A stretch of 64,000 bases of DNA from Kiritimatiellia bacterium (GTDB lineage Bacteria > Verrucomicrobiota > Kiritimatiellia > JAAZAB01), in assembly GCA_040767085.1 (NCBI GenBank), contig JAXGPF010000005.1, forward strand, positions 192,001 to 256,000, written 5' to 3'. Made by a program: the position numbers and the translations under genes. Position 1 is the stretch's first letter, and the number at the start of each line of letters is the position of its first letter. Of the stretch, positions 1 to 64,000 are shown one piece after another. The notes under the pieces are model-generated. The model saw nothing but the letters and a program-made list of their open reading frames with translations, made no database searches and was not told the origin of the DNA.

Positions 1-747
1 ATGGAACTGACGCCGCTGGCGGCCATCTGCCTGGCCTTCACTTTCATGTACAAATTCATGCCCAACACGCGGGTGCGGCTCGGTCCGGCGCTGGTCAGCG
101 GCATCATCGGCGGTTCGCTCTGGGTGGGCTGGCAGCGGATTTACATCGCCACGCAACTCGGCGTCAGCAATTATAACAAAATCTACGCCGCTTTCGCGTC
201 GGTGCCGATTTTCCTGTTCTGGCTGTACGTCTCCTGGCAGATCGTGCTGCTGGGCGCGGAGATCGGCTTTGCCATGCAGAATTACGCCACTTACAAACTG
301 GAGCAACGCGCCCATGACGCCAGCATGCTTTCGCGCATCATGCTGGCGATGTCCGTCATTTCCCACGCCGCCCAGTCCATGATGGTGAATGTGCCGCATT
401 TCGAAGTGTCCGCCTACGCCCGCCAGCACCGCGTGCCGGTGCGCCTGATCAACGAAGTGCTGGACGCTCTGGCGGCCGCCGGATTGATGGCGGAGATCGC
501 CGGCGGCGAGGGCAAATACGTGCTGTTGAAATCTCCCGAGTCCATCCGCGTACGGGAAATCATTTATACCATGCTTCAGACCGGCGCCACCCCGCAGAGC
601 CTGGGGCTGGAGCGGCTGAACCCGGCCATCCGGCATGTCCTGGGCAAGATGGACAACGGCACGGCGGAAGCCTTGAAGGATTTTAATGTGCCCGACCTGC
701 TGCAACTGCATTCCCGGCTGGCCCAGCAGGATACGCCGAAGGTCTGA
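1..747 (+). CDS. YihY/BrkB-family inner membrane protein with C-terminal Rrf2-like winged helix (probably 5'-truncated by window)
   Basis: Hydrophobic helices with YKFMPN and IYAAFASVPIFLFWLYVSWQIVLLGAE, typical of YihY, followed by an HTH-like tail (VPVRLINEVLDALAAAGL). Confidence 0.8.
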   Translation: MELTPLAAICLAFTFMYKFMPNTRVRLGPALVSGIIGGSLWVGWQRIYIATQLGVSNYNKIYAAFASVPIFLFWLYVSWQIVLLGAEIGFAMQNYATYKLEQRAHDASMLSRIMLAMSVISHAAQSMMVNVPHFEVSAYARQHRVPVRLINEVLDALAAAGLMAEIAGGEGKYVLLKSPESIRVREIIYTMLQTGATPQSLGLERLNPAIRHVLGKMDNGTAEALKDFNVPDLLQLHSRLAQQDTPKV

Positions 748-762
748 TACTGGAAAAATATT

Positions 763-1710
763 ATGGATCAACCTATAATACGCGCGGGCGTGATTGGTGT
801 CGGCAGTCTCGGCCAATGGCATGCCCGCATCTATTCCGAATTACCGGGGGTGGAACTGGCGGGTGTGTACGACGCCAATCCCGCGCGCGCCGAGGAAATC
901 GCCGCGCGCTACCACACCCGCGCTTTCCATGACATGGCGGAACTGGCCGGCCAGATTGAAGCGGCCAGCATCGCCGTGCCGGCCGACCGCCACAGCGCGG
1001 TCGCCGCCGAGTTGCTCGCCCGGGACGTGCACCTGTTGGTTGAAAAACCCATTGCGACGCGCACCGACGACGCCGAAGCCATGGTGAACCTGGCGCATGA
1101 CCGCAACCTTATTCTGCAGGTCGGCCATGTCGAGCGGTTCAATCCCGTCCTGCATTACCTGGAGCAGATTCTGGTGAATCCCCGCTTTATCGAGGCCCAC
1201 CGCCTGGCGCCCTACCCGCCGCCCCGGCCCGGCCAGCCGCCGCGCGGCACGGAAATCAGCGTGGTGCTGGATTTGATGATCCACGACCTGGAAGTCATCC
1301 TGCACCTGGTGCGTTCTCCCGTCGCAACCATCCATGCCGTGGGCGTGCCGGTGCTGAGCGCCAGCGAGGACATCGCCAACGTGCGCCTGACGTTTGCCAA
1401 CGGCTGCGTGGCCAACGTCACCACCAGCCGCATCAGCCCGGAGTTGATGCGCAAAATCCGGGTTTTCCAGGAAGACACCTATATTTCCCTCGATTACCAG
1501 AAACAGGCCGGGGAATTGTACCGCAAGCAGGACGGCCGTATTGTCAAAAGCGCCGTCCCCATCGAAAAAGGCGAGCCGCTGGCGGTCGAATTGGCAGCTT
1601 TCATCGACTGCGTGCGCCAACGCGCGCAACCGCTGGTCAGCGGGGAACAGGGCACGCAGGCCCTGCGGCTGGCCGCTGAAATCTGCCGGCAATTGCGCGC
1701 CCAGCGCTGA
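763..1710 (+). CDS. Gfo/Idh/MocA oxidoreductase, GnnA-like (possible UDP-GlcNAc 3-dehydrogenase)
   Basis: GVGSLG Rossmann motif, EKP, VGHVERFNP and DLMIHD; directly upstream of lpxB. Confidence 0.8.
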   Translation: MDQPIIRAGVIGVGSLGQWHARIYSELPGVELAGVYDANPARAEEIAARYHTRAFHDMAELAGQIEAASIAVPADRHSAVAAELLARDVHLLVEKPIATRTDDAEAMVNLAHDRNLILQVGHVERFNPVLHYLEQILVNPRFIEAHRLAPYPPPRPGQPPRGTEISVVLDLMIHDLEVILHLVRSPVATIHAVGVPVLSASEDIANVRLTFANGCVANVTTSRISPELMRKIRVFQEDTYISLDYQKQAGELYRKQDGRIVKSAVPIEKGEPLAVELAAFIDCVRQRAQPLVSGEQGTQALRLAAEICRQLRAQR

Positions 1711-1752
1711 TCATCGGTGAACTCTGGCGGCGATGCGAACAGGCCGGCGATT

Positions 1753-2958
1753 ATGCCCGAAAAATCCATCATGCTCATTGCGGGCGAGTTTTCCGGCGAT
1801 ATGCACGCCGCCGCCATTGTCCGCGCCATCCGGCGCCGCGCGCCGGATGTCAACATATTCGGCATCGGCGGCGCGGCCTTGCGCCAGGCCGGCATGGAAA
1901 TCGTTTACGATGCGCGCGAAATGGCGGTGCTGGGCTTGACGGAAGTGCTGCGCAAATATTTCTTCTTCCGGCGCGTTTTCCACGCCATGCTGGACCTGGC
2001 CCGGCAGCGCCGGCCGGCCGCCGTCCTGCTGGTGGATTACCCCGGATTTAACCTGCGGTTCGCCGCCGCCGCCAAGGCGGCGGGACTGAAAGTCATCTAT
2101 TACGTCTGCCCGCAAGTCTGGGCCTGGCACCGCGGCCGTATCCCCGCCATGGCCCGGGACATTGACCGGCTGCTGACCATCTTCCCTTTTGAGCCGCCCT
2201 TGTTCGAAGGCTCGGGTCTGGCGGCGGATTTTGTCGGACACCCGCTGGTGGCCGAAACCGCCGCCGCGCTCCAGGCGCCGGCCGCGGCGCTGCCCTGGCA
2301 ATCCGGCGCGCCGCGCATCGCTTTATTGCCCGGCAGCCGCCGCCATGAAATCCAGCGCCTCTTCCCCGTGATGTGGCAAACGGCGCTCCGCCTGGAGCAA
2401 AAACACCCCCAGGCCGCCTTCATCGCCGCCGCGCCATCGGCCGAAGCGGCCCAGTGGATTCAAACGGCGCTGGCGCCATTATCCAGATCCGGGCCCGGCC
2501 CGAAACGTTTCGCCATCACCGCCGGCCAGACCCGCCAGGTGCTGCGGCAAGCCGATGCCGCGCTCGTGGCTTCCGGCACCGCCACCCTGGAAACCGCCTT
2601 GCTGCGCTGCCCCATGGTCGTGGTCTACAAGGTATCCGCCGCCACTTACCTGGCCGGGCGCATGTTGATCCGCGTGCCCTACCTGGGCATGGTCAACCTG
2701 CTCTGGCGCCACCTGGACCCCGATCCCGCCCATAACCCGCTGTGCCCGGAATTCATTCAGCAGGCTGCCCGCCCGGACCGCCTGGCCGACGCCTTGGAGC
2801 CGCTGCTGTCGCCAACCCCGCGCCGCCAGGCGATGCTGGCCGGCTTGAACCGCGTCGGCGCCGCGCTGGGCGGCGGCGGCGGCGCCGACCGCGCCGCGGA
2901 AATCGTGCTGTCCGAGATTGGCATGGCGGACAGCGCCCGCCCGGCCGCGGATTTTTAA
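1753..2958 (+). CDS. lpxB: Lipid-A-disaccharide synthase
   Basis: AGEFSGD, DYPGFN, PQVWAW, FVGHPL, LLPGSR and SGTATLE motifs; ATG at 1753. Confidence 0.95.
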   Translation: MPEKSIMLIAGEFSGDMHAAAIVRAIRRRAPDVNIFGIGGAALRQAGMEIVYDAREMAVLGLTEVLRKYFFFRRVFHAMLDLARQRRPAAVLLVDYPGFNLRFAAAAKAAGLKVIYYVCPQVWAWHRGRIPAMARDIDRLLTIFPFEPPLFEGSGLAADFVGHPLVAETAAALQAPAAALPWQSGAPRIALLPGSRRHEIQRLFPVMWQTALRLEQKHPQAAFIAAAPSAEAAQWIQTALAPLSRSGPGPKRFAITAGQTRQVLRQADAALVASGTATLETALLRCPMVVVYKVSAATYLAGRMLIRVPYLGMVNLLWRHLDPDPAHNPLCPEFIQQAARPDRLADALEPLLSPTPRRQAMLAGLNRVGAALGGGGGADRAAEIVLSEIGMADSARPAADF

Positions 2959-2996
2959 AATTGCGGCATTAGCCGCGTAGCCCGGGAGACACCATC

Positions 2997-3974
2997 ATGC
3001 CGCAACCGTTTGGGTTCAGTTTTTCGGAATCGCTTATGGCGCAACTGGCCGGAGTCGCGCTGCATGATACGCACTTCGACGCCGAGGCGATTTTCCAGGT
3101 TTACGACCGCATCCGGCCGCTGGCGGACGAACTGGGCGTACCCGCTCCCAAACCCAGGCTGGCCGGGTTCGCTTACTCGCATGTCGCCGCCTTGGGCGCG
3201 CGGATCGTCTTCGCCGAAGATGGCGAGCCGAATGTCGAGCCGATGATCCATGCCCTGGAAGATATTGACCGGCTCCGGCCGCCCGCGGATTACCTGGCCG
3301 CCCCCCTCGTTCAGAACAGGCTGCGGCTGGCGGCGGAACTGGGCCGCCGGCGGCCGGACGCGCTGGGGACATTCATCGGCCACTACAACGAAGGGCCGCT
3401 GACGACCGCCGGCCTGCTGATGGGCCCCGACTTCTTCACGCTGTTATACGACGATCCGTCGCGCGCCCATAAGCTGCTGAAGTTCAGCTCGGAAACCGCC
3501 CTGCAATTCGGCCGGGCGCTCCACCGGCATTGGTTCGGCGCGGCCCCATCGAAACCGCGCGGCCTGGCCGACGACTTCGCCGGCATGCTGCCCCCGGCCA
3601 TGTTCGGCGAATTCGTTGTGCCATACTGGAACATGTATTATGCCGGCCAGCCGGCCGGGCCGCGATCCCTGCACAGCGAGTTGCTGCGTGAAGACCACCT
3701 GCCTTATTTGCGCGAGGCGCAGATTGCTGTTTTCGACCCGGGCGCCGACCAGTACCTCACCCCGGAACTCCTGCGCCGGAAATGCCCCTGCCCATTCCGC
3801 ATCTTGATCAAATCCTGGGAAATCAACGACATGACCGCCGGCCAGCTTGAAAAGTATTACCGCAACACCGCGGCCTGCCAGCCGCTAAATATCAGGTTTT
3901 CGATGGATTCAATGGAGCAACTGGAAAAAATCAAGCGGCTGCTGCAAGTCGCCCGCGAGCTGGCGGCAGCGTAA
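2997..3974 (+). CDS. Uroporphyrinogen decarboxylase/MtaA-like TIM-barrel protein
   Basis: EGPLTTAGLLMG...LYDDP and ADDFAGMLPPAMFGEFVVPY resemble the URO-D/CIMS-like superfamily. Confidence 0.6.
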   Translation: MPQPFGFSFSESLMAQLAGVALHDTHFDAEAIFQVYDRIRPLADELGVPAPKPRLAGFAYSHVAALGARIVFAEDGEPNVEPMIHALEDIDRLRPPADYLAAPLVQNRLRLAAELGRRRPDALGTFIGHYNEGPLTTAGLLMGPDFFTLLYDDPSRAHKLLKFSSETALQFGRALHRHWFGAAPSKPRGLADDFAGMLPPAMFGEFVVPYWNMYYAGQPAGPRSLHSELLREDHLPYLREAQIAVFDPGADQYLTPELLRRKCPCPFRILIKSWEINDMTAGQLEKYYRNTAACQPLNIRFSMDSMEQLEKIKRLLQVARELAAA

Positions 3975-4121
3975 ATATTTCAAAAGTCGTCCCCTGCCAC
4001 CTTGCGTGGCAGGAACGAAACGGCATCGGTGGTCGGACCAAAGCAACTTGTTGTAAACCATAGTAATACGTTCCATAGAACAAGACGGCTTGATGCTGAA
4101 ACAGAACTGTGGCAGGGTGGC

Positions 4122-4151
4122 ATTGACCCCGTGTCAATAATGCGCTATTGT
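4122..4151 (+). promoter_or_regulatory. Sigma70-type promoter of the methyltransferase with overlapping inverted repeat
   Basis: TTGACC (4123-4128), 17-bp spacer, TATTGT (4146-4151); the palindrome ATTGAC-N5-GTCAAT (4122-4138) covers the -35 box. Confidence 0.55.
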
Positions 4152-4157
4152 AAATCC

Positions 4158-5117
4158 ATGTTTAAGAAAGATTACAGAATTGCGGATCGCTTCGCCGCCG
4201 GCGAGCGCATCGTTGTTTATCCTGGCAACTGCATTGACATGCTCCGATCCTGCCCGGACGGAATTTTTGGCTTGGTTGTGACTTCACCGCCTTACAATAT
4301 CGGCAAGGAATATGAGAATAGGCTGAAACTCGACGCGTACCTTGAGCAGCAAGCCGCGGTTATAAGCGAATGCGTTCGTTGTCTTTCGCCCCGTGGGAGT
4401 ATCTGCTGGCAGGTCGGCAACTATGTCGATAATGGAGCGATCATCCCGCTGGATACGGTTCTCTACCCCATTTTTAAGAATCTAGGCTTACGGATGCGCA
4501 ACCGCATTATCTGGCATTTCGAACACGGCCTGCATTGTTCCAAACGGTTTTCCGGCCGATATGAGACGATAATCTGGTTCACAAAGACTGACGATTATGT
4601 TTTTGATTTGGACCCGGTGCGAATTCCACAAAAATACCCCGGCAAGAAGTATTTCAAAGGGCCAAAAGCGGGAAAATATTCCTGCAATCCTCTGGGAAAA
4701 AATCCAGGCGATCTTTGGGTGATCCCAAATGTGAAGAGCAACCATGTCGAAAAGACCGACCATCCATGCCAATTCCCCGTTGAATTGATCGAACGGCTGG
4801 TTCTCTCGATGACTCGCGAAGATGACTGGGTTTTTGATCCTTTCCTTGGCACCGGGACTTCTGTAATTGCAGCCGTGCGGCATGGCCGCAAGGGCGCCGG
4901 GGCGGAGACGATCCCGAAATATGTGAACTTGGCAACGGCGAGAATCGAAGCGGAACTGGCCGGCACTCTCAGAACCCGCCCGATGAACAAGCCGGTTTAC
5001 GACCCGGTCGAAGCCGGGAATACCCTGACAATCGCCCCTTGGACAGCCAAGCAAGATGCGTCGCAGCTGGCGCTCTTGGAGAAAGCTCGAAAACGGGAAA
5101 GGTACTCCACTCGATGA
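4158..5117 (+). CDS. Beta-class N4-cytosine DNA methyltransferase (M.BstYI/M.BglII-like)
   Basis: Catalytic TSPPY precedes the SAM-binding DPFLGTGT; HPCQFP motif; its stop overlaps the endonuclease start (ATGA at 5114-5117). Confidence 0.92.
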   Translation: MFKKDYRIADRFAAGERIVVYPGNCIDMLRSCPDGIFGLVVTSPPYNIGKEYENRLKLDAYLEQQAAVISECVRCLSPRGSICWQVGNYVDNGAIIPLDTVLYPIFKNLGLRMRNRIIWHFEHGLHCSKRFSGRYETIIWFTKTDDYVFDLDPVRIPQKYPGKKYFKGPKAGKYSCNPLGKNPGDLWVIPNVKSNHVEKTDHPCQFPVELIERLVLSMTREDDWVFDPFLGTGTSVIAAVRHGRKGAGAETIPKYVNLATARIEAELAGTLRTRPMNKPVYDPVEAGNTLTIAPWTAKQDASQLALLEKARKRERYSTR

Positions 5118-5725
5118 AAATCGCAGAAACCTATTCACACCTTAATGGTCTTGAATTTCTCATAGTCCATAAGCCTAAACTATGGAAAGAGATTCAAGAC
5201 GTCATTGCCGCGTTGGACGCCAGAAAGTGCAAGACCAAGGTCTCGAAAGAGAAGACTATGAAAGGCGAACTGCTTTTCAGTCCAATCGACATGAATGCTG
5301 CTTTCAAACGATTGCTGCGAGCCAAATCGTGGGAAGAAAGCCGGGTGAGTTATTGGGTCACGCGCAGCGAGAAGTTGATTCGCAGGACTCTGACGATGCC
5401 CGCGGCAAACCAGAAGAAAGAGATCGAAGCAGCGGGTGAAAACCCCATATTCAGTTACAACCAGACCGATTTTGTGAAGGACCGGGTTGCCGTTGAGGTG
5501 CAGTTTGGAAAGTACGCTTTCGTAGCCTACGATTTGTTCGTTAAGCACCTCGCCTTCTACGTCGGCGACCACATTGATGTTGGAGTCGAAATCCTGCCGA
5601 TGAAGTCGCTGCAGAGTCAAATGAGTTCCGGAGTAGCATACTACGAAGGCGAATTCTACAATGTCGTCCGACAAGGGCGCGGAGTACCCGCTGTTCCTTT
5701 GATCCTTATAGGAATTGCACCGTAA
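5114..5725 (+). CDS. BglII/BstYI-family type II restriction endonuclease (likely RGATCY)
   Basis: 203 aa; YSHLNGLE, SYNQTDFVKDRVAVEVQFGKY, MSSGVAYYEGE and RQGRGVPAVP closely match BstYI as recalled. Confidence 0.9.
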   Translation: MKIAETYSHLNGLEFLIVHKPKLWKEIQDVIAALDARKCKTKVSKEKTMKGELLFSPIDMNAAFKRLLRAKSWEESRVSYWVTRSEKLIRRTLTMPAANQKKEIEAAGENPIFSYNQTDFVKDRVAVEVQFGKYAFVAYDLFVKHLAFYVGDHIDVGVEILPMKSLQSQMSSGVAYYEGEFYNVVRQGRGVPAVPLILIGIAP

Positions 5726-5942
5726 ATGGGCTGGTTTGGAATCGGTATCTGGCAGCCGTTTCCGCTGGCAGTCGTGGATACAGGCTGCGGACTGCAAAGT
5801 CAGGCCGCTATCGGGAAAAGGGGCAAGGATTATGGCTGTTTTTATGTTGTCGGGCTAGGGAATCCTGAACATCCATGGCTGATTCACCCGGCGATGTAAG
5901 TGCTTGATCTTCCGGGTCGCTGCCGACAGTGTTCTTCCCGAA

Positions 5943-6029
5943 GAACCGCAGAATATCCAATAAAGAACCGTAGAATCTCGAAGTTCTGGCTTTCAGTGTT
6001 CGACATTCGCTGTTCGATATTCTGCGGTT
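5943..6029. repeat. Inverted-repeat element with ~7-bp periodic subunits
   Basis: AACCGCAGAATATC ... GATATTCTGCGGTT arms, with internal AGAAT/TTCGA-type periodic units. Confidence 0.6.
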
Positions 6030-6351
6030 TTCGCTAATCCGTTTGTATTCAAACGCTTGCGGTGACACGGGAATTAGCCTTGCCTGAACATCTAAAAAAC
6101 AAATTTTGGTGTTGACGCCGAAAATGCGTCGTTACAGGATCATGGCGGATGGGCGGCATACGATCAAGACCAAGTATCGGGTCGAGTCCTGGTTCCGAAG
6201 CGTCAGGTCTTGCATAAAATGCAGTAATGCGGTTTTCCGCAGCGCTCTGACCTCATTATCGGTGCCGTCCCACCTCTACCCTCCCAAGCCGCTGAAATAA
6301 ATTGCATGTCTTTCACACATGCACGGCATTGATGGCCAAGGCATTGGCAGT

Positions 6352-6978
6352 TCAATATTTTGATATTTTACCCTGTATCGTCCGGCATCCCCACACCCCG
6401 GCCAGGTCGGCCGCCAGTTTCTTCAGGCTCATAACCGGATCGTTCCAGCTTTGATGCATGGCATCCACCGCCGCGGTCACCACCGGATCACAATGTTCAT
6501 GATGACTGCCGGCAATGCGCGAGAGAATCTCAAACGCTATGGCGCTTGACCGCAATTCATTTTGCCGGGCGGGATGGGCAAGTGTTTGCCGCAAGCGCAG
6601 AAACAGATGGACCGGCGGAACGCCGGCATCGCGAATCTCCGCCTCCAACCCGAAGGCGGCGACAGTTGACTCCGCCAACGGCCCATCCAGAGTCAGCCAG
6701 TGAAGTGCCCAAACCGTCTGGCCGGCATAATAATGATGCAACATGCCGGAAAACAGGACGGCCGCCTGGTTTTTATGCAATTCCCGCGCGCGGCCTTTGA
6801 TGATAATCGTTCCGGCGCCCGACTGGCATCAGAACAACTGTATGAAGGGTATGATTTTCTTCACCGATTCGCAGTCATGGTCAACCTTGTAATTGCCGAC
6901 ACTGCGCACACCGAACGGAATTTCCGGCGCGGGCGACGGCGCCGGGCGGAAAACATCCTTGTGCAAACTGAACTTCAT
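6352..6978 (-). pseudogene. AraC-family regulator pseudogene
   Basis: Reads MKFSLHKD...PFGVRSVGNY...FIQLF*CQSGAG, with an in-frame TGA at 6829-6831 where Trp is expected; cupin domain present, HTH truncated after LKKLAADL. Confidence 0.75.
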
Positions 6979-7004
6979 CACAGATCGGCCCTTTTGCAAA
7001 AACA

Positions 7005-7522
7005 GACTGTGGCTATGGAATGTCTACCAAGACCGCTTTAAGAAATGCTCGAAGGCCATGCTAGACTTCTACCACCTCAGCCAGCACCTCCATGCCCTCG
7101 GAGCCGCATTGTATGGCGTGGACTCGCCAAAGGCATCGGCATGGCGCGAAAGAATCCTGCACGACCTCAAGCACAAGTCACCAAAACGCTTGTTCAAAAC
7201 CTTGGATCAACTTTTGGAAGCCCCCCCCCTTCCGCCGATCCGCAGCTGCTGGACGCCATCCGCGAACAGAACGCCTACTTTAAAAACCACGCCAACCACA
7301 TGGATTACGCCACACACGCCGCCTTAGGCGTGCCGATCGGGAGCGGCCCTGTGGAGTCCTTGTGCGCCCAGTTCCAGAATCGCCTCAAACGCACCGGCCA
7401 GTTCTGGACTAAAACCGGCTTCGCCGCGCTCCTGCGGGTCACCGTCAGATATTGGAACCGGAAACTCGACTTCCTCTGGCGGGTCGCAGCTTGATCAAGA
7501 TCAATGAATCGCAGATGCGCCC
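7005..7522 (+). mobile_element. ISKra4/UPF0236-type transposase C-terminal remnant with probable right end
   Basis: WLWN...LDFYHLSQHL, then a frameshift in the C-run near 7222-7230 to MDY...PIGSGPVES...RLKRTGQFW; ends near GATGCGCCC (~7522); no N-terminal half. Confidence 0.75.
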
Positions 7523-7626
7523 CTGCGCTATTACGCTACCAAATTGCGATTGACATTTTTCCTGTCATTGTATAAATAAAAAGTGAAAAGTGCAGTTTGC
7601 GCGTGACTTTCATGCTGGAACAGCCT

Positions 7627-8415
7627 ATGCGAAGGATATTTTCCAAGGGGGTGATGATCGCGGCACTGGTGCTGGCATCGACAACGGTCCGCGGAGATTG
7701 GAAAACTAATTTATTATACCGGACGTCTTCCGAGGGCATGCCGTATCGCTTGTTCGTGCCCTGGGGATACGATCCGGCCAACGCCTACCCGGCCGTGTTG
7801 TACCTGCATTCGGGAGGCTCCGAGGGCACCAACAACGAGAGTCATCTGCAGTATGAACTGGCAATGACGAATTTTATGGCTGCCGGAGCTTTCTTGGTGT
7901 GTCCGCAGGCAACGAATGAATATGGCTGGACAGTCCAGCAGGAGGTTGACCGGGCGCACATATGCCTTGTCGAGGTGCAGACTAATTACAATATCAACAG
8001 CCGGCGCTTGTATCTCGCCGGCGTATCCCGGGGAGGCCACGGAACGTGGTGTATGGCGGCAACTTATACAAACACATTCGCGGCAATCAACCCGATGGCC
8101 GCGTGGGGAGACGGCTGGACGAGTTCGCCGTCATTATGGGCGCCTCATCTCATCCATACGCCGGCATGGGCGATGCACAGTTTGGATGACACGGTCATTC
8201 CGTGGGAGTGCGACCAGCACATGGTTGATGAAATTGGATTGGCGATCACAAATGCCGGCGGGAGTGTTAATACAAATCTGCTGAAATTATCCCTTTTCCC
8301 CGCCGCCGGGCATGGCCAGGTATGTGATCGAGGTTATTCGGAAACCGACATCGTGGCATGGCTGTTCAGCAAGGAGCTTAGACGGACCGAGGGCTCGGTT
8401 TTTATGTCTCGATAA
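7627..8415 (+). CDS. Secreted alpha/beta hydrolase (esterase/peptidase-like)
   Basis: Signal peptide, YPAVLYLH, GVSRGG nucleophile elbow, D and H triad candidates; ends GSVFMSR. Confidence 0.8.
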   Translation: MRRIFSKGVMIAALVLASTTVRGDWKTNLLYRTSSEGMPYRLFVPWGYDPANAYPAVLYLHSGGSEGTNNESHLQYELAMTNFMAAGAFLVCPQATNEYGWTVQQEVDRAHICLVEVQTNYNINSRRLYLAGVSRGGHGTWCMAATYTNTFAAINPMAAWGDGWTSSPSLWAPHLIHTPAWAMHSLDDTVIPWECDQHMVDEIGLAITNAGGSVNTNLLKLSLFPAAGHGQVCDRGYSETDIVAWLFSKELRRTEGSVFMSR

Positions 8416-8524
8416 ATTTGGCGACTAACAGGAGTGTGCGGGAACAGGATTATATGGAGGGACGTCAGGCGCAGGACTTCGGGAACAGGGGGAACCGGAA
8501 CCCGGATTATGGCCGGCTCCGAGC

Positions 8525-10483
8525 CTACCGCGGGGGGCGCATGCAGGCATCCCAGGGCGCGCTTTTGCGCAGGCACCGGCCCAGCGCGCGGTAAACATCC
8601 GGCAGGTCGAAGTAACGCAGGACACCGCGCGGCATGGCCGAAAGCGGCCAGATATAATATTGGGCTTCCGCCAGCATCTGATAACCAGGCAGGTAATGCC
8701 ACAGCCGCGCCCGCGGGCGGCGCGGATGCAGCAGCGCGGCGAAAGCCGCCGTCACCGAACCCAGGCCGCGGCCGGCCAGCTCGATTTCCGTTGCGCCGGC
8801 GGCGTATAGCAAGTCCAAAGCCCGCAACACATCGTACACGCGCGCGCCCAGGTAATTTTCGCCGAACATTTCATGCAGGGAGGCGTACAAATAATCGGCT
8901 CTGTACGGCGCAAGAAAATTGCGTTCGCCGCAGGTCAGCGGCTCGGACTGGCCGATACCGCGCGGGTCAATCGCCACAACCGTCCGCTTTCCGCGCAGCA
9001 GGGCGCGGGCCGCCGGGTCCGCAAGCAAATCCGCTTCCCCGGCGAGATGGCCGATGTAGGCAATCAGGCGCCCGATTGGCAGATGCCGGGGATGCTGCTC
9101 GGGGCCGCCGCACACGGTCAGCGCCGACAGAATGCCCGGAGCGGTTTCCGCCAGGAACTGCCCCCGCATTTTCAATTCCGGCCGGAACTGGATATAGCGC
9201 GGCGTCACGCGGTAATGCGGCGGCTCTGTTGCCAGCGCAATTCCCAGCACCTTGAGGACAGCATGCTGTAAACGCCGCCCAACCGGCCGGCCGCGCCTGG
9301 CGGCCAGGCCCGCGGCCCGGTCCCGGGTGAATTCGAAGACGCGCCGGCCGGGCAACCGATCATTTTTTCGACGCAAGAGAACATTGGTATCAGTCTCCGA
9401 TAAGGTCGTTATCCGCGGCTCGCGCGCGCTGCCGGACAGGCCGGCATGCTGCATGAAGAACCGGTACATCGCCTCGCGGTTATGGATGGAATAACCGTGG
9501 GTCGTCGGTCCGATGAAACACTGCGCGGTGTCCGGGCTGCCGAGTAATTCATGCACGCGCTGGAGTTCGCGGTACGCCGCCTGCGTGTAACGGCAGTCAA
9601 AGAAATCATAATACTGACCCAGCACGATGGTGGGGCGCGGCGCATAAGCGATCAGCAGATCGGCCTCGTCCAGCCCGCGGGCCAGGATGCCCGGGGGATT
9701 CTGCTCGGCATCGGCGGGAATTTCATTCTCGACCTGCGCCTGCCAGGAACAGATGTAGCACGATGGCGCGGCCATGGTCAGCCGCGAATCCAGGGCCGTG
9801 AGGTAAGCGGAAAGCGTGCCGCCGCCGGAATTGCCGGTGACCCCGACACGCGCGGGATCAACTTCGGGGCGGCTCAACAGATAATCCAGGCCGCGGATGG
9901 CATCGTAAACGCGCCAGGCGCCGAAGAAATCATCCGCCAACACCATCTGGTTGCCCAGCAGGTTATGCGCATGGCAGAGTCCCGGCATGGGCGTGCCCCG
10001 GGGCCGGTCATGTTGCCAGCGTTCGCCCTGGCTGATAGGGTCCATCAGCAGACATACAAAGCCCTTGGAGGCCAGGCCTTGCGCAAAACTGTAATAAGGC
10101 GCGGCCTGCTTGCCGTTCAGCGCGTGTCCGCACAGCCCCAGCACGGCCGGCGCCTGCACGTCGAGTTTCAGCGGCAAATAGAGATTGGCCGTGACATAAA
10201 AATCCGGCCGGCTCTGAAAAACGATTTTCTCCAGCGCGAACTTCGGATAATCGGCGCGGCCCGTCACGCGGGCGGCCAGCGGGCATTTGATTTTCGGGAA
10301 ATACGGCCGGAATGATTGCGCCGCCAGGTCCCGCACGGCGCGCACATAATTCCGGGCGTCGCGCCGGGTGCGCAGGCGGGCCAGGCGTTCTTGGCGCGCG
10401 GCCATGGCGGCACGCACACGCCGGACGAAATATTCATGCACCATCTGCGGATAACGATTGCTGTACAATGCCGGCGTCGCCAT
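8525..10483 (-). CDS. Two-domain acetylxylan-esterase-like alpha/beta hydrolase
   Basis: VTANLYLP, LCGH, DPISQGER, GNSGGG, followed by a second hydrolase-like domain. Confidence 0.8.
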   Translation of the reverse strand: MATPALYSNRYPQMVHEYFVRRVRAAMAARQERLARLRTRRDARNYVRAVRDLAAQSFRPYFPKIKCPLAARVTGRADYPKFALEKIVFQSRPDFYVTANLYLPLKLDVQAPAVLGLCGHALNGKQAAPYYSFAQGLASKGFVCLLMDPISQGERWQHDRPRGTPMPGLCHAHNLLGNQMVLADDFFGAWRVYDAIRGLDYLLSRPEVDPARVGVTGNSGGGTLSAYLTALDSRLTMAAPSCYICSWQAQVENEIPADAEQNPPGILARGLDEADLLIAYAPRPTIVLGQYYDFFDCRYTQAAYRELQRVHELLGSPDTAQCFIGPTTHGYSIHNREAMYRFFMQHAGLSGSAREPRITTLSETDTNVLLRRKNDRLPGRRVFEFTRDRAAGLAARRGRPVGRRLQHAVLKVLGIALATEPPHYRVTPRYIQFRPELKMRGQFLAETAPGILSALTVCGGPEQHPRHLPIGRLIAYIGHLAGEADLLADPAARALLRGKRTVVAIDPRGIGQSEPLTCGERNFLAPYRADYLYASLHEMFGENYLGARVYDVLRALDLLYAAGATEIELAGRGLGSVTAAFAALLHPRRPRARLWHYLPGYQMLAEAQYYIWPLSAMPRGVLRYFDLPDVYRALGRCLRKSAPWDACMRPPR

Positions 10484-10711
10484 GACGGTGTTCCTCCCTT
10501 TTGATCAATCAAAACATAAGCGCGCCGTATTTGTCAAAACAAGATTGCAATCCCGGATGCCGCGGCGGAGTGCATAGGCTTGACTTGCTCCAGCAAGATG
10601 GCTATCTTTCTAATACGCTTGGCCCATTATATCCTGCTTTCCGCGGAACGCGGGCGGCAAGACAAAACAGGGCGACCAGGCAGTCAATCAGGATCAGAGA
10701 GGAACCGAATC

Positions 10712-12031
10712 ATGTATTACGCCGGCAGTTGCAGCACCGATATCACCCCGCCCGTAGGTTATCTGCTCCAGGGACACTCCGCCCGCAAGCAACCATCCCA
10801 GATGGTGCACGATCCCCTGTACCTGAAGGCTTTGACCATCTCCGACGGCCGGGAGCGCGTCGCCCTGATTACCTCCGACCTGGTGTACTTCGACAAAAAC
10901 CTCACCACGGCCATCAAGGACGGCATTGCCCAGCGTACCGGCCTGCCCGTCGCCAGGATTATGCTTACCGCGGCGCATACCCATACCGGGCCGTTCACCT
11001 TTTCTTCGAAAGCGAACGACGAACGCCTGTTGCCGGACTATCTTGCACTGCTGGTGAAAAAAGCCGTGGGCGCGGTGATGGAGGCCATCCAGCGGGAGGC
11101 GCCGGCCACGCTGCGCTGGGGCACGGGCCGGGTCAACATCGGCGCCATCAACCGCCGGAGCAAGGACAGCCAGGGCCGTTTTCAGATGGCGCCCAATCCA
11201 GACCGGCCGGTTGATCCGCAAGTGACGGCGCTGGCAGTGTGTGATTCCGCGGGCCGGCCGCGGACAATTCTCTGTAATTACACCTGCCACCCGACAGTGC
11301 TGGCCACGGACATCTACCAGATTTCCGCCGATTATCCCGGCGTGACCCAACGCGTCCTGCAGCAGATGTACCCCGGCGCCATGGCCATGTTCACCAATGG
11401 ATGCTGCGGCGACGTGCGCCCGGCGATTATTGATCCGGCCACCGGCGAATTCAAGGGCGGGTCTTTCGCAGACACCGAACGCATGGGGCATACCCTGGCC
11501 GGCACTGTGATTGCAGCCCTGGAACAGGGCGAAGAACTGCCCGCCGGCAAAGTTGCCGGGCGCCTGCTGTCGCTGGAATTGCCGTTGGACCAGTCCCTGC
11601 TGCCCACCGACCCGGGCCGCCTGGAACACGCCTATCAAACCCACCAGAGCAGCCAGACCTCGCATGACGGGTCCGGCTTGGAAGCCTGGCGCGATCACTG
11701 GAAAGAACGGCTGGCCGCGGGCGCGCCCGTCCCCGCCGCGGTCTTGATGGACATACAAGCCTTGCATGTCGGACCGGCGCGTGTGGCCGGGATCGCGGGG
11801 GAGACCATGGTGGAGATCGGGTTGCGGATCAAGGACGGCGCCGCGGCCAGGAAACATAAACTGCTGCTCTGCGGCGATGCCAACGGCGTGGTCGGCTACC
11901 TGCCCACGACGGCCGCTTTAAGCGAGGGCGGGTATGAAACCAACAGTTTCATCCACAAGTTTTACGCCGCGCCCTACGCCCCGGGCATGGACGACAAGCT
12001 GGTGCAAGCCATGGTGGATTTGCTGGACTGA
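10712..12031 (+). CDS. Neutral/alkaline ceramidase N-terminal-domain family amidohydrolase
   Basis: DITPP, HDPLY, HTHTGP, NRR, NYTCHP, ISADYPG and GYLPT...EGGYE motifs; GAGG RBS. Confidence 0.8.
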   Translation: MYYAGSCSTDITPPVGYLLQGHSARKQPSQMVHDPLYLKALTISDGRERVALITSDLVYFDKNLTTAIKDGIAQRTGLPVARIMLTAAHTHTGPFTFSSKANDERLLPDYLALLVKKAVGAVMEAIQREAPATLRWGTGRVNIGAINRRSKDSQGRFQMAPNPDRPVDPQVTALAVCDSAGRPRTILCNYTCHPTVLATDIYQISADYPGVTQRVLQQMYPGAMAMFTNGCCGDVRPAIIDPATGEFKGGSFADTERMGHTLAGTVIAALEQGEELPAGKVAGRLLSLELPLDQSLLPTDPGRLEHAYQTHQSSQTSHDGSGLEAWRDHWKERLAAGAPVPAAVLMDIQALHVGPARVAGIAGETMVEIGLRIKDGAAARKHKLLLCGDANGVVGYLPTTAALSEGGYETNSFIHKFYAAPYAPGMDDKLVQAMVDLLD

Positions 12032-12052
12032 AGACAGCTTCCCGCCATTGCT

Positions 12053-13606
12053 TCAGCGAATATTGAATAACACTCCCCGCGGCAGATATTCATAAGCGCC
12101 CATGTCCACCGCGCGGCGGAATCCATCAATCCGCCCGCGGCCATCCAGGTCGGCGCCGCCGCTCATCCAGGACAGATTGGTGCCCGCGTCAATGCAGGGC
12201 GAATCAGCCGTAAGCCGGTAATCATACGCGGCGATGTCCGCGAAAGCGGGATAACTGGTGATGCAGCCGGCGATATCAGTCAGTTTCGGCGAACAACAGC
12301 AGGCCACATTCAGATTGGTCCGCACATGAAAGACGTCCGGATCGAGTGAAACACTGACGGTGGTATTGCTGTAGACGATGCAATTGGTCATGTAATAATT
12401 GGTGGTCGTAAAATAAACGCCGCCGGAATTAGCCCGGTTGGCCCGGTTTTCGACGATGGTGCAGAAATCAACCAGCGCCCCGCTCGGCTGCGCCGTCCAC
12501 TCGCCGCCGTAAATGCCCCCGCCTTCCCGGGCGTTGGCCGGCGCGGAATTCTTGCTGATCAGGCAATTCCGGATGACCGCATACGACGGCCGCCCCACGC
12601 CAATGGCAATACCGCCGCCGGCATTGGCCGCGCAATAGTTATGGCTAATCCGGCTGTTTTCAACGCGATTACCCGCGGCGTATTCAATGTAAATGCCGCC
12701 GCCGTAACCGTCGCTCAGCGCATTGCTGACCACGTCGGAATGCGTGATCAGCGAGACGCCATTCCCCATGTTAATCCCGCCGCCATAAGATCCGCCTATA
12801 TTTGTGGTAATGATGCAATTGCTTACCACTACTCCGTTCAGCACCTGAATCCCACCCGCGCCGTTCGGGCTCCGGTTGCCTTTAATCAGGCAATTGTTGA
12901 TGATGGCTGAATCCCTGCTATAGATTCCCCCAGCGGTGTTGGCGATGTTGGAATTGCCGATAATCTGACAGTTATGCATCACCGTTCCCTGCAAGCGCGC
13001 GCCGCCGCCATAAGTGCCGGAAACGTTCGACACAATCAGGCAATTGGTAATGGCGCCCAGATAGCTGTAAATGCCGCCGCCCGTTGTTCCAGCGCGGTTG
13101 ACCGCCACGGTGCAATTCGCGATAATCCCCGCATTATAGCAATAAATGCCGCCGCCCGCGCCCGCGGCATTGTTGCCGGCAATAATGCAATTGCGGACAA
13201 GCCCATTGGTCAGATAAACGGCGCCGCCGTCGGCCGCGGCATTACCGTTGGTCATGGTGAATCCGTCCACGACGGCATTCGAATGACCGACATAGAAACA
13301 GCGCCCCAGGCCGCCGGCGTCAATCACCGTCCCGGTCGCCCCGGCAAGGGACACAACCTGGACGTCCTTGGCGACGATTATATCAGTCGTTAGGGCATAC
13401 GATCCGTTGCCTACCAGCACCGTGTCGCCCGGCGCGGCCGCCTGGGCCACGCCGTTGCTGATGGTTAACCAGGGGCTGGCCGGCGAACCGTCGCCATCCG
13501 TGTCACTGCCGTCCGTGGCCACGTAATAAGTAGCCGAAAATCCCGTAAAAGCACCCGTCAGCGCCGTTAATCCGATCAAGCAGCTCTTCCGCGCCCATGA
13601 TTGCAT
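12053..13606 (-). CDS. Secreted right-handed beta-helix protein with choice-of-anchor-Q-like C-terminal domain
   Basis: Signal peptide, ATYYVA start, GGGIY/NCxIxxN repeats, SPCIDAG...DLDG..R...VDMGAYE; ends PRGVLFNIR. Confidence 0.85.
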   Translation of the reverse strand: MQSWARKSCLIGLTALTGAFTGFSATYYVATDGSDTDGDGSPASPWLTISNGVAQAAAPGDTVLVGNGSYALTTDIIVAKDVQVVSLAGATGTVIDAGGLGRCFYVGHSNAVVDGFTMTNGNAAADGGAVYLTNGLVRNCIIAGNNAAGAGGGIYCYNAGIIANCTVAVNRAGTTGGGIYSYLGAITNCLIVSNVSGTYGGGARLQGTVMHNCQIIGNSNIANTAGGIYSRDSAIINNCLIKGNRSPNGAGGIQVLNGVVVSNCIITTNIGGSYGGGINMGNGVSLITHSDVVSNALSDGYGGGIYIEYAAGNRVENSRISHNYCAANAGGGIAIGVGRPSYAVIRNCLISKNSAPANAREGGGIYGGEWTAQPSGALVDFCTIVENRANRANSGGVYFTTTNYYMTNCIVYSNTTVSVSLDPDVFHVRTNLNVACCCSPKLTDIAGCITSYPAFADIAAYDYRLTADSPCIDAGTNLSWMSGGADLDGRGRIDGFRRAVDMGAYEYLPRGVLFNIR

Positions 13607-13687
13607 ACCGCCTCCTTGTTACAAGCTGTCCGCACTTGTCAATATATCTTGCCGGCAAGGTTTTGTCATCCCCAAATGCCGCCGCGC

Positions 13688-15682
13688 TCAATCCGCCATG
13701 GCCGCGGCCCCGCCCCGCAGCAGCCATAGATGCTGTTCGCGGCCGCGCTGCGGATGGCCAAGAGGGAGGGACCGCACGAACCACAGGTTGCCCGCGCCAT
13801 CCTCGGTTAATAAACGGCCGCTGACCTCGCAGATGACGCGGGAACGGCCCGATTCAAGATTGAGGGCGAAAATGCCGCAGCGGGGGCCGTGGCCGATGCC
13901 GTAAAACAGTCCGTTTAAGCCAAGCACCCCATCGGTCGCGTCATCCACGGGGAACTGGTAGCTACGGAGTTCCCGCAGGTCGGGTAAAGAGAAGAGTTTC
14001 GGGGAGCTGGTCCAGACGCCAAGGTCGGGCCGATGGATGACGTCAAAAGCAAAGAGGCGCCCGGGGCCGGCGGCAAAAATCCCCCGCGCCGGATAGTCCA
14101 GCATCCGCACGACCTTCTGCTCCGCGATGCTCCACAAACACACCTGTCTGTGGGTGGTGAAGGCCAGGAGTCCCGGGCCGGCGCAAGCCAGGCTCCAGAC
14201 CTGATGTTGCGGGAGGCGGTGGTGTTCCAACACGCGGTTGTCCGGGGAGAAGCGGATCAGGCCGCCCCCGGTCGCGCCCCAGTCCTCGATGCCGCCCCAC
14301 CACAGGCAGCCTTCGGCGTCCACGCAATGCGCGAACGGGCGGTACAGGCCCTTCGTCCGGGTGGAAAGCACACGCGGGTTGGAATCGGTTTGGCCCGGGC
14401 TGACGCGCCACTTTTGGGCGGGATCGTAACACAGCAGGCGCCCGCCCGGATATGAACCGATGTAGAGCCTGCCGGCATAGCCGAAAATGCTGGAGGGCTG
14501 TCCCTCGGTCAGGGCGGCATAGCCGAGGGCGCGCAGTTCCCGGCGCCGGTGATCTGCGCGGCTGATCAACTGCGATTGCAGGGAGGCGACATGGATCGCT
14601 CCATCCGGACCGACGCCCGTCAGGGCAATGTTCATTCCCCGGTTGCGGCATTCGATCATCTGGACCCGTTCGAGGCGGCGGCGGTCGTGGGAGAACCGGA
14701 GCAGGTGGAACTGCGGCGTCATCCCCCACCGGAGGCCGGCCGCCAACCGCGGATGCCGGGACAGGAATTCTTCCGTGATCTCGACCAGGGCAAGTTCCCG
14801 GGTGCGCGGATCGAAACAGGCCACCCCCCGCTTTGTCACAAAATACGCGCAGCCGCCCGCCGTGCCAATCCAGGCGCCCATCATCCACGCGCCCTGCGCG
14901 GTCACATCTTCGGGCGGCTCGATGGGCGGGATTTCGCAGAGGAACTTGCCCGTACGGGCGTCAAAAACCAGGTGAGGGCCGACCTTGGCAAAGAGGTATT
15001 CGCCGCTGACCTGGATCGCGCCGGCGCGGTAGTCCTCGGAGTTCCGGCGGTAGGGATCGGCGGGAAGAATCATTTCCGCCGTACCGCTGGCGGGATGGTA
15101 CCGGTAGATGCCGGTGTTGAAGAGGCCGGCGGCAAAGATTGCGCCGCCGGGGCCGGGGGCGAGATAGGCGAGATAATTCGTGTCGGGGAACGGCCGGCCC
15201 AGGTATTCGAACCGTTCCGCGCGGGGGAAGTAGCGGCCGAAGTTCCCCTGGATATCGCCATAATACACGACGCCATCGGCATTGACGGCGCAGGAGCGCA
15301 GGATTTTCAGCCCGTTCCGGGCGGCGGTGGCGAAAGGGAAGCCGTGGCTGCGGAAAGCGTCCTGCGCCGGCGAGTAACTGTAGAGCCGCCCGGCGGCCGA
15401 TCCGGACCAGAATGTGCCGTCCGGCCCCCTGGCAATCCGGTTCAATTCGGTGTCGCCCGGTTCGAGATCGAAGTAGCGGACTTGTTCCGCGGCGGTGTCG
15501 TAGATGCCGAAACTGCCGCCATACGCGGCAAAACAGCTGAAATAGATGAGGAACTCCCCCGGAACGGCCGGGTGCGGTTCGGCGATGGTTTCCTGCATCT
15601 GGCCGCCGCGCAGTCCCTCGCCGGCCTGCATGGGGACGAGTTTCCGACGCAAGTTTTTTCCGGCTACGCCAGCGCTTTGCAT
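13688..15682 (-). CDS. Beta-propeller repeat protein of unknown function
   Basis: Repeated GPDG/GxLY..DP blade motifs; part of the minus-strand operon. Confidence 0.6.
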   Translation of the reverse strand: MQSAGVAGKNLRRKLVPMQAGEGLRGGQMQETIAEPHPAVPGEFLIYFSCFAAYGGSFGIYDTAAEQVRYFDLEPGDTELNRIARGPDGTFWSGSAAGRLYSYSPAQDAFRSHGFPFATAARNGLKILRSCAVNADGVVYYGDIQGNFGRYFPRAERFEYLGRPFPDTNYLAYLAPGPGGAIFAAGLFNTGIYRYHPASGTAEMILPADPYRRNSEDYRAGAIQVSGEYLFAKVGPHLVFDARTGKFLCEIPPIEPPEDVTAQGAWMMGAWIGTAGGCAYFVTKRGVACFDPRTRELALVEITEEFLSRHPRLAAGLRWGMTPQFHLLRFSHDRRRLERVQMIECRNRGMNIALTGVGPDGAIHVASLQSQLISRADHRRRELRALGYAALTEGQPSSIFGYAGRLYIGSYPGGRLLCYDPAQKWRVSPGQTDSNPRVLSTRTKGLYRPFAHCVDAEGCLWWGGIEDWGATGGGLIRFSPDNRVLEHHRLPQHQVWSLACAGPGLLAFTTHRQVCLWSIAEQKVVRMLDYPARGIFAAGPGRLFAFDVIHRPDLGVWTSSPKLFSLPDLRELRSYQFPVDDATDGVLGLNGLFYGIGHGPRCGIFALNLESGRSRVICEVSGRLLTEDGAGNLWFVRSLPLGHPQRGREQHLWLLRGGAAAMAD

Positions 15683-15704
15683 GCCTTCATTCTCCCAACT
15701 GGTT

Positions 15705-17762
15705 TCATGGTTCCCCGGCGCATTGCGCCACGGCCTGCCGCACCCGGGCAAGCATCCCGCGCCAGGCATTGCCGCCGGCTCCGGGCGGCGGCGGGCCGGG
15801 TTCGACGCTGCGCATCAGCAGGTCATCCATTTGCCCGGACACGACAGCCAGGGTCTCCACGGCCGCCGCGAATTCGCCGGCGGCCAGGTCTAACCGCGCC
15901 CGGCGCTCCGCTGCCGGGATGACCGCGGGCGCGGCCGCTGTAAAAATCCCGTTCAGGCGTTGAATTGCGTCAATGAGCGCCAGCACCAGCTTTGTTTCCA
16001 CGGCAAACGTCGGATCCTGGTGCGATGCGACCAGCGCTAAAGCTTTTTGGCAGGTAATTTTCCGCGCTTCAAAATCCGTGATTACGGCAAAAGGCCGGAA
16101 CAGCCCCGCGCCCAGTGGCAGCCGTTCGCCTTTTTCCAGTTGCCCGATCGCTGTTTTCCAAGCGGAACCCGCCGGGACGAAGGCGTGAATATTTTCCAGG
16201 GCGCACTCCACCGGCCCCATCAGCGCAATCCAGCGGCCGATTTTATCCGGCGCTTCCAAACCGCGGCGCGTGGCCCAGGCCGTCCCCAGGGCGGCGGCAT
16301 CCCGGCCGTTGATATTCCACGACCATTCGGCCAGGGCGCTGACATGGAAATTGTATAATTCCCGTTCCCAGAGCCCCTTCACCTGTTCGTAGCCCCCTTT
16401 AACATCCGCGGGCGGCTTGACCGGCGCCCAACTGTAAACGCCGCTCCAACGATTAGTATAAAGGCGGTGCATGACCGCGGGTATGTCCTGCGCGCCCCAG
16501 AACCGCAAGGCGGCCTGCGGTGAAAGGCGCGATCCGTTCAACGTCGCCACCCAGCGGCCGCTGGCGGCATATTCATCAAACGCCTGGTTGAAGCCGTAAA
16601 CTTTCCCGGCTTTGATTTCCGGCGGCAGCAATTTCAGGCAGGCGTAACTCTCGGCCAGGTCATTGGAGTACCCCGCCCAACCCTGGGTGAACAAAATGCG
16701 GCCGGACACCTCGGGATGCTTTTGACGGAGTTCCCGTAAAACCGCGCAGGCCACCTGCGTTTCCATCACAATTTGGGGGATGCCCGACCGCAGGCAGGCC
16801 GCGCATTCGCATTGCACCGGCGTCAACTCCGAGAGCCAGATGCCGATCTCCCGCGCCCCCTGCCGCACCGCGTCTTCGGCCCATTCCATGAGGATTTTCT
16901 GGAACAGCGGATTGGACGCGCAGGGACAGATAGCCTGGTTCCGGTGATAGTAGGAGCTTTTCGCCCGGGCGCCTTGGCCGACCAGTTCTGGATAAACATC
17001 CTGCATGCCATACCGGGCAAAAAAATCCAGATGGGGGCAGCGGGTTTCGAGATGGAATGGACGGACGCTGGCCGCCGGATAAGCGTTGGTTGGCATCCGC
17101 AGGCACTGGACCGGCTGGCCGGTTGTAAAGCCTATGCCGGCGGGCGCCAGCGAGTAGTTGAGCTTCAGCGTTGCCAGCCACGGAATCTGCGACAGGCTGT
17201 TGTTCCAAAGACCGCGTTCATCAAAATCCGGCCAGTCCGCAACCCGTGCCAGCGGAATCAGCGCCTGGCCGGGCGTCAGCCTTGGTTCGAGCATCTGGAT
17301 CAGGGTCTGGACGCCGAAATAAACGCCCGCGGCATTCCAGCCGGCGACCAGCAACTGGTTCGTGCCCGCGGGTTCGATGAGATAGGCCTGCTCCGGACTG
17401 GGCCGGGTTTTCAACGCCGCGGCCCCGCTGGCGCGCAGGGATTCCACGGCGCCGGATTGATCGAAAACCCCGATCACGATCCGGAAAAGCGCGCCGGTGG
17501 GATCCGCGCCGGTGCGGGCCTTGAAAACCGCGCGCAGTTCGCGGAGCGCCTGCTGTTCGATGGCGCCGGCGCCGCGCGCCGGAAAGACGCCGATATCCCG
17601 CGGGGTTCCCCGGAACGCATGACTGAGGGAAAGTTCATGGGGCAGCGGCAGCAGGTGATTCCGCCACTCCGCCTGCGCCTCCGGGGTTAACGACTCGACC
17701 TGGGCCCATCCCGCGCAACCGATGCAACATATCACTAATAATCCCATCCGCCGCATGCTCAT
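15705..17762 (-). CDS. Secreted protein with GH20-associated zincin-like N-terminal domain and putative glycoside hydrolase barrel
   Basis: Signal peptide, LLPLPH, EQAYLI, GVYFGVQTLIQM and DWPDFDERG; GAGG RBS. Confidence 0.7.
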   Translation of the reverse strand: MSMRRMGLLVICCIGCAGWAQVESLTPEAQAEWRNHLLPLPHELSLSHAFRGTPRDIGVFPARGAGAIEQQALRELRAVFKARTGADPTGALFRIVIGVFDQSGAVESLRASGAAALKTRPSPEQAYLIEPAGTNQLLVAGWNAAGVYFGVQTLIQMLEPRLTPGQALIPLARVADWPDFDERGLWNNSLSQIPWLATLKLNYSLAPAGIGFTTGQPVQCLRMPTNAYPAASVRPFHLETRCPHLDFFARYGMQDVYPELVGQGARAKSSYYHRNQAICPCASNPLFQKILMEWAEDAVRQGAREIGIWLSELTPVQCECAACLRSGIPQIVMETQVACAVLRELRQKHPEVSGRILFTQGWAGYSNDLAESYACLKLLPPEIKAGKVYGFNQAFDEYAASGRWVATLNGSRLSPQAALRFWGAQDIPAVMHRLYTNRWSGVYSWAPVKPPADVKGGYEQVKGLWERELYNFHVSALAEWSWNINGRDAAALGTAWATRRGLEAPDKIGRWIALMGPVECALENIHAFVPAGSAWKTAIGQLEKGERLPLGAGLFRPFAVITDFEARKITCQKALALVASHQDPTFAVETKLVLALIDAIQRLNGIFTAAAPAVIPAAERRARLDLAAGEFAAAVETLAVVSGQMDDLLMRSVEPGPPPPGAGGNAWRGMLARVRQAVAQCAGEP

Positions 17763-17799
17763 TTCCTCGTTGAAAGCTGCCGTTTGTTCAACGGTGCGT

Positions 17800-18585
17800 C
17801 TAATCATCCGCCGGCGGAAACAAAATCCTGACGGCGCACCGGGCTTCCGCGGCGTCGTTCGTCGCAGGGATCAGCGCCGGAACCACGCTGATGTAATAGA
17901 CATATTGAGAAACACGGTCATCCACAAACACCCCCTCTTTGCCTTCAATGATTTCCAGGCCCATCCTCCGCGGGCCTGTCAGGCCGGACCAATGCAGCTC
18001 CGCCGCGCGCCAGCCGCCGAAAAACTTGCGCCAGCCGCGATCCGCGCGGATGCTGAAAAACGGCGGCAGAAAGATTTGCTCGACCTGGCCGGTAGCCCCG
18101 GTCACGTTCAACTGCGCCCCCCGGGTATCGTCCCGGCCATAAAAATATTCCGGGTTGAATTGCACCTGATAACGGATTTCGGGATTGTTACGGTATTCCG
18201 GCTTGACCTGGAGGTTAAAACACAATTCCAGACTGTTTGCGCCGAACGTGACCCGGCGCACCAGTTTACCGGCCGGATCATCGGTATTGATTTCAAACCA
18301 GTTGCTTCCCATGCAGGTTTTAACGCCATCATACCACCGGCCGAATAGCGGTTCAACAGCTCGCCCGCCGGACTGGAATGTATAACGGTCCCTGACAACC
18401 AGCGGCCACTCGTCCCGGTTGAGCCGCAGGCTGCCATAATACAGGCGCAGGCGGCAATCATTAAAGGTCGCCGCGGTGACGTCCTGCGCAGCGCGCGTTT
18501 CCGCGCGGGCGATGCCGGACCATATCACCAAGCCGGCGATCATGCCGGCCGGCAAAATCCTTGGTGCCCAGCGCATCGCCGTCAT
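17800..18585 (-). CDS. Secreted hypothetical protein
   Basis: Signal-peptide-like N-terminus; 4-bp overlap with the upstream gene. Confidence 0.6.
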   Translation of the reverse strand: MTAMRWAPRILPAGMIAGLVIWSGIARAETRAAQDVTAATFNDCRLRLYYGSLRLNRDEWPLVVRDRYTFQSGGRAVEPLFGRWYDGVKTCMGSNWFEINTDDPAGKLVRRVTFGANSLELCFNLQVKPEYRNNPEIRYQVQFNPEYFYGRDDTRGAQLNVTGATGQVEQIFLPPFFSIRADRGWRKFFGGWRAAELHWSGLTGPRRMGLEIIEGKEGVFVDDRVSQYVYYISVVPALIPATNDAAEARCAVRILFPPADD

Positions 18586-21320
18586 GGCGCGCCTGCCTTC
18601 CCCGCCGGCTCGTTCCCGGCCAGGCGCAGGGATCCGGCAATGTCCGCGCCGCGCGCCTTGAAATACGCGATCGCGTCGGCGTTGCTGGTCCGGTTCAGGT
18701 CGTAGAAAGCCAGGCGGAAGCGGCCGGTGCCCTTCTTGAAATGCAGGGAAGTCAGCGCCACCCGGCTGCTGATATTGATATCCATCCAGTGAATATTTTC
18801 AGGATCAATGACCAGCGCGCAGGGGCCGTCCGGAATCGTACTGACGCCAGCCCGGATGATCTCGCGCGGGAAATCGTTCTTGCGGTCGTGGAACAAGAAC
18901 CAGTTTTCCCGTTCCAGATCCACATACATGAACGATCCGTGCGGTAATTCGCGTTTGGCCGTCATAACCCATTTATCCATTTCGTCGTCCCGCCACTCGT
19001 TGGATGCGCCCACCGCCGGGGCGCAGATGCAGGTCATGCGCAGGGTATGCGGTTTGCGGCCCAGGGGCTTCACCGTCCCATCCAGCAACAACCCGCCGTC
19101 GGGGAGCATGGAAAAGACAATGGTCACGCCCGCATAATCGAGCGACCAGTCGCATTGAATCGCCTGAGCGTTCGCGCCCAGCTCAACGACCCGCATCTCC
19201 GGGACGGCATTGCCGAGGGACATGCCGTTGACTTCAAGATTGAAAAATTCCACGAACCAATTCCGCTTGGACGGCGAAGTCATGCCGAATCCCGCCGAAG
19301 GCAGGCTGACGCTGTAAATATCGCCGTGCTCATCGGCCGTCACCGCCCAGGGCATGACATACATCAGCAAGGGGCTGGCAAGGCGCAAGGTCCGGCTCAG
19401 CTCCTTCCGGTTGCCTTGATGGGGCTGGGAGCGTTCCACCAGGGGCGTCACCTCCGCCCGCACGGCGTATTCGGCATTTACCAGTTCCCCCATGATCTTG
19501 TCGGCATTCCGGGCGTATTCCACCGGGTCATCCTTGTCGCAATCCAGGAGCACGAATTCCTGGTGCGCTACCGTCGCTTGCCTGGCTGCAAGCATGCGCT
19601 CCAGCAAAGCATGCGCGGCGGGATATTCCTGCCGTAATCGCGCCATGGTTGCCGCGGTATCCGGCGTAAAAGCGCTGAGATCGTTATAGGCCAGGCAGAT
19701 TCGCCTGAATTTCCGTTTCCACTCCTGGTAAACCGGCACGGCCTCCGGACCAAACACGCGCGCGGCCAGCGCGGCATCGTATTCCGGCCAGGCTTCGTTC
19801 GAGAAGGTCGCGGGGGACCAGGCATATTGCGCAAACGCCAGCGTCGGCTGCAGCAGGTCGCGGCACAAATAGGCGCCGCGCGAACGTTGCGGCATGGTCT
19901 GCAGCCAGGCCATCTGCTCCGGCGAATAAACCTGCTCGACCGTCTGGGAGTTGATGGCGAGCTCGATCCCCCACGGCGCAAAGGGGGTGAATCCCGCAAA
20001 AAAGGCGTTGGCACGGCCGAGCGGTTTAAACACGGATTTATACCGCGTATATCCCATGAAAAATGAAGCATTGTTAAACCAGTGGATATAATTCGGCATG
20101 CCCATGGACTTCAAGACGGCGGTCGCAGCCGGATCGGGCATGCAATGGAATACATTGACCTCCTTGAACAAGGGCGCTTGCATGGCGCCCAGGTATTCCT
20201 CCAAATATTGCCGGCCGTCGTAGATTAAATCCGGCGCAAAATATCCGTTGGTCCAGCTCGCGGGCGGGCCAAAATACGTGTACGGGCAGGTTTGAATGGC
20301 GCGCCCGCCGTGCCGGTCCGCCGCCTCCTTGATATGTTTGACCCACAAGGCGTTATCCTGGCCCAAGCCGATGCCCCCTGCTCGGCACCGCTCGCAGGCG
20401 CGCCAGGCCGCGCTGTGTTCTTTCCTTAAATCATCGAAATTGACGCGAAAACTGTCCACCCCCGCCTGGCAATACTGCTCAATGAGTTTTTGAATCCACC
20501 GCGCGTTATGCGGGTCGCTGGCGCATAAATGATCAGCATTGAAGGTCTTGCATAATCCCCGATAATAAAAGGGCATTTCAACCTGCAAGCCGCGCCGATG
20601 GCACTCCGACAAAAAGATTTTCAAATCGGCCAGTTCTTGATCGTTTAATCCGTCCTTTTCCTGATCCTGCTCCATGTCGAACGTGACGTAGGGGCTGTTC
20701 GGGCTGATCCGGTTGAAACGCAACCGCGCATAGACATCCAGAAAACTCCACAAGGACTGCTTGGCGGGAAACGACGTGATGGCCCGGACGGGGAAGCCGG
20801 AATAATCCTCGATTTTCACCTGCGGCAGCCGGAGGACGCCGGCGCTGCGCCGCGGCAACTGGGCCAGTGTGAAGGCGCCGTAGAGTGCGCCGGCATCATC
20901 CGCGCCGGCCACCACGCCGCAGGCGCCGCGGGTAAAGAGCTGAAAACCATCCGGGCGCATTGACTGCGCGTCCGGCATCTCGCCGATCCGGTCCAACGCC
21001 GCCTTGACATGGGGCGCGCCAAGGCGGCCGATGGCCAGCACGGTTGCGCCGGTTGCCGGCGCGTCATTGAAATCAGCGACACAAACGGCAGCCACGCGCA
21101 AGTAACGGTACAGATCGTTGGTCAATTGCCCGACGGCATATTGCGCTTGCGCGCCGGGCGCCCGGCCCTGAACAACAACCACCCGCTCAGGAATTACGGC
21201 AGCTTCCGCTGTTACAACCGTTTTCTGCGGCATGGGATAAAGAAACAAATTCCCCTCCGCAATCCCGCGCCATACACCGCAAACACCGACCAGCACCAGG
21301 AATAACAACCGCTTGCACAT
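18582..21320 (-). CDS. Secreted GH20/GH84-like glycoside hydrolase
   Basis: Signal peptide, LYPMPQK, GALYGAFTLAQL, IEDYSGFPVR, and an NFDDL acid pair reminiscent of GH84. Confidence 0.65.
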   Translation of the reverse strand: MCKRLLFLVLVGVCGVWRGIAEGNLFLYPMPQKTVVTAEAAVIPERVVVVQGRAPGAQAQYAVGQLTNDLYRYLRVAAVCVADFNDAPATGATVLAIGRLGAPHVKAALDRIGEMPDAQSMRPDGFQLFTRGACGVVAGADDAGALYGAFTLAQLPRRSAGVLRLPQVKIEDYSGFPVRAITSFPAKQSLWSFLDVYARLRFNRISPNSPYVTFDMEQDQEKDGLNDQELADLKIFLSECHRRGLQVEMPFYYRGLCKTFNADHLCASDPHNARWIQKLIEQYCQAGVDSFRVNFDDLRKEHSAAWRACERCRAGGIGLGQDNALWVKHIKEAADRHGGRAIQTCPYTYFGPPASWTNGYFAPDLIYDGRQYLEEYLGAMQAPLFKEVNVFHCMPDPAATAVLKSMGMPNYIHWFNNASFFMGYTRYKSVFKPLGRANAFFAGFTPFAPWGIELAINSQTVEQVYSPEQMAWLQTMPQRSRGAYLCRDLLQPTLAFAQYAWSPATFSNEAWPEYDAALAARVFGPEAVPVYQEWKRKFRRICLAYNDLSAFTPDTAATMARLRQEYPAAHALLERMLAARQATVAHQEFVLLDCDKDDPVEYARNADKIMGELVNAEYAVRAEVTPLVERSQPHQGNRKELSRTLRLASPLLMYVMPWAVTADEHGDIYSVSLPSAGFGMTSPSKRNWFVEFFNLEVNGMSLGNAVPEMRVVELGANAQAIQCDWSLDYAGVTIVFSMLPDGGLLLDGTVKPLGRKPHTLRMTCICAPAVGASNEWRDDEMDKWVMTAKRELPHGSFMYVDLERENWFLFHDRKNDFPREIIRAGVSTIPDGPCALVIDPENIHWMDINISSRVALTSLHFKKGTGRFRLAFYDLNRTSNADAIAYFKARGADIAGSLRLAGNEPAGKAGAP

Positions 21321-21367
21321 GGCAAGCCTCCTCTCTTCGTAATTTGGGAGTTACCGGCGATGTTCCC

Positions 21368-22720
21368 CTAAATTTTAACAAAAGGCCGGTTGGCCTTGAT
21401 CAATTCATCCGCCATCTGCCGGATCTGCGCCGGTTTCAGCCCCGCGCATTGGGGGTCGCGGTATAATGCCTGCAGCAGCAGGTTGCGGTCACTTTGTAAG
21501 ATGCCCGCCACGGTCCATTTCTGGCAAAGCGCCGGCGGACGCATGACTTCCAGCAGGTGTTCGGGAATATGCTCCACCATGATCGCCCGCACCCCCATCC
21601 CGTCCACCACGCCGAGCGTCTCCACGCAGGCCCCGGCCGGCAGGCCGGGTATCTGCCCCGTGTTGATTTTATTCACCGCGTCCGTAAACGGCTGATTCGC
21701 GAGGAAGGCCCGGATCATTTCCGCCCCCGTTTCCCGTGTTTTGGACGGCATGGCTTTTGCGCCGGAAATCCAGTCGGCGATATTCCGGTCTCTTTGGCGC
21801 AAGCCCCGGCGCCGGTGAAATATTTCCGTCCGCCGGATGTCGCAGTATTTGATCACATCGTATTTTTCGGACGCCGCCCGCAAGGGGTAGCGCGCGGGAT
21901 TGTTCGCCACGGCAAAGGACAGGAATTCGCAGGTATGCCGGTCGCCGGGATACGGCAGGTAGCCGAACGTTTCGTAGAGTTCGGCGCAGAGCAGATGCCC
22001 GGACGAGAATCCGATTTCATCGGCGCTCTTCCGCGGCAGGATGTCCGCCAGTTTTTTACGTTTCAACATGGCCCGCAACCGCCGGTACCCGTCATCCCGG
22101 CCGATCTTGAAATCCACCACCCATGTGAAATGGTTCACACCGGCGATGGATAATGAAATCCGGCGCCAATCTTCCAGCCCGAAAATTTTCTGGATGATGT
22201 CCTTGGTTTCAAAATAGGCATGACAGAGCCCGACGGACGGGTTGCCGCAGCATTGCTGGAGCGTCGCCGTCAACGCCGCCATCGGGTTGGTGTAATTGGC
22301 GATGAAGGCGTCGGGACAATACCGCTGGAAGTCTTCCGCGAATGCCCGGAAGACCGGAATGTTGCGAATGGCCCGGGACCAACCGCCGGGCCCGCTGGTA
22401 TCGCCCACGGTCGCAAAGATTCCATATCGTTCCGGGATTTTCAGGTCATGCGCCATGGCGTCCAGGCCGCCGGTGGCGATGGTGATAATCACGGCATCCG
22501 CGCCGCGCAGCGCCTTTTTCCGGTCGGTGAACTTCAGATATTTATTCTTGCGCCGGTGATGGCGGTTGGCGGCCCGGCCCCACGCCGCGCAGGCGTCCAG
22601 GGCTGGCGGAGCAATATCCACCAGGCGTATTTCAAGCGGTTCGTCAAAAACACAGGTGAGATCGGTGATCAGGCGGGGCGCCCACATGGCGCTGGCGCCC
22701 AGGATGCAAATGTTATACAT
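21368..22720 (-). CDS. Family 4 glycoside hydrolase (NAD+/Mn2+-dependent)
   Basis: GADAVI, DLKIPERYGI, VGDTSGPGG, NYTNPM, GLCH and AGVNHFTW motifs. Confidence 0.9.
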   Translation of the reverse strand: MYNICILGASAMWAPRLITDLTCVFDEPLEIRLVDIAPPALDACAAWGRAANRHHRRKNKYLKFTDRKKALRGADAVIITIATGGLDAMAHDLKIPERYGIFATVGDTSGPGGWSRAIRNIPVFRAFAEDFQRYCPDAFIANYTNPMAALTATLQQCCGNPSVGLCHAYFETKDIIQKIFGLEDWRRISLSIAGVNHFTWVVDFKIGRDDGYRRLRAMLKRKKLADILPRKSADEIGFSSGHLLCAELYETFGYLPYPGDRHTCEFLSFAVANNPARYPLRAASEKYDVIKYCDIRRTEIFHRRRGLRQRDRNIADWISGAKAMPSKTRETGAEMIRAFLANQPFTDAVNKINTGQIPGLPAGACVETLGVVDGMGVRAIMVEHIPEHLLEVMRPPALCQKWTVAGILQSDRNLLLQALYRDPQCAGLKPAQIRQMADELIKANRPFVKI

Positions 22721-22739
22721 AAACCGCGCTCCTCCTTCA

Positions 22740-24645
22740 TTATTCCGCCGGACAGGCCGCGCCGGCGGACGCATTAATTTTGACCCGCCGCCCGGTTTGC
22801 CGCAGGTACCGCACCATGTCCGGCAGGTCGCCATCCCGTAAAATGCCGCGCGCCATGCCGGATAATGGCCAGTCATGCAAATCGGCCTGGATGATGGCGG
22901 CATAGGATTTGAGCGTATCCGTGAGGGTGACATCGCAAACATGACGGTCCAGCACCGCGGCCATCAAGGCGTGCAGACCGCCCAACCCGCGCCCGGCGAG
23001 CGCAAACGCGGCATGGCCGCGGCGGCGCAGAAAGCGCAAAACCGCCAGGACGTCATAGACGCGCCGGCCCAGCAGGGAATCCCCCAGCATATCGCAATAG
23101 GAAGCATACATGAAATCCGCGCTGCAGCGCGCCCAAAATGGTTCGGTGAGCCGGCCGGTGCGCGGGAGGGATTCCCCCAGGCCGCGGACGTCCAGGACAA
23201 AATAATCCGTTTCCGGCGGCCGTCCTTCCGGCGCGTTCAGATAACCGAGATGCGGCAGGTGGATGGTTGTAATTTTATCCGCGGCGGGAATATCGAACCA
23301 TAGTTCCCGGGAATAGCGCTTTAAGACGGCAAAGACCTGCGCTTCGGTTTCAATCGCGAAGCGCGAAACATGGCGCTGCCGCCGGCTGTCATAAAACGGG
23401 CGCAATACGCGATAAGGCAAGGCGCCGTCCGGCCGCGCGGCAATGCCCAAACAGCTTTGCAAGCGCCCCGGCGCAAACACCGGCCGGCGGCGCCGGACCG
23501 CCCGGTACGCTTGCCGCGTGAATGCATAGATCGGCCGGCTGCCGGCCAGCGCCACCTGCCCGCCGCGCGTAACATTCAACTCCGCCGGCTCAAACAACCC
23601 TGCCGGCCGGCATATTGCGCGCCGGGGTAATCCCGGCCTGGCGGCAGAAAAACGCGGCCATGGCGGCGCCCATCTCCGGACCATAGCCATGCCCGCCTTT
23701 TTCAACCATGAGCCGGATGTTGGCGGATTTGCCCAACAGTGAATATACCCGGCGTAAATGCCGATAGGCTTCCCGGGCGCCGCGCAGATCGAAGTAATCG
23801 TTTTCCTTGGCGAGGATGAGCACCGGCCGCGGCGCGGCGGCGGTCAGATGGTCATACAATTCATAGCCGCGCCCGATGATCCCCGGCGGATATTGTTCCG
23901 AGTCGGCCGCCAATTCGTTATGGAGATTGCGGCGGTAAGTGGTGATGAAACACCCCGGGGCGCCCATGGTCAGGCGCTCGTCCAACGCCAGCATCACGGC
24001 GCTCATGGTGCCGCCGCCGGAATGCCCGGTCACCCCCGCCACCGCCGGGTTGGCCTGCGGCAGCGCCAGCAGCAAGTCCAAACCGCGCACGGCATCCCAG
24101 GCCCGCCAGGCGCCGAAAAATCCGCCAACCAGATATTGCTGGTTGCCGGCCAGGATGTGCTCAACCACGCAGCGCGTTATCTGTTGTTTGTATTCCAGGT
24201 ATTGCGAACGTTCGCCCTGGCCGATCGGGTCAATGATCAGCGTTAAAAAACCCTGCGCCGCGAGCCCGGCGCAGAGCTGCTGGTAACGCGGCGCCGCCTT
24301 CCCGATATCGGCGTGTTCGCATAATACCAGCACGCAGGGGAACGGGCCGGCGCCGCGCGGAACGTACAGATTCGCCGTAACGAAAAATCGCAGCCGGCTT
24401 TCATAAAGCACCTTTTGAATATTATATGACCCGGTTTTGATTTCACCCGTAATGCGCGCATTTAGCGGCGTTTTTTCCTCCGGCAGGTTGTAAATTTGTT
24501 GCATGTCCGCCCGGACAGCCGCCACATGGCGCGCCATAGCCGCGCGATTATTGATGGCGGCAAACCGCGCCGCGCGCGGCGCCAGGCAGGCATCCACCCG
24601 GCGTTCAATGTAATCCTGCAGCATGCGCGGAAATAATGCGTCCAT
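22740..24645 (-). pseudogene. Frameshifted acetylxylan-esterase-like hydrolase (paralogue of 8525..10483)
   Basis: ORF 23590..24645 matches the N-terminal half and ORF 22740..23705 the C-terminal half of the intact paralogue; the frame changes near 23595-23630. Confidence 0.75.
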
Positions 24646-24675
24646 AATTTCAACTGATTAAAATATCCTGGCTGA

Positions 24676-24939
24676 TCACCGTTCAGCCCTGCCGGCCTTC
24701 CCGCTCCGGGGATAAACAATCCGCGTCAGCGCCCCGCCCCGGCGCGCCGATTTGACGGCGCAAATTCCGGGCAAGGTCATCCGCAGCCCCTAGCGCAAGC
24801 CGATCGGCGCCGGCCCGCCTGAGCGGACGGCATTGATACAAGCTTCCAGCATTGCGTAATCCAAACCGCCGCGGCTGCTGTTAAACTCGCCATGCGGGGA
24901 GCCGCATCCCCCCAATCCCAACCTGATTGCTTTGCTCAT
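24676..24939 (-). pseudogene. Collapsed Gfo/Idh/MocA oxidoreductase remnant
   Basis: AGGA RBS and MSKAIRLGLGGCG joined to a C-terminal-type segment GGLDYAMLEA...PAPIGLR*GLRMTLPGI...SARRGG; in-frame TAG at 24790-24792. Confidence 0.65.
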
Positions 24940-24975
24940 GGATTTCCTGAATACATGTTAAGCGAGCCGCCCGGA

Positions 24976-26037
24976 TCAAGCCAAAGCCCGGCATGATTCG
25001 CGGACCACCAGTTCCGCGGGCACAAATTCCACCTGCCGTTCCGTTATCTTCCCGGCGTGTATCCGGCCAAGCAATTGGACGGCGCGCCGGCCCATCTCTT
25101 CCAAAGGCTGCCGCACCGCCGTCAAACCCGGCATCCAGGGATGAAACGGATGGGGAACATCGTCAAATGCCAGGACGGCGATGTCGTCCGGCACCCGCAG
25201 ACCAACCTCGCGGATCAACGCCAGCACCCGCGGCACCACATTACCCATCAGCAAAAATAACGCCGTGATTTTCCGCTCCGCCAGCAACCGCCGCAGCCGG
25301 GACAGGTTTTCCGGTTGATCATCGAGAAAAACCGCATGTTCCTCCGTTTGACCCGCCCCGGGCGCCCGCGCCGCCCGCGCCCCGGCCAGCCGGTGTTGGA
25401 TAAAGCCCGGCCCGCTGGCAGTTGCCACCAGGGCCACCCGGCGATGTCCCAGCCCGATTAAATACTCCATGGCCCGGCGCGCCCAAACGGCATGGTCAAT
25501 AGTTACACAGTGAAAAGGGTGTTCCGACGGCAGGCGATTGATCAAGACCACCGGAGTTTTCGGCTGCAGCTTCTGCAAGCTGTCAATCCGCCGATGGTCA
25601 AACGAAATACCGATGTAACCGAGTAAATCCGGGGCACGCTCCAGCAAGGCGTTGTCATTGAGAAATTCCAGCCGGCACTTGTTTGCCTCCGCCGCCTGCT
25701 GGATGCCGTAGAAAATCGGACCAAAAAATATCCCGGCCGGCCGGTTAGCGGTAAAATTGAAACTGATGGCGAGAATCCGCCGGCCCACCGGCGGCAAGCC
25801 GGCATGGCTGTCCGCCACAAAGGTCCCCTTCCCCGGCCGGCGATAGATCAATCCGCGCGTTTCCAGCTCCCGCAAAGCCTGCCGTACCGAAACGCGGCTG
25901 ATGCCGTATTTACCGCTTAAGGCTTTTTCAGACGGCAAACATTGACCGGCAAACCATTTACCGCTGCGGATGGATTGGCCGAGTTCATCAACCAGCGGCT
26001 GAAAAATTTTCCCGGCTTTATCTGCACGCTTGCGCAT
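24976..26037 (-). CDS. GntR-HTH / LacI-type sugar-binding transcriptional regulator (AraR-like architecture)
   Basis: LPSEKAL...ISRVSVRQAL...GKGTFV plus LGHRRVA, RVPDDIAV and LTAVRQP. Confidence 0.9.
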   Translation of the reverse strand: MRKRADKAGKIFQPLVDELGQSIRSGKWFAGQCLPSEKALSGKYGISRVSVRQALRELETRGLIYRRPGKGTFVADSHAGLPPVGRRILAISFNFTANRPAGIFFGPIFYGIQQAAEANKCRLEFLNDNALLERAPDLLGYIGISFDHRRIDSLQKLQPKTPVVLINRLPSEHPFHCVTIDHAVWARRAMEYLIGLGHRRVALVATASGPGFIQHRLAGARAARAPGAGQTEEHAVFLDDQPENLSRLRRLLAERKITALFLLMGNVVPRVLALIREVGLRVPDDIAVLAFDDVPHPFHPWMPGLTAVRQPLEEMGRRAVQLLGRIHAGKITERQVEFVPAELVVRESCRALA

Positions 26038-26311
26038 ATCATTCTCCTGAACGAATACACATGTATTTATATCATGTATGCATCAAATGTCAAATTTTTC
26101 CGGTTTTGAAAATTCCCCGGGCTGTTTTTTGGTTCATTGCTGGAGACAGGCTTCCCCTGCCGGCGCGGACGCCTGAGATCGGCCATGACAATCCTCCTGA
26201 ATTTTGCACGCTGCATGATTGCCTCCAATCAATCCAACGCCAATATGCATGTAAAATTCAGGAACCAACAAAATATTTGCATGACCGGCATCCCTTTTGT
26301 ATAGTTTTTCG

Positions 26312-27352
26312 ATGATTCTGCCATTCATCAAACTCCAAAAGTTCGGCGAACGCCTGCTGATCGCGCGCGGTTTACGCGCCGCCGACGCCAGTTACATCGC
26401 CGCAACGGCCGTTATGACCCAAGCTGGCGGCCTGGCTTCGCACGGCGTGATCCAGTTTCACCGGCTGATGCGTCAACCGGGGGTGATTGACCCGAAACGC
26501 CGGCCTGTTTTAGATCGCAATCGCGGCGCGGTGGCCGTCCTGAATTGCGAAGGCTGTTACAGCCAGGCAGCCCTCCGCCAGGCCTTGATTCTGGGCGAGC
26601 GCAAGGCGCGCAAATACGGACTGGGCATGGTTGCGGTGCGCAACGGCTCATGGCTGGGCGGACTGGGCGCCCACGTTTTACCGCTGGTTCAACGCGGATT
26701 GATGGTGCAGTTCTGGGCTCAATATTCAGCCTGCCGCGACAGCGCGCCCCAGGGCGGGATTGACGCGCGACTCTCCACCAATCCTGTTTGCCTGGGATTT
26801 CCCGCCGGCGCGGCCGGCCGGCTGGTGCTGGCCGATTTTTCCACCGCCGCCATGTCCATGGGCCAGACCATGCAGATGGTGCGGGCGAATCAGCGGGCCG
26901 CCGCGCCGTGCTTCTTCGACCGCAAAGGCCGGTTGACCGATGATCCCAACGTCGTACCCGCCGGCGGCGCCATTGCCTTGATGGGTGGGACGGCCAACGG
27001 TTTTAAGGGTTTTGCCTTCGCCCTGTGGGCCGAGGCTTTGGCGGCTATGGCCGGCGGGTGCACTAATAATCCCCGCGCGTCACAGCGCCAGAACTTCAAT
27101 CTGCTCGTGCTGGATCCGGCGGCATTCGGCGATCCGGAACATTATCACCGCGAGATGCGCCGGCTGGTGCGCTGGGTTAAAACCAGCCGCCCGCAACCGG
27201 GGTCGGATGGAGTCCGCCTGCCAGGCGAGCGTTTTCTTGCCGCCATCGCCCGCGCCCGGCGCCGGGGCGTGCCGGTGGACGACGGACTGCTGGAACTGCT
27301 GAACCGGCAGGCCGATCAATGGGGTGCACCGCGTCTGAACGCATGCGCCTAA
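26312..27352 (+). CDS. Ldh_2-family (type 2 malate/L-lactate/sulfolactate-like) dehydrogenase
   Basis: SHG, STNP, DFST, FKG and VRLPGE motifs. Confidence 0.85.
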   Translation: MILPFIKLQKFGERLLIARGLRAADASYIAATAVMTQAGGLASHGVIQFHRLMRQPGVIDPKRRPVLDRNRGAVAVLNCEGCYSQAALRQALILGERKARKYGLGMVAVRNGSWLGGLGAHVLPLVQRGLMVQFWAQYSACRDSAPQGGIDARLSTNPVCLGFPAGAAGRLVLADFSTAAMSMGQTMQMVRANQRAAAPCFFDRKGRLTDDPNVVPAGGAIALMGGTANGFKGFAFALWAEALAAMAGGCTNNPRASQRQNFNLLVLDPAAFGDPEHYHREMRRLVRWVKTSRPQPGSDGVRLPGERFLAAIARARRRGVPVDDGLLELLNRQADQWGAPRLNACA

Positions 27353-27653
27353 ATCCGGCAGTTGGCAAGTTTACCGCAGATGCGCGGCGGCAAGGATGAC
27401 GGTGTATTAGTATACTCCGAACCCTTGCCAACAAAGCAGATGCGGCAAAATCGCCAACCATTTTCCGGTTTGAAATTCAAAATATTTTCTACACCCGAAA
27501 GGTGTTTGCGACAGAAATCCAATTTTCCCTGTTTTCAATTTCTTATGTCAATTTTTGAATTTCAAATGCCGGATTTAGGATGAGATATCCCGGCCTATAA
27601 AAGGTTTTTCACAGGGGCACAGAGCCCGCAAGGAATGACTTGAAAGGAAATAT

Positions 27654-28766
27654 ATGCATCGCACACGCGTCGGCGTCATTGGCTGCGGCAAAATCAGCGC
27701 GGCTTATTTCAAGGCCGCCAAGTCATTCGGCAACCTGGAATATGCCTATTGTGCCGACTTGAATCCCGCGGCGGCGCGGGCAGCGGCGGAAACTTATAGC
27801 TGCCAGGCTTTGGCGGTAGAGGAACTCCTCCGGCGGCCGGATGCGCCGGTAATCCTGAACCTGACCACCCCGCAGGCGCATGTCGCGGTTAATACCCAGG
27901 CGCTGTTGCAGGGAAAGCACGTGTATTGCGAAAAACCGCTGGCGCTTTCCGTGGAGGATGCCCGGCCGCTGCTGGCGCTGGCGCGGGAACGCAACCTGCG
28001 CGTCGGCTGCGCCCCGGACACCTTTCTCGGCGCCGGCCTGCAAACCTGCCGCAAACTGGTGGACGACGGCTGGATCGGCCGGCCGGTTTCCGGCACGGCG
28101 GTGATGATGGCGCCGGGGCACGAGCATTGGCATCCCAACCCGGCGTTTTATTACCAGCAAGGCGGCGGCGCCCTGTTTGACATGGGCCCCTATTACCTGA
28201 CAGCGCTGGTAACATTGCTGGGGCCGGCGCAAGCGGTAACGGCCATGGCCGGCCGGGGGTTCGAGCAACGGACCTGCACCACGGAAGCGCGGTTGGGTGA
28301 GCGGCTGCCGGTGGAGGTCAATACCCATGTGGCCGGAGTCATCCGGTTCCAGTGCGGCGCGCTGGTGACTGTCATCATGAGCTTTGACGTGGCCAAGCAT
28401 TCCTGCCCCTGCCTGGAACTGCATGGAACGCTCGGCAGCCTGTCGCTGCCGGACCCCAACCGGTTCGGCGGGCCGGTGCGCTTCGCCCGCCGCCGGCAGG
28501 ATTGGACCGAGGCGCCGCTGCTGTTCGGCAACGAGGAAAATGCGCGCAGCATCGGCCTGGCCGATATGGCGCAAGCCATCCAAGGCAGCCGGCCGCACCG
28601 CTGCAACGGGGATCTGGCGCTGCATGTGCTGGAAATCATGTGCGCCCTGGAGCAGTCCGCGGCGGAAAAACGGGAGATTAAAACAACCACCAGTTGCGAG
28701 CGGCCCGCGCCGCTGCCGGCGGGCCTGCTGCCGGGAGAGTTGGAGCATGCCGCCCGGCAAGCCTGA
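27654..28766 (+). CDS. Gfo/Idh/MocA-family oxidoreductase
   Basis: GCGKIS, EKPL, APDTFLG, HEHWHPNP and DMGPYY motifs. Confidence 0.9.
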   Translation: MHRTRVGVIGCGKISAAYFKAAKSFGNLEYAYCADLNPAAARAAAETYSCQALAVEELLRRPDAPVILNLTTPQAHVAVNTQALLQGKHVYCEKPLALSVEDARPLLALARERNLRVGCAPDTFLGAGLQTCRKLVDDGWIGRPVSGTAVMMAPGHEHWHPNPAFYYQQGGGALFDMGPYYLTALVTLLGPAQAVTAMAGRGFEQRTCTTEARLGERLPVEVNTHVAGVIRFQCGALVTVIMSFDVAKHSCPCLELHGTLGSLSLPDPNRFGGPVRFARRRQDWTEAPLLFGNEENARSIGLADMAQAIQGSRPHRCNGDLALHVLEIMCALEQSAAEKREIKTTTSCERPAPLPAGLLPGELEHAARQA

Positions 28767-28889
28767 CGCAGCGCCGTTGCCGCCATGGAACACCGCAAGG
28801 ACACCGCGGACCGCATCGCCTAATCCGCCGCCCGCCGGACATTGGACGCGGCGGTCCCGCGCGCGCCATGGAGCGGACAGCCGGGGCCG

Positions 28890-30161
28890 CTACCGGCGGA
28901 ATTGAACTTCGCGCTCGTAGCGCCTGATCTCGTCCAGCCAGGCAGGTCCAACCGGCACGTTCTGACGCAGGCAATGGCAGTCCCAGACCGCGCCGAACGG
29001 CAGGGATTTCAGTTCCTCCAGCATTGCCAGGCGCGCGGTGAAGTCGCCCCGCAACTCCAGCTTGCGCAACGTACCGGACGGCTCCAGCAATGCCAGCAAC
29101 AGGGCCTTGAGCATACCGCGCGCGCCGATGACCCAGGCCGCCACGCGGTTGATGCTGGCGTCAAAGAAATCCAGCCCGATATGCGCCCGCTCCAGGTAAT
29201 CGCCGCGGACGAGTTCCTCGGCCAGGGCGCGCAACTCATCGGTCAGAGTCGTCACGTGGTCGCTGTCCCAGCGCACGCCCCGGCTGACGTGCAGCAAAAC
29301 CTCGTCCAAACTGGTTAAAACCGCCGAAAGCTTATCCGCCACCGATTCGGTGGGATGGAAATGGCCGGTGTCCAGGCACAGCAATTTGCGGTGCGCGACG
29401 GCATACGCCAGGTAAAAATCATGGGAGCCAACCACGTACGATTCCGAACCCAGGCCGAACAGTTTGCCTTCCAGGGCGTCGCGCGCATGTTTCGGGGAAA
29501 CCGGCGCGGCGAAAATTTCGTCCAACGCCTCGCGCAGCCGCTCCCGCGGCGCGCGGCGGTCGGCCGGCGTGTCTTTCATGCCGTCGGGCACCCAGATATT
29601 GTTGATGCAAGGCGTGCCCAGCCGCCGTCCGATGGCGGCGCTGATGCGGCGGCTGGCCAAGGCGTGGCCGATCCAATAACGGCGGATGGCGCGATCGGCA
29701 TGGGCCAGGGTCATGCCGCTGGCCGCCAGCGGATGCGAGAAGAACGATCCGTTGAAATCAAGCCCCAGTTTATGGCGCGCGGCCCAATCCATCCAGCCGG
29801 CGAAATGCCGCGGCTCCAGGGCGTCGCGCTCGACCCGCCGGCCGCCGGTTTCGGCATAGATGGCATGCAGGTTGACGCGATGCCGGCCGGGAATCAGGGC
29901 CAGCGCCTGTTCCAGGTCGGCGCGCAACTCTCCGGCATTGCGCGCCTTGCCCGGATAATTACCGGTGGGCATCACGCCGCCGAGATCCCCGCCCGCATTC
30001 TCAAACCCCGCCACATCATCGCCCTGCCAGCAATGCATGGAAATGCTGATTTGCGCCAGGCGCTTCAAGACGCGGTCGGTGTTGACGCCCATGGCCGCGT
30101 ACATCTCGCGGGCATTGGCATAGGCTTGTTCGATTTTCCGGGATGCGGGCTGCTTGATCAT
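28890..30161 (-). CDS. rhaA: L-rhamnose isomerase
   Basis: [51 protein letters not shown] and DFFDASINR. Confidence 0.95.
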
Positions 30162-30337
30162 ATTGGGCCTCTCAGGTCGAACGAGTTAACCATCGATAAT
30201 GCTCCCAGCATTAAGGTTTGGGTTTGGGCATATCACAAAAGCAAAGCGGCGTCAAGCTTGCCTGATCCGAAGCCTTATCCAAATGGGGCCGTCGCCATCC
30301 AAAGCCAGACATTCCGGCGGGATGCGGCGGCAGAGGT

Positions 30338-30373
30338 AAAAAACGGGGCGGATTGCCCAGGCAATCCGCCCCG
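30338..30373 (-). terminator. Intrinsic terminator downstream of ppdK
   Basis: CGGGGCGGATTGC / GCAATCCGCCCCG stem followed by T6 on the minus strand. Confidence 0.85.
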
Positions 30374-30402
30374 CTCCATATCTAATTAATCCAACCTGCT
30401 GT

Positions 30403-33210
30403 TTATTTTTTCTTCCGGGCGGATAATGCCGCCTGGGCCGCCGCCAACCGGGCGATCGGCACGCGGTAAGGGCTGCAACTGACGTAATTCAACCCGTTAC
30501 GGAAGCAGAATTCAACTGAGCGCGGGTCGCCGCCCTGCTCGCCGCAAATGCCGATCTTCAGGTCCTTGCGGGTGCCGCGGCCCTTGCTCACAGCCATTTC
30601 GATCAACTGGCCGACACCGTCCTGGTCAATGGTCTGGAACGGATCGTCCTCCAGGATTTTTTTCTCCAGGTAATCGCCCATGAACCCGCCGATATCGTCG
30701 CGGCTGAAGCCGAAGCCCATCTGGGTCAGGTCGTTGGTGCCGAAGGAGAAAAATTCCGCTTCCTCCGCCATGCGGTTCGCCAGCAGGCAGGCGCGCGGAA
30801 TTTCGATCATCGTGCCGAAGGCATGGGGAATCTTGCGCAGCCCCAGCTTGCCCAGCACTTCATCGTAAACGCGCAGGCAAATCGCTTTCTGGTCGCGCAA
30901 CTCGCGCGCATCGCAGGTGACGGGAATCATGATTTCCGGCTTGCACTTCTTGCCGGCGTGGATCATCTCCCCGGCCGCCTCGAAAATGGCCCGGACCTGC
31001 ATCTCCGTCACTTCCGGATAAGTCACGCCCAGGCGCACCCCCCGGTGGCCCATCATGGGATTGGACTCATGCAACTGTTCCCCGCGTTTACGCACTTCTT
31101 CCGGGGTAATCCCCAGGCTGTTTGCCAGTTCGGCCTGCTTCTCGGCGCTCTGCGGCACGAACTCGTGCAGGGGCGGATCCAGCAGGCGGATCGTCACCGG
31201 CAAGCCTTCCATGGCTTCCAGGGTGCCCTTGATGGAGCGCTTGACGAAGGGGTACAGTTCATCCAACGCCCGCCGCCGTTCGGCGACGGTATGGCTGAGG
31301 ATCATCTTGCGCAGCAGGAAGAGCGGCTGATCGCTGCCCTGGCCGTAGAACATGTGTTCCGTGCGGAACAGTCCGATGCCTTCCGCGCCGAAATTCCGGG
31401 CATTGGCGGCGTCTTCCGGCGTATCGGCGTTGGTGCGCACGCCCAGGGTGCGGTGCTTGTCCACCATCTTCATGAATTTCTGGAAGCGCGGATTTTCCGT
31501 GGCGTCAATCATTTTCAACTGGCCGGCATACACGTAACCCCGCGTGCCGTTCAAGGTGAGGGCGTCGCCCTCGCCGAAGGTTTTCCCGCCGGCTTCCAGG
31601 GTGCGCGCAGCCGCATTGATATGCAGGGCGCTGGCGCCGACGATGCAGCACTTGCCCCAGCCGCGGGCCACCAGGGCGGCGTGGCTGGTCATCCCGCCGC
31701 GCGCGGTCAGAATGCCTTCGGCGGCGCGCATGCCTTCCACGTCTTCGGGATTGGTTTCTTCGCGCACCAGGATGACATGCTTGCCTTCCTTGGCCGCCTG
31801 CACGGCGGCGGCGGCGGTGAAGACGATCTGGCCGCAGGCGCCGCCCGGACCGGCCGGCAGCCCCTTCGCCAGCACGGCGGCGGTTTTTTCGGCCTGCGGA
31901 TCAACGATCGGGTGCAGCATTTCATCCAGTTGCGCGGGAGTGATCCGCATCACGGCTTCCCCCTCGCCGATCAGCCGTTCGCCGACCATGTCCATGGCCA
32001 TGTTCAACGCGGCGGTGCCGGTGCGTTTGCCGACGCGGCATTGCAGCATGTAGAGCCGGCCATCCTGGATGGTGAACTCGATGTCCTGCATGTCGCGGTA
32101 ATGCTTTTCCAGTTTCTTCTGGATGGCGTCCAGCTCGCGGTAAACCGCCGGCATGGCGGTTTCCAGCGATTCCAGCCCGGCGTTGTGTTCGCTCTTGGTG
32201 GCTTCGTTCAGCGGATTGGGCGTCCGGATGCCGGCGACGACGTCCTCGCCCTGCGCGTTCACCAGCCATTCGCCGTAAAACTTGTGTTCGCCGGTGGCGG
32301 GGTTGCGGCTGAAGGCCACGCCGGTGGCGGATGAGTCGCCCATGTTGCCGAACACCATCGCCTGCACATTGACGGCCGTGCCCCATTCATCCGGAATGCC
32401 TTCAATCCGGCGGTAAGCGATGGCGCGCTTGCCGTTCCAGCTTTTGAACACCGCGGCAATGCCGCCCCAAAGCTGTTCCATCGGGTCATCCGGAAAATCC
32501 TTGCCCAGCACCGCGCGCACGCGGGCCTTGAAGGCTTCGCAAAGCTGCTTGAGGTCTTCCGCGGTCAGGTCCGTGTCCTTGGCCACGCCCCGGCTGTGCT
32601 TCATTTCCGTCATCATGCCGTCAAGCTGCAGGCGGATGCCCTGCCCTTCCGCCGCCTCCACGCCTTCGGCCTTCTCCATCACAACGTCGGAATACATCAT
32701 GATCAGGCGCCGGTAGGCGTCATAGACAAACCGCTCGTTCTGCGTCTTGGCGATCAGGCCCGGAATGGTTTTGGGGCACAAGCCCACGTTCAAAACCGTT
32801 TCCATCATGCCCGGCATGGATTTGCGCGCGCCGCTGCGGCAGGAGACCAGCAGGGGGTTTTGCGGGTCGCCGAACCGCATGCCCATCAATTTTTCCGTTT
32901 TAGCCAGGGCGGCATCCACCTCTTTCTTCAAAGAGGACTGGAATTTCATGCGATTGCGGAAATAATCCACGCAACACTCGGTGGTGATGGTGAAACCGGC
33001 CGGCACCGGCAGACCCAGGCGGCACATTTCCGCCAGGTTGGCGCCCTTGCCTCCCAGCAGATTCTTCATTTCCGCACGGCCTTCCGTGGCGCCTTTGCCG
33101 GCGCCGAAAACGTAAACATATTTCACGGTTTTGGATGTCTTTTTGGCGGCGGCGGGTTTAGCGGCTTTCATTGCCTTGGTTTTAGGGGCGGTTTTTCCTT
33201 GCTTGGCCAT
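30403..33210 (-). CDS. ppdK: Pyruvate, phosphate dikinase
   Basis: GGKGANL, RSGA..SMPGMM, GGMTSHAA phospho-His, GIGLFRTEHMF, SFGTNDLTQ and ICGE. Confidence 0.97.
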   Translation of the reverse strand: MAKQGKTAPKTKAMKAAKPAAAKKTSKTVKYVYVFGAGKGATEGRAEMKNLLGGKGANLAEMCRLGLPVPAGFTITTECCVDYFRNRMKFQSSLKKEVDAALAKTEKLMGMRFGDPQNPLLVSCRSGARKSMPGMMETVLNVGLCPKTIPGLIAKTQNERFVYDAYRRLIMMYSDVVMEKAEGVEAAEGQGIRLQLDGMMTEMKHSRGVAKDTDLTAEDLKQLCEAFKARVRAVLGKDFPDDPMEQLWGGIAAVFKSWNGKRAIAYRRIEGIPDEWGTAVNVQAMVFGNMGDSSATGVAFSRNPATGEHKFYGEWLVNAQGEDVVAGIRTPNPLNEATKSEHNAGLESLETAMPAVYRELDAIQKKLEKHYRDMQDIEFTIQDGRLYMLQCRVGKRTGTAALNMAMDMVGERLIGEGEAVMRITPAQLDEMLHPIVDPQAEKTAAVLAKGLPAGPGGACGQIVFTAAAAVQAAKEGKHVILVREETNPEDVEGMRAAEGILTARGGMTSHAALVARGWGKCCIVGASALHINAAARTLEAGGKTFGEGDALTLNGTRGYVYAGQLKMIDATENPRFQKFMKMVDKHRTLGVRTNADTPEDAANARNFGAEGIGLFRTEHMFYGQGSDQPLFLLRKMILSHTVAERRRALDELYPFVKRSIKGTLEAMEGLPVTIRLLDPPLHEFVPQSAEKQAELANSLGITPEEVRKRGEQLHESNPMMGHRGVRLGVTYPEVTEMQVRAIFEAAGEMIHAGKKCKPEIMIPVTCDARELRDQKAICLRVYDEVLGKLGLRKIPHAFGTMIEIPRACLLANRMAEEAEFFSFGTNDLTQMGFGFSRDDIGGFMGDYLEKKILEDDPFQTIDQDGVGQLIEMAVSKGRGTRKDLKIGICGEQGGDPRSVEFCFRNGLNYVSCSPYRVPIARLAAAQAALSARKKK

Positions 33211-33572
33211 TGTAAATATCCTTTTATTAATGGTTTATAAGCCTTCCCGCCGCGCCTGACGCGCGCCGGCCGGGGATGCTGAGAATCCTGCTGCGTTACC
33301 TTGCCTTGCCGCGCGGGCTTTCGCCAGTCCGGTATGCAGGCAAAGTTCTATAATTAATACCAGAATCAACGCCCGGGTCAATCAAAATCGGATGGTCCAA
33401 ATCGGATGGTCCAATCCCGTTGGTTGGCGGTTCGCCAACATGTTCAGCATTAAACTTGACAACCATTATCTGTTTGATTAATTATCGCACAAGTGTTTAC
33501 CGCCAATGCCGGCGGCTGAACATCCTTGTCACTGCAAACGATCCAATTCCGGCCATGCAAGAGGATTAATTT

Positions 33573-36500
33573 ATGCCGCGCACAAACCAACAGCAGATGG
33601 GGCTTGATTCCAAAGGCCAGACGACACGGCAATCCATGCGGATGATCAGCGCCGGCGCGATAGCCTTGCTCCTGGCCATGCCGGCGCATGCAGCGACATT
33701 GACCGTGGCGAATCTGAACGACAGCGGAGCCGGGTCTTTGCGGCAATGCCTCCAGGCAAGCGGCGCGGGCGATATTATCGAATTCGATGACAGTTTGTCG
33801 GGCACGCTGCTGCTGGCCGGCGGCTCGCTGAATATCACATCGGACGTGGCGATCATCGGCCCGGGCGCCGCTGTCATTGCCATCAGCGGGAATGATGCCA
33901 ACCGCATTTTCACAGCCACCAACGCGAGTCCTTTCATCAGCGGATTGGCCTTCACCGATGGATACGCGAGCGATGGGCGGAATGGCGGCGCCCTTTACCA
34001 GCAAGGCGGAGCAGCCATTTTCTCCAACTGTGTCTTCCGGAATAACCGCGCCATCGGCGTGAATGGACAGGCCGGCGGGTGCGGCGGCGCCATTTATGTT
34101 ACAAATGGCGAAATCGCGGCGCATGCATGTATTTTCAGCAATAACGCCGCCGTGGGGCCGGCCGGAACACCGCAGGATTCGGCTTATTATTCCGGCGGCG
34201 GCGGCGGCGGCGCGGGCCTGGGCGGAGCGTTATACGTTGCAAACGGCGCCGGCACGCTGACTGATTGCGTTTTAGTTTCAAACAGCATCACCGGCGGCGC
34301 CGGCGGCAATGGCGCATCGGGCGGGACGGAGGATGGCGGGCATGGCGGCGGGCCGGCCGGCGGCGCGGGCGGCATCCTCAGCCATCTGGACGGATACGAC
34401 GGCGGCGAATTCAGCGGCGGCGGCGGCGGCAAAAGCCCCAATGGCACTGCCACAAAAGGCGGCAACGGCGGGTTCGGCGGCGGCGGCGGCGGCGCGGGCT
34501 CATATAATCCTTCCGGTCCCGGCGGGACTGGCGGCGCTTATGCCGGCAACGGCGGGGCCTCCTATTCGTCCGGCGGCGGCGGCGGCGGCGGCGGCGCGGG
34601 GTTGGGCGGGGCGGTTTTTATTCAAGATGGCCAACTCACATGCCACAACGTTGTATTTGCCGACAACTCCGCCATGGGCGGCAGCGGCGGCACTTGCTAT
34701 GGTTCTCCCAGCGGCGGCAACGGCCAGGGCATGGGCGGGGCAATCCTGCTGCATCGCGCCACGGCGGACCTGCAATTGACCGTCTTCTCCAATAACTATC
34801 CCAACGCGGCCGACGAGTTAATCATCCTCGGCACGAATGGCGGGGCAATCCTGAACGGCGAACCGGCCAATGCTGAAAAAGGCACGGACTTCGGAACGCG
34901 CATCGCCGGATCCGTTGTAACGAATGTGCTGACACTTTCCAATGCCTGCGCCAATAGCCTTGCCATCGGCAATGTAACCACCAGCGGAACCGGCGCGGCT
35001 TTTTTCAGCGTGGCGGTTTTGCCGGCAAATTTGCCCGCCGGCGCCGCCAGCAATCTCATGGTTATTTACCAGCCGGCCGCCGCCGGCTACCACACCTGCT
35101 CCATCAGCATCTCCAACTCGTCCCTGCTTGGCTGCAATTTAATCAATCTGGCCGGCACCGTGGAGAAAGCCGAACAGGCGGCGCTGATATTCAATCCCGC
35201 GGCCACCCAGGTTTATAACACCTCCCAGGGCTTGCGCGTTACCGGCGGTTCCGGCGCGGGCGCGGTGAGTTTCACGGTGCTTTCCGGGCCCGGCCAGATC
35301 ACCGGCGGCACAAACCTTGTCGTTACCGCCGGCGCCGGCGCCGTGCTGGTGCGCGCGGCCAAAGCGGCCGACGCCCTGTATAATGCGCGCGCCGTGACGG
35401 CGCAAGTCGTTTGCGTGAAATCTTCGCAGACCATCGTTTTCCCGGCGATTTCAGACAAGATTCTGACAAACGTGGTTGCGCTTTCCGCCACGGCAAGTTC
35501 GGGGCTGCCCGTGAAATTCGCCGTAGTCCGCGGGCCGGGACAGATCGCCAATAACTCCACGCTGGCCTTTACCGGCACCGGGACGGTGGTGGTGACCGCG
35601 CGGCAACCCGGCAATGCGAACTGGAACGCATCGGCGACGGCGAGCAATACGGTGCGCGTGCTGCCGGTGCCGCTCGGATCCCTGCAAGTCGTGTTATTGC
35701 CGGCGGAAGCCGTGGCGATCGGCGCCATGTGGCGCGTGGATAGCGGCGCGTGGCGCACGAGCGGGACGGTGATTACCGGCCTGGCCGCGGGCGCACATAC
35801 GGTGAGTTTCAAAGCGGTGGCCGGGTATAACACCCCGGGCAATCAGGCAGTGAATATCCAGAACCATTTGCTGTCCGCGCTGGAAAAACAATACACGCTT
35901 ACCGCAGGCGATGCGCGCTATACGCCGGTGGCGGCCGATTATGATGGCGACGGCCTGGCCGATCCGGGGGTTTACCGGACCTCCGACGGCAGTTGGCGCT
36001 GGCGCATGTCCAACAACAATTATAACTGGTTCAGATATGACGGCGCCTTCGGCAGGCACAGTTGCACCCCGGTGGCCGCCGATTTCGACGGGGATGGTCT
36101 CGCGGACATGGGCTTGTACAATGCCACCAACGGAGAATGGCGCGCCTTGCTTTCTGCCACCGGCTACCGCGAAATCGTCATGCCCGGCGCATTTGGCGGC
36201 CCGGGGTGGGCGGCGCTGGCGGCTGACTTCGACGGCGACCTCAAGGCCGATCCGGCGGTGTATCATCCCGCAACAGGTGATTGGAAGATACGGCTTTCGA
36301 CCCAGGCGTACCAGCCATCCACCTACAGCAAATTACTGGGCGGTACCGGGTTCACGGCCGCGGCGGAGGATATTGACGGCGACGGCCTGGCTGATCCATG
36401 CGTCTGCAACATGGCAACCGGCCAATGCAAGGCGCTGCAGTCGAGCCGGAATTACGGCTTGTTGTATACGGGCGCGGGATATCTGGGCTCGCCGGGGTAT

Positions 36501-36638
36501 TTATTCATGCTGTCGGATTTTGACGGCGACGGATTCCCGGATCCGGCAATCTGCGACCCGGCAACCGGCACGGTGAAAGCGCGTTTGTCAAACTCCGGTT
36601 ATGAGATGCAGACCTTGGCCGGTTTTTTAAAACCGTAA
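33573..36638 (+). CDS. Large secreted/surface protein: Gly-rich beta-helix region, Ig-like domains, C-terminal FG-GAP repeats
   Basis: Signal peptide, DSGAGSLR motif, poly-Gly repeats, and five DxDGDxxxD repeats; the true start may be slightly downstream (~33636). Confidence 0.8.
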   Translation: MPRTNQQQMGLDSKGQTTRQSMRMISAGAIALLLAMPAHAATLTVANLNDSGAGSLRQCLQASGAGDIIEFDDSLSGTLLLAGGSLNITSDVAIIGPGAAVIAISGNDANRIFTATNASPFISGLAFTDGYASDGRNGGALYQQGGAAIFSNCVFRNNRAIGVNGQAGGCGGAIYVTNGEIAAHACIFSNNAAVGPAGTPQDSAYYSGGGGGGAGLGGALYVANGAGTLTDCVLVSNSITGGAGGNGASGGTEDGGHGGGPAGGAGGILSHLDGYDGGEFSGGGGGKSPNGTATKGGNGGFGGGGGGAGSYNPSGPGGTGGAYAGNGGASYSSGGGGGGGGAGLGGAVFIQDGQLTCHNVVFADNSAMGGSGGTCYGSPSGGNGQGMGGAILLHRATADLQLTVFSNNYPNAADELIILGTNGGAILNGEPANAEKGTDFGTRIAGSVVTNVLTLSNACANSLAIGNVTTSGTGAAFFSVAVLPANLPAGAASNLMVIYQPAAAGYHTCSISISNSSLLGCNLINLAGTVEKAEQAALIFNPAATQVYNTSQGLRVTGGSGAGAVSFTVLSGPGQITGGTNLVVTAGAGAVLVRAAKAADALYNARAVTAQVVCVKSSQTIVFPAISDKILTNVVALSATASSGLPVKFAVVRGPGQIANNSTLAFTGTGTVVVTARQPGNANWNASATASNTVRVLPVPLGSLQVVLLPAEAVAIGAMWRVDSGAWRTSGTVITGLAAGAHTVSFKAVAGYNTPGNQAVNIQNHLLSALEKQYTLTAGDARYTPVAADYDGDGLADPGVYRTSDGSWRWRMSNNNYNWFRYDGAFGRHSCTPVAADFDGDGLADMGLYNATNGEWRALLSATGYREIVMPGAFGGPGWAALAADFDGDLKADPAVYHPATGDWKIRLSTQAYQPSTYSKLLGGTGFTAAAEDIDGDGLADPCVCNMATGQCKALQSSRNYGLLYTGAGYLGSPGYLFMLSDFDGDGFPDPAICDPATGTVKARLSNSGYEMQTLAGFLKP

Positions 36639-36671
36639 TGCGCGGCGTGCAATTTTCAGACGGCAGGTTGC

Positions 36672-37325
36672 TCATACCCCACGCCGGCGCGCCGGCCAGA
36701 GTATTTTATGCCATTGGAGATTAAGGCGCACCGGCAGGCCATCCCTTAAAATCCACCCCGCCAGTCGGGCTGGCGGCAGGCGGCCGGCCACGGGGCTGAA
36801 CAGCACCGCGGCGCACCGGCGTTCCAAACGGTGTTTGGCCACCAAGGCGCGCGCCCAATCGTAATCGGCGCGGCCGGCGAGCACGAATTTGACTTCATCG
36901 TGCGGGCGCAACCGTTTCAGATTTTCCCAGTCCATGGCGTGCGCCTGGCCGCTGGCCGGCGTTTTGATGTCCATGATCACCACGGCCTCCGCTGGAACCG
37001 CGCTGATATCGCAACTGCCGTTGGTCTCCAGCAGCACTCGGCCATGCCGGCCCAGCCGCCGCAACAACGCCGGCGCCGTCGGCTGCAGCAACGGCTCGCC
37101 GCCCGTCACCTCGGCCAGGCGCAGCCGGCTGGCGCGGAAAGACTGCGCCAGCGCCGCCACTGTAACACGCCGCCCGCGCGTCCGGCGGGCGTAAGCGGTA
37201 TCGCAATAGTTGCAATCCAGGTTGCAGCCGGCCAGGCGGATGAAGAAACAGGGCATTCCGGCCCGGGTGGATTCGCCCTGGATGGAAGCAAAAACCTCGC
37301 AGACATTGACAGCCGGCGTCATCAT
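36672..37325 (-). CDS. queE: 7-carboxy-7-deazaguanine synthase
   Basis: FASIQGE, GCNLDCNYCDT, TGGEPL, LETNG and QWHKILW; coupled to queD. Confidence 0.92.
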   Translation of the reverse strand: MMTPAVNVCEVFASIQGESTRAGMPCFFIRLAGCNLDCNYCDTAYARRTRGRRVTVAALAQSFRASRLRLAEVTGGEPLLQPTAPALLRRLGRHGRVLLETNGSCDISAVPAEAVVIMDIKTPASGQAHAMDWENLKRLRPHDEVKFVLAGRADYDWARALVAKHRLERRCAAVLFSPVAGRLPPARLAGWILRDGLPVRLNLQWHKILWPARRRGV

Positions 37326-37693
37326 TCCTCCCAGTAAACCGCGGAGGTGCCGGGAGTCTCGCTGACGCGCACACGGTGGAGGCGGCAGAATGCGTCATTC
37401 AACTGGGCGGACAGACGCTGGTAAAGATGGCGGGCGATATGTTCCGCCGTCGGATTAACATCTTCAAACGCCGGCAAGTGATTCAGGTCCTGGTGGTCCA
37501 ACTCCGCCAGAATCTCCCGCAGGGCCCCGCGGATTTCCTTGAAATCAGCCAGCACGCCGACCTCGTCCGTCTGGCCCCCCCGCAGAAATACTTCGACTTC
37601 CCAGTTATGGCCGTGGGGATTGCAGCATTGCCCATCGTAACCCTCCAGGTGATGCGCGCCGCAAAAACTTTCTTTGACGCTGATTTCAAACAT
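37322..37693 (-). CDS. queD: 6-carboxytetrahydropterin synthase
   Basis: AHHL, CCNPHGHNW, DF, LDHQDLN, NPTAEH and SETP motifs. Confidence 0.93.
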   Translation of the reverse strand: MFEISVKESFCGAHHLEGYDGQCCNPHGHNWEVEVFLRGGQTDEVGVLADFKEIRGALREILAELDHQDLNHLPAFEDVNPTAEHIARHLYQRLSAQLNDAFCRLHRVRVSETPGTSAVYWEE

Positions 37694-37768
37694 GGCTCGC
37701 TCCTGCGTTACCCCACGCGCGATAATCTTTCCGGATGCGGAAGGTTGAAGGTTTAAGATCCCGCAAGC

Positions 37769-37797
37769 ATATTAAGCCCAAACGCCAAACCTGTCAA
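37769..37797 (-). promoter_or_regulatory. Sigma70 promoter for queD-queE
   Basis: TTGACA, 17 bp, TAATAT on the minus strand. Confidence 0.7.
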
Positions 37798-37996
37798 CGG
37801 CCAGCATCGCGGCGGACCCGGGGCGGGTGTAAGGCAAATTTGTTGATGATTTGTGTAAACTTTAATTTCACGGCGGATTTCAGTGTAATTTATGAGTCCG
37901 CTATAGATACAATCCTTCGAATTCCGATAATTTCGGCCAGGTACACCATCCTGGCCGAAATTGGGCCACCGTGTTGCGAATTTCGCTCCCCGAGCC

Positions 37997-38224
37997 TAGC
38001 GAGGGGTTCGAAAAGACAAGGCAAGTTTGGGGTGGATGCGTGGGCGCAGGGGGTGACGCTAACCCCACTGGAAAGCGGGGCAAGTCTCATGCTTGTCCCG
38101 CCGCAGGCGGGAATTGCGTCACCACTTGCAACCACGCCCGCAGGGTCCGCGCAGCGGACAGACACCCCGAAGAAAGCCTGTACGGCTCGCACTCGCCGCC
38201 GTCCTTTTCGAACGGAATTCGCTA
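37997..38224. other. 228-bp highly structured element with imperfect terminal inverted repeats (MITE-like or ncRNA)
   Basis: TAGCGA...GTTCGAAAAG and CTTTTCGAAC...TCGCTA ends, nested stems and several side hairpins; intergenic. Confidence 0.55.
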
Positions 38225-38261
38225 CGCATCCCTACCACCGCACTACCCCAACTAATTTGTC

Positions 38262-39575
38262 TTACACCCCCGGAGGCCGCCCGTAGACACAAGCGCCATG
38301 GGATTCTCTCACCTTCCAGGCCATGCGGCATGACCAGGCAGCTAGCACCAGGCAACCCGCCATGACCGTCAAATAGGCGGCGCGAGGATACACCACCACC
38401 GCCCCCGCCCTTTGTACGCCGCCAAACGCATCTAACACCAATCCCGCCAGGTGGCTGAGCAGGGCGATCGCCATGTAACACGCGCCGTTAACCAGGCCCA
38501 CCGACGCGCCGGCGGATTCCGGCGGATTGACCTCCTTGATTACGGCGCAAATGATGGGCGAGGCCGAACTGGCCAGCCCCAGCAGCAGCAGGCAAGCCGC
38601 CAGCCAGCGGGGCGAATAACCACGCCATAACGCCGCCGCCATCACTGCCAGCGCCAGCATGGTCAGCCCGGCGCAGCCGAAAATCACCGGCCGGCGGCGA
38701 TTCTGCAGCAAACGCGAGACAAAACCCGACAGCGAGGTGGCCAGCATGCAGACCAGCATCATCCAAAAAGAAACCGACGCCGCCCGGTCCGGAGTCAAAC
38801 CGCCGGCATCCGTCAGCATTTTTTTGCCGAGGACGGCCTGCCAGAGAAAATACACGCCGAAATTCACCATGCCGCATCCCATGACCGGCCAGGTGTCCGG
38901 ATTGCTTAAAATAATCTTCACCCGCTGCCATAACGTCGCCTGGCGGGCCGATGGCGCGGGGGCCCGGCGGCCGCGCAGCACGGCCAACGCCAACAACCAG
39001 GCCAGGCCGCTGAGCAGCCCGGCCCCGAACATGGCCGAACGCCAGCCCCAGCGGCCGGCCAGGCGTGCCAGCGGCAGCGTGCCGGCCAGGCCGCCGGCAT
39101 ATCCCACGAACAGGCAAAGGCACAGGATCATGGCAAAATGCCGGGCGGGAAACATGCCGTCCAGTTCCTTGACAAGACTGATGAAAATCAGGCTGGCGCC
39201 CAAGCCGGTCAAGGCGCGCACCGCATACAAACATGGCAGCGAATGCATCAACGGGAAGACCACCGAGGAAACCGCCAGCAGCGCCCCCCCGGTCAGCAGC
39301 ACGCGCGCACCGCCGTACCGATCGGCCAGCAATCCGGTGAAAAATTGCATCGCGCCGTAAATATACATGAAGACCGCGCCCAGTACCGTAATGGCCGTGG
39401 CGGTGGCCGCAAAATCCGTCTGCAATTCGTCGAACAGCGTGCCCGGCAGCGCCAGGCGCTGAAAATAGGAAAAAAAATACAGCAGGCACATGGCGGCCAG
39501 AGCTATTATTTTATGGCGCCGTAACATGCCGGCTTCCGCCGCTTTCAGAATTGATCCGTCAACATGTTTGTTCAT
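38262..39575 (-). CDS. MFS transporter
   Basis: About 12 hydrophobic helices; GLLADRYGGARVL motif A; YFQR. Confidence 0.9.
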   Translation of the reverse strand: MNKHVDGSILKAAEAGMLRRHKIIALAAMCLLYFFSYFQRLALPGTLFDELQTDFAATATAITVLGAVFMYIYGAMQFFTGLLADRYGGARVLLTGGALLAVSSVVFPLMHSLPCLYAVRALTGLGASLIFISLVKELDGMFPARHFAMILCLCLFVGYAGGLAGTLPLARLAGRWGWRSAMFGAGLLSGLAWLLALAVLRGRRAPAPSARQATLWQRVKIILSNPDTWPVMGCGMVNFGVYFLWQAVLGKKMLTDAGGLTPDRAASVSFWMMLVCMLATSLSGFVSRLLQNRRRPVIFGCAGLTMLALAVMAAALWRGYSPRWLAACLLLLGLASSASPIICAVIKEVNPPESAGASVGLVNGACYMAIALLSHLAGLVLDAFGGVQRAGAVVVYPRAAYLTVMAGCLVLAAWSCRMAWKVRESHGACVYGRPPGV

Positions 39576-40665
39576 CGCGGTAACAGCAGATTCCCCCGCC
39601 CTGCGGGCGGCGGATACGGAAAGCATTAGCCCCGGCGGCGGTAACGTAATCGGCGGAAGCCGGCACCTTGCCGCGCCCCCGTGGCAAATCCAGCACATAT
39701 TGCGGCGCCAGGTATCCCGGGAGGCTGCCCCAGAGTTCCCGCCACAGGCGCCGGCCGCGCGCCAGCGGCGGCCGCCAATGCCGGGTGCCGGGGGCGCGGT
39801 CGGGATGGTGCAGGTAATAGGGCTTGACGCCCGCCTCCGCCAGCCGCCAGCCGAGTTCCCGGAGCACGGCCGGGTCGTCATTCACCCCGCGCAGCAACAC
39901 GCTTTGATTCAAAAGCGGAACGGCCTGACGCAGCCGCTGCAGGTAATTCACGGCGGTGGGTGTAAGTTCGCGCGGATGGTTGAAATGCGCCACCACCCAC
40001 AACGGCTGCAAGGCAGCCAGGCCGCGCGCGAGCGCCTGGGTGATGCGGAACGGATTGTATGCCGGCATGCGGGTATGCACGCGTAACAGCCGCACATGCC
40101 GGATGCGCCGCAGCCGGCGCAGCAGCGCCAGCAGCGGCGCGTCCGGCAGCATCAGCGGATCGCCGCCGGTGAGAATTACCTCCCGGATTTCCGGATGGGC
40201 GGCAATATACGCCAGCGCCCGCGCCTGGGCCGCGGCGGTCCAGGCGCCGGCCGCTCCGCCCACCCGCCGCCGCCGGAAACAATAGCGGCAGTAGCCGCCG
40301 CATTGCATGGACGGAAAAATCAGAACCCGTTCCGGATGGCGATGGGTCAACCCGGGCGCCGGCCGGTGTTTGCCGCCATCCGCGATGGGGTCCGCCGACT
40401 CGCCGGGGCTGATCCGCAACTCGCGCGGATCGGGCAATACCATCCGCAGTAGCGGATCGGCGGGATCATCCGGACGCAGGAGGGCCAGATAATAAGGCGT
40501 GATTTTCACCGGCTGCCGGCGGGCGGCGGCTTCCATCCGCGCCGCCGCGGCCGGCGGCAAATGCAGCCGCTGGGCCAGGGCGCCGACGGAACGCGCGGCA
40601 TGGGCATCCTGCCAGCGCCAGTCAGCGCGGCCGGGACCGTGATGAACAATTTTTGAGCGTTGCAT
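39559..40665 (-). CDS. KamA/EpmB-family radical SAM aminomutase-like protein
   Basis: ITPYY, CGGYCRYCFRR, LTGGDPL, HFNHPRE, NQSVLLRGVND and PYYLH. Confidence 0.9.
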   Translation of the reverse strand: MQRSKIVHHGPGRADWRWQDAHAARSVGALAQRLHLPPAAAARMEAAARRQPVKITPYYLALLRPDDPADPLLRMVLPDPRELRISPGESADPIADGGKHRPAPGLTHRHPERVLIFPSMQCGGYCRYCFRRRRVGGAAGAWTAAAQARALAYIAAHPEIREVILTGGDPLMLPDAPLLALLRRLRRIRHVRLLRVHTRMPAYNPFRITQALARGLAALQPLWVVAHFNHPRELTPTAVNYLQRLRQAVPLLNQSVLLRGVNDDPAVLRELGWRLAEAGVKPYYLHHPDRAPGTRHWRPPLARGRRLWRELWGSLPGYLAPQYVLDLPRGRGKVPASADYVTAAGANAFRIRRPQGGGICCYRDEQTC

Positions 40666-40713
40666 GTTGGCTGCCTGGAATTGCCAGTTGCGGGCATAAG
40701 CCCGCCGCGGGAG

Positions 40714-40797
40714 TGCCTGGGGAGGGAGTCGAACCCTCACGACCGTTAAGGTCATCGGATTTTAAGTCCGATGCGTCTGCCATTTCGCCACCCAGGC
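40714..40797 (-). tRNA. tRNA-Leu(TAA), CCA not encoded
   Basis: GCCTGGG/CCCAGGC acceptor stem, TGGCAGAC D-loop, TCGGA-CTTAAAA-TCCGA anticodon arm, long variable arm, GGTTCGACT T-arm. Confidence 0.95.
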
Positions 40798-40913
40798 CGA
40801 TGCCATTACGCGCCAGGCGCCGGCTGGCCACGGGGAATTCACGGCAAGTTACCAGCGCCCGGGCGAAAAAACAAGCCTGGAATGGACTCGGGTACGGGAA
40901 CGAGAGACAATCA

Positions 40914-40972
40914 GGCCAACCGGAGGGTCCAGACGACTCGCAATAGCTCGCGCCTGACCCTCGGCGTTATGC
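40914..40972 (+). mobile_element. Solitary integron attC site (59-base element)
   Basis: R'' GGCCAAC, 5 bp, L'' GGTCCAGA, 19 bp, L' CCTGACC, 6 bp, R' GTTATGC = 59 bp, with the extra base in L''. Confidence 0.75.
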
Positions 40973-41039
40973 CTAAAACACAAGGATGACCTAACGAGGT
41001 CGGCTAACCGGCAAATTCAGGATACGGCGCAGGGATGCC

Positions 41040-42293
41040 CTACTTGATGGGCTGCGCTGCGCAGGCCGCTTCCCAGCGTTCCAGGAGGTCCGGATGATCT
41101 GACAGCAGCCGCGCCAGGCGGCTGGCCGGCCTCAAAGGTTCCAGGTTGGACAACGCCCCTTTCGCCAGAAATCCCGCGAAGGCGGCCGGCGTGCCGCAGA
41201 GTTCCAGGGCATGCCGGTCGGCCAGGCGTTCGTCCCAGCGCGAGATGGCATTGTCCAGCGGCGTCCACCCCAGGGTCACGATCCGCCAGGCCAGGAACGT
41301 CAAAACCACGCAGCGCGCGGGCGGCACGAGCGCCGCGCCGCCGGCGCGCCGCCGCCAGGCGGATGCCAGGGCAAAGACCGCCAGCAATTGCGCCAGCGCG
41401 CTGGTTTTGCGCAAGGCCATGAAAAAGAATTCATGCCGGTAATGGCCCAGTTCATGCCCCAGGGCCATGGCCGCTTCGTCCGGGGTAAAACGCTCGATCA
41501 GGGTATCTGTGAAAACCGCGTAGCGCTCCGCCGCCCGCCCGCTCAGGCAGGCATTCACGGCATTATCCCGGCGGCTGGCATCCGAGACCATCAGCGGCAT
41601 TCGCAGACCGTCGCACTGTAAAATTCGCTCGGCCGCTGCGCGATGCGGCCCGGCAGGCAATTGCTCGAGTTTTTCCACCGGGTCGCGCGGAGCGTAGGGA
41701 ATTAATTCCGGCAAGGCATGGAACAACATCCACATGGTTAGCGGCGCCGCCAGCCACCAGCGCCGGGGAAAAATATTCAGCAGGCAATAAATGACCAATC
41801 CCTGCGCGACCCACAAAACCAGCGCCAGCGCCAGCCGCAAAGTCCAGATACCCAGCAACGCCGCCGGGGCCAGGTTCGTCATACCAAAGGCCCGGGCATG
41901 CCGGTAAAGCGCCCAGAGGAATGGTTTATCCAGCAGAAAAACGCCGAGTCCGATAACCGCCAGCAGCCCCATGAACGCCGGCAGTTGGCGGATGCCGCCG
42001 GCAGCCGGCCGGGCGGCGCGGCGCGGACGCATGGCCGTGTAGGCCAGCGCCAGCCAGGCAATGATCGTCAGCAGGGCCGCCAGCCGGCCCGGCGCCGCCG
42101 GGCGGTCATACGCTTCCGCCCGCGCGGCGTCCTGGTCGCTCCACCAGGGACGCAGCGCGGGCGGCGGCGGAGTCGCCGGCGGCCCCCAGGCGCGCCCGGC
42201 CGGACCGGGGATGCCAAGGAACGGCGCCACCTGGCCGGCCATCCCCAGGACCAGCAATGCCAAAAGGATAAAAATCTGGCGGCGATGTTTCAT
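41040..42293 (-). CDS. M48 (Ste24/HtpX-like) membrane metalloprotease
   Basis: Transmembrane helices, NA, DTL, HELGH, ERLAD and SDHP motifs. Confidence 0.85.
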   Translation of the reverse strand: MKHRRQIFILLALLVLGMAGQVAPFLGIPGPAGRAWGPPATPPPPALRPWWSDQDAARAEAYDRPAAPGRLAALLTIIAWLALAYTAMRPRRAARPAAGGIRQLPAFMGLLAVIGLGVFLLDKPFLWALYRHARAFGMTNLAPAALLGIWTLRLALALVLWVAQGLVIYCLLNIFPRRWWLAAPLTMWMLFHALPELIPYAPRDPVEKLEQLPAGPHRAAAERILQCDGLRMPLMVSDASRRDNAVNACLSGRAAERYAVFTDTLIERFTPDEAAMALGHELGHYRHEFFFMALRKTSALAQLLAVFALASAWRRRAGGAALVPPARCVVLTFLAWRIVTLGWTPLDNAISRWDERLADRHALELCGTPAAFAGFLAKGALSNLEPLRPASRLARLLSDHPDLLERWEAACAAQPIK

Positions 42294-42398
42294 TGGCGCA
42301 AGTTTTGCCAGCGCCCGGCATGATAACATGGAGCGGGATTGCCGGCAAGAATACAGAAGGCACTACCGGGGATGTCAACAGGGCTGCGTCATGCTCAG

Positions 42399-42507
42399 CG
42401 GCTCGCCCGGAGGTCTTGCCCTACCTCCGGAACGGCTCGCCCGGAGGTCTCGCCCTACCCATGGCAAATGCTTATGAAATGGTAAGGCGAGGTCTCCGAC
42501 CGAGCCG
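42399..42507. repeat. REP-like cluster: two direct and one inverted 27-bp unit
   Basis: CGGCTCGCCCGGAGGTCTYGCCCTACC at 42399 and 42433; diverged inverted copy at 42481-42507. Confidence 0.75.
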
Positions 42508-42674
42508 TCTTTTCCGAGAATGACGCAGCCCTGGGGATGCCAAACAGATTCCCGCCGCGCCGCCGGCCAGAAATTGCTTGTTTTCCGCCCGCCTGATTTT
42601 ATACTGACCGGCAGGATGCGGATTTTGCCGGTTGCCGGCACGAACTTAAATTCACAGTGGATGGAGGAGAGATC

Positions 42675-43169
42675 ATGCGTGATCGCAAGCAAACCATGTC
42701 AGTCCTGGCGGCAGCGCTGGCCGGATTGGCTTTCCTGGCCGCCGGCGCCGTCGACCGGACGGTGCAAGTGCGCGAGGCGCAATTGCGCGCCACGCCGTCA
42801 TTCCTTGGCAAATTGACGGGCGCCTGCGCCTACGGAACCAGGGTGACAGTGCTGGAAACGCAGGGCGATTGGGAAAAAGTGCAGGCGCCCGGCGGCCAGG
42901 CGGGCTGGCTGCATACCTCGGCCCTGACCGCCCGGCGGGTGGCCTTGCAGGCCGGCGCGCCGACGGCCGCCACCGCGGCGTCCAGCGACGAACTGGCGCT
43001 GGCCGGCAAGGGATTTAACTCCGATGTCGAGGCGGAATTCAAGCGCCGTAACCGCGAGATTGACTTTACCTGGGTTGACCGGATGGAAAAAATCCGCGTG
43101 GCGCCGGAGCAGATGCAGGCATTCCTCAAGGCCGGCGGCGTACAGCCCGCAGCGGGAGGCGTCCAATGA
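42675..43169 (+). CDS. Secreted SH3b-domain protein
   Basis: Signal peptide, LRATPSFLGK...GDWEKV...GWLH and ELALAGKGF; GGAGG RBS. Confidence 0.8.
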   Translation: MRDRKQTMSVLAAALAGLAFLAAGAVDRTVQVREAQLRATPSFLGKLTGACAYGTRVTVLETQGDWEKVQAPGGQAGWLHTSALTARRVALQAGAPTAATAASSDELALAGKGFNSDVEAEFKRRNREIDFTWVDRMEKIRVAPEQMQAFLKAGGVQPAAGGVQ

Positions 43170-44092
43170 AATATTGCATCGGATTAATGGCCGGCGCGGC
43201 GGGCCTGGCGTTGGCGGTTGGCGCCGGCGGATGCAGCACCACCATGGACGCTCTTTCATCGGTAGGCACGGCGGTCGGCGAAGCCTCGGGCGCCATCACG
43301 CCGGCGCAGGGCGAATCCATCCGCAAATCCGCCGTCGCGGTCGGCAAGACTTTTGAGGACATTACGCCGGAGCAGGAATATTACATCGGCCGCACGGTGG
43401 CGGCCACGATTCTCAGTTCCTGCAAGCCCTGCCTCAATCCGACCGTAAACGATTACCCCAACCTGCTGGGCCAAACCCTGGCGCGCTTCTCCGACCTGCC
43501 GGAGACTTTTGGCGGCTATCATTTCCTGGTCATGGATACCGAGGAAGTCAATGCCTTCGCGGCGCCCGGCGGGCTGATCATGATCTCGCGGGGTATGCTG
43601 CGTTGCTGCAAAAGCGAGGATGCGCTGGCAGCCGTGCTGGCGCACGAAATCGGCCATGTGCAAAACCGGCACGGATTGCAGGCCATCAAGAAAGGGCGGC
43701 TGACAGCGGCCCTGACCACCCTGGCCGCGGAAGGCGCCAAATCATTCGGCGGCGAACAACTCGCGGAATTGACGCAGGCTTTTGAAAATTCCATCGCGGA
43801 CATCACCGCCACCCTGATGAACAGCGGGTACTCGCGCGCGTTTGAGCGCCAGGCCGACCAGGCGGCCGTGGCAATTTTAAAACGCAGCGGATACGATCCC
43901 CGGGCGCTGGTGGAGATGCTGGAGGAAATGAAACAACACCTCCAGCCGGGCGGCCGCGATTTCGCCCGGACCCATCCCGCGCCCGAATCCCGGATTGCCG
44001 ATATCCGCAAGCTGATCGGCAGCCACCGGGCGCCGCCGGCGCCGCCCGCGCGGCAGGCGCGGTTCGCGCGCTACCGGGAATCCCTCCCGTAG
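43166..44092 (+). CDS. M48-family metalloprotease lipoprotein (BepA/YfgC-like catalytic domain)
   Basis: Lipobox AGGC, NAFAAPGG, HEIGH, ERQAD and THP; overlaps the SH3 gene by 4 bp. Confidence 0.88.
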   Translation: MKYCIGLMAGAAGLALAVGAGGCSTTMDALSSVGTAVGEASGAITPAQGESIRKSAVAVGKTFEDITPEQEYYIGRTVAATILSSCKPCLNPTVNDYPNLLGQTLARFSDLPETFGGYHFLVMDTEEVNAFAAPGGLIMISRGMLRCCKSEDALAAVLAHEIGHVQNRHGLQAIKKGRLTAALTTLAAEGAKSFGGEQLAELTQAFENSIADITATLMNSGYSRAFERQADQAAVAILKRSGYDPRALVEMLEEMKQHLQPGGRDFARTHPAPESRIADIRKLIGSHRAPPAPPARQARFARYRESLP

Positions 44093-44116
44093 GACGCCCG
44101 GTCCGCGGCGCGGCGC

Positions 44117-44527
44117 CTACGCGCCTTCCGGATTCGGCAAAGCTTTGCCCTGCCGGCGCAAGCCGCGCCGGATGGCCGCCAACGCGGCTTGCGGCGACAT
44201 GGCGCCGAAATGAATGGGGATGATAAATCCGTCTTCCAAACGCAAGTTGAGCGTTTTCAGAATCAGCCACCGGCGGGTAACATCCGCCGATGCTATGCGT
44301 TGATAGGGCACGACAAAGGATGTTTCCGTCGGCTGGAAGGCCTGGATGCCGCGGCTGAGGGCGGCGCCGGCGCCGGCCGCCAGGGCCAGGCCGCCCTGGA
44401 AGCGGACATACAGGTTGGTCACGCAAAGCCGGCCGGTAACTTTCGCGCCCAGCGGGGTCGGTTCGCCTAAATACACAAACCACGAACCCGCGGCGATTTC
44501 ACCCCGGTCCAGATTCGGCGCACGCAT
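44117..44527 (-). CDS. Hypothetical protein, PH/GRAM-like fold
   Basis: TGRLCVTNLYVRF pattern; co-oriented just downstream of gdhA. Confidence 0.5.
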   Translation of the reverse strand: MRAPNLDRGEIAAGSWFVYLGEPTPLGAKVTGRLCVTNLYVRFQGGLALAAGAGAALSRGIQAFQPTETSFVVPYQRIASADVTRRWLILKTLNLRLEDGFIIPIHFGAMSPQAALAAIRRGLRRQGKALPNPEGA

Positions 44528-44538
44528 GAGCCCATCCG

Positions 44539-45783
44539 TTATTGCACGCCGCGGTCCACCATGGCCTGGACGATTTTCTCCAGGGCCAGGCAATAGGCGG
44601 CCTGCCGCAGCGTAATTTTGCGGCTGGCGGCAAATTCATGCACCCGGGCATAGACGGAACGCATGCGGGTGAAGAGCCGCTGGTTGACATCGGCCTCTTC
44701 CCAGTAGAAGCCTTCGCGGTTCTGCACCCACTCGAAGTAGGATACAATCACGCCGCCGGCATTGGCCAGGATGTCGGGCACCACGGTGATGCCTTTGCGG
44801 GCGAGGATTTCGTCGGCTTCGGGGGTCGTCGGTCCGTTGGCGCCCTCGGTGATCAGCTTGGCGCGGATATCCCCGGCGTTATCCGCGGTAATGGACATTT
44901 CCTTGGCGCAGGGCAGCAGGACATCGCAGTCGCAGGTGATCAGCTCGTGCATCTCGATCACCTTGCCGCCGGCGTAGCCCTTAATGCCGCCCGTGCGGTC
45001 GCGATGCTTGATCATTTCCGAGACATTCAAGCCCTCCGGATTGTATAGGGCGCCGGTGATATCGCTGATCCCCACCACCTTGATGCCGCGCTCAAACACG
45101 TCCAGGGCGGCATGGGAGCCGACATTGCCGAATCCCTGCACCGCCACGCGGTAATTCTTCAGTCCCATTTCGCGCACGGCTTCCAACATGGCGCATACCA
45201 CGCCGCGCCCGGTGGCTTCCTTGCGGCCGAGGGATCCGCCCAGCGCGATGGGTTTGCCGGTGACCACGCCGCGGGCCACATCGCGGTACTTGCGGTATTC
45301 ATCGTAAATCCAGGCCATTTCCCGCGCGCCGGTGCCCATATCCGGCGCCGGGATATCGATATTCGGGCCGATATCGTTCACCAGGCGCGAGGTGTACTTG
45401 CGCACCAGCCGCTCCAGTTCCGTGAGGGTCAGCGTCTTGGGGTCCACGGCGATGCCGCCCTTGGCGCCGCCGTAGGGGATGCCCGCCAGCGAGGTTTTCA
45501 AGCTCATCCACAAGGCGAGGGCTTTGACCTCGTCCAGGTCCACATCCGGATGAAAACGGATGCCGCCTTTGTAGCAGCCCAGGACATCGCTGTGTTGGAT
45601 GCGGTAGCAGTTGAACACGCGCATGCCGCCCTGGTCCAATTGCACGGTGGCCCGGAACATGATGACCTTGTCCGGAATGCGCAGGCGCTCCAGCAATTCC
45701 ATGCCGTGGAAGCGTTTTTCAAAATCAAGAAATGCGGCGGTGCGCTCCACCAGGCTCATTGCATTGTCCAACACGGATGCCAT
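44539..45783 (-). CDS. gdhA: Glu/Leu/Phe/Val dehydrogenase (glutamate dehydrogenase)
   Basis: KGGIRFHP, GGAKGG, PAPDMGT, VTGKP, QGFGNVG and NAGGVIVSYFEW. Confidence 0.92.
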   Translation of the reverse strand: MASVLDNAMSLVERTAAFLDFEKRFHGMELLERLRIPDKVIMFRATVQLDQGGMRVFNCYRIQHSDVLGCYKGGIRFHPDVDLDEVKALALWMSLKTSLAGIPYGGAKGGIAVDPKTLTLTELERLVRKYTSRLVNDIGPNIDIPAPDMGTGAREMAWIYDEYRKYRDVARGVVTGKPIALGGSLGRKEATGRGVVCAMLEAVREMGLKNYRVAVQGFGNVGSHAALDVFERGIKVVGISDITGALYNPEGLNVSEMIKHRDRTGGIKGYAGGKVIEMHELITCDCDVLLPCAKEMSITADNAGDIRAKLITEGANGPTTPEADEILARKGITVVPDILANAGGVIVSYFEWVQNREGFYWEEADVNQRLFTRMRSVYARVHEFAASRKITLRQAAYCLALEKIVQAMVDRGVQ

Positions 45784-45968
45784 GTCATACCCTCCGGAAT
45801 GCAGAATATATTTAGTTGTTGTTTACTGACGGGCAATGCTTATCATATTGCGCGGGATTGGGCAAGGACAAACCGTCCGGATGTCGTAAACAAATGACTT
45901 GGCCGCATAATTAACAAATGATTTGTCCGCTTAAAGCTGTCAGGATGGTGCATTCAAAGGGGGGTTAT

Positions 45969-47153
45969 ATGGATGAATATCCGAAGGCAGCACTGGAGCG
46001 GGCAATGAAGGTACAGGAAGTGATCTTGCGTGCGATTGAAGGGCGGTTAATGTGGTGGGAGGCGGCGGAGATACTAGGTGTGAGCTACCGGACCATGCGG
46101 CGCTGGAAAGGGCGCTACGAGCGGTATGGTTACGACGGGCTGCTGGATCGTCGGCGGAAGATACCGGGGCCGCGGCGCGTGCCCCTTGCGACGGTGAAGC
46201 AGGTGCTGAGGTTGTACCGAGAAGAATACATGGATTTCAATGTGAGGCATTTTCACGAGAAGCTGCAGGCGGAGCATGGGATCGAGCTCAGTTATCAGTG
46301 GGTCAAGAGCGCCTTGCAGACGGCCGGGTTGGTGGCGAAGGCCCGGAAACGAGGGCCGCATCGGCAGCAGCGGGAACGGCGACCAATGGCGGGGATGATG
46401 TTGATGGTGGATGGCAGCACCCATGCCTGGTTGCCCCTGCTGGCGGGCCAGAAGCAGGATCTGATCCTGGTGATGGACGATGCCACCAGCGAAGTCTACA
46501 CGGCCTATCTTGTGCCCCAGGAAGGGACATTAACGGTGATGAAGGGGTTGAAAGAAGTCATTATTAAACATGGGGTTTTCTGCAGTCTGTACACGGATCG
46601 TGGCAGTCATTTCTTTTATACGCCCAAAGAAGGCGGGGCGGTGGACCGGCGTCAATTGACGCAAATTGGACGGGCGTTGCAACAGTTGGGGATCGAACAT
46701 ATTCCGAGCTATAGCCCCCAGGGACGTGGGCGAATAGAGCGGATGTTTAAGACCTGGCAAGGGCGCCTGCCGCAGGAATTAAGGCAGGCGGGAATCCGGA
46801 CGATGGCCGAGGCCAACGTCTATATTCAACAACAGTTTCTGCCTTCCTTCAATCGCAACATGAAGGTGAAGGCGCGGGAAACAGGAACGTGTTTCGTGCC
46901 TTGCGGTGAGCAGGATTTGGACAGCATTTTCTGTGTGCAGCATGCGCGAGAGGTTCAAAATGACAATACCGTGGCTGTCGGGAGTCGCCGCTTGCAGATT
47001 GGACCATCAAAATGGCGTTTCAGCTTCGCCAAGTGCCGGGTTAAAGTCTGCGAGCACCTCGATGGCACGGTGTCCATCCGTTATGGCCCGCATGTGGTTG
47101 GCCGCTACCAAGGACCGTTGAACATTTCGGCGTCGCTGGAGGACGTCGCATAA
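45969..47153 (+). CDS. DDE transposase (ISNCY/IS481-like)
   Basis: N-terminal HTH, DGSTHAW, DDAT, YTDRGS and PQGRGRIERMFKTWQGRL. Confidence 0.93.
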   Translation: MDEYPKAALERAMKVQEVILRAIEGRLMWWEAAEILGVSYRTMRRWKGRYERYGYDGLLDRRRKIPGPRRVPLATVKQVLRLYREEYMDFNVRHFHEKLQAEHGIELSYQWVKSALQTAGLVAKARKRGPHRQQRERRPMAGMMLMVDGSTHAWLPLLAGQKQDLILVMDDATSEVYTAYLVPQEGTLTVMKGLKEVIIKHGVFCSLYTDRGSHFFYTPKEGGAVDRRQLTQIGRALQQLGIEHIPSYSPQGRGRIERMFKTWQGRLPQELRQAGIRTMAEANVYIQQQFLPSFNRNMKVKARETGTCFVPCGEQDLDSIFCVQHAREVQNDNTVAVGSRRLQIGPSKWRFSFAKCRVKVCEHLDGTVSIRYGPHVVGRYQGPLNISASLEDVA

Positions 47154-47156
47154 ACT

Positions 47157-47182
47157 TTTTCCTCCCCCGCGGGGGAGGAAAA
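47157..47182. terminator. Perfect palindrome after the transposase stop (terminator-like)
   Basis: TTTTCCTCCCCCGCGGGGGAGGAAAA. Confidence 0.6.
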
Positions 47183-47343
47183 TCCTCACCCCAGGAGCAA
47201 CAACACACAATAACAAATCGGACAGATCACTTGTTACAAAAAGCGGACACTTGACTTGTTACGAACAGGACAAACCGTCCGGAGAAAACACCGGCTCAAC
47301 CTTCAACACCGCACACCGGCTCCCGGACAATGAAACACTGTTT

Positions 47344-50316
47344 ATGCCGCGCGACCATTTACAAGAACAACTCCAGCGATTGCGGCAGCCCGATGTGCGC
47401 CGGTTCCATGCCCTGATGGCGCGCCGCATCCGCACCATCCTGATGGTTTCCACGCAATACGAGGCTTTCAGCCTGGCATGGGACGGCAGTTTGACTGAAG
47501 ACATTTACGGCGCTTATTCGCTGCTGCACCTCCAGAATTTGCCGCAAATCACCACCGTGACTTCCGGGCGCGAAGCCCTGGAGATACTGGCGCGGGAAAA
47601 ATTCGACCTGGTGCTGGTGTCCTCCAACCTGGCGGATATGCCGATCGCCGAGTTCGGACAGGCGGTGAAAGCCGGGCACCCGGACCTGCCGGCGGTGATG
47701 CTGGTATTTGCGCTCGGCGACGCGCCGGAGGTCTGGCACAACTGCATCTGTCCCGGCATCGACTATGTATTTTGCTGGCAGGGCAACGCCAAGGTATTGT
47801 TTTCCATCATCAAGCTGGTGGAGGACTCGCTGAACGTGGAGCGGGACACCCGCATTGTGCCCATCGGTGTGCTGCTGGCGGTGGAAGATTCCATCCGGCA
47901 ATATTCCTTTTTCCTCCCGCATTTGTACACCCTGCTGATGAAACAGGCTTTTGCCCTGGTGCCCTACGGGGTGGATGAAAACGAGCGCCAGTTGCGCACC
48001 CGCACCCGGCCCAAGCTGTTGCTGGCGCGCAATTTTGAAGAAGCGGTGCGGCTGGCGGAACGTTACGGCGCGTTCCTGCATGGCGTCATTTCCGACATGG
48101 AAATCGGCGGCGGCGGGCGTTCCGGGCCGCGTGCCGCGCTGGAATTTCTGCGCGGCCTGCAAACCAAACAGCCCGGCCTGCCGCTGCTGCTGATGTCGGC
48201 GGACGACGCGGCGCCGGCGGCGGCGCGCGAACTGGGCATCCGGTTCGTCAGCAAACGTTCGCCGCGGTTTATCCGCGACTTGGAAGACTTTTTCTTCACC
48301 GACCTGGGCTTCGGGGATTTTGTTTTCCGGGATGCCGCCGGCCGGGAACTTGCCCGGGCGCGCACGCTGCGGGATTTTGAGCAGACCCTGCGGCGGATGC
48401 CGGAGGAATGCGTGGAGTTCCATTGCCGGCGCAATCATTTTTCGCATTGGCTCCTGGCGCAGGGGGAAGCCGGCCTGGCGGAAATCCTGCGGCCCCTGCA
48501 ATGCGCCGATTTCGCGTCCAGCGCCGCCATGCGCGATTTTCTATGCGAAGCCGTGGGGCATGCCCGGCGCGACAAACACCGCGGCATCGTCACGGATTTT
48601 CGCGCGGAGGATTTCGACCCGGAATACACCTTTTTGATGACCGGCCGGGGCAGCCTGGGCGGCAAGGCCCGCGGCCTGGCTTTCATGCTGAACGTTTTGT
48701 GCCGCTCCCGCGCCTCGCCCGAACTGGCCGGCGTGGAAATCCAGCTGCCGCGCACCTTGATCATCACCACGGACGCCTTTGACGAGTTCATGGCGCAGAA
48801 CGACCTGGAGTCCTTCGCGATGGATTGCGCGGACGACCGTGCGCTGCGCGCGCGGTTTTGCCAGGCCCGGCTGCCGGAAAGTCTCCGCGGCAAGCTGCAA
48901 GCTTACGCCGAACGCGTGCGCGTGCCCCTGGCCGTGCGTTCCTCCAGCCACCTGGAGGATTCCTGCAACCAGCCTTTCGCGGGGTTGTACGAGACGTACA
49001 TGCTGCCCAACAGCCATCCCGACGCGGCCGCCCGGCTGGAACAGCTTTGCCTGGCCGTCAAGCTGGTTTATGCTTCCGCCTTCACCGTCTCCATTAAAAA
49101 TTATTTCCAGACGCTCAAGCTCAACATGGAAGAGGAAAAAATGGCCGTAATCGTCCAGGAAATCGTAGGCCGGCGCCACGGGAACCTGTTCTATCCGACC
49201 GTTTCCGGCGTGGCGCAGTCGTTCAACTACTACCCGTTTGCCCGCATGACGCCGTCCGACGGCCTGGCCGCCGTGGCCCTGGGCTTCGGCAAAATCGTGG
49301 TCGAGGGCGGCGATGTCCTGCGTTTCAGCCCCCGCCATCCCAACTTGCTGCCCCAGTCCGGCGCCGTGTCGGAAATGCTGCGGAATTCCCAGAAAAGTTT
49401 CTACGCGCTGGACCTGGACGATACGGCGCCGGACTTATGCGCGGACCAGTCGTCCAATCTCAAGCTTTACGACCTGGCACGCGCCGAACGCGACGCGACC
49501 CTCCACCCGGTGGGCAGCGTTATTTCCGCCGAGGACGACCGCGTGGTGGACGACCTGGCGGCCGCCGGGCCGCGCATTGTAAGTTTTGCGCCCATCCTGA
49601 AACGGCGCTTGTTCCCCCTGTGCGATGTGCTCAATGCGCTGCTGGAGCTGGGCCGGGCCAGCCTGGGCAGCCACGTGGAAATCGAGTTTGCCGTCAACAT
49701 TGACTACCGGAAAAACAGCCGTCCGGAATTCTTTCTGCTGCAAATCCGGCCCATGTCCACCTCGCGCGAACGCCTGGAATTCAAGTTGGACTCGCTGCCG
49801 CCCGCGCGGACAGTCTGCCGCTGCCGCCGCGTAATGGGGAACGGCGTCCTGGAAAACATACACGATGTGATTTACTGCCATCCCGCCCGCTTCGATTTCA
49901 GCCGGTCCTGCCGCGCGGCGGAGACGATCGGCCGGCTAAACCAGGAATTGCTGCGGGAGCGCCGGCGGTATGTCCTGCTGGGCCCGGGCCGCTGGGGAAC
50001 GCGCGTGCCGGCCCTGGGCGTGCCGGTCAACTGGCAGCAAGTCGCCGGCGCGGCGGTGATCGTGGAGTTGCCCGCCGCCGGCCGGCGGCTGGATCCATCG
50101 CAGGGCGCGCATTTTTTCCATAACCTGGCCGCCACCGGCATCGGGTATTTTTCGCTGTCGGAGCAGGATGCGGATAATTTCATCAACTGGGATGCGTTTG
50201 AAAAACAAACGCCGGCATTCGACGACGGGCTGGTGCGCCACCTGCGGCTGGACACGCCGCTGGCGGTGTACATGGACGCTTTGAACCAGCGCGGCGCGAT
50301 CGCGCAAGGCAATTAA
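47344..50316 (+). CDS. Receiver-domain / PEP-synthase-like (PPDK_N) multidomain protein
   Basis: Two receiver-like N-terminal domains, NHFSHWL, GGKARGL, AVRSSSHLED..QPFAGLY, EEKMAV, IEFA, LQIRP, GPGRWG and SQGAHFFHN. The ORF-track start (47251) lies inside the IS end, so ATG 47344 is preferred. Confidence 0.85.
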   Translation: MPRDHLQEQLQRLRQPDVRRFHALMARRIRTILMVSTQYEAFSLAWDGSLTEDIYGAYSLLHLQNLPQITTVTSGREALEILAREKFDLVLVSSNLADMPIAEFGQAVKAGHPDLPAVMLVFALGDAPEVWHNCICPGIDYVFCWQGNAKVLFSIIKLVEDSLNVERDTRIVPIGVLLAVEDSIRQYSFFLPHLYTLLMKQAFALVPYGVDENERQLRTRTRPKLLLARNFEEAVRLAERYGAFLHGVISDMEIGGGGRSGPRAALEFLRGLQTKQPGLPLLLMSADDAAPAAARELGIRFVSKRSPRFIRDLEDFFFTDLGFGDFVFRDAAGRELARARTLRDFEQTLRRMPEECVEFHCRRNHFSHWLLAQGEAGLAEILRPLQCADFASSAAMRDFLCEAVGHARRDKHRGIVTDFRAEDFDPEYTFLMTGRGSLGGKARGLAFMLNVLCRSRASPELAGVEIQLPRTLIITTDAFDEFMAQNDLESFAMDCADDRALRARFCQARLPESLRGKLQAYAERVRVPLAVRSSSHLEDSCNQPFAGLYETYMLPNSHPDAAARLEQLCLAVKLVYASAFTVSIKNYFQTLKLNMEEEKMAVIVQEIVGRRHGNLFYPTVSGVAQSFNYYPFARMTPSDGLAAVALGFGKIVVEGGDVLRFSPRHPNLLPQSGAVSEMLRNSQKSFYALDLDDTAPDLCADQSSNLKLYDLARAERDATLHPVGSVISAEDDRVVDDLAAAGPRIVSFAPILKRRLFPLCDVLNALLELGRASLGSHVEIEFAVNIDYRKNSRPEFFLLQIRPMSTSRERLEFKLDSLPPARTVCRCRRVMGNGVLENIHDVIYCHPARFDFSRSCRAAETIGRLNQELLRERRRYVLLGPGRWGTRVPALGVPVNWQQVAGAAVIVELPAAGRRLDPSQGAHFFHNLAATGIGYFSLSEQDADNFINWDAFEKQTPAFDDGLVRHLRLDTPLAVYMDALNQRGAIAQGN

Positions 50317-50427
50317 TGCGCCGCGGCCCGGTCCTGGGTAAAGCCCGGCCGGCCGCGCCAAGTCCAAGCTTGCGGTAAATCCCCCGGCTGCTAAAATGCT
50401 TTACCATGCCCTACGCATGGTTTTCAT

Positions 50428-51582
50428 ATGCCCGGAATTAACCAGCATCAACGATACTCGCGCCGCCGGTTTCTGGCCGGCTGCGGCGGCGCCCTGGGCG
50501 CCGCCGCGCTCTGGCCGGCCGGCGCGGCGCCGGAGCCGGCGCCGCCGAAAGGCCCCGGGGCCGGCATCCCGCCGGGTTTGCGCGCCGCGGAATTCTGGGA
50601 GCCCCTGGCGGACAACCGCGTCCGTTGCCGTTTGTGTCCCCGGGCCTGCACGATCGGCGACGGGCAACGCGGCTACTGCCGGACGCGCGAGAATCGCGGT
50701 GGAAAATATTACACACTGGTTTACGGCCAGGCTTGCGCGCGCAACGTTGATCCCATCGAAAAGAAACCGTTTTTCCATGTTTACCCCGGCAGCCGCGCCT
50801 ATTCCATCGCAACGGCGGGGTGCAATTTCGCCTGCCGGTTCTGCCAGAACTGGGACATCGCCCAGGCCGCGCCGGAAGATTTCCGGGTGGATTCCCACTC
50901 CCCCGCGGAAATTGCCCGGGCGGCGTCCGACGCCGGCTGCCGCACGCTGGCCTACACTTACAACGAGCCCACCGTGTTTTACGAATACCTCCGGGATTGC
51001 GCGCGCGCCGGCCGGGAAGGCGGCGTGGAGAGCGTGGTGGTCAGCAACGGCTACATCGAAGCAGCGCCCCTGGAAGCCCTGCTGCCGCTGCTGCGGGCGG
51101 TGAAAATTGACCTGAAGGCCTTCACCCAGAACTTTTACGGCCGCGTCTGCGACGGCGAACTGCGGCCGGTGCTGGAAACGCTGCGGCGTCTGCGCGGTGC
51201 GGGCATCTGGTTCGAAATCGTGGTGCTGATCATCCCGTCCCTGAACGATCAACCGGATGAAATCCGCCGGATGACCGAGTGGATTGTCCGGGAACTGGGG
51301 CCCGACGTGCCGGTGCATTTTTCCCGGTTTCACCCGACTTATAAAATGCGCAACATCCCGCCTACCCCGCCGGCGGTCTTGGAGGAATGCTGCAGGACGG
51401 CCCGCGAGCAAGGCTGCCGGTTCGTCTATATCGGCAATGTGCCCGGCGCGCCGGCCCAGGATACCGTCTGCCCCGGCTGCGGCAAAGTCCTGATCCGCCG
51501 CGCCGGTTACCACATTGCGGAAAACCATCTGGAGTCCGGCCGGTGCAGCGGCTGTCGCCGGCCAATCCCCGGAGTTTGGTAG
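50428..51582 (+). CDS. amrS: AmmeMemoRadiSam-system radical SAM enzyme with twin-arginine signal
   Basis: CRLCPRAC...GYCRTR, DPIEKKP, GCNFACRFCQNW, YTYNEP, HFSRFHP and YIGNV; N-terminal SRRRFL. Confidence 0.9.
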   Translation: MPGINQHQRYSRRRFLAGCGGALGAAALWPAGAAPEPAPPKGPGAGIPPGLRAAEFWEPLADNRVRCRLCPRACTIGDGQRGYCRTRENRGGKYYTLVYGQACARNVDPIEKKPFFHVYPGSRAYSIATAGCNFACRFCQNWDIAQAAPEDFRVDSHSPAEIARAASDAGCRTLAYTYNEPTVFYEYLRDCARAGREGGVESVVVSNGYIEAAPLEALLPLLRAVKIDLKAFTQNFYGRVCDGELRPVLETLRRLRGAGIWFEIVVLIIPSLNDQPDEIRRMTEWIVRELGPDVPVHFSRFHPTYKMRNIPPTPPAVLEECCRTAREQGCRFVYIGNVPGAPAQDTVCPGCGKVLIRRAGYHIAENHLESGRCSGCRRPIPGVW

Positions 51583-51740
51583 TTGAAATCTGTTCCGACG
51601 TAAAACCTTAACACCCTAAAACCTTTAAAACCCGGGGGTTGGAATCTGTTCCGACGTAAAACCTTAACACCCTAAAACCTTTAAAACCCGGGGGTTGGAA
51701 TCTGTTCCGACTTAAAACCTTAACACCCTAAAACCTAAAA
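51582..51740. repeat. 56-bp tandem repeat (~2.8 copies) with internal ~8-bp subrepeats
   Basis: Units start at 51582, 51638 and 51694: GTTGRAATCTGTTCCGACKTAAAACCTTAACACCCTAAAACCT... Confidence 0.9.
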
Positions 51741-51780
51741 CATTAAAAAAAACATTCGTTATGCAATCTGTTCCGGCAAC

Positions 51781-52989
51781 ATGAAAATCCTGATCATATC
51801 CAAACTGCTGCCTTCCACCACGGGTGTCAGCGGCGCCGCGATCGTTTATAACCGCATCCGCCACATTGCTTCCCTGGGATGGGAAGTGGATGTCCTGGCA
51901 TTTGCCCCGCCGGACGGCAGCGGCCAGGCGGAGGCGGCGCGCCTGCACGACCTGGTGCGCCGCCTGGAATTGCTGCCGGCGCCTGCCGGCGGATCGCTGG
52001 GTTGCGGCCGGCTGAATTACCTTTCGCGGGTGCCCTACCCCTTTTGCATGGCCAGTTCGCCGGCGATGGCGCTCCTGACCGGGGAGATGGTGCGCCGGGA
52101 GCGTTACCACGTGGTCCTCGCCGAATTCTCAGAAATGGGGCAATATCTTTTCGGCAATCCTCACCTCGGCGCCGTGCGCCGAATCGTTTCCTGCCACGAA
52201 TGCCGCACGGCCGCCTGGGCGCGCGCCATGCGCCTGCACCTCTGGCGCTACGACGGCGTGACGAAACGCCTGCATTTCAACCGGCTGCGGCGTTACGAAT
52301 TCGCCATGTACCGCAACATGGACCACGTACTGGCGCTGACTTCCCAGGAACGCCACGAGCTTTTGAAATACGCGCCCAACCTGCGGGTAGCCGTCGCGCC
52401 GCCGGGAATCAATCCTCCGCCGGCGCAGGACCGCCCGCTGCCGCCGGGCCGCTGCCTGCTGTTTATCGGGTGTTACGCCAACGAGGCGAATCGCGACGCC
52501 GTGCGCTGGTTTGCCCGCGCCGTCTGGCCGCTGCTCAAGACGCGCTATCCCGACCTGCTGTTTTACGTGGTCGGTTACGGCGCCACCCGCGATATCCGGG
52601 ATTTGGGCCGTCGGGACGCCTCCATCATCGTCACCGGCGCCGTGGACGACTGGCAACCATACCTGGCCAAGGCGCGGGTATTCGTCTGCCCATTCCGCAT
52701 GGGCGGCGGGTTCCACGTTAAAAACCTGGAAGCCATGGCGGCCGGCGTGCCGGTGGTCAGCACATCCATCGGCGCGGCCGGCATCCCGTCCTGGGACGGC
52801 GAAAGCATCCTGCTGGCCGATACCGCGCGCCAATTCGCCCGGTGCGTCAGCCTGCTGCTGGATGATCCGGGCGTTTGCCGCACCCTGGCGGCCAACGCGC
52901 GGAAACTGGTGGAGCACCGGTTTACCGGCGCCAATGAAAAAGCCGTGCTGGCGCAAGTTCTGGAGGAAGTCGCCGCCGGCTACGACTGA
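51781..52989 (+). CDS. GT4-family glycosyltransferase
   Basis: MKILII, ANRDAVRWF, VTGAVDD, PFRMGGG..KNLEAMAAGVPVVST. Confidence 0.9.
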   Translation: MKILIISKLLPSTTGVSGAAIVYNRIRHIASLGWEVDVLAFAPPDGSGQAEAARLHDLVRRLELLPAPAGGSLGCGRLNYLSRVPYPFCMASSPAMALLTGEMVRRERYHVVLAEFSEMGQYLFGNPHLGAVRRIVSCHECRTAAWARAMRLHLWRYDGVTKRLHFNRLRRYEFAMYRNMDHVLALTSQERHELLKYAPNLRVAVAPPGINPPPAQDRPLPPGRCLLFIGCYANEANRDAVRWFARAVWPLLKTRYPDLLFYVVGYGATRDIRDLGRRDASIIVTGAVDDWQPYLAKARVFVCPFRMGGGFHVKNLEAMAAGVPVVSTSIGAAGIPSWDGESILLADTARQFARCVSLLLDDPGVCRTLAANARKLVEHRFTGANEKAVLAQVLEEVAAGYD

Positions 52990-54251
52990 CGCTGCCAGCG
53001 CGCGATAAACATGCCATTGCAGCTGCCTTCCCAGGGCCAAATCCAGATTCGTCCATCACATGCCTGGCCCGTCAGGGGGTGCGCTGCCGGTTGCAGATTG
53101 AAATCCGGCCGACGGCGCGCGAAAGCCGCGGCCGCGCCCGCGGTTTCAACGGCGGTCATGGTGCAAACGGCGTAAACCAGGCAGCCGCCCGGCCGCACTT
53201 TTTCCGCCGCCGCGGCCAGTAATCCAACCTGCCGGGCGGCCTGTTCCGTGACAGCGGACTCCGCCGCGCGCCAGCGGGCGTCGGGATTGCGATGCCATGT
53301 GCCCATCCCCGAACAAGGGGCATCCACCAGCACGCCGTCAAACAATCCTGGCGGCCGGCCGGCGGCCCCGCCTTGCCAGGGCCGGACATGGATAACGGCG
53401 GCCGCATGTTTCGCGCGCCGTCTCTGCAATTCCGCAAGCATGGCCGGCCGTGCATCGGTCGCCCAGATTTCTCCGGAGCCGGCCATCAAATCCGCCAGGT
53501 GCAACGTTTTGCCGCCGGCGCCTGCACAGGCATCCCACCAGCGTTCGCCTGGCCGCGGCGCGCAAACCAACCCCACCGCCTGGGAAGCCAGGTCCTGGAC
53601 TTCCCAATATCTGACATGGGCTGGATTAAAATCGGGCGGGCTGGCGGCGGGCAGGGCCGCGGCTTGCGCCAGCGCCGGGTGCGGCTGGGCCCCGGGCGGC
53701 CAGGCGGGCGGAGTTCCGTGGGCATGAACATCCCGGCGGACCCAGACTGCCGGCCGGGTCTGTAAAGCTTCCAAACAGGATTGCAGGTGGTTGTCCGCCG
53801 GCGTGGCCGCCGGATAATACAACTGCGGCACGGCCCATGGCGGAACCAGGGCCGGGAGCGCCGGCGTTTCAGCCAATTGCAGGTATGTCTGCAAACGCGC
53901 AGCGCGCTCCGCCAGCGGCAAGCCGGACAGCGGCTGGGGCGGCGGCAACCCCGCCCGTTCGGCCAGGCAATCCAATGCGGGATGCGGCGCCAGCCCATCC
54001 AGCATGCCGGCAGCCGCCAGGCCGGCGGCCGGCGGGATGGCCGCCGGCAACCAGCCGCGCCAGCGGTGCCAGGCGAAAATCATGCCGGTAAAAAAACGGC
54101 GGTCGCGTCCGCCGAACTCGCGATGTGCGCGGTAATGCCCGGCCAGGAACCGGTCGGCCGGCCGGCCGGCGGCCGTCTCGGCCAAAGCCAACTCCAGCAA
54201 CTGGGGCAGGTATTCCGCCTGGCGGCGCGCGGCATGTAGCGGGATTGGCAT
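52980..54251 (-). CDS. RsmB/NOP-family SAM-dependent RNA m5C methyltransferase
   Basis: EVQDLASQ, DACAGAGGKT, VLVDAPCSGMG..RNPD and VYAVCT. Confidence 0.88.
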   Translation of the reverse strand: MPIPLHAARRQAEYLPQLLELALAETAAGRPADRFLAGHYRAHREFGGRDRRFFTGMIFAWHRWRGWLPAAIPPAAGLAAAGMLDGLAPHPALDCLAERAGLPPPQPLSGLPLAERAARLQTYLQLAETPALPALVPPWAVPQLYYPAATPADNHLQSCLEALQTRPAVWVRRDVHAHGTPPAWPPGAQPHPALAQAAALPAASPPDFNPAHVRYWEVQDLASQAVGLVCAPRPGERWWDACAGAGGKTLHLADLMAGSGEIWATDARPAMLAELQRRRAKHAAAVIHVRPWQGGAAGRPPGLFDGVLVDAPCSGMGTWHRNPDARWRAAESAVTEQAARQVGLLAAAAEKVRPGGCLVYAVCTMTAVETAGAAAAFARRRPDFNLQPAAHPLTGQACDGRIWIWPWEGSCNGMFIARWQRQS

Positions 54252-54259
54252 GGCATTGG

Positions 54260-57200
54260 CTAACGCCCGTAGCGGCGGCCATTCTGGGCCGGCCGGTCGC
54301 CGCGCAGGCAGGCCCGCTGCAAAACGCCGATGAACACGCTTTGCGGGCCCAGCAGGTCTTCCAGTTCCGCAATCAAACCGGCGGTGACGGAAACGCGATA
54401 GGCGCTGTCGGTATTCAGGAAGACCTCTTCGCCCTTGGGAAACTGCAGGCAAAAAACCGCCGGCGTATCGCCGGGATACCGCTGGAACAGGGTGCGGATC
54501 CGCTCCAGCATGTCATCCGACAAAACCGCGGCCGGCACATGCAGGCTGATGCGCTCGGTAAAAATCCGGGGCGCGCGTTCCAGCGGATAAACTTCGTATA
54601 TCTTCATTTTGACAGATTGTTCGCTGCGGGAAACCTCACCGCAAACCATCACCGCCGCCCCGGGCGTCAATTCCGCGCCGAATTCGGTCCAGGTATCCGG
54701 AAAGGCCACGGCTTCCAGCATGCCTTCGGTATCCTCAATCCGCGTCACGGCCATCTGGTCCTTGTTTTTCGTGATCTTTTTCTCCACCGCCGCCACCAGC
54801 CCGCCTACCCGCGTGACCATGCCGTTTTCCATTTCCGCCAATTCCGCGATCGTCGCCAGGCGGTAGCGTTTCAGCAGCGGTTCATACTGCGTGAGCGGAT
54901 GGCCGCTCATGTAGATTCCCAAAAGTTCCTTCTCCGCCGCCAGCAATTCGTTGTCCGGCCAGGGCGGGCAGTCCGGCAGGATATTCGCATCCTCCTCCGC
55001 GCTGTCATCCAGCATGGAAAACAGGGAAGCCTGCCCCATGCTCCGGTCCTTCAGGGTGGAGGCCGCCCGGCGCAGCGCCGGCTCGACCCCGGCAAACAGG
55101 CTGGCGCGATGACCGCCCAGGGAATCGAAGGCGCCGCAGCGCGCGAGGGTTTCCATCACCCGGCGGTTCAACACCCTGGGGTCCAGCCGCAGGCAGAAGT
55201 CCACCAGGTTTTTATAAACGCCGCCCTTTTCCCGTTCGGCGATGATGGCTTCTGACACGCCTTCGCCGACATTTTTCACGCCTGCCAGGCCGAAGCGGAT
55301 GTTTTTTTCGCCGGGCATGAAACGCACCTGGCTTTGATTGACGTCCGGCGGCAGAATCTCAAGCCCCATTTCGCGCGCTTCGTTGATGTACACCGGCAAC
55401 TTGTCGGCATTGCCGATTTCGCTGGAAATCAGGGCCGCCATGAACGCCTCCGGATAATGGGCTTTCAAGTAGGCAGTCTGATAGGCGATCACTCCGTAGC
55501 CGGCGCTGTGGGACTTGTTAAAGCCGTAGCCGGCGAACTTGGCGATGTTTTCGAAGATACGCTCGGCCTTTTTAGCCGGCATTTTACAGGTTTTCTGGCA
55601 GCCCTCGATGAAGCTCTGGCGCTGCTTCTCCATTTCCTCGGGCTTTTTCTTGCCCATCGCCCGGCGCAGGATGTCGCCCTGGCCGAGGGTATACCCCGCC
55701 AGTTTCTGGGCGGCCTGCTGTACCTGCTCCTGGTACAGCATGATGCCATAAGTTTCCGCCAGGATCGGTTCCAGCAGGGGATCGTCGTAAGCAATCTTCA
55801 CCTTGCCGGTTTTGCGGTCCACGTAATCGTCCAGCATGTTCATCGGACCGGGCCGGTAAAGGGCGATCATGGCGATCAAGTCCTCGATGCGGTCGAGGCT
55901 GATCCGGCGCACCAGGTCGCGCATGCCCTTGCTTTCCAGTTGGAACACGCCCACGGTGTCACCGCGTCGGAGCAGGGCATAGGTATCCGGATCGTCCATG
56001 GGGATGGCGTTGATATCCACATCTCCCCCGCCGGTCTTGCGGAGGAGCGCCAGGGTCTCCTCGATCACCGTCAGGGTTTTCAAGCCCAGGAAATCCGCCT
56101 TGAGCATGCCCAGGGCTTCCACGTGATCCTTGCTGTACTGCGTGACGACTTCCTTGCTCTCGTCCTTGTCCTTGCTCTTGCCCAGGGTCAGCGGCAGCAT
56201 GTCCACCAGCGGTTGTTCGGAAATCACCACGCCCGCGGCATGCACTCCGGCATTGCGGTAGAGGCCTTCCAGCACTCGGGCATACGGCAGAATCCGGCGC
56301 GCATGTTCATCGGATTCCGCCGCCTTGCGGAATTCCAGGCTGGTCTGCTCGGCCTTTTCCAGCGTCATTTCCAATTCTTCCGGCACCAGCTTGGCCAGGC
56401 GGTCGCAATCCGGCAGCGGCACCTGCAGCACGCGGCCGACATCGCGGATGACCGTTTTCGCGCCCAGCGAACCGAAGGTGATGATCTGCGCCACGTTATC
56501 GCGGCCGTATTTCTGCTTGACGTACTCGATTACCTCGCCCCGGCGGAACTGGCAGAAATCAATGTCAAAGTCCGGCGGGCTGATGCGTTCCGGATTGAGG
56601 AACCGCTCGAACACCAGGTTGTAACGCAGCGGATCGATCCCGGTAATACCCAGGATATAGGATACCAGGCTCCCGGCCCCGGAACCGCGGCCGGGGCCGA
56701 CGGGGATATTGCTTTCCCGGGCGAACCGGACAAAGTCCCACACCACCAGGAAGTAGCCCAAAAATCCGGTTTTTTCGATAACGCCGATCTCATAATCCAT
56801 GCGCTCGACGATTTGCCGTTCGCGGTCATCCCGCGGCTGGTCCGGGGTTGCCACCCCGTAACACCGGCGCAAGCCCTCGCGGCAAAGTTGCAGGAGGTAG
56901 GTTTTCTGGTCCAAGCCGTCCGGCGGACGGAAGACGGGGAAATGCAGGGATTTAAAATCCAACTCGACGTTACACCGATGGGCGATGTCCACGGTATTGG
57001 ACAGCGCTTCCGGTACTTCCCGGAACAACCTGGCCATGTCGGCGCCGGTTTTGAGGTAAAATTCCGGGGAAGCGTAACGCATGTGATTGGGGTCGGACAA
57101 TACCGCTCCCGTCTGAATGCACAGCAGGACTTCATGCGCCTCGGCATGCTCGCGCTTGAGATAATGCACGTCATTGGACGCCGCCAGGGGCAGGCCTGTG

Positions 57201-57796
57201 CGGCGCGCGATTTCCAGCAGCCCGGCGTTCACCTGCCGCTGTTCCGCGATGCCGTGATCCTGGAGTTCCAGGTAAAAATTATCCTTGCCGAAAATCTCGC
57301 TGTATTCTCCCGCCGTCCGCAAGCCTAATTCGACGCCGCCGCTGATGATATCCTCGGCAACCCGCCCTTTCAGGCAGGCGGACAGGGCGATCAGGCCCTT
57401 GGAATATTGCGCCAGGATTTCCCGATCAATGCGCGGCTTGTAGTAAAATCCTTCCAGGTGCGCCATTGTCACCAGGCGCATCAGGTTATGGTACCCGGTC
57501 TCGTCCGCCGCCAGCAGCACCAGGTGATAATTCGCCGACGAGGCGCCATCCTGCTTCCGGTCCAGCCGTCTGTTGGGCGCCTCGTAAACCTCGCAGCCGA
57601 TCAAGGGCTTGATTCCACGGGCGCGGGCTTCTTTGTAAAACTCTATCGCGCCGTACATTACACCGTGATCGGTTATCGCCACCGCCGGCTGGCCGGCCGC
57701 CTGCACGGCGTCCATCAACTGGTCAATCCGGCAGGCGCCATCCAGCAGGCTGTAGCTGGTATGCAGGTGCAAATGGACAAAATCATCGTGTTTCAT
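54260..57796 (-). CDS. dnaE: DNA polymerase III alpha subunit
   Basis: HLHLHTSYSLLDG, TDHG, GRGSGAGS, PDFDIDF, KADFLGL and FNKSHS; no intein evident. Confidence 0.97.
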   Translation of the reverse strand: MKHDDFVHLHLHTSYSLLDGACRIDQLMDAVQAAGQPAVAITDHGVMYGAIEFYKEARARGIKPLIGCEVYEAPNRRLDRKQDGASSANYHLVLLAADETGYHNLMRLVTMAHLEGFYYKPRIDREILAQYSKGLIALSACLKGRVAEDIISGGVELGLRTAGEYSEIFGKDNFYLELQDHGIAEQRQVNAGLLEIARRTGLPLAASNDVHYLKREHAEAHEVLLCIQTGAVLSDPNHMRYASPEFYLKTGADMARLFREVPEALSNTVDIAHRCNVELDFKSLHFPVFRPPDGLDQKTYLLQLCREGLRRCYGVATPDQPRDDRERQIVERMDYEIGVIEKTGFLGYFLVVWDFVRFARESNIPVGPGRGSGAGSLVSYILGITGIDPLRYNLVFERFLNPERISPPDFDIDFCQFRRGEVIEYVKQKYGRDNVAQIITFGSLGAKTVIRDVGRVLQVPLPDCDRLAKLVPEELEMTLEKAEQTSLEFRKAAESDEHARRILPYARVLEGLYRNAGVHAAGVVISEQPLVDMLPLTLGKSKDKDESKEVVTQYSKDHVEALGMLKADFLGLKTLTVIEETLALLRKTGGGDVDINAIPMDDPDTYALLRRGDTVGVFQLESKGMRDLVRRISLDRIEDLIAMIALYRPGPMNMLDDYVDRKTGKVKIAYDDPLLEPILAETYGIMLYQEQVQQAAQKLAGYTLGQGDILRRAMGKKKPEEMEKQRQSFIEGCQKTCKMPAKKAERIFENIAKFAGYGFNKSHSAGYGVIAYQTAYLKAHYPEAFMAALISSEIGNADKLPVYINEAREMGLEILPPDVNQSQVRFMPGEKNIRFGLAGVKNVGEGVSEAIIAEREKGGVYKNLVDFCLRLDPRVLNRRVMETLARCGAFDSLGGHRASLFAGVEPALRRAASTLKDRSMGQASLFSMLDDSAEEDANILPDCPPWPDNELLAAEKELLGIYMSGHPLTQYEPLLKRYRLATIAELAEMENGMVTRVGGLVAAVEKKITKNKDQMAVTRIEDTEGMLEAVAFPDTWTEFGAELTPGAAVMVCGEVSRSEQSVKMKIYEVYPLERAPRIFTERISLHVPAAVLSDDMLERIRTLFQRYPGDTPAVFCLQFPKGEEVFLNTDSAYRVSVTAGLIAELEDLLGPQSVFIGVLQRACLRGDRPAQNGRRYGR

Positions 57797-57981
57797 AGGA
57801 GTTCCAAGATACGCAAAACAGGGGAAATGACAAGTCAATTCGCGCCGGCCCGGCCGCGGCGAGGGCGCCTGCGTCATTCTCAGAACAGACGGCTCGGTAC
57901 GGCTTGCCTTGGATAGCTTCAGCGAAGTCCGTCAAAGCCGGACGTAGCCCGCAGGGATATCTCGTCCAAGAAATGCGCCGA

Positions 57982-58049
57982 GGCGGTCAAGGGACTGACC
58001 GCCCTACCCATCCAATTACATCGGTAGGGCGGCCAGTCCCTTGGCGGCC
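57982..58049. repeat. Inverted REP-like doublet
   Basis: GGCGGTCAAGGGACTGACCGCCCTACC ... GGTAGGGCGGCCAGTCCCTTGGCGGCC. Confidence 0.7.
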
Positions 58050-58250
58050 TCCGATCCGGAACGGCGCGCAAGCCTCGGGATCGCGCCGCCGAGAATGACG
58101 CAGCCGTGGCGCTGGTCGCATCTGCGATGCGTTACAGACAAGCCGGCGCCGGCAAGGCGAAGTGGAACTCAGAATTTTACCGCGAAGGTTTCGAAGGACG
58201 CGAAGGAAGAATGGTGATTTTTGCGGATTGTCAAATAATATTTTACGGCA

Positions 58251-59699
58251 TCACTCCACCGTCAGAGTGGTCCCTGAGAGCAGCAGTGTTCCATGAAGGT
58301 CCAGCACGCCGTCCTTCGGGTAATCCACGGCAAACCAGATGTTGTACACGCCCGGCGCCAGGACCAGGCCTTGTGCGATCGGCATCGGGGCGATATTAGC
58401 GAGCGGCCCCTGATGCACCGGCTGGATGTTCTGCAATTGCCCGTCGAACCCAACCCAGTTAAAGGTGCTGTTCAAATACAGCCAACTACCCGTATTCTGC
58501 GCCAGGGCCGCCACCCACCAATCAACGCCATATCCAACCCAGGCGTCCACATTCATCATCGCCAGGAAAATCGTCAACGGCACACCGTAAGCCGCCGCCG
58601 CGTTATCGCCCACCATGCCATTCACAATTACCAGCGGCCCGACCACGCCGGGGTACCCGGTGTCGTCCTCGCTGAATGCGCTCGATCCGGCGCTATTGAC
58701 GGCCTTGACCCAGTAGTAATAAGTCGTGTTCGGGGCAACGGCGCGATCATGGTAAATTAAAGACGGCAATTCCCCGCCGGACGATTCCCCGGCGGAATCC
58801 GATCCTGCCGCGGAGGCGCCCGGCGCGGCGGTCAAAGCCGGCCCGTCCGCATCAGCCGGCGCCGCCCGTAGTCCGGGCGCCGGGCAATCGGCCACCGCGC
58901 CCAGCAAAACCGCCGACGAGGCGTCATCAGCCGTGTTCCGCCAGACCTGGTATGATTCCGCGCCGGCGGACGCCTGCCATGACACTGAAACTTTATTGGT
59001 GTAGGCGCCGTCCGTGGCCGACACGCCCGCGGGCGCCGGCGGCGGGAGCGGCGGCGGCGCAAAAGCAAAATGCAAGGTGATGGTTCCCGTCACCCGGTCA
59101 TTGCGCTGCGATGTAACGGGCACCGAGGCGAATGAATTGCCCGTGATCGTAATCCGAAATGTTCGTTCACCCGCCTGGCCCGCAACCGGGTCATTCCGGG
59201 TTCCCGAGGGATTGGGCTGGTCCACCCACGAATCGAACAGGCCCGCCATGTAGGTGCTGCCGTTGTACAAATCGACATACGGCATCCCGAACATGTAACC
59301 GGAGCAGGCGGCGGACCATGTTGTGGTGAGCGTAAAAGCTTCCTCCGCGGCAACAGTGACATGCAAGGCATTGGTTGTGCCGGCCGGATTGAACACCGCC
59401 GAGGGCCGGGCGCCGGCGCCGATATTCCGCTGCTGGTCAAACGCCATCACCACCGTTTGCCCGTCGTTGCTGACAACCGACAGGGTCGAGACCACTTCTA
59501 CGGTACCCGTGCCGCTGGCAAAGGCCGTGGCCCCGGCGTAGGTGTCGCCGCTGTCGCCGGCATAATCCGCCGCGCCCGACTGGATTTCCTGCGCATGCAC
59601 GCCGGCGTGGACGCTCACCTTCACTACCGAGCCAGCTGTCGCTGCCGCCGCCAGCATGGCCAGCAATACCGCCCAGCTTACAGCAAGCATTGAACGCAT
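58251..59699 (-). CDS. Secreted protein with fibronectin type III-like domain
   Basis: Signal peptide, Pro linker, SATDG...VSW...YQVWR...YYYWVKAVN. Confidence 0.7.
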   Translation of the reverse strand: MRSMLAVSWAVLLAMLAAAATAGSVVKVSVHAGVHAQEIQSGAADYAGDSGDTYAGATAFASGTGTVEVVSTLSVVSNDGQTVVMAFDQQRNIGAGARPSAVFNPAGTTNALHVTVAAEEAFTLTTTWSAACSGYMFGMPYVDLYNGSTYMAGLFDSWVDQPNPSGTRNDPVAGQAGERTFRITITGNSFASVPVTSQRNDRVTGTITLHFAFAPPPLPPPAPAGVSATDGAYTNKVSVSWQASAGAESYQVWRNTADDASSAVLLGAVADCPAPGLRAAPADADGPALTAAPGASAAGSDSAGESSGGELPSLIYHDRAVAPNTTYYYWVKAVNSAGSSAFSEDDTGYPGVVGPLVIVNGMVGDNAAAAYGVPLTIFLAMMNVDAWVGYGVDWWVAALAQNTGSWLYLNSTFNWVGFDGQLQNIQPVHQGPLANIAPMPIAQGLVLAPGVYNIWFAVDYPKDGVLDLHGTLLLSGTTLTVE

Positions 59700-59933
59700 T
59701 TTACCGCCCTCCCGATTTACACAAGCAGTTAACCAAACGCATTCTTGCTACCCAAACGCCCTACAGGGCATAGCATAGCTGTTTTTCCCCGGCTGTCCAT
59801 TATAATTTTTCGAAATCGGCTGTGCGCTGATGCCGCGGATGTTTTATGATGGACTTGATCCAACGGCGGGCTTATATTTTACAGGCGAGTTGGATGACGT
59901 TCTACTGCCATCATTTTAGCACAGGAGCCGACC

Positions 59934-60716
59934 ATGCATTTTGGCGTATACGGAAAAGCGGCAATAGCCAAGGTTGCCGCGCGGGCAGGCTACGATTTCG
60001 CGGAAATGAGCGTGGCGGAACTGCTGAAACCGCTCGAGCCCGAACAGACATTCCTGACGTCGCTCGCAGCCTTGCATGACGCCGGGCTCCCCTGCCCCGC
60101 CGTCAACGGCTTCGTGCCGGCCAACCTGAAGATCACCGGACCGGATGTTGACATTCCAGCATTGCAGGCCTATGTCGCCACGGTGATGGGCCGGGCGGAA
60201 CGGGCCGGCGTCCAGATCGTTGTTTTCGGCTCGGGCGGCGCCCGGCGCATCCCGGACGGGTTTGACCGGCAAGCCGCGCATGCCCAACTGGCGGCGTTCT
60301 GCCGGATGGCGGCCCCGCTGGCGCGCGACCATGGCGTCACCATCGTGGTCGAGCCTTTAAATCGAGCGGAATGCAATGTCCTGACCACCCTGGCCGAGTG
60401 CGCCGCGCTGGTGGAGGCAGCGGAGCATCCGGCCATCCGGCTGATGGTGGATGCCTACCACCTGCTGCGCGACGGCGATGCCTTGGCGGATATCGTCACC
60501 TGCGGCAAACTGCTGGCGCACGCGCACATCGCCACCGTCCCGGGCCGCCTGGCGCCCGGCGCCGAGCCTTGCGATTTCTCCCGCTTCTTCCGCGCCCTGG
60601 CGGACGCGCATTACTCCGGCCGGATATCCATTGAAGGCAAACTCGCCGACCCGGCGGCGGAACTCCCCGCCGCCCTGGCGCTCATGCGCCGCCTGGCGAC
60701 CGCCCAACCGGCATGA
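59934..60716 (+). CDS. Sugar phosphate isomerase/epimerase (xylose-isomerase-like TIM barrel)
   Basis: VFGSGGAR, EPLNRAE, DAYH, HAHIA and ISIE; AGGAG RBS. Confidence 0.85.
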   Translation: MHFGVYGKAAIAKVAARAGYDFAEMSVAELLKPLEPEQTFLTSLAALHDAGLPCPAVNGFVPANLKITGPDVDIPALQAYVATVMGRAERAGVQIVVFGSGGARRIPDGFDRQAAHAQLAAFCRMAAPLARDHGVTIVVEPLNRAECNVLTTLAECAALVEAAEHPAIRLMVDAYHLLRDGDALADIVTCGKLLAHAHIATVPGRLAPGAEPCDFSRFFRALADAHYSGRISIEGKLADPAAELPAALALMRRLATAQPA

Positions 60717-60806
60717 ATTGACCACGGTCAGGCTGGCCGCATAAATGCCAGGCGACCTGCAAATTGACGAACTTATGAGCAGCTTGCGAAAGCCAGTCAT
60801 CAGCAG

Positions 60807-62270
60807 TCAGAATGACACAAGGTCCCAGGCGTATATTGCGGCGTCCTCCAGGACAATGCGCGCCACCAGCCGGTGATGCGGGACGGGCACGATCCGCGTG
60901 CCATCGCGCCAGGCGACCTTGGCCGCCGGGCAATCGCCATGCAGAGGGATGGCGTCATCCAAGCCGCTGCGTCCGCTGATCTCGATTTTATCGCCGCGCC
61001 CGGCGCGCGCGAACAACTGCACCCGCACGCAGCCCTGCCGGCCGGTTTCGCAGTTCAGGATCAACTCGCAGGGCCGGTCAAGCGCGCCCAGTTCCAGTTC
61101 CACCACGCCCGCCGGCGCGGCCTTGAACCCGAACATGCGCCAGCGGGGCCAACGGGCAAGGCCGATCACGCGCTGCTCGCCGGAGTCCTCGCGCCGGCGC
61201 TGCAAGTCCGGATCAACCTGCCAGTCCGGGGTACGATCCCAGGCATGGCTGTATTGGTCGGCGGTGACATACATCCAATGCTCGGCGCCGGCCGCAACCG
61301 GAGCGCTGGCCACGCCCAGCCAGCCGGCGGCCCACGCCGGACGATCGCCCCCGATAAACGCGGCGCGCCCCGGCGCATGCAGCCAGCGGTCGCGCGGGCC
61401 GTCCTGGTACGCCAGGGTAATGTCCGACATGCCGTAAATCGCGTAATGCTGCGGCGGGGTCTGCGACAAGGGCAGCCAATGCCGGAAATTCTCGATCAAG
61501 CCCACCAGCCCGGCGCCGGCCGGCAGCAGGCCCATCTTGTAATAATCCGTGGAATTAAATCCGCGCGCCCGGGCGATGACATCGTCGAATTCGTCCGGCG
61601 CCAGGGCGCAGGCCGCCTCGCCCCACCGGCCGCCGCTCAGTTCGGCGGTCCAGATGGCGCGGCGGTGCAGCCCGCCGGACAGCCGGACGAACTTCATGGC
61701 GGCGATGCCGCGGTTCCAGCCGGGATGCCAGGCGCTCGTGATCGTATCGCCGGACAGCCAGCGCGCCTGCCGCGCATCCAATTCCCAGCGCAGGCCGTCC
61801 GCCGAATGCGCCGTGAAAAATCCGCCGGACAATCCCCGCGGGTCATCCCCCGCGCCGAGCAGTTGCGGCGCGTAAACCGTGGCGCGGTAACGCGCCGCCG
61901 GCGGCGCGGTCGGATCAACGAAGACCCCGCCGACATTGAGATTGACGTAATTATTGCCCGCCGGCCCGTCGGACACCAACCCCAGCGCCGGCCGGCGCCA
62001 GGCCAGCCCGTCGTCCGATTCCGCGTAAGCCGTGCGGTACCGGCCGCGTTTCGGGCCTTGCCGGGCAAAATCCGGGTCGCACAGGTACCACATCCGTAAG
62101 ATGCCCCCGTCATGCAGAACGGTTTTCACCTGCACCATCCGGCCATCCAATTCCGGGTCCGGCAGAAACACCGGCACATCATCCAGGCGCGCCTGTCCCT
62201 GGATGAAATAAACCCGGCCCTCCACCAGGCTCAGCCGCCGCATGGTTTCAAAAAACACATTCATGTTCAC
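60807..62270 (-). CDS. Hypothetical protein with GH32/43-like beta-propeller features
   Basis: LRMWY, YAESDDGLAWRRP and HSADGLRW Asp-box-like repeats; 4-bp overlap with the upstream gene. Confidence 0.6.
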   Translation of the reverse strand: MNMNVFFETMRRLSLVEGRVYFIQGQARLDDVPVFLPDPELDGRMVQVKTVLHDGGILRMWYLCDPDFARQGPKRGRYRTAYAESDDGLAWRRPALGLVSDGPAGNNYVNLNVGGVFVDPTAPPAARYRATVYAPQLLGAGDDPRGLSGGFFTAHSADGLRWELDARQARWLSGDTITSAWHPGWNRGIAAMKFVRLSGGLHRRAIWTAELSGGRWGEAACALAPDEFDDVIARARGFNSTDYYKMGLLPAGAGLVGLIENFRHWLPLSQTPPQHYAIYGMSDITLAYQDGPRDRWLHAPGRAAFIGGDRPAWAAGWLGVASAPVAAGAEHWMYVTADQYSHAWDRTPDWQVDPDLQRRREDSGEQRVIGLARWPRWRMFGFKAAPAGVVELELGALDRPCELILNCETGRQGCVRVQLFARAGRGDKIEISGRSGLDDAIPLHGDCPAAKVAWRDGTRIVPVPHHRLVARIVLEDAAIYAWDLVSF

Positions 62271-63865
62271 CGCACATTAAAAAGCATGCCCTGCGCCACA
62301 TATTCATAGCAGCCCATGTCAACCAGCCGGCTGAAACGGTCCAGCCGGGGCCGGCCATCCAAATCCGTTGCTTGGCTCATCCACGCCTGGTTCGACCCGG
62401 AATTGATGCAGAACGAGCCATGGCCGAGCCTGAAATTCGCGCCGGCCGGAGACACAAATTGCGGTTCGGAATCAAAGCTTACGGCAACTTCCGTCAGGCC
62501 GTTGGTCGGCGCCATGCATGAATTAGTAAGCGTTATAACCCCGCCAGCCGACAAGAACCAGTTGGACGAACTCGTGCCGGCGGAATTGCCGTAAACAATC
62601 GAATTATTCAAATTCAGCGTGCCGGTATCGCTGATCCATACACCGCCGCCGACACCGCCGCCATCCGGCGCTGAATTGCCGGCAATCGTGGTATTCCAGC
62701 ATTGCGCCAGGACGGACGCGCCGACATGCAGTCCTCCGCCGCGCCGGTCCACACTATTGGCCGCCTGATTGCCGGCGATCAGGCAATTATATAAGACGGC
62801 GTTAGCATCAAGTTGTATGCCGCCGGCGTGACTAGAGCTGATGTTATTGGCAACCTGGCAATTGCTGAAACACACCCCGCCGGAACCCGATTGGACATCC
62901 AATCCGCCGCCGCCCACGGCTGTGTTTCCGTCAATCCGGCAATTGACAAACAGGGCATCCGCCGCAATATATACTCCCCCGCCGGTGTCGGCACTGCAGG
63001 CATTGGATACTATGTCGCAATTCCAATATTCGCCGGGGCTGGCGAGATATATTCCACTGCCGCGGCCGCTGCTTCGATTGCCGGCGATCAGGCAGTTGGT
63101 AAATACGGCCGTGCCGGAATGTTGCACGCCCCCGGCATATGAGGCATTGGTATTGCATAATATCCTGCAATCATTCACCAACCGGTTGGGCAGCGCGCTG
63201 GCAATGTAAAGGCCCTTGCCATTATTGCCGGATATGACGCAGCTTCGAATGGTTACATTTGACCGCGCAACAATCATACCGCCCACCGGGTTATTGATGA
63301 TCCCGGTGTTTTCAATGAAGACCGATAAATCCTCGCCGTTGAAAGCAAATGAGGCGCCAATACGCACTGCCGGATCGACATTATTGGATGTCACAATACA
63401 ATTTTTTATCCAGGCGCCTTCCCGTTCCACCCGGATGGCGGAACCATTTGCGGCATTGCCGCCGATGACCGTAAACCCGTCCAGCATGGCATTGGTTGAC
63501 GCGCCGGCGGTTTGATTCTGGAAGTAAACACATTGCACGGCGTTGCTGCCGTCAATGAAGGTCTCTTCCGGGCCCTTGACGCTTTGCAACACAATATTCT
63601 TATTAATAATCAACGCGGCCTTCAGGTAGTAATGTCCGTTGGTCACCAGCACCGTGTCGCCGTTGGCGGACTTGACGATGGCGTTGGAAATCGTGGCGAA
63701 AGCCTGGTCCCAACCGCTGGTCCCGTCATGGCCGCTATCCGCGCCGCCCGGGGCAACAAACCAGGTAGCCGCCGACAAAGGGGAAGCCAACAGACCAACC
63801 AGCAGAATCAGCCCTGTAATCGGCGATGAGCAGACACGTTTACAGACGTAATTTTGGTTTTGCAT
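62267..63865 (-). CDS. Secreted right-handed beta-helix protein with choice-of-anchor-Q-like domain (paralogue of 12053..13606)
   Basis: AAGGGGGA RBS, signal peptide, ATWFVA, NCxIxGN/GGG repeats, DLDGRPR...VDMGCYE; ends AQGMLFNVR. Confidence 0.85.
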   Translation of the reverse strand: MQNQNYVCKRVCSSPITGLILLVGLLASPLSAATWFVAPGGADSGHDGTSGWDQAFATISNAIVKSANGDTVLVTNGHYYLKAALIINKNIVLQSVKGPEETFIDGSNAVQCVYFQNQTAGASTNAMLDGFTVIGGNAANGSAIRVEREGAWIKNCIVTSNNVDPAVRIGASFAFNGEDLSVFIENTGIINNPVGGMIVARSNVTIRSCVISGNNGKGLYIASALPNRLVNDCRILCNTNASYAGGVQHSGTAVFTNCLIAGNRSSGRGSGIYLASPGEYWNCDIVSNACSADTGGGVYIAADALFVNCRIDGNTAVGGGGLDVQSGSGGVCFSNCQVANNISSSHAGGIQLDANAVLYNCLIAGNQAANSVDRRGGGLHVGASVLAQCWNTTIAGNSAPDGGGVGGGVWISDTGTLNLNNSIVYGNSAGTSSSNWFLSAGGVITLTNSCMAPTNGLTEVAVSFDSEPQFVSPAGANFRLGHGSFCINSGSNQAWMSQATDLDGRPRLDRFSRLVDMGCYEYVAQGMLFNVR

Positions 63866-64000
63866 GATAGTCCCCCTTCGCATCATTGATTGAACAATTG
63901 TAACATTCAGGCCATTGGCGTCAACGATTTCCGGCGGCGGAATACCGGACCAATCCTGCCAGCGGCCGGCATTCACAACAAAGCGCCGCTGCCGCGGCAT

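Follow-up and report, generated by a model that had tools for sequence, protein, structure and literature searches.

A short C-terminal tail on exported Kiritimatiellia proteins, a probable address or docking tag

A tail of seven residues closes exported Kiritimatiellia proteins of many folds, hundreds of them in all, and it is probably an address or docking tag that is new to the literature. We encountered it in a stretch of 64,000 nucleotides (the window) that holds about 50 genes and comes from a 4.1-Mb Kiritimatiellia genome that is 95% complete (the host genome). The core of the original prediction, a lineage-restricted C-terminal tail on exported proteins, is upheld by the slot that the tail occupies, by its position at a free C-terminus and by its occurrence on unrelated folds in another family. 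That the tail serves as an export or attachment signal is what we infer.

Results

Two beta-helix proteins of the window share a tail

The three open reading frames that had been predicted to share an ending are all present in the window, and their endings are as predicted. Their features are:

12053..13606, minus strand: exported right-handed beta-helix protein P0001, 517 aa, ending ...PRGVLFNIR (AlphaFold2 pLDDT 90)
12053..12082, minus strand: C-terminal tail of P0001 (protein 1), the stop and last nine codons, P-R-G-V-L-F-N-I-R; 21.4-21.9 bits with the tail matrix
12086..12220, minus strand: choice-of-anchor Q match, P0001 residues 463-507 (NF041518, 30.4 bits, cut-off 25)
13532..13606, minus strand: P0001 signal peptide, about residues 1-25, read from sequence, with a T-Y-Y-V strand directly after it
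62267..63865, minus strand: exported beta-helix protein 2, 532 aa from the Met chosen in the original prediction, ending ...AQGMLFNVR
62267..62296, minus strand: C-terminal tail of protein 2, the stop and last nine codons, A-Q-G-M-L-F-N-V-R; 19.0 bits
62300..62437, minus strand: choice-of-anchor Q match, protein 2 residues 477-522 (NF041518, 23.8 bits, slightly below the 25-bit cut-off)
about 63770-63865, minus strand: protein 2 signal peptide, within 62267..63865
7597..8415, plus strand: exported alpha/beta hydrolase (esterase / PHB-depolymerase-like), 272 aa, ending ...TEGSVFMSR
8386-8415, plus strand: last nine residues and stop of the hydrolase, loosely like the tail; 0.9 bits

The reading frame of protein 2 is still open at the end of the window. 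On P0001 the NF041518 alignment covers profile positions 17-57 of 58 and ends ...D-M-G-A-Y-E-Y, with the tail outside the model. The AlphaFold2 model of P0001 has a helix at residues 2-19 and a strand at 26-29, and among solved structures PL6/PL9-type lyases and other beta-helices come closest to its fold.

It had been argued that the different fold of the hydrolase shows a tail beyond domain homology, an argument that proved weak, as its match is indistinguishable from chance. Specifically, the hydrolase is a doubtful carrier: it reaches 0.9 bits with a matrix trained on the beta-helix tails alone, which places it at rank 7 of 2,682 other proteins, and a position that is hydrophobic in 56 of 57 family tails is occupied by Ser. 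Since about 50 genes are present, one chance match in the window is not unlikely. Homologues of the hydrolase (40 relatives, at most 37% identity) stop 7-9 residues earlier, after ...WLF-x-Q-basic-basic, which is compatible with an added tail and is no proof of it; among these 40 relatives no close orthologue able to show conservation of a tail was found. The hydrolase ending is a weak match that can be explained by chance.

The tail closes a large paralogous family

Of the 59 carriers in the host genome, 57 are paralogous beta-helix proteins that have a signal peptide and end in choice-of-anchor Q; the other two are exported proteins unrelated to them. The tail has the consensus [Pro/basic linker]-G-[TASM]-h-h-x-h-[R>H>K>Q]-stop, where h is hydrophobic. 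Genome-wide, the regular expression from the original prediction matches 41 of 15,655 raw ORFs of at least 80 aa and 33 of the 2,740 ORFs retained by a crude codon-usage gene finder. With a position matrix for the last 9 residues, 56 C-termini reach at least 10 bits against 0.2 expected from internal 9-mers, and the two beta-helix tails of the window are far beyond chance. Gly stands at -7 in 53 of 57 tails and the terminal residue is R, H, K or Q in 57 of 57 (R 38, H 10, K 7, Q 2); P-x-G occurs in about half of the copies, and there is no P-E-P. One face of the tail is wholly hydrophobic and rich in beta-branched residues. The claim that the tail lacks a transmembrane helix is borne out by its size, 7-9 aa in all with only 4-5 hydrophobic residues.

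The tail is conserved far better than the remainder of these paralogues: the median identity of 50 full-length members is 34%, whereas their last seven residues hold physicochemical class in 82% of pairwise comparisons. The register is also near-constant, with the tail lying 11 residues past D-x-G-x-Y-E in 54 of 58 family members. In the host genome the 57-member family is encoded in glycan-degradation operons. Whole-protein scans (E <=0.01) revealed no NCBIfam model that covers the tail.

With regard to export, our own heuristic flagged a signal peptide in 46 of 58 family members versus 788 of 2,740 genes overall, and most of the unflagged members either have a signal peptide by eye or are fragments. 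Signal peptides are also present on both non-family carriers of the host and on both complete carriers from G298, a member of another Kiritimatiellia family.

Carriers on other folds

The two non-family carriers of the host genome are an FGE-sulfatase-like protein and a 266-aa protein. Among 120 FGE-like homologues, four have an extension of roughly 40 residues that ends in the tail, two of these at 8 bits or more, and a later search found a fifth homologue with such an extension; the sole close homologue of the 266-aa protein (61% identity) retains the tail. A G-G-x-Y-D-G-W module showed no wide spread when a profile of the FGE-like extension was compared with longer proteins, a search that gave six proteins only.

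We looked at 30 of the 39 pattern matches in G298. Seven have a choice-of-anchor Q motif and three are other beta-helix proteins. The other 20 comprise three PATR proteins, one each with Laminin_G_3, F5/8 type C, PKD only and Flg_new_2, 12 without a Pfam hit, and one 36-aa ORF. In G001, a genome of the same genus as the host, 70 matches were examined, and the 52 that are real carriers are all members of the beta-helix family. In the host (57/59) and in G001 (52/52) the tail comes close to the restriction to one protein family that was to refute the original prediction; in G298 it ends proteins of other folds.

The tail is exchangeable and stands at the very end of its carriers

The strong hold of one family on the tail, in the host and in G001 alike, and the constant 11-residue register both favor a purely structural role, in which the tail would cap the C-terminal choice-of-anchor Q / beta-helix domain of this lineage, or form its last strand, and would signal nothing. 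We nevertheless consider this unlikely, as several observations argue against it. The claim that the tail fills the slot usually held by PEP-CTERM and similar signals is supported by homologues that have a PEP-CTERM or an extra domain exactly there. Specifically, of 119 homologues of P0001, 70 have the tail and 8 a weaker form of it, whereas 9 have a PEP-CTERM-like signal straight after the same Y-E-[YF], 10 have an extra domain ending F-Y-R-[VLI] and 22 are varied; the spacer measures 11-14 residues. Because homologues swap the tail for PEP-CTERM or another domain, the choice-of-anchor Q domain is complete without it, and the NF041518 profile likewise stops ahead of the tail. The name of that model implies varying anchors behind the domain.

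The tail is moreover confined to the very end of the chain. In the giant multi-unit proteins of G035, a relative of the host, G-[TA]-hydrophobic(4)-R-stop comes after 10 of 10 choice-of-anchor Q motifs that lie at the C-terminus, whereas a tail-like 9-mer follows only 1 of the 14 internal motifs of the same proteins. A family-specific cap also sits poorly with a tail that ends LamG, discoidin, PATR, FGE-like and other proteins. Finally, the tail is left unpacked in the AlphaFold2 models: residues 511-517 of P0001 have a mean pLDDT of 69 and form no strand, and the extension of the FGE-like carrier (residues 539-566) is below 50 throughout, a low confidence that may just reflect its five supporting sequences.

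A further reading has the tail join the edge strand of a second copy or of a paralogue, perhaps head to tail, thereby building fibres, sheets or an adhesive layer at the surface rather than serving as an address for a sorting machinery. The hydrophobic, beta-branched-rich face resembles that of strand-exchange motifs, the mature N-terminus of the beta-helix paralogues opens with a conserved strand x-T-[YW]-[YFH]-V, and the C-terminal piece of P0244 repeats the start of its own internal repeat unit. However, the N-termini of the other-fold carriers are unrelated, and we regard such self-assembly as improbable.

Distribution and candidate partners

The tail is restricted to part of the class. 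In some Kiritimatiellia families G-T-h-h-x-h-R-stop gives 15 to 47 matches versus 0 to 3 for a control pattern, and it is at background in the other classes sampled from the phylum. Tail-rich are the genus of the host, G035, genomes of family f24 (G101, G107, G116, G184, G196, G224, G236, G239 and G286), G298 and G320, and tail-poor are families f8, f16, f17, f18, f20, f21 and f25 together with genera g5 and g6 of the host's own family. A weak enrichment of an F-at-minus-4 DNA pattern in four genomes of other classes was set aside as apparent T-rich chance matches; one of these four genomes has no choice-of-anchor Q match.

Exosortase (PF09721) had no match in the host genome and was found in none of the 6 genomes that represent the host's family; it was present in 94 of the 94 other genomes sampled from the class. 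A regex scan of the 2,740 host genes likewise gave no PEP-CTERM-like ends. In other tail-rich genomes the tail also coexists with exosortase. Matches to GspC (PF11356) and to the TpsB-type transporter (PF03865) are absent from the host genome. SprA_N (PF14349) and peptidase C25 (PF01364) also have no match there, both being silent in the control genomes as well.

Phylogenetic profiling, which had been proposed as a way to find a co-occurring partner, was applied to two candidates, and neither tracks the distribution of the tail. The first, a signal-peptide protein of roughly 430 aa that adjoins several carriers, turned up in just 4 of 301 genomes, which belong to the genus of the host or are two unrelated ones, and is absent from the other tail-rich families. 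The second, a second S41 (Ctp-like) PDZ protease, occurs in tail-poor relatives, and it was found neither in the tail-rich family f24 (0/12) nor in G035.

This distribution also bears on the idea that the tail is a recognition site for a PDZ-bearing periplasmic protease of the Ctp/Prc or DegP type, which would trim, activate or degrade the carriers. PDZ ligands need a free C-terminus and form a short strand, as the tail would, and the host genome has a DegP-like protein, two S41 Ctp-like proteins and RseP. Yet such proteases are near-universal whereas the tail is patchy, the second S41 protein does not follow the tail, and the PDZ ligands of Ctp/DegP-type proteases end in hydrophobic residues and not in Arg. 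We therefore rate a protease site as quite improbable.

Coincidence, or the plain descent of two paralogues from one ancestor, could also account for shared endings. Two of the three endings in the window do belong to paralogues, and chance stands for the hydrolase alone. For the beta-helix tails this explanation is already refuted by the excess of high-scoring C-termini, the conservation of the tail beyond the rest of the paralogues and its recurrence on unrelated folds in several families of the class, leaving it a negligible likelihood.

Discussion

Comparison with known C-terminal signals

One close likeness is to PEP-CTERM (TIGR02595 / PF09721), which also lies at the extreme C-terminus of Sec-exported surface-type proteins, fills the identical slot behind choice-of-anchor Q and in some genomes is shared by many families that are unrelated. 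The tail even has a miniature three-part layout of P-x-G, hydrophobic residues and a basic residue. However, it lacks P-E-P, its 4-5 hydrophobic residues cannot span a membrane as a helix of about 20 does, a single basic residue stands in place of a cluster, and the tail occurs where exosortase was not found (0/6 genomes of the family).

The outer-membrane beta-signal read by BAM is similar in length and likewise places a Gly about six residues ahead of a hydrophobic C-terminal end that forms a strand; its presumed mode of reading is also strand addition to a partner. The tail in contrast ends in Arg, His or Lys rather than Phe, Trp or Tyr, and its carriers are soluble proteins (beta-helix, LamG, discoidin and similar) and not barrels. 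The outer-membrane proteins of the host, BamA included, keep the canonical ...F ending, and there is one Omp85 gene only.

Like the tail, the C-terminal domain (CTD) of type IX secretion (T9SS) is a C-terminal element common to many unrelated exported enzymes and adhesins and is an alternative behind choice-of-anchor domains. It is a folded domain of about 70-100 residues from Bacteroidota, whereas the tail has 7-9 residues, no secondary structure in models and a PVC-group host. As to choice-of-anchor Q (NF041518) itself, the two proteins of the window, like 55 paralogues, have a right-handed beta-helix fold and end in this domain, but the model stops one residue past Y-E-Y and does not include the tail. 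The tail also differs from the C-terminal signal of type I secretion, as its carriers have N-terminal Sec signal peptides, and from Lpp-type attachment to peptidoglycan, which uses an invariant C-terminal Lys, a residue that is terminal in only 7 of 57 tails.

A proposed docking tag

The reading that we favor, with about even confidence, has the tail act as a modular tag whose C-terminus must be free and which attaches, as a beta-strand, to a predicted envelope partner. Such a tag would be carried by Sec-exported proteins of the class Kiritimatiellia and would consist of a short flexible Pro/basic-rich linker, a near-invariant Gly, a small residue (mostly Thr), four to five residues that form one hydrophobic beta-strand face, and, at the very end, a basic residue whose carboxylate is free. 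After cleavage of the signal peptide the folded protein would display the unpacked strand, which may dock by beta-strand addition to a periplasmic or outer-membrane partner, and this partner would then retain, display or release the carrier. The role of the tag would resemble that of the PEP-CTERM found on homologues, with neither a membrane-spanning step nor exosortase. Reading by a partner, strand addition as its mode and sorting or anchoring as its outcome are thus proposed features of the tag.

More tentatively, it is possible that Kiritimatiellia have a sorting route new to the literature, in which a dedicated receptor in the outer membrane or periplasm reads G-T-hydrophobic(4)-Arg-COOH, a tag of seven residues that spans no membrane, on folded periplasmic proteins by strand addition. 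Dozens of glycan-degrading or adhesin-like proteins with many different folds would thereby reach the surface or the medium. A full-text literature search, in which the text to hand was at most the start of an abstract, gave no description of such a tail and no publication that has 'Kiritimatiell' and 'PEP-CTERM' together.

There are also considerations that speak against a tag. The near-monopoly of one family and the fixed register would also be expected of a family-specific terminal strand, and other-fold carriers number only two in the host genome. A terminal R, H, K, Q or occasionally Y is likewise loose for an enzyme recognition site.

Significance

The cell envelope and secretion of the PVC group are poorly understood, and Kiritimatiellia are important degraders of sulfated and complex polysaccharides. 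To our knowledge, the C-terminal sorting tags that have been described fall into membrane signals of three parts that sortase-like enzymes cleave, folded domains (type IX) and segments of a barrel. If the proposed sorting route exists, it would give soluble diderm proteins the first C-terminal signal of a short, linear kind that exports or anchors them with neither a sortase-type membrane enzyme nor a folded C-terminal domain. A soluble tag of seven residues on up to about 50 proteins per genome would indicate a novel component of the PVC envelope, and the tail could be a small handle for surface display. Even as an assembly strand, it would mark a coherent set of envelope proteins that present annotation keeps unrelated. 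For Kiritimatiellia themselves, the tag would give a sequence rule by which surface and secreted glycan-degrading proteins may be predicted.

A conserved C-terminal tail in the window and across the genome

Translation of the window gave the three open reading frames of the original prediction with the endings that it had reported, namely two beta-helix proteins (beta-helix 1, P0001, 12053..13606, minus strand; beta-helix 2, 62267..63865, minus strand) and an alpha/beta hydrolase (7597..8415, plus strand). The tail is a Pro/basic linker followed by G-[TASM]-h-h-x-h-[R>H>K>Q]-stop, where h is hydrophobic and positions are counted back from the C-terminus.

Features of the beta-helix proteins
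12053-12082, minus strand: tail and stop codon, with the last nine codons of the 517-aa beta-helix 1 (ORF translation)
Residues 463-507 of beta-helix 1: choice-of-anchor Q domain (NF041518; NCBIfam, 30.4 bits, above the cut-off of 25)
Residues 477-522 of beta-helix 2: choice-of-anchor Q domain (NF041518; NCBIfam, 23.8 bits, cut-off 25)

In both proteins the NF041518 profile stops one residue past Y-E-Y, leaving the final nine or ten residues uncovered by any NCBIfam model with a match at E of 0.01 or lower. The AlphaFold2 model of beta-helix 1 has a pLDDT of 90, with the last seven residues averaging 69 and forming no strand.

We counted the tail in the source genome (4.08 Mb, 61% G+C, 95% completeness) using a crude set of 2,740 non-overlapping ORFs of at least 80 aa, picked by codon-usage log-odds and covering 85% of the genome. 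The window corresponds to C24:192001-256000 of this genome, and homologues bear source names of Kiritimatiellia or Kiritimatiellae. The regular expression originally proposed matches 41 of 15,655 raw ORFs and 33 genes of the crude set. With an iterated position-specific matrix of the last nine residues, 56 C-termini reach at least 10 bits, versus 0.2 expected from internal 9-mers. Specifically, D-[ILM]-G-[AC]-[YF]-E occurs near the end of 58 proteins, 57 of which end in the tail, and the stop falls exactly 11 residues past this motif in 54 of the 58. Gly occupies -7 in 53 of the 57 tails, followed by T/A/M/S/V at -6, M/L/I at -5, F/I/L/Y at -4, mostly polar residues at -3, L/V/I/F at -2 and a terminal R (38), H (10), K (7) or Q (2). 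Residue class is kept at the last seven positions in 82% of pairwise comparisons among 50 full-length paralogues whose median identity is 34%. Our own heuristic flags a signal peptide in 46 of the 58 family members versus 788 of all 2,740 genes; about half of the 12 unflagged members have one by eye, and the others are fragments or have doubtful starts. In sum, the tail is a strongly conserved short strand that is left unpacked; one of its faces is hydrophobic, Gly acts as its hinge and its last residue is basic.

The tail is separable from the choice-of-anchor Q domain

Of 119 homologues of the window beta-helix protein, 70 end in the tail with a score of at least 8 bits and another 8 in a weaker form of it. 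The spacer is Pro-rich and 11-14 residues long. In nine others a PEP-CTERM-like signal comes immediately behind the shared Y-E-[YF], and 10 have an extra C-terminal domain ending F-Y-R-[VLI]; the remaining 22 ends are varied, several being tail variants that lack the final basic residue. The extra domain, a third alternative behind the same beta-helix body, spans about 80 residues and ends F-Y-R-[VLI]-x-V (homologues P0014, P0015, P0029, P0051, P0052, P0077, P0086, P0091, P0104 and P0113).

G035, a genome from another family of the class Kiritimatiellia, encodes giant proteins with several beta-helix units each. These open frames (e.g. loci L109 and L133) run to 1,000-2,400 aa, with beta-helix and choice-of-anchor Q units in series and PKD-like stretches between them. 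All 10 of the C-terminal choice-of-anchor Q motifs in G035 lead, as judged by eye, into G-[TA]-four hydrophobic residues-R-stop, the matrix trained on the source genome giving 8 bits or more to only five of them because G035 tails are hydrophobic at -3. Two further motifs near locus ends look alike and were dropped by the length filter. After internal motifs, a tail-like 9-mer follows in only 1 of 14 cases.

Slot swaps, terminal-only copies, the AlphaFold2 model and unrelated folds in relatives all say that the tail is not part of the choice-of-anchor Q domain. A closing strand specific to the beta-helix family, on which nearly all carriers of the source genome fall, is set beside these same observations an improbable reading. 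The tail is specific to the free end of exported proteins, a slot that recognised sorting modules can also fill.

Carriers outside the beta-helix family

The matrix trained on the beta-helix family picked two non-family proteins in the source genome versus 0.13 expected at that score, and a third match is a degenerate family member on contig C15.

Non-family carriers in the source genome
C26:201152-202852: P0121, 566 aa, with an FGE-sulfatase-like domain (PF03781)
C11:27863-28663: 266-aa carrier with a weak DUF4465 match

Both have a signal peptide. Most of the 120 homologues of the FGE-like carrier stop at R-x-A-P plus a few residues, and four (query included) run on for about 40 residues to finish with the tail, which reaches at least 8 bits in two of them; a later search added a fifth such protein. 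In the FGE-like carrier the extension (residues 539-566) is entirely below pLDDT 50 in AlphaFold2, a region supported by five sequences only. The 266-aa carrier has one close relative (61% identical) among 1.84 billion representatives, which retains P-P-x-G-S-L-F-S-I, though its last residue is Tyr. The tail also closes the repeat protein P0244, which belongs to neither family and whose C-terminal piece is a further copy of the start of its own repeat unit. A G-G-[AP]-Y-D-G-W motif lies 10-20 residues ahead of the tail in FGE-like carriers (P0121; also P0130, P0202, P0227 and P0243), and P0244 has it at the start of every internal repeat. Possibly the tail forms the second strand of a compact two-stranded module.

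In regards to the hydrolase, the original prediction that three secreted proteins of the window share the tail stands for the two beta-helix proteins and is undecided here. With the matrix trained on the beta-helix family alone, the hydrolase ending scores 0.9 bits and ranks 7th among 2,682 other proteins. The protein matches esterase and PHB-depolymerase models weakly, and its best homologues in 40 related genomes (at most 37% identity) stop directly after a helix ending W-L-F-x-Q-basic-basic, indicating that its nine extra residues are an extension. By sequence comparison, this extension appears to be of a kind that varies freely in the hydrolase family; the hydrolase cannot bear the argument, once built on it, that a different fold carries the tail. 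It is an isolated gene that lacks a close orthologue even in its own genus. Overlapping ORFs just upstream (window 6700-7494, plus strand) resemble remnants of a transposase gene, which could relate to this isolation.

Distribution in the phylum

We scanned 301 genomes across the phylum for a DNA pattern encoding G-T-h-h-x-h-R-stop and counted the reversed pattern as a control. Matches versus control were 15/0 in the source genome, 20/0 in the same-genus genome G001, and 47/2, 39/1 and 16/0 in the Kiritimatiellia genomes G035, G298 and G320. Another family, f24, is also rich (G107 32/0, G224 33/0, G286 24/1, G116 22/2, G236 20/1, G239 20/1, G101 15/0, G196 11/0, G184 10/0, G227 11/3). In this count the pattern was at background in the remaining Kiritimatiellia families, in four other genomes of the source genome's family, and in roughly 200 genomes from other classes. 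A looser, earlier pattern gave identical top genomes with more noise.

In G001, the 70 of 95 looser-pattern matches examined comprised 52 choice-of-anchor Q proteins, 12 short ORFs, four TGG-ended frames and two apparently spurious frames, with no convincing carrier from another family among them. In G298, inspection of 30 of the 39 matches gave seven with the choice-of-anchor Q motif and three more beta-helix proteins whose ends differ. The remaining 20 were three PATR, one Laminin_G_3, one F5/8 type C, one PKD-only and one Flg_new_2 protein, 12 that lack a Pfam match (at most 507 aa visible) and one 36-aa ORF. Both the LamG and the discoidin carrier are complete proteins with a signal peptide. 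These unrelated folds indicate that the tail behaves as a portable module in the class.

Known sorting systems and candidate partners

The tail differs from PEP-CTERM in having neither a membrane helix nor P-E-P, and our own scan found no PEP-CTERM-like end among proteins of the source genome. Exosortase (PF09721) was not found there or in any of six genomes of its family, f1, and occurs in all 94 of the other Kiritimatiellia genomes sampled, including tail-rich ones. This indicates that the tail neither needs nor simply replaces exosortase; the negative result in f1 suggests that this whole family has lost the PEP-CTERM system. The tail also differs from the outer-membrane protein signal, since outer-membrane proteins of the source genome, BamA included, end in the canonical Phe. 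This genome has one Omp85 gene, and its PDZ proteins are a DegP-like protein, two S41 Ctp-like proteins and RseP. TpsB and the GspC HR domain were not found in it, and searches for SprA_N and peptidase C25 gave no match there and were silent in control genomes too. The search for an envelope partner found none; phylogenetic profiling went against both candidates, a 430-aa family encoded nearby and the second S41 protease. No description of such a tail appeared in the text reached by a full-text literature search.

Genomic context and possible function

The 57 carrier genes are dispersed in long co-directional operons that also encode large exported proteins, GH20-like, acetyl-xylan-esterase-like and ceramidase-like enzymes, and AraC- and LacI-type regulators. 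The beta-helix paralogues are mostly single in glycan-degradation-type operons, the only tandem trio being at C2:101032-105837. Many carriers adjoin exported proteins of about 1,060-1,100 aa, such as that from window position 64026 onward (C24:256026-259202); it has about 45 paralogues genome-wide with their own conserved ending, [LV]-E-x-G-x-x-P-T-[ED]-[FY]-[ED]-[EP], which resembles the terminus of a carbohydrate-binding module. Near carrier genes there are also several copies of a 411-aa ORF and of a 422-aa ORF whose copies share the first 50 and the last 20 residues; both ORFs are probably insertion-sequence transposases.

Copies of the 422-aa and 411-aa ORFs (others exist)
C22:85721-86989
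C24:42812-44080
C2:95382-96650
C6:48207-49475
C22:390757-392025

The conserved unpacked strand, its dependence on a free C-terminus and its interchangeability lead us to infer, at about even odds, a tag read by strand addition. The tail strand would add onto an envelope partner, and the carrier would then be retained, displayed or released. A strand of this kind could also serve intermolecular assembly, which we regard as unlikely, on a par with the closing strand. A processing or degradation signal at the same free end is the least probable reading.

Among solved folds, PL6/PL9 lyases and further beta-helix enzymes lie closest to the beta-helix 1 model, with low identity; together with the operon context, this suggests that carriers of the source genome are probably glycan-active or glycan-binding envelope proteins. 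Overall, from sequence, the tail appears to behave as a portable C-terminal module in Kiritimatiellia, one that the source genome uses almost only on one family.
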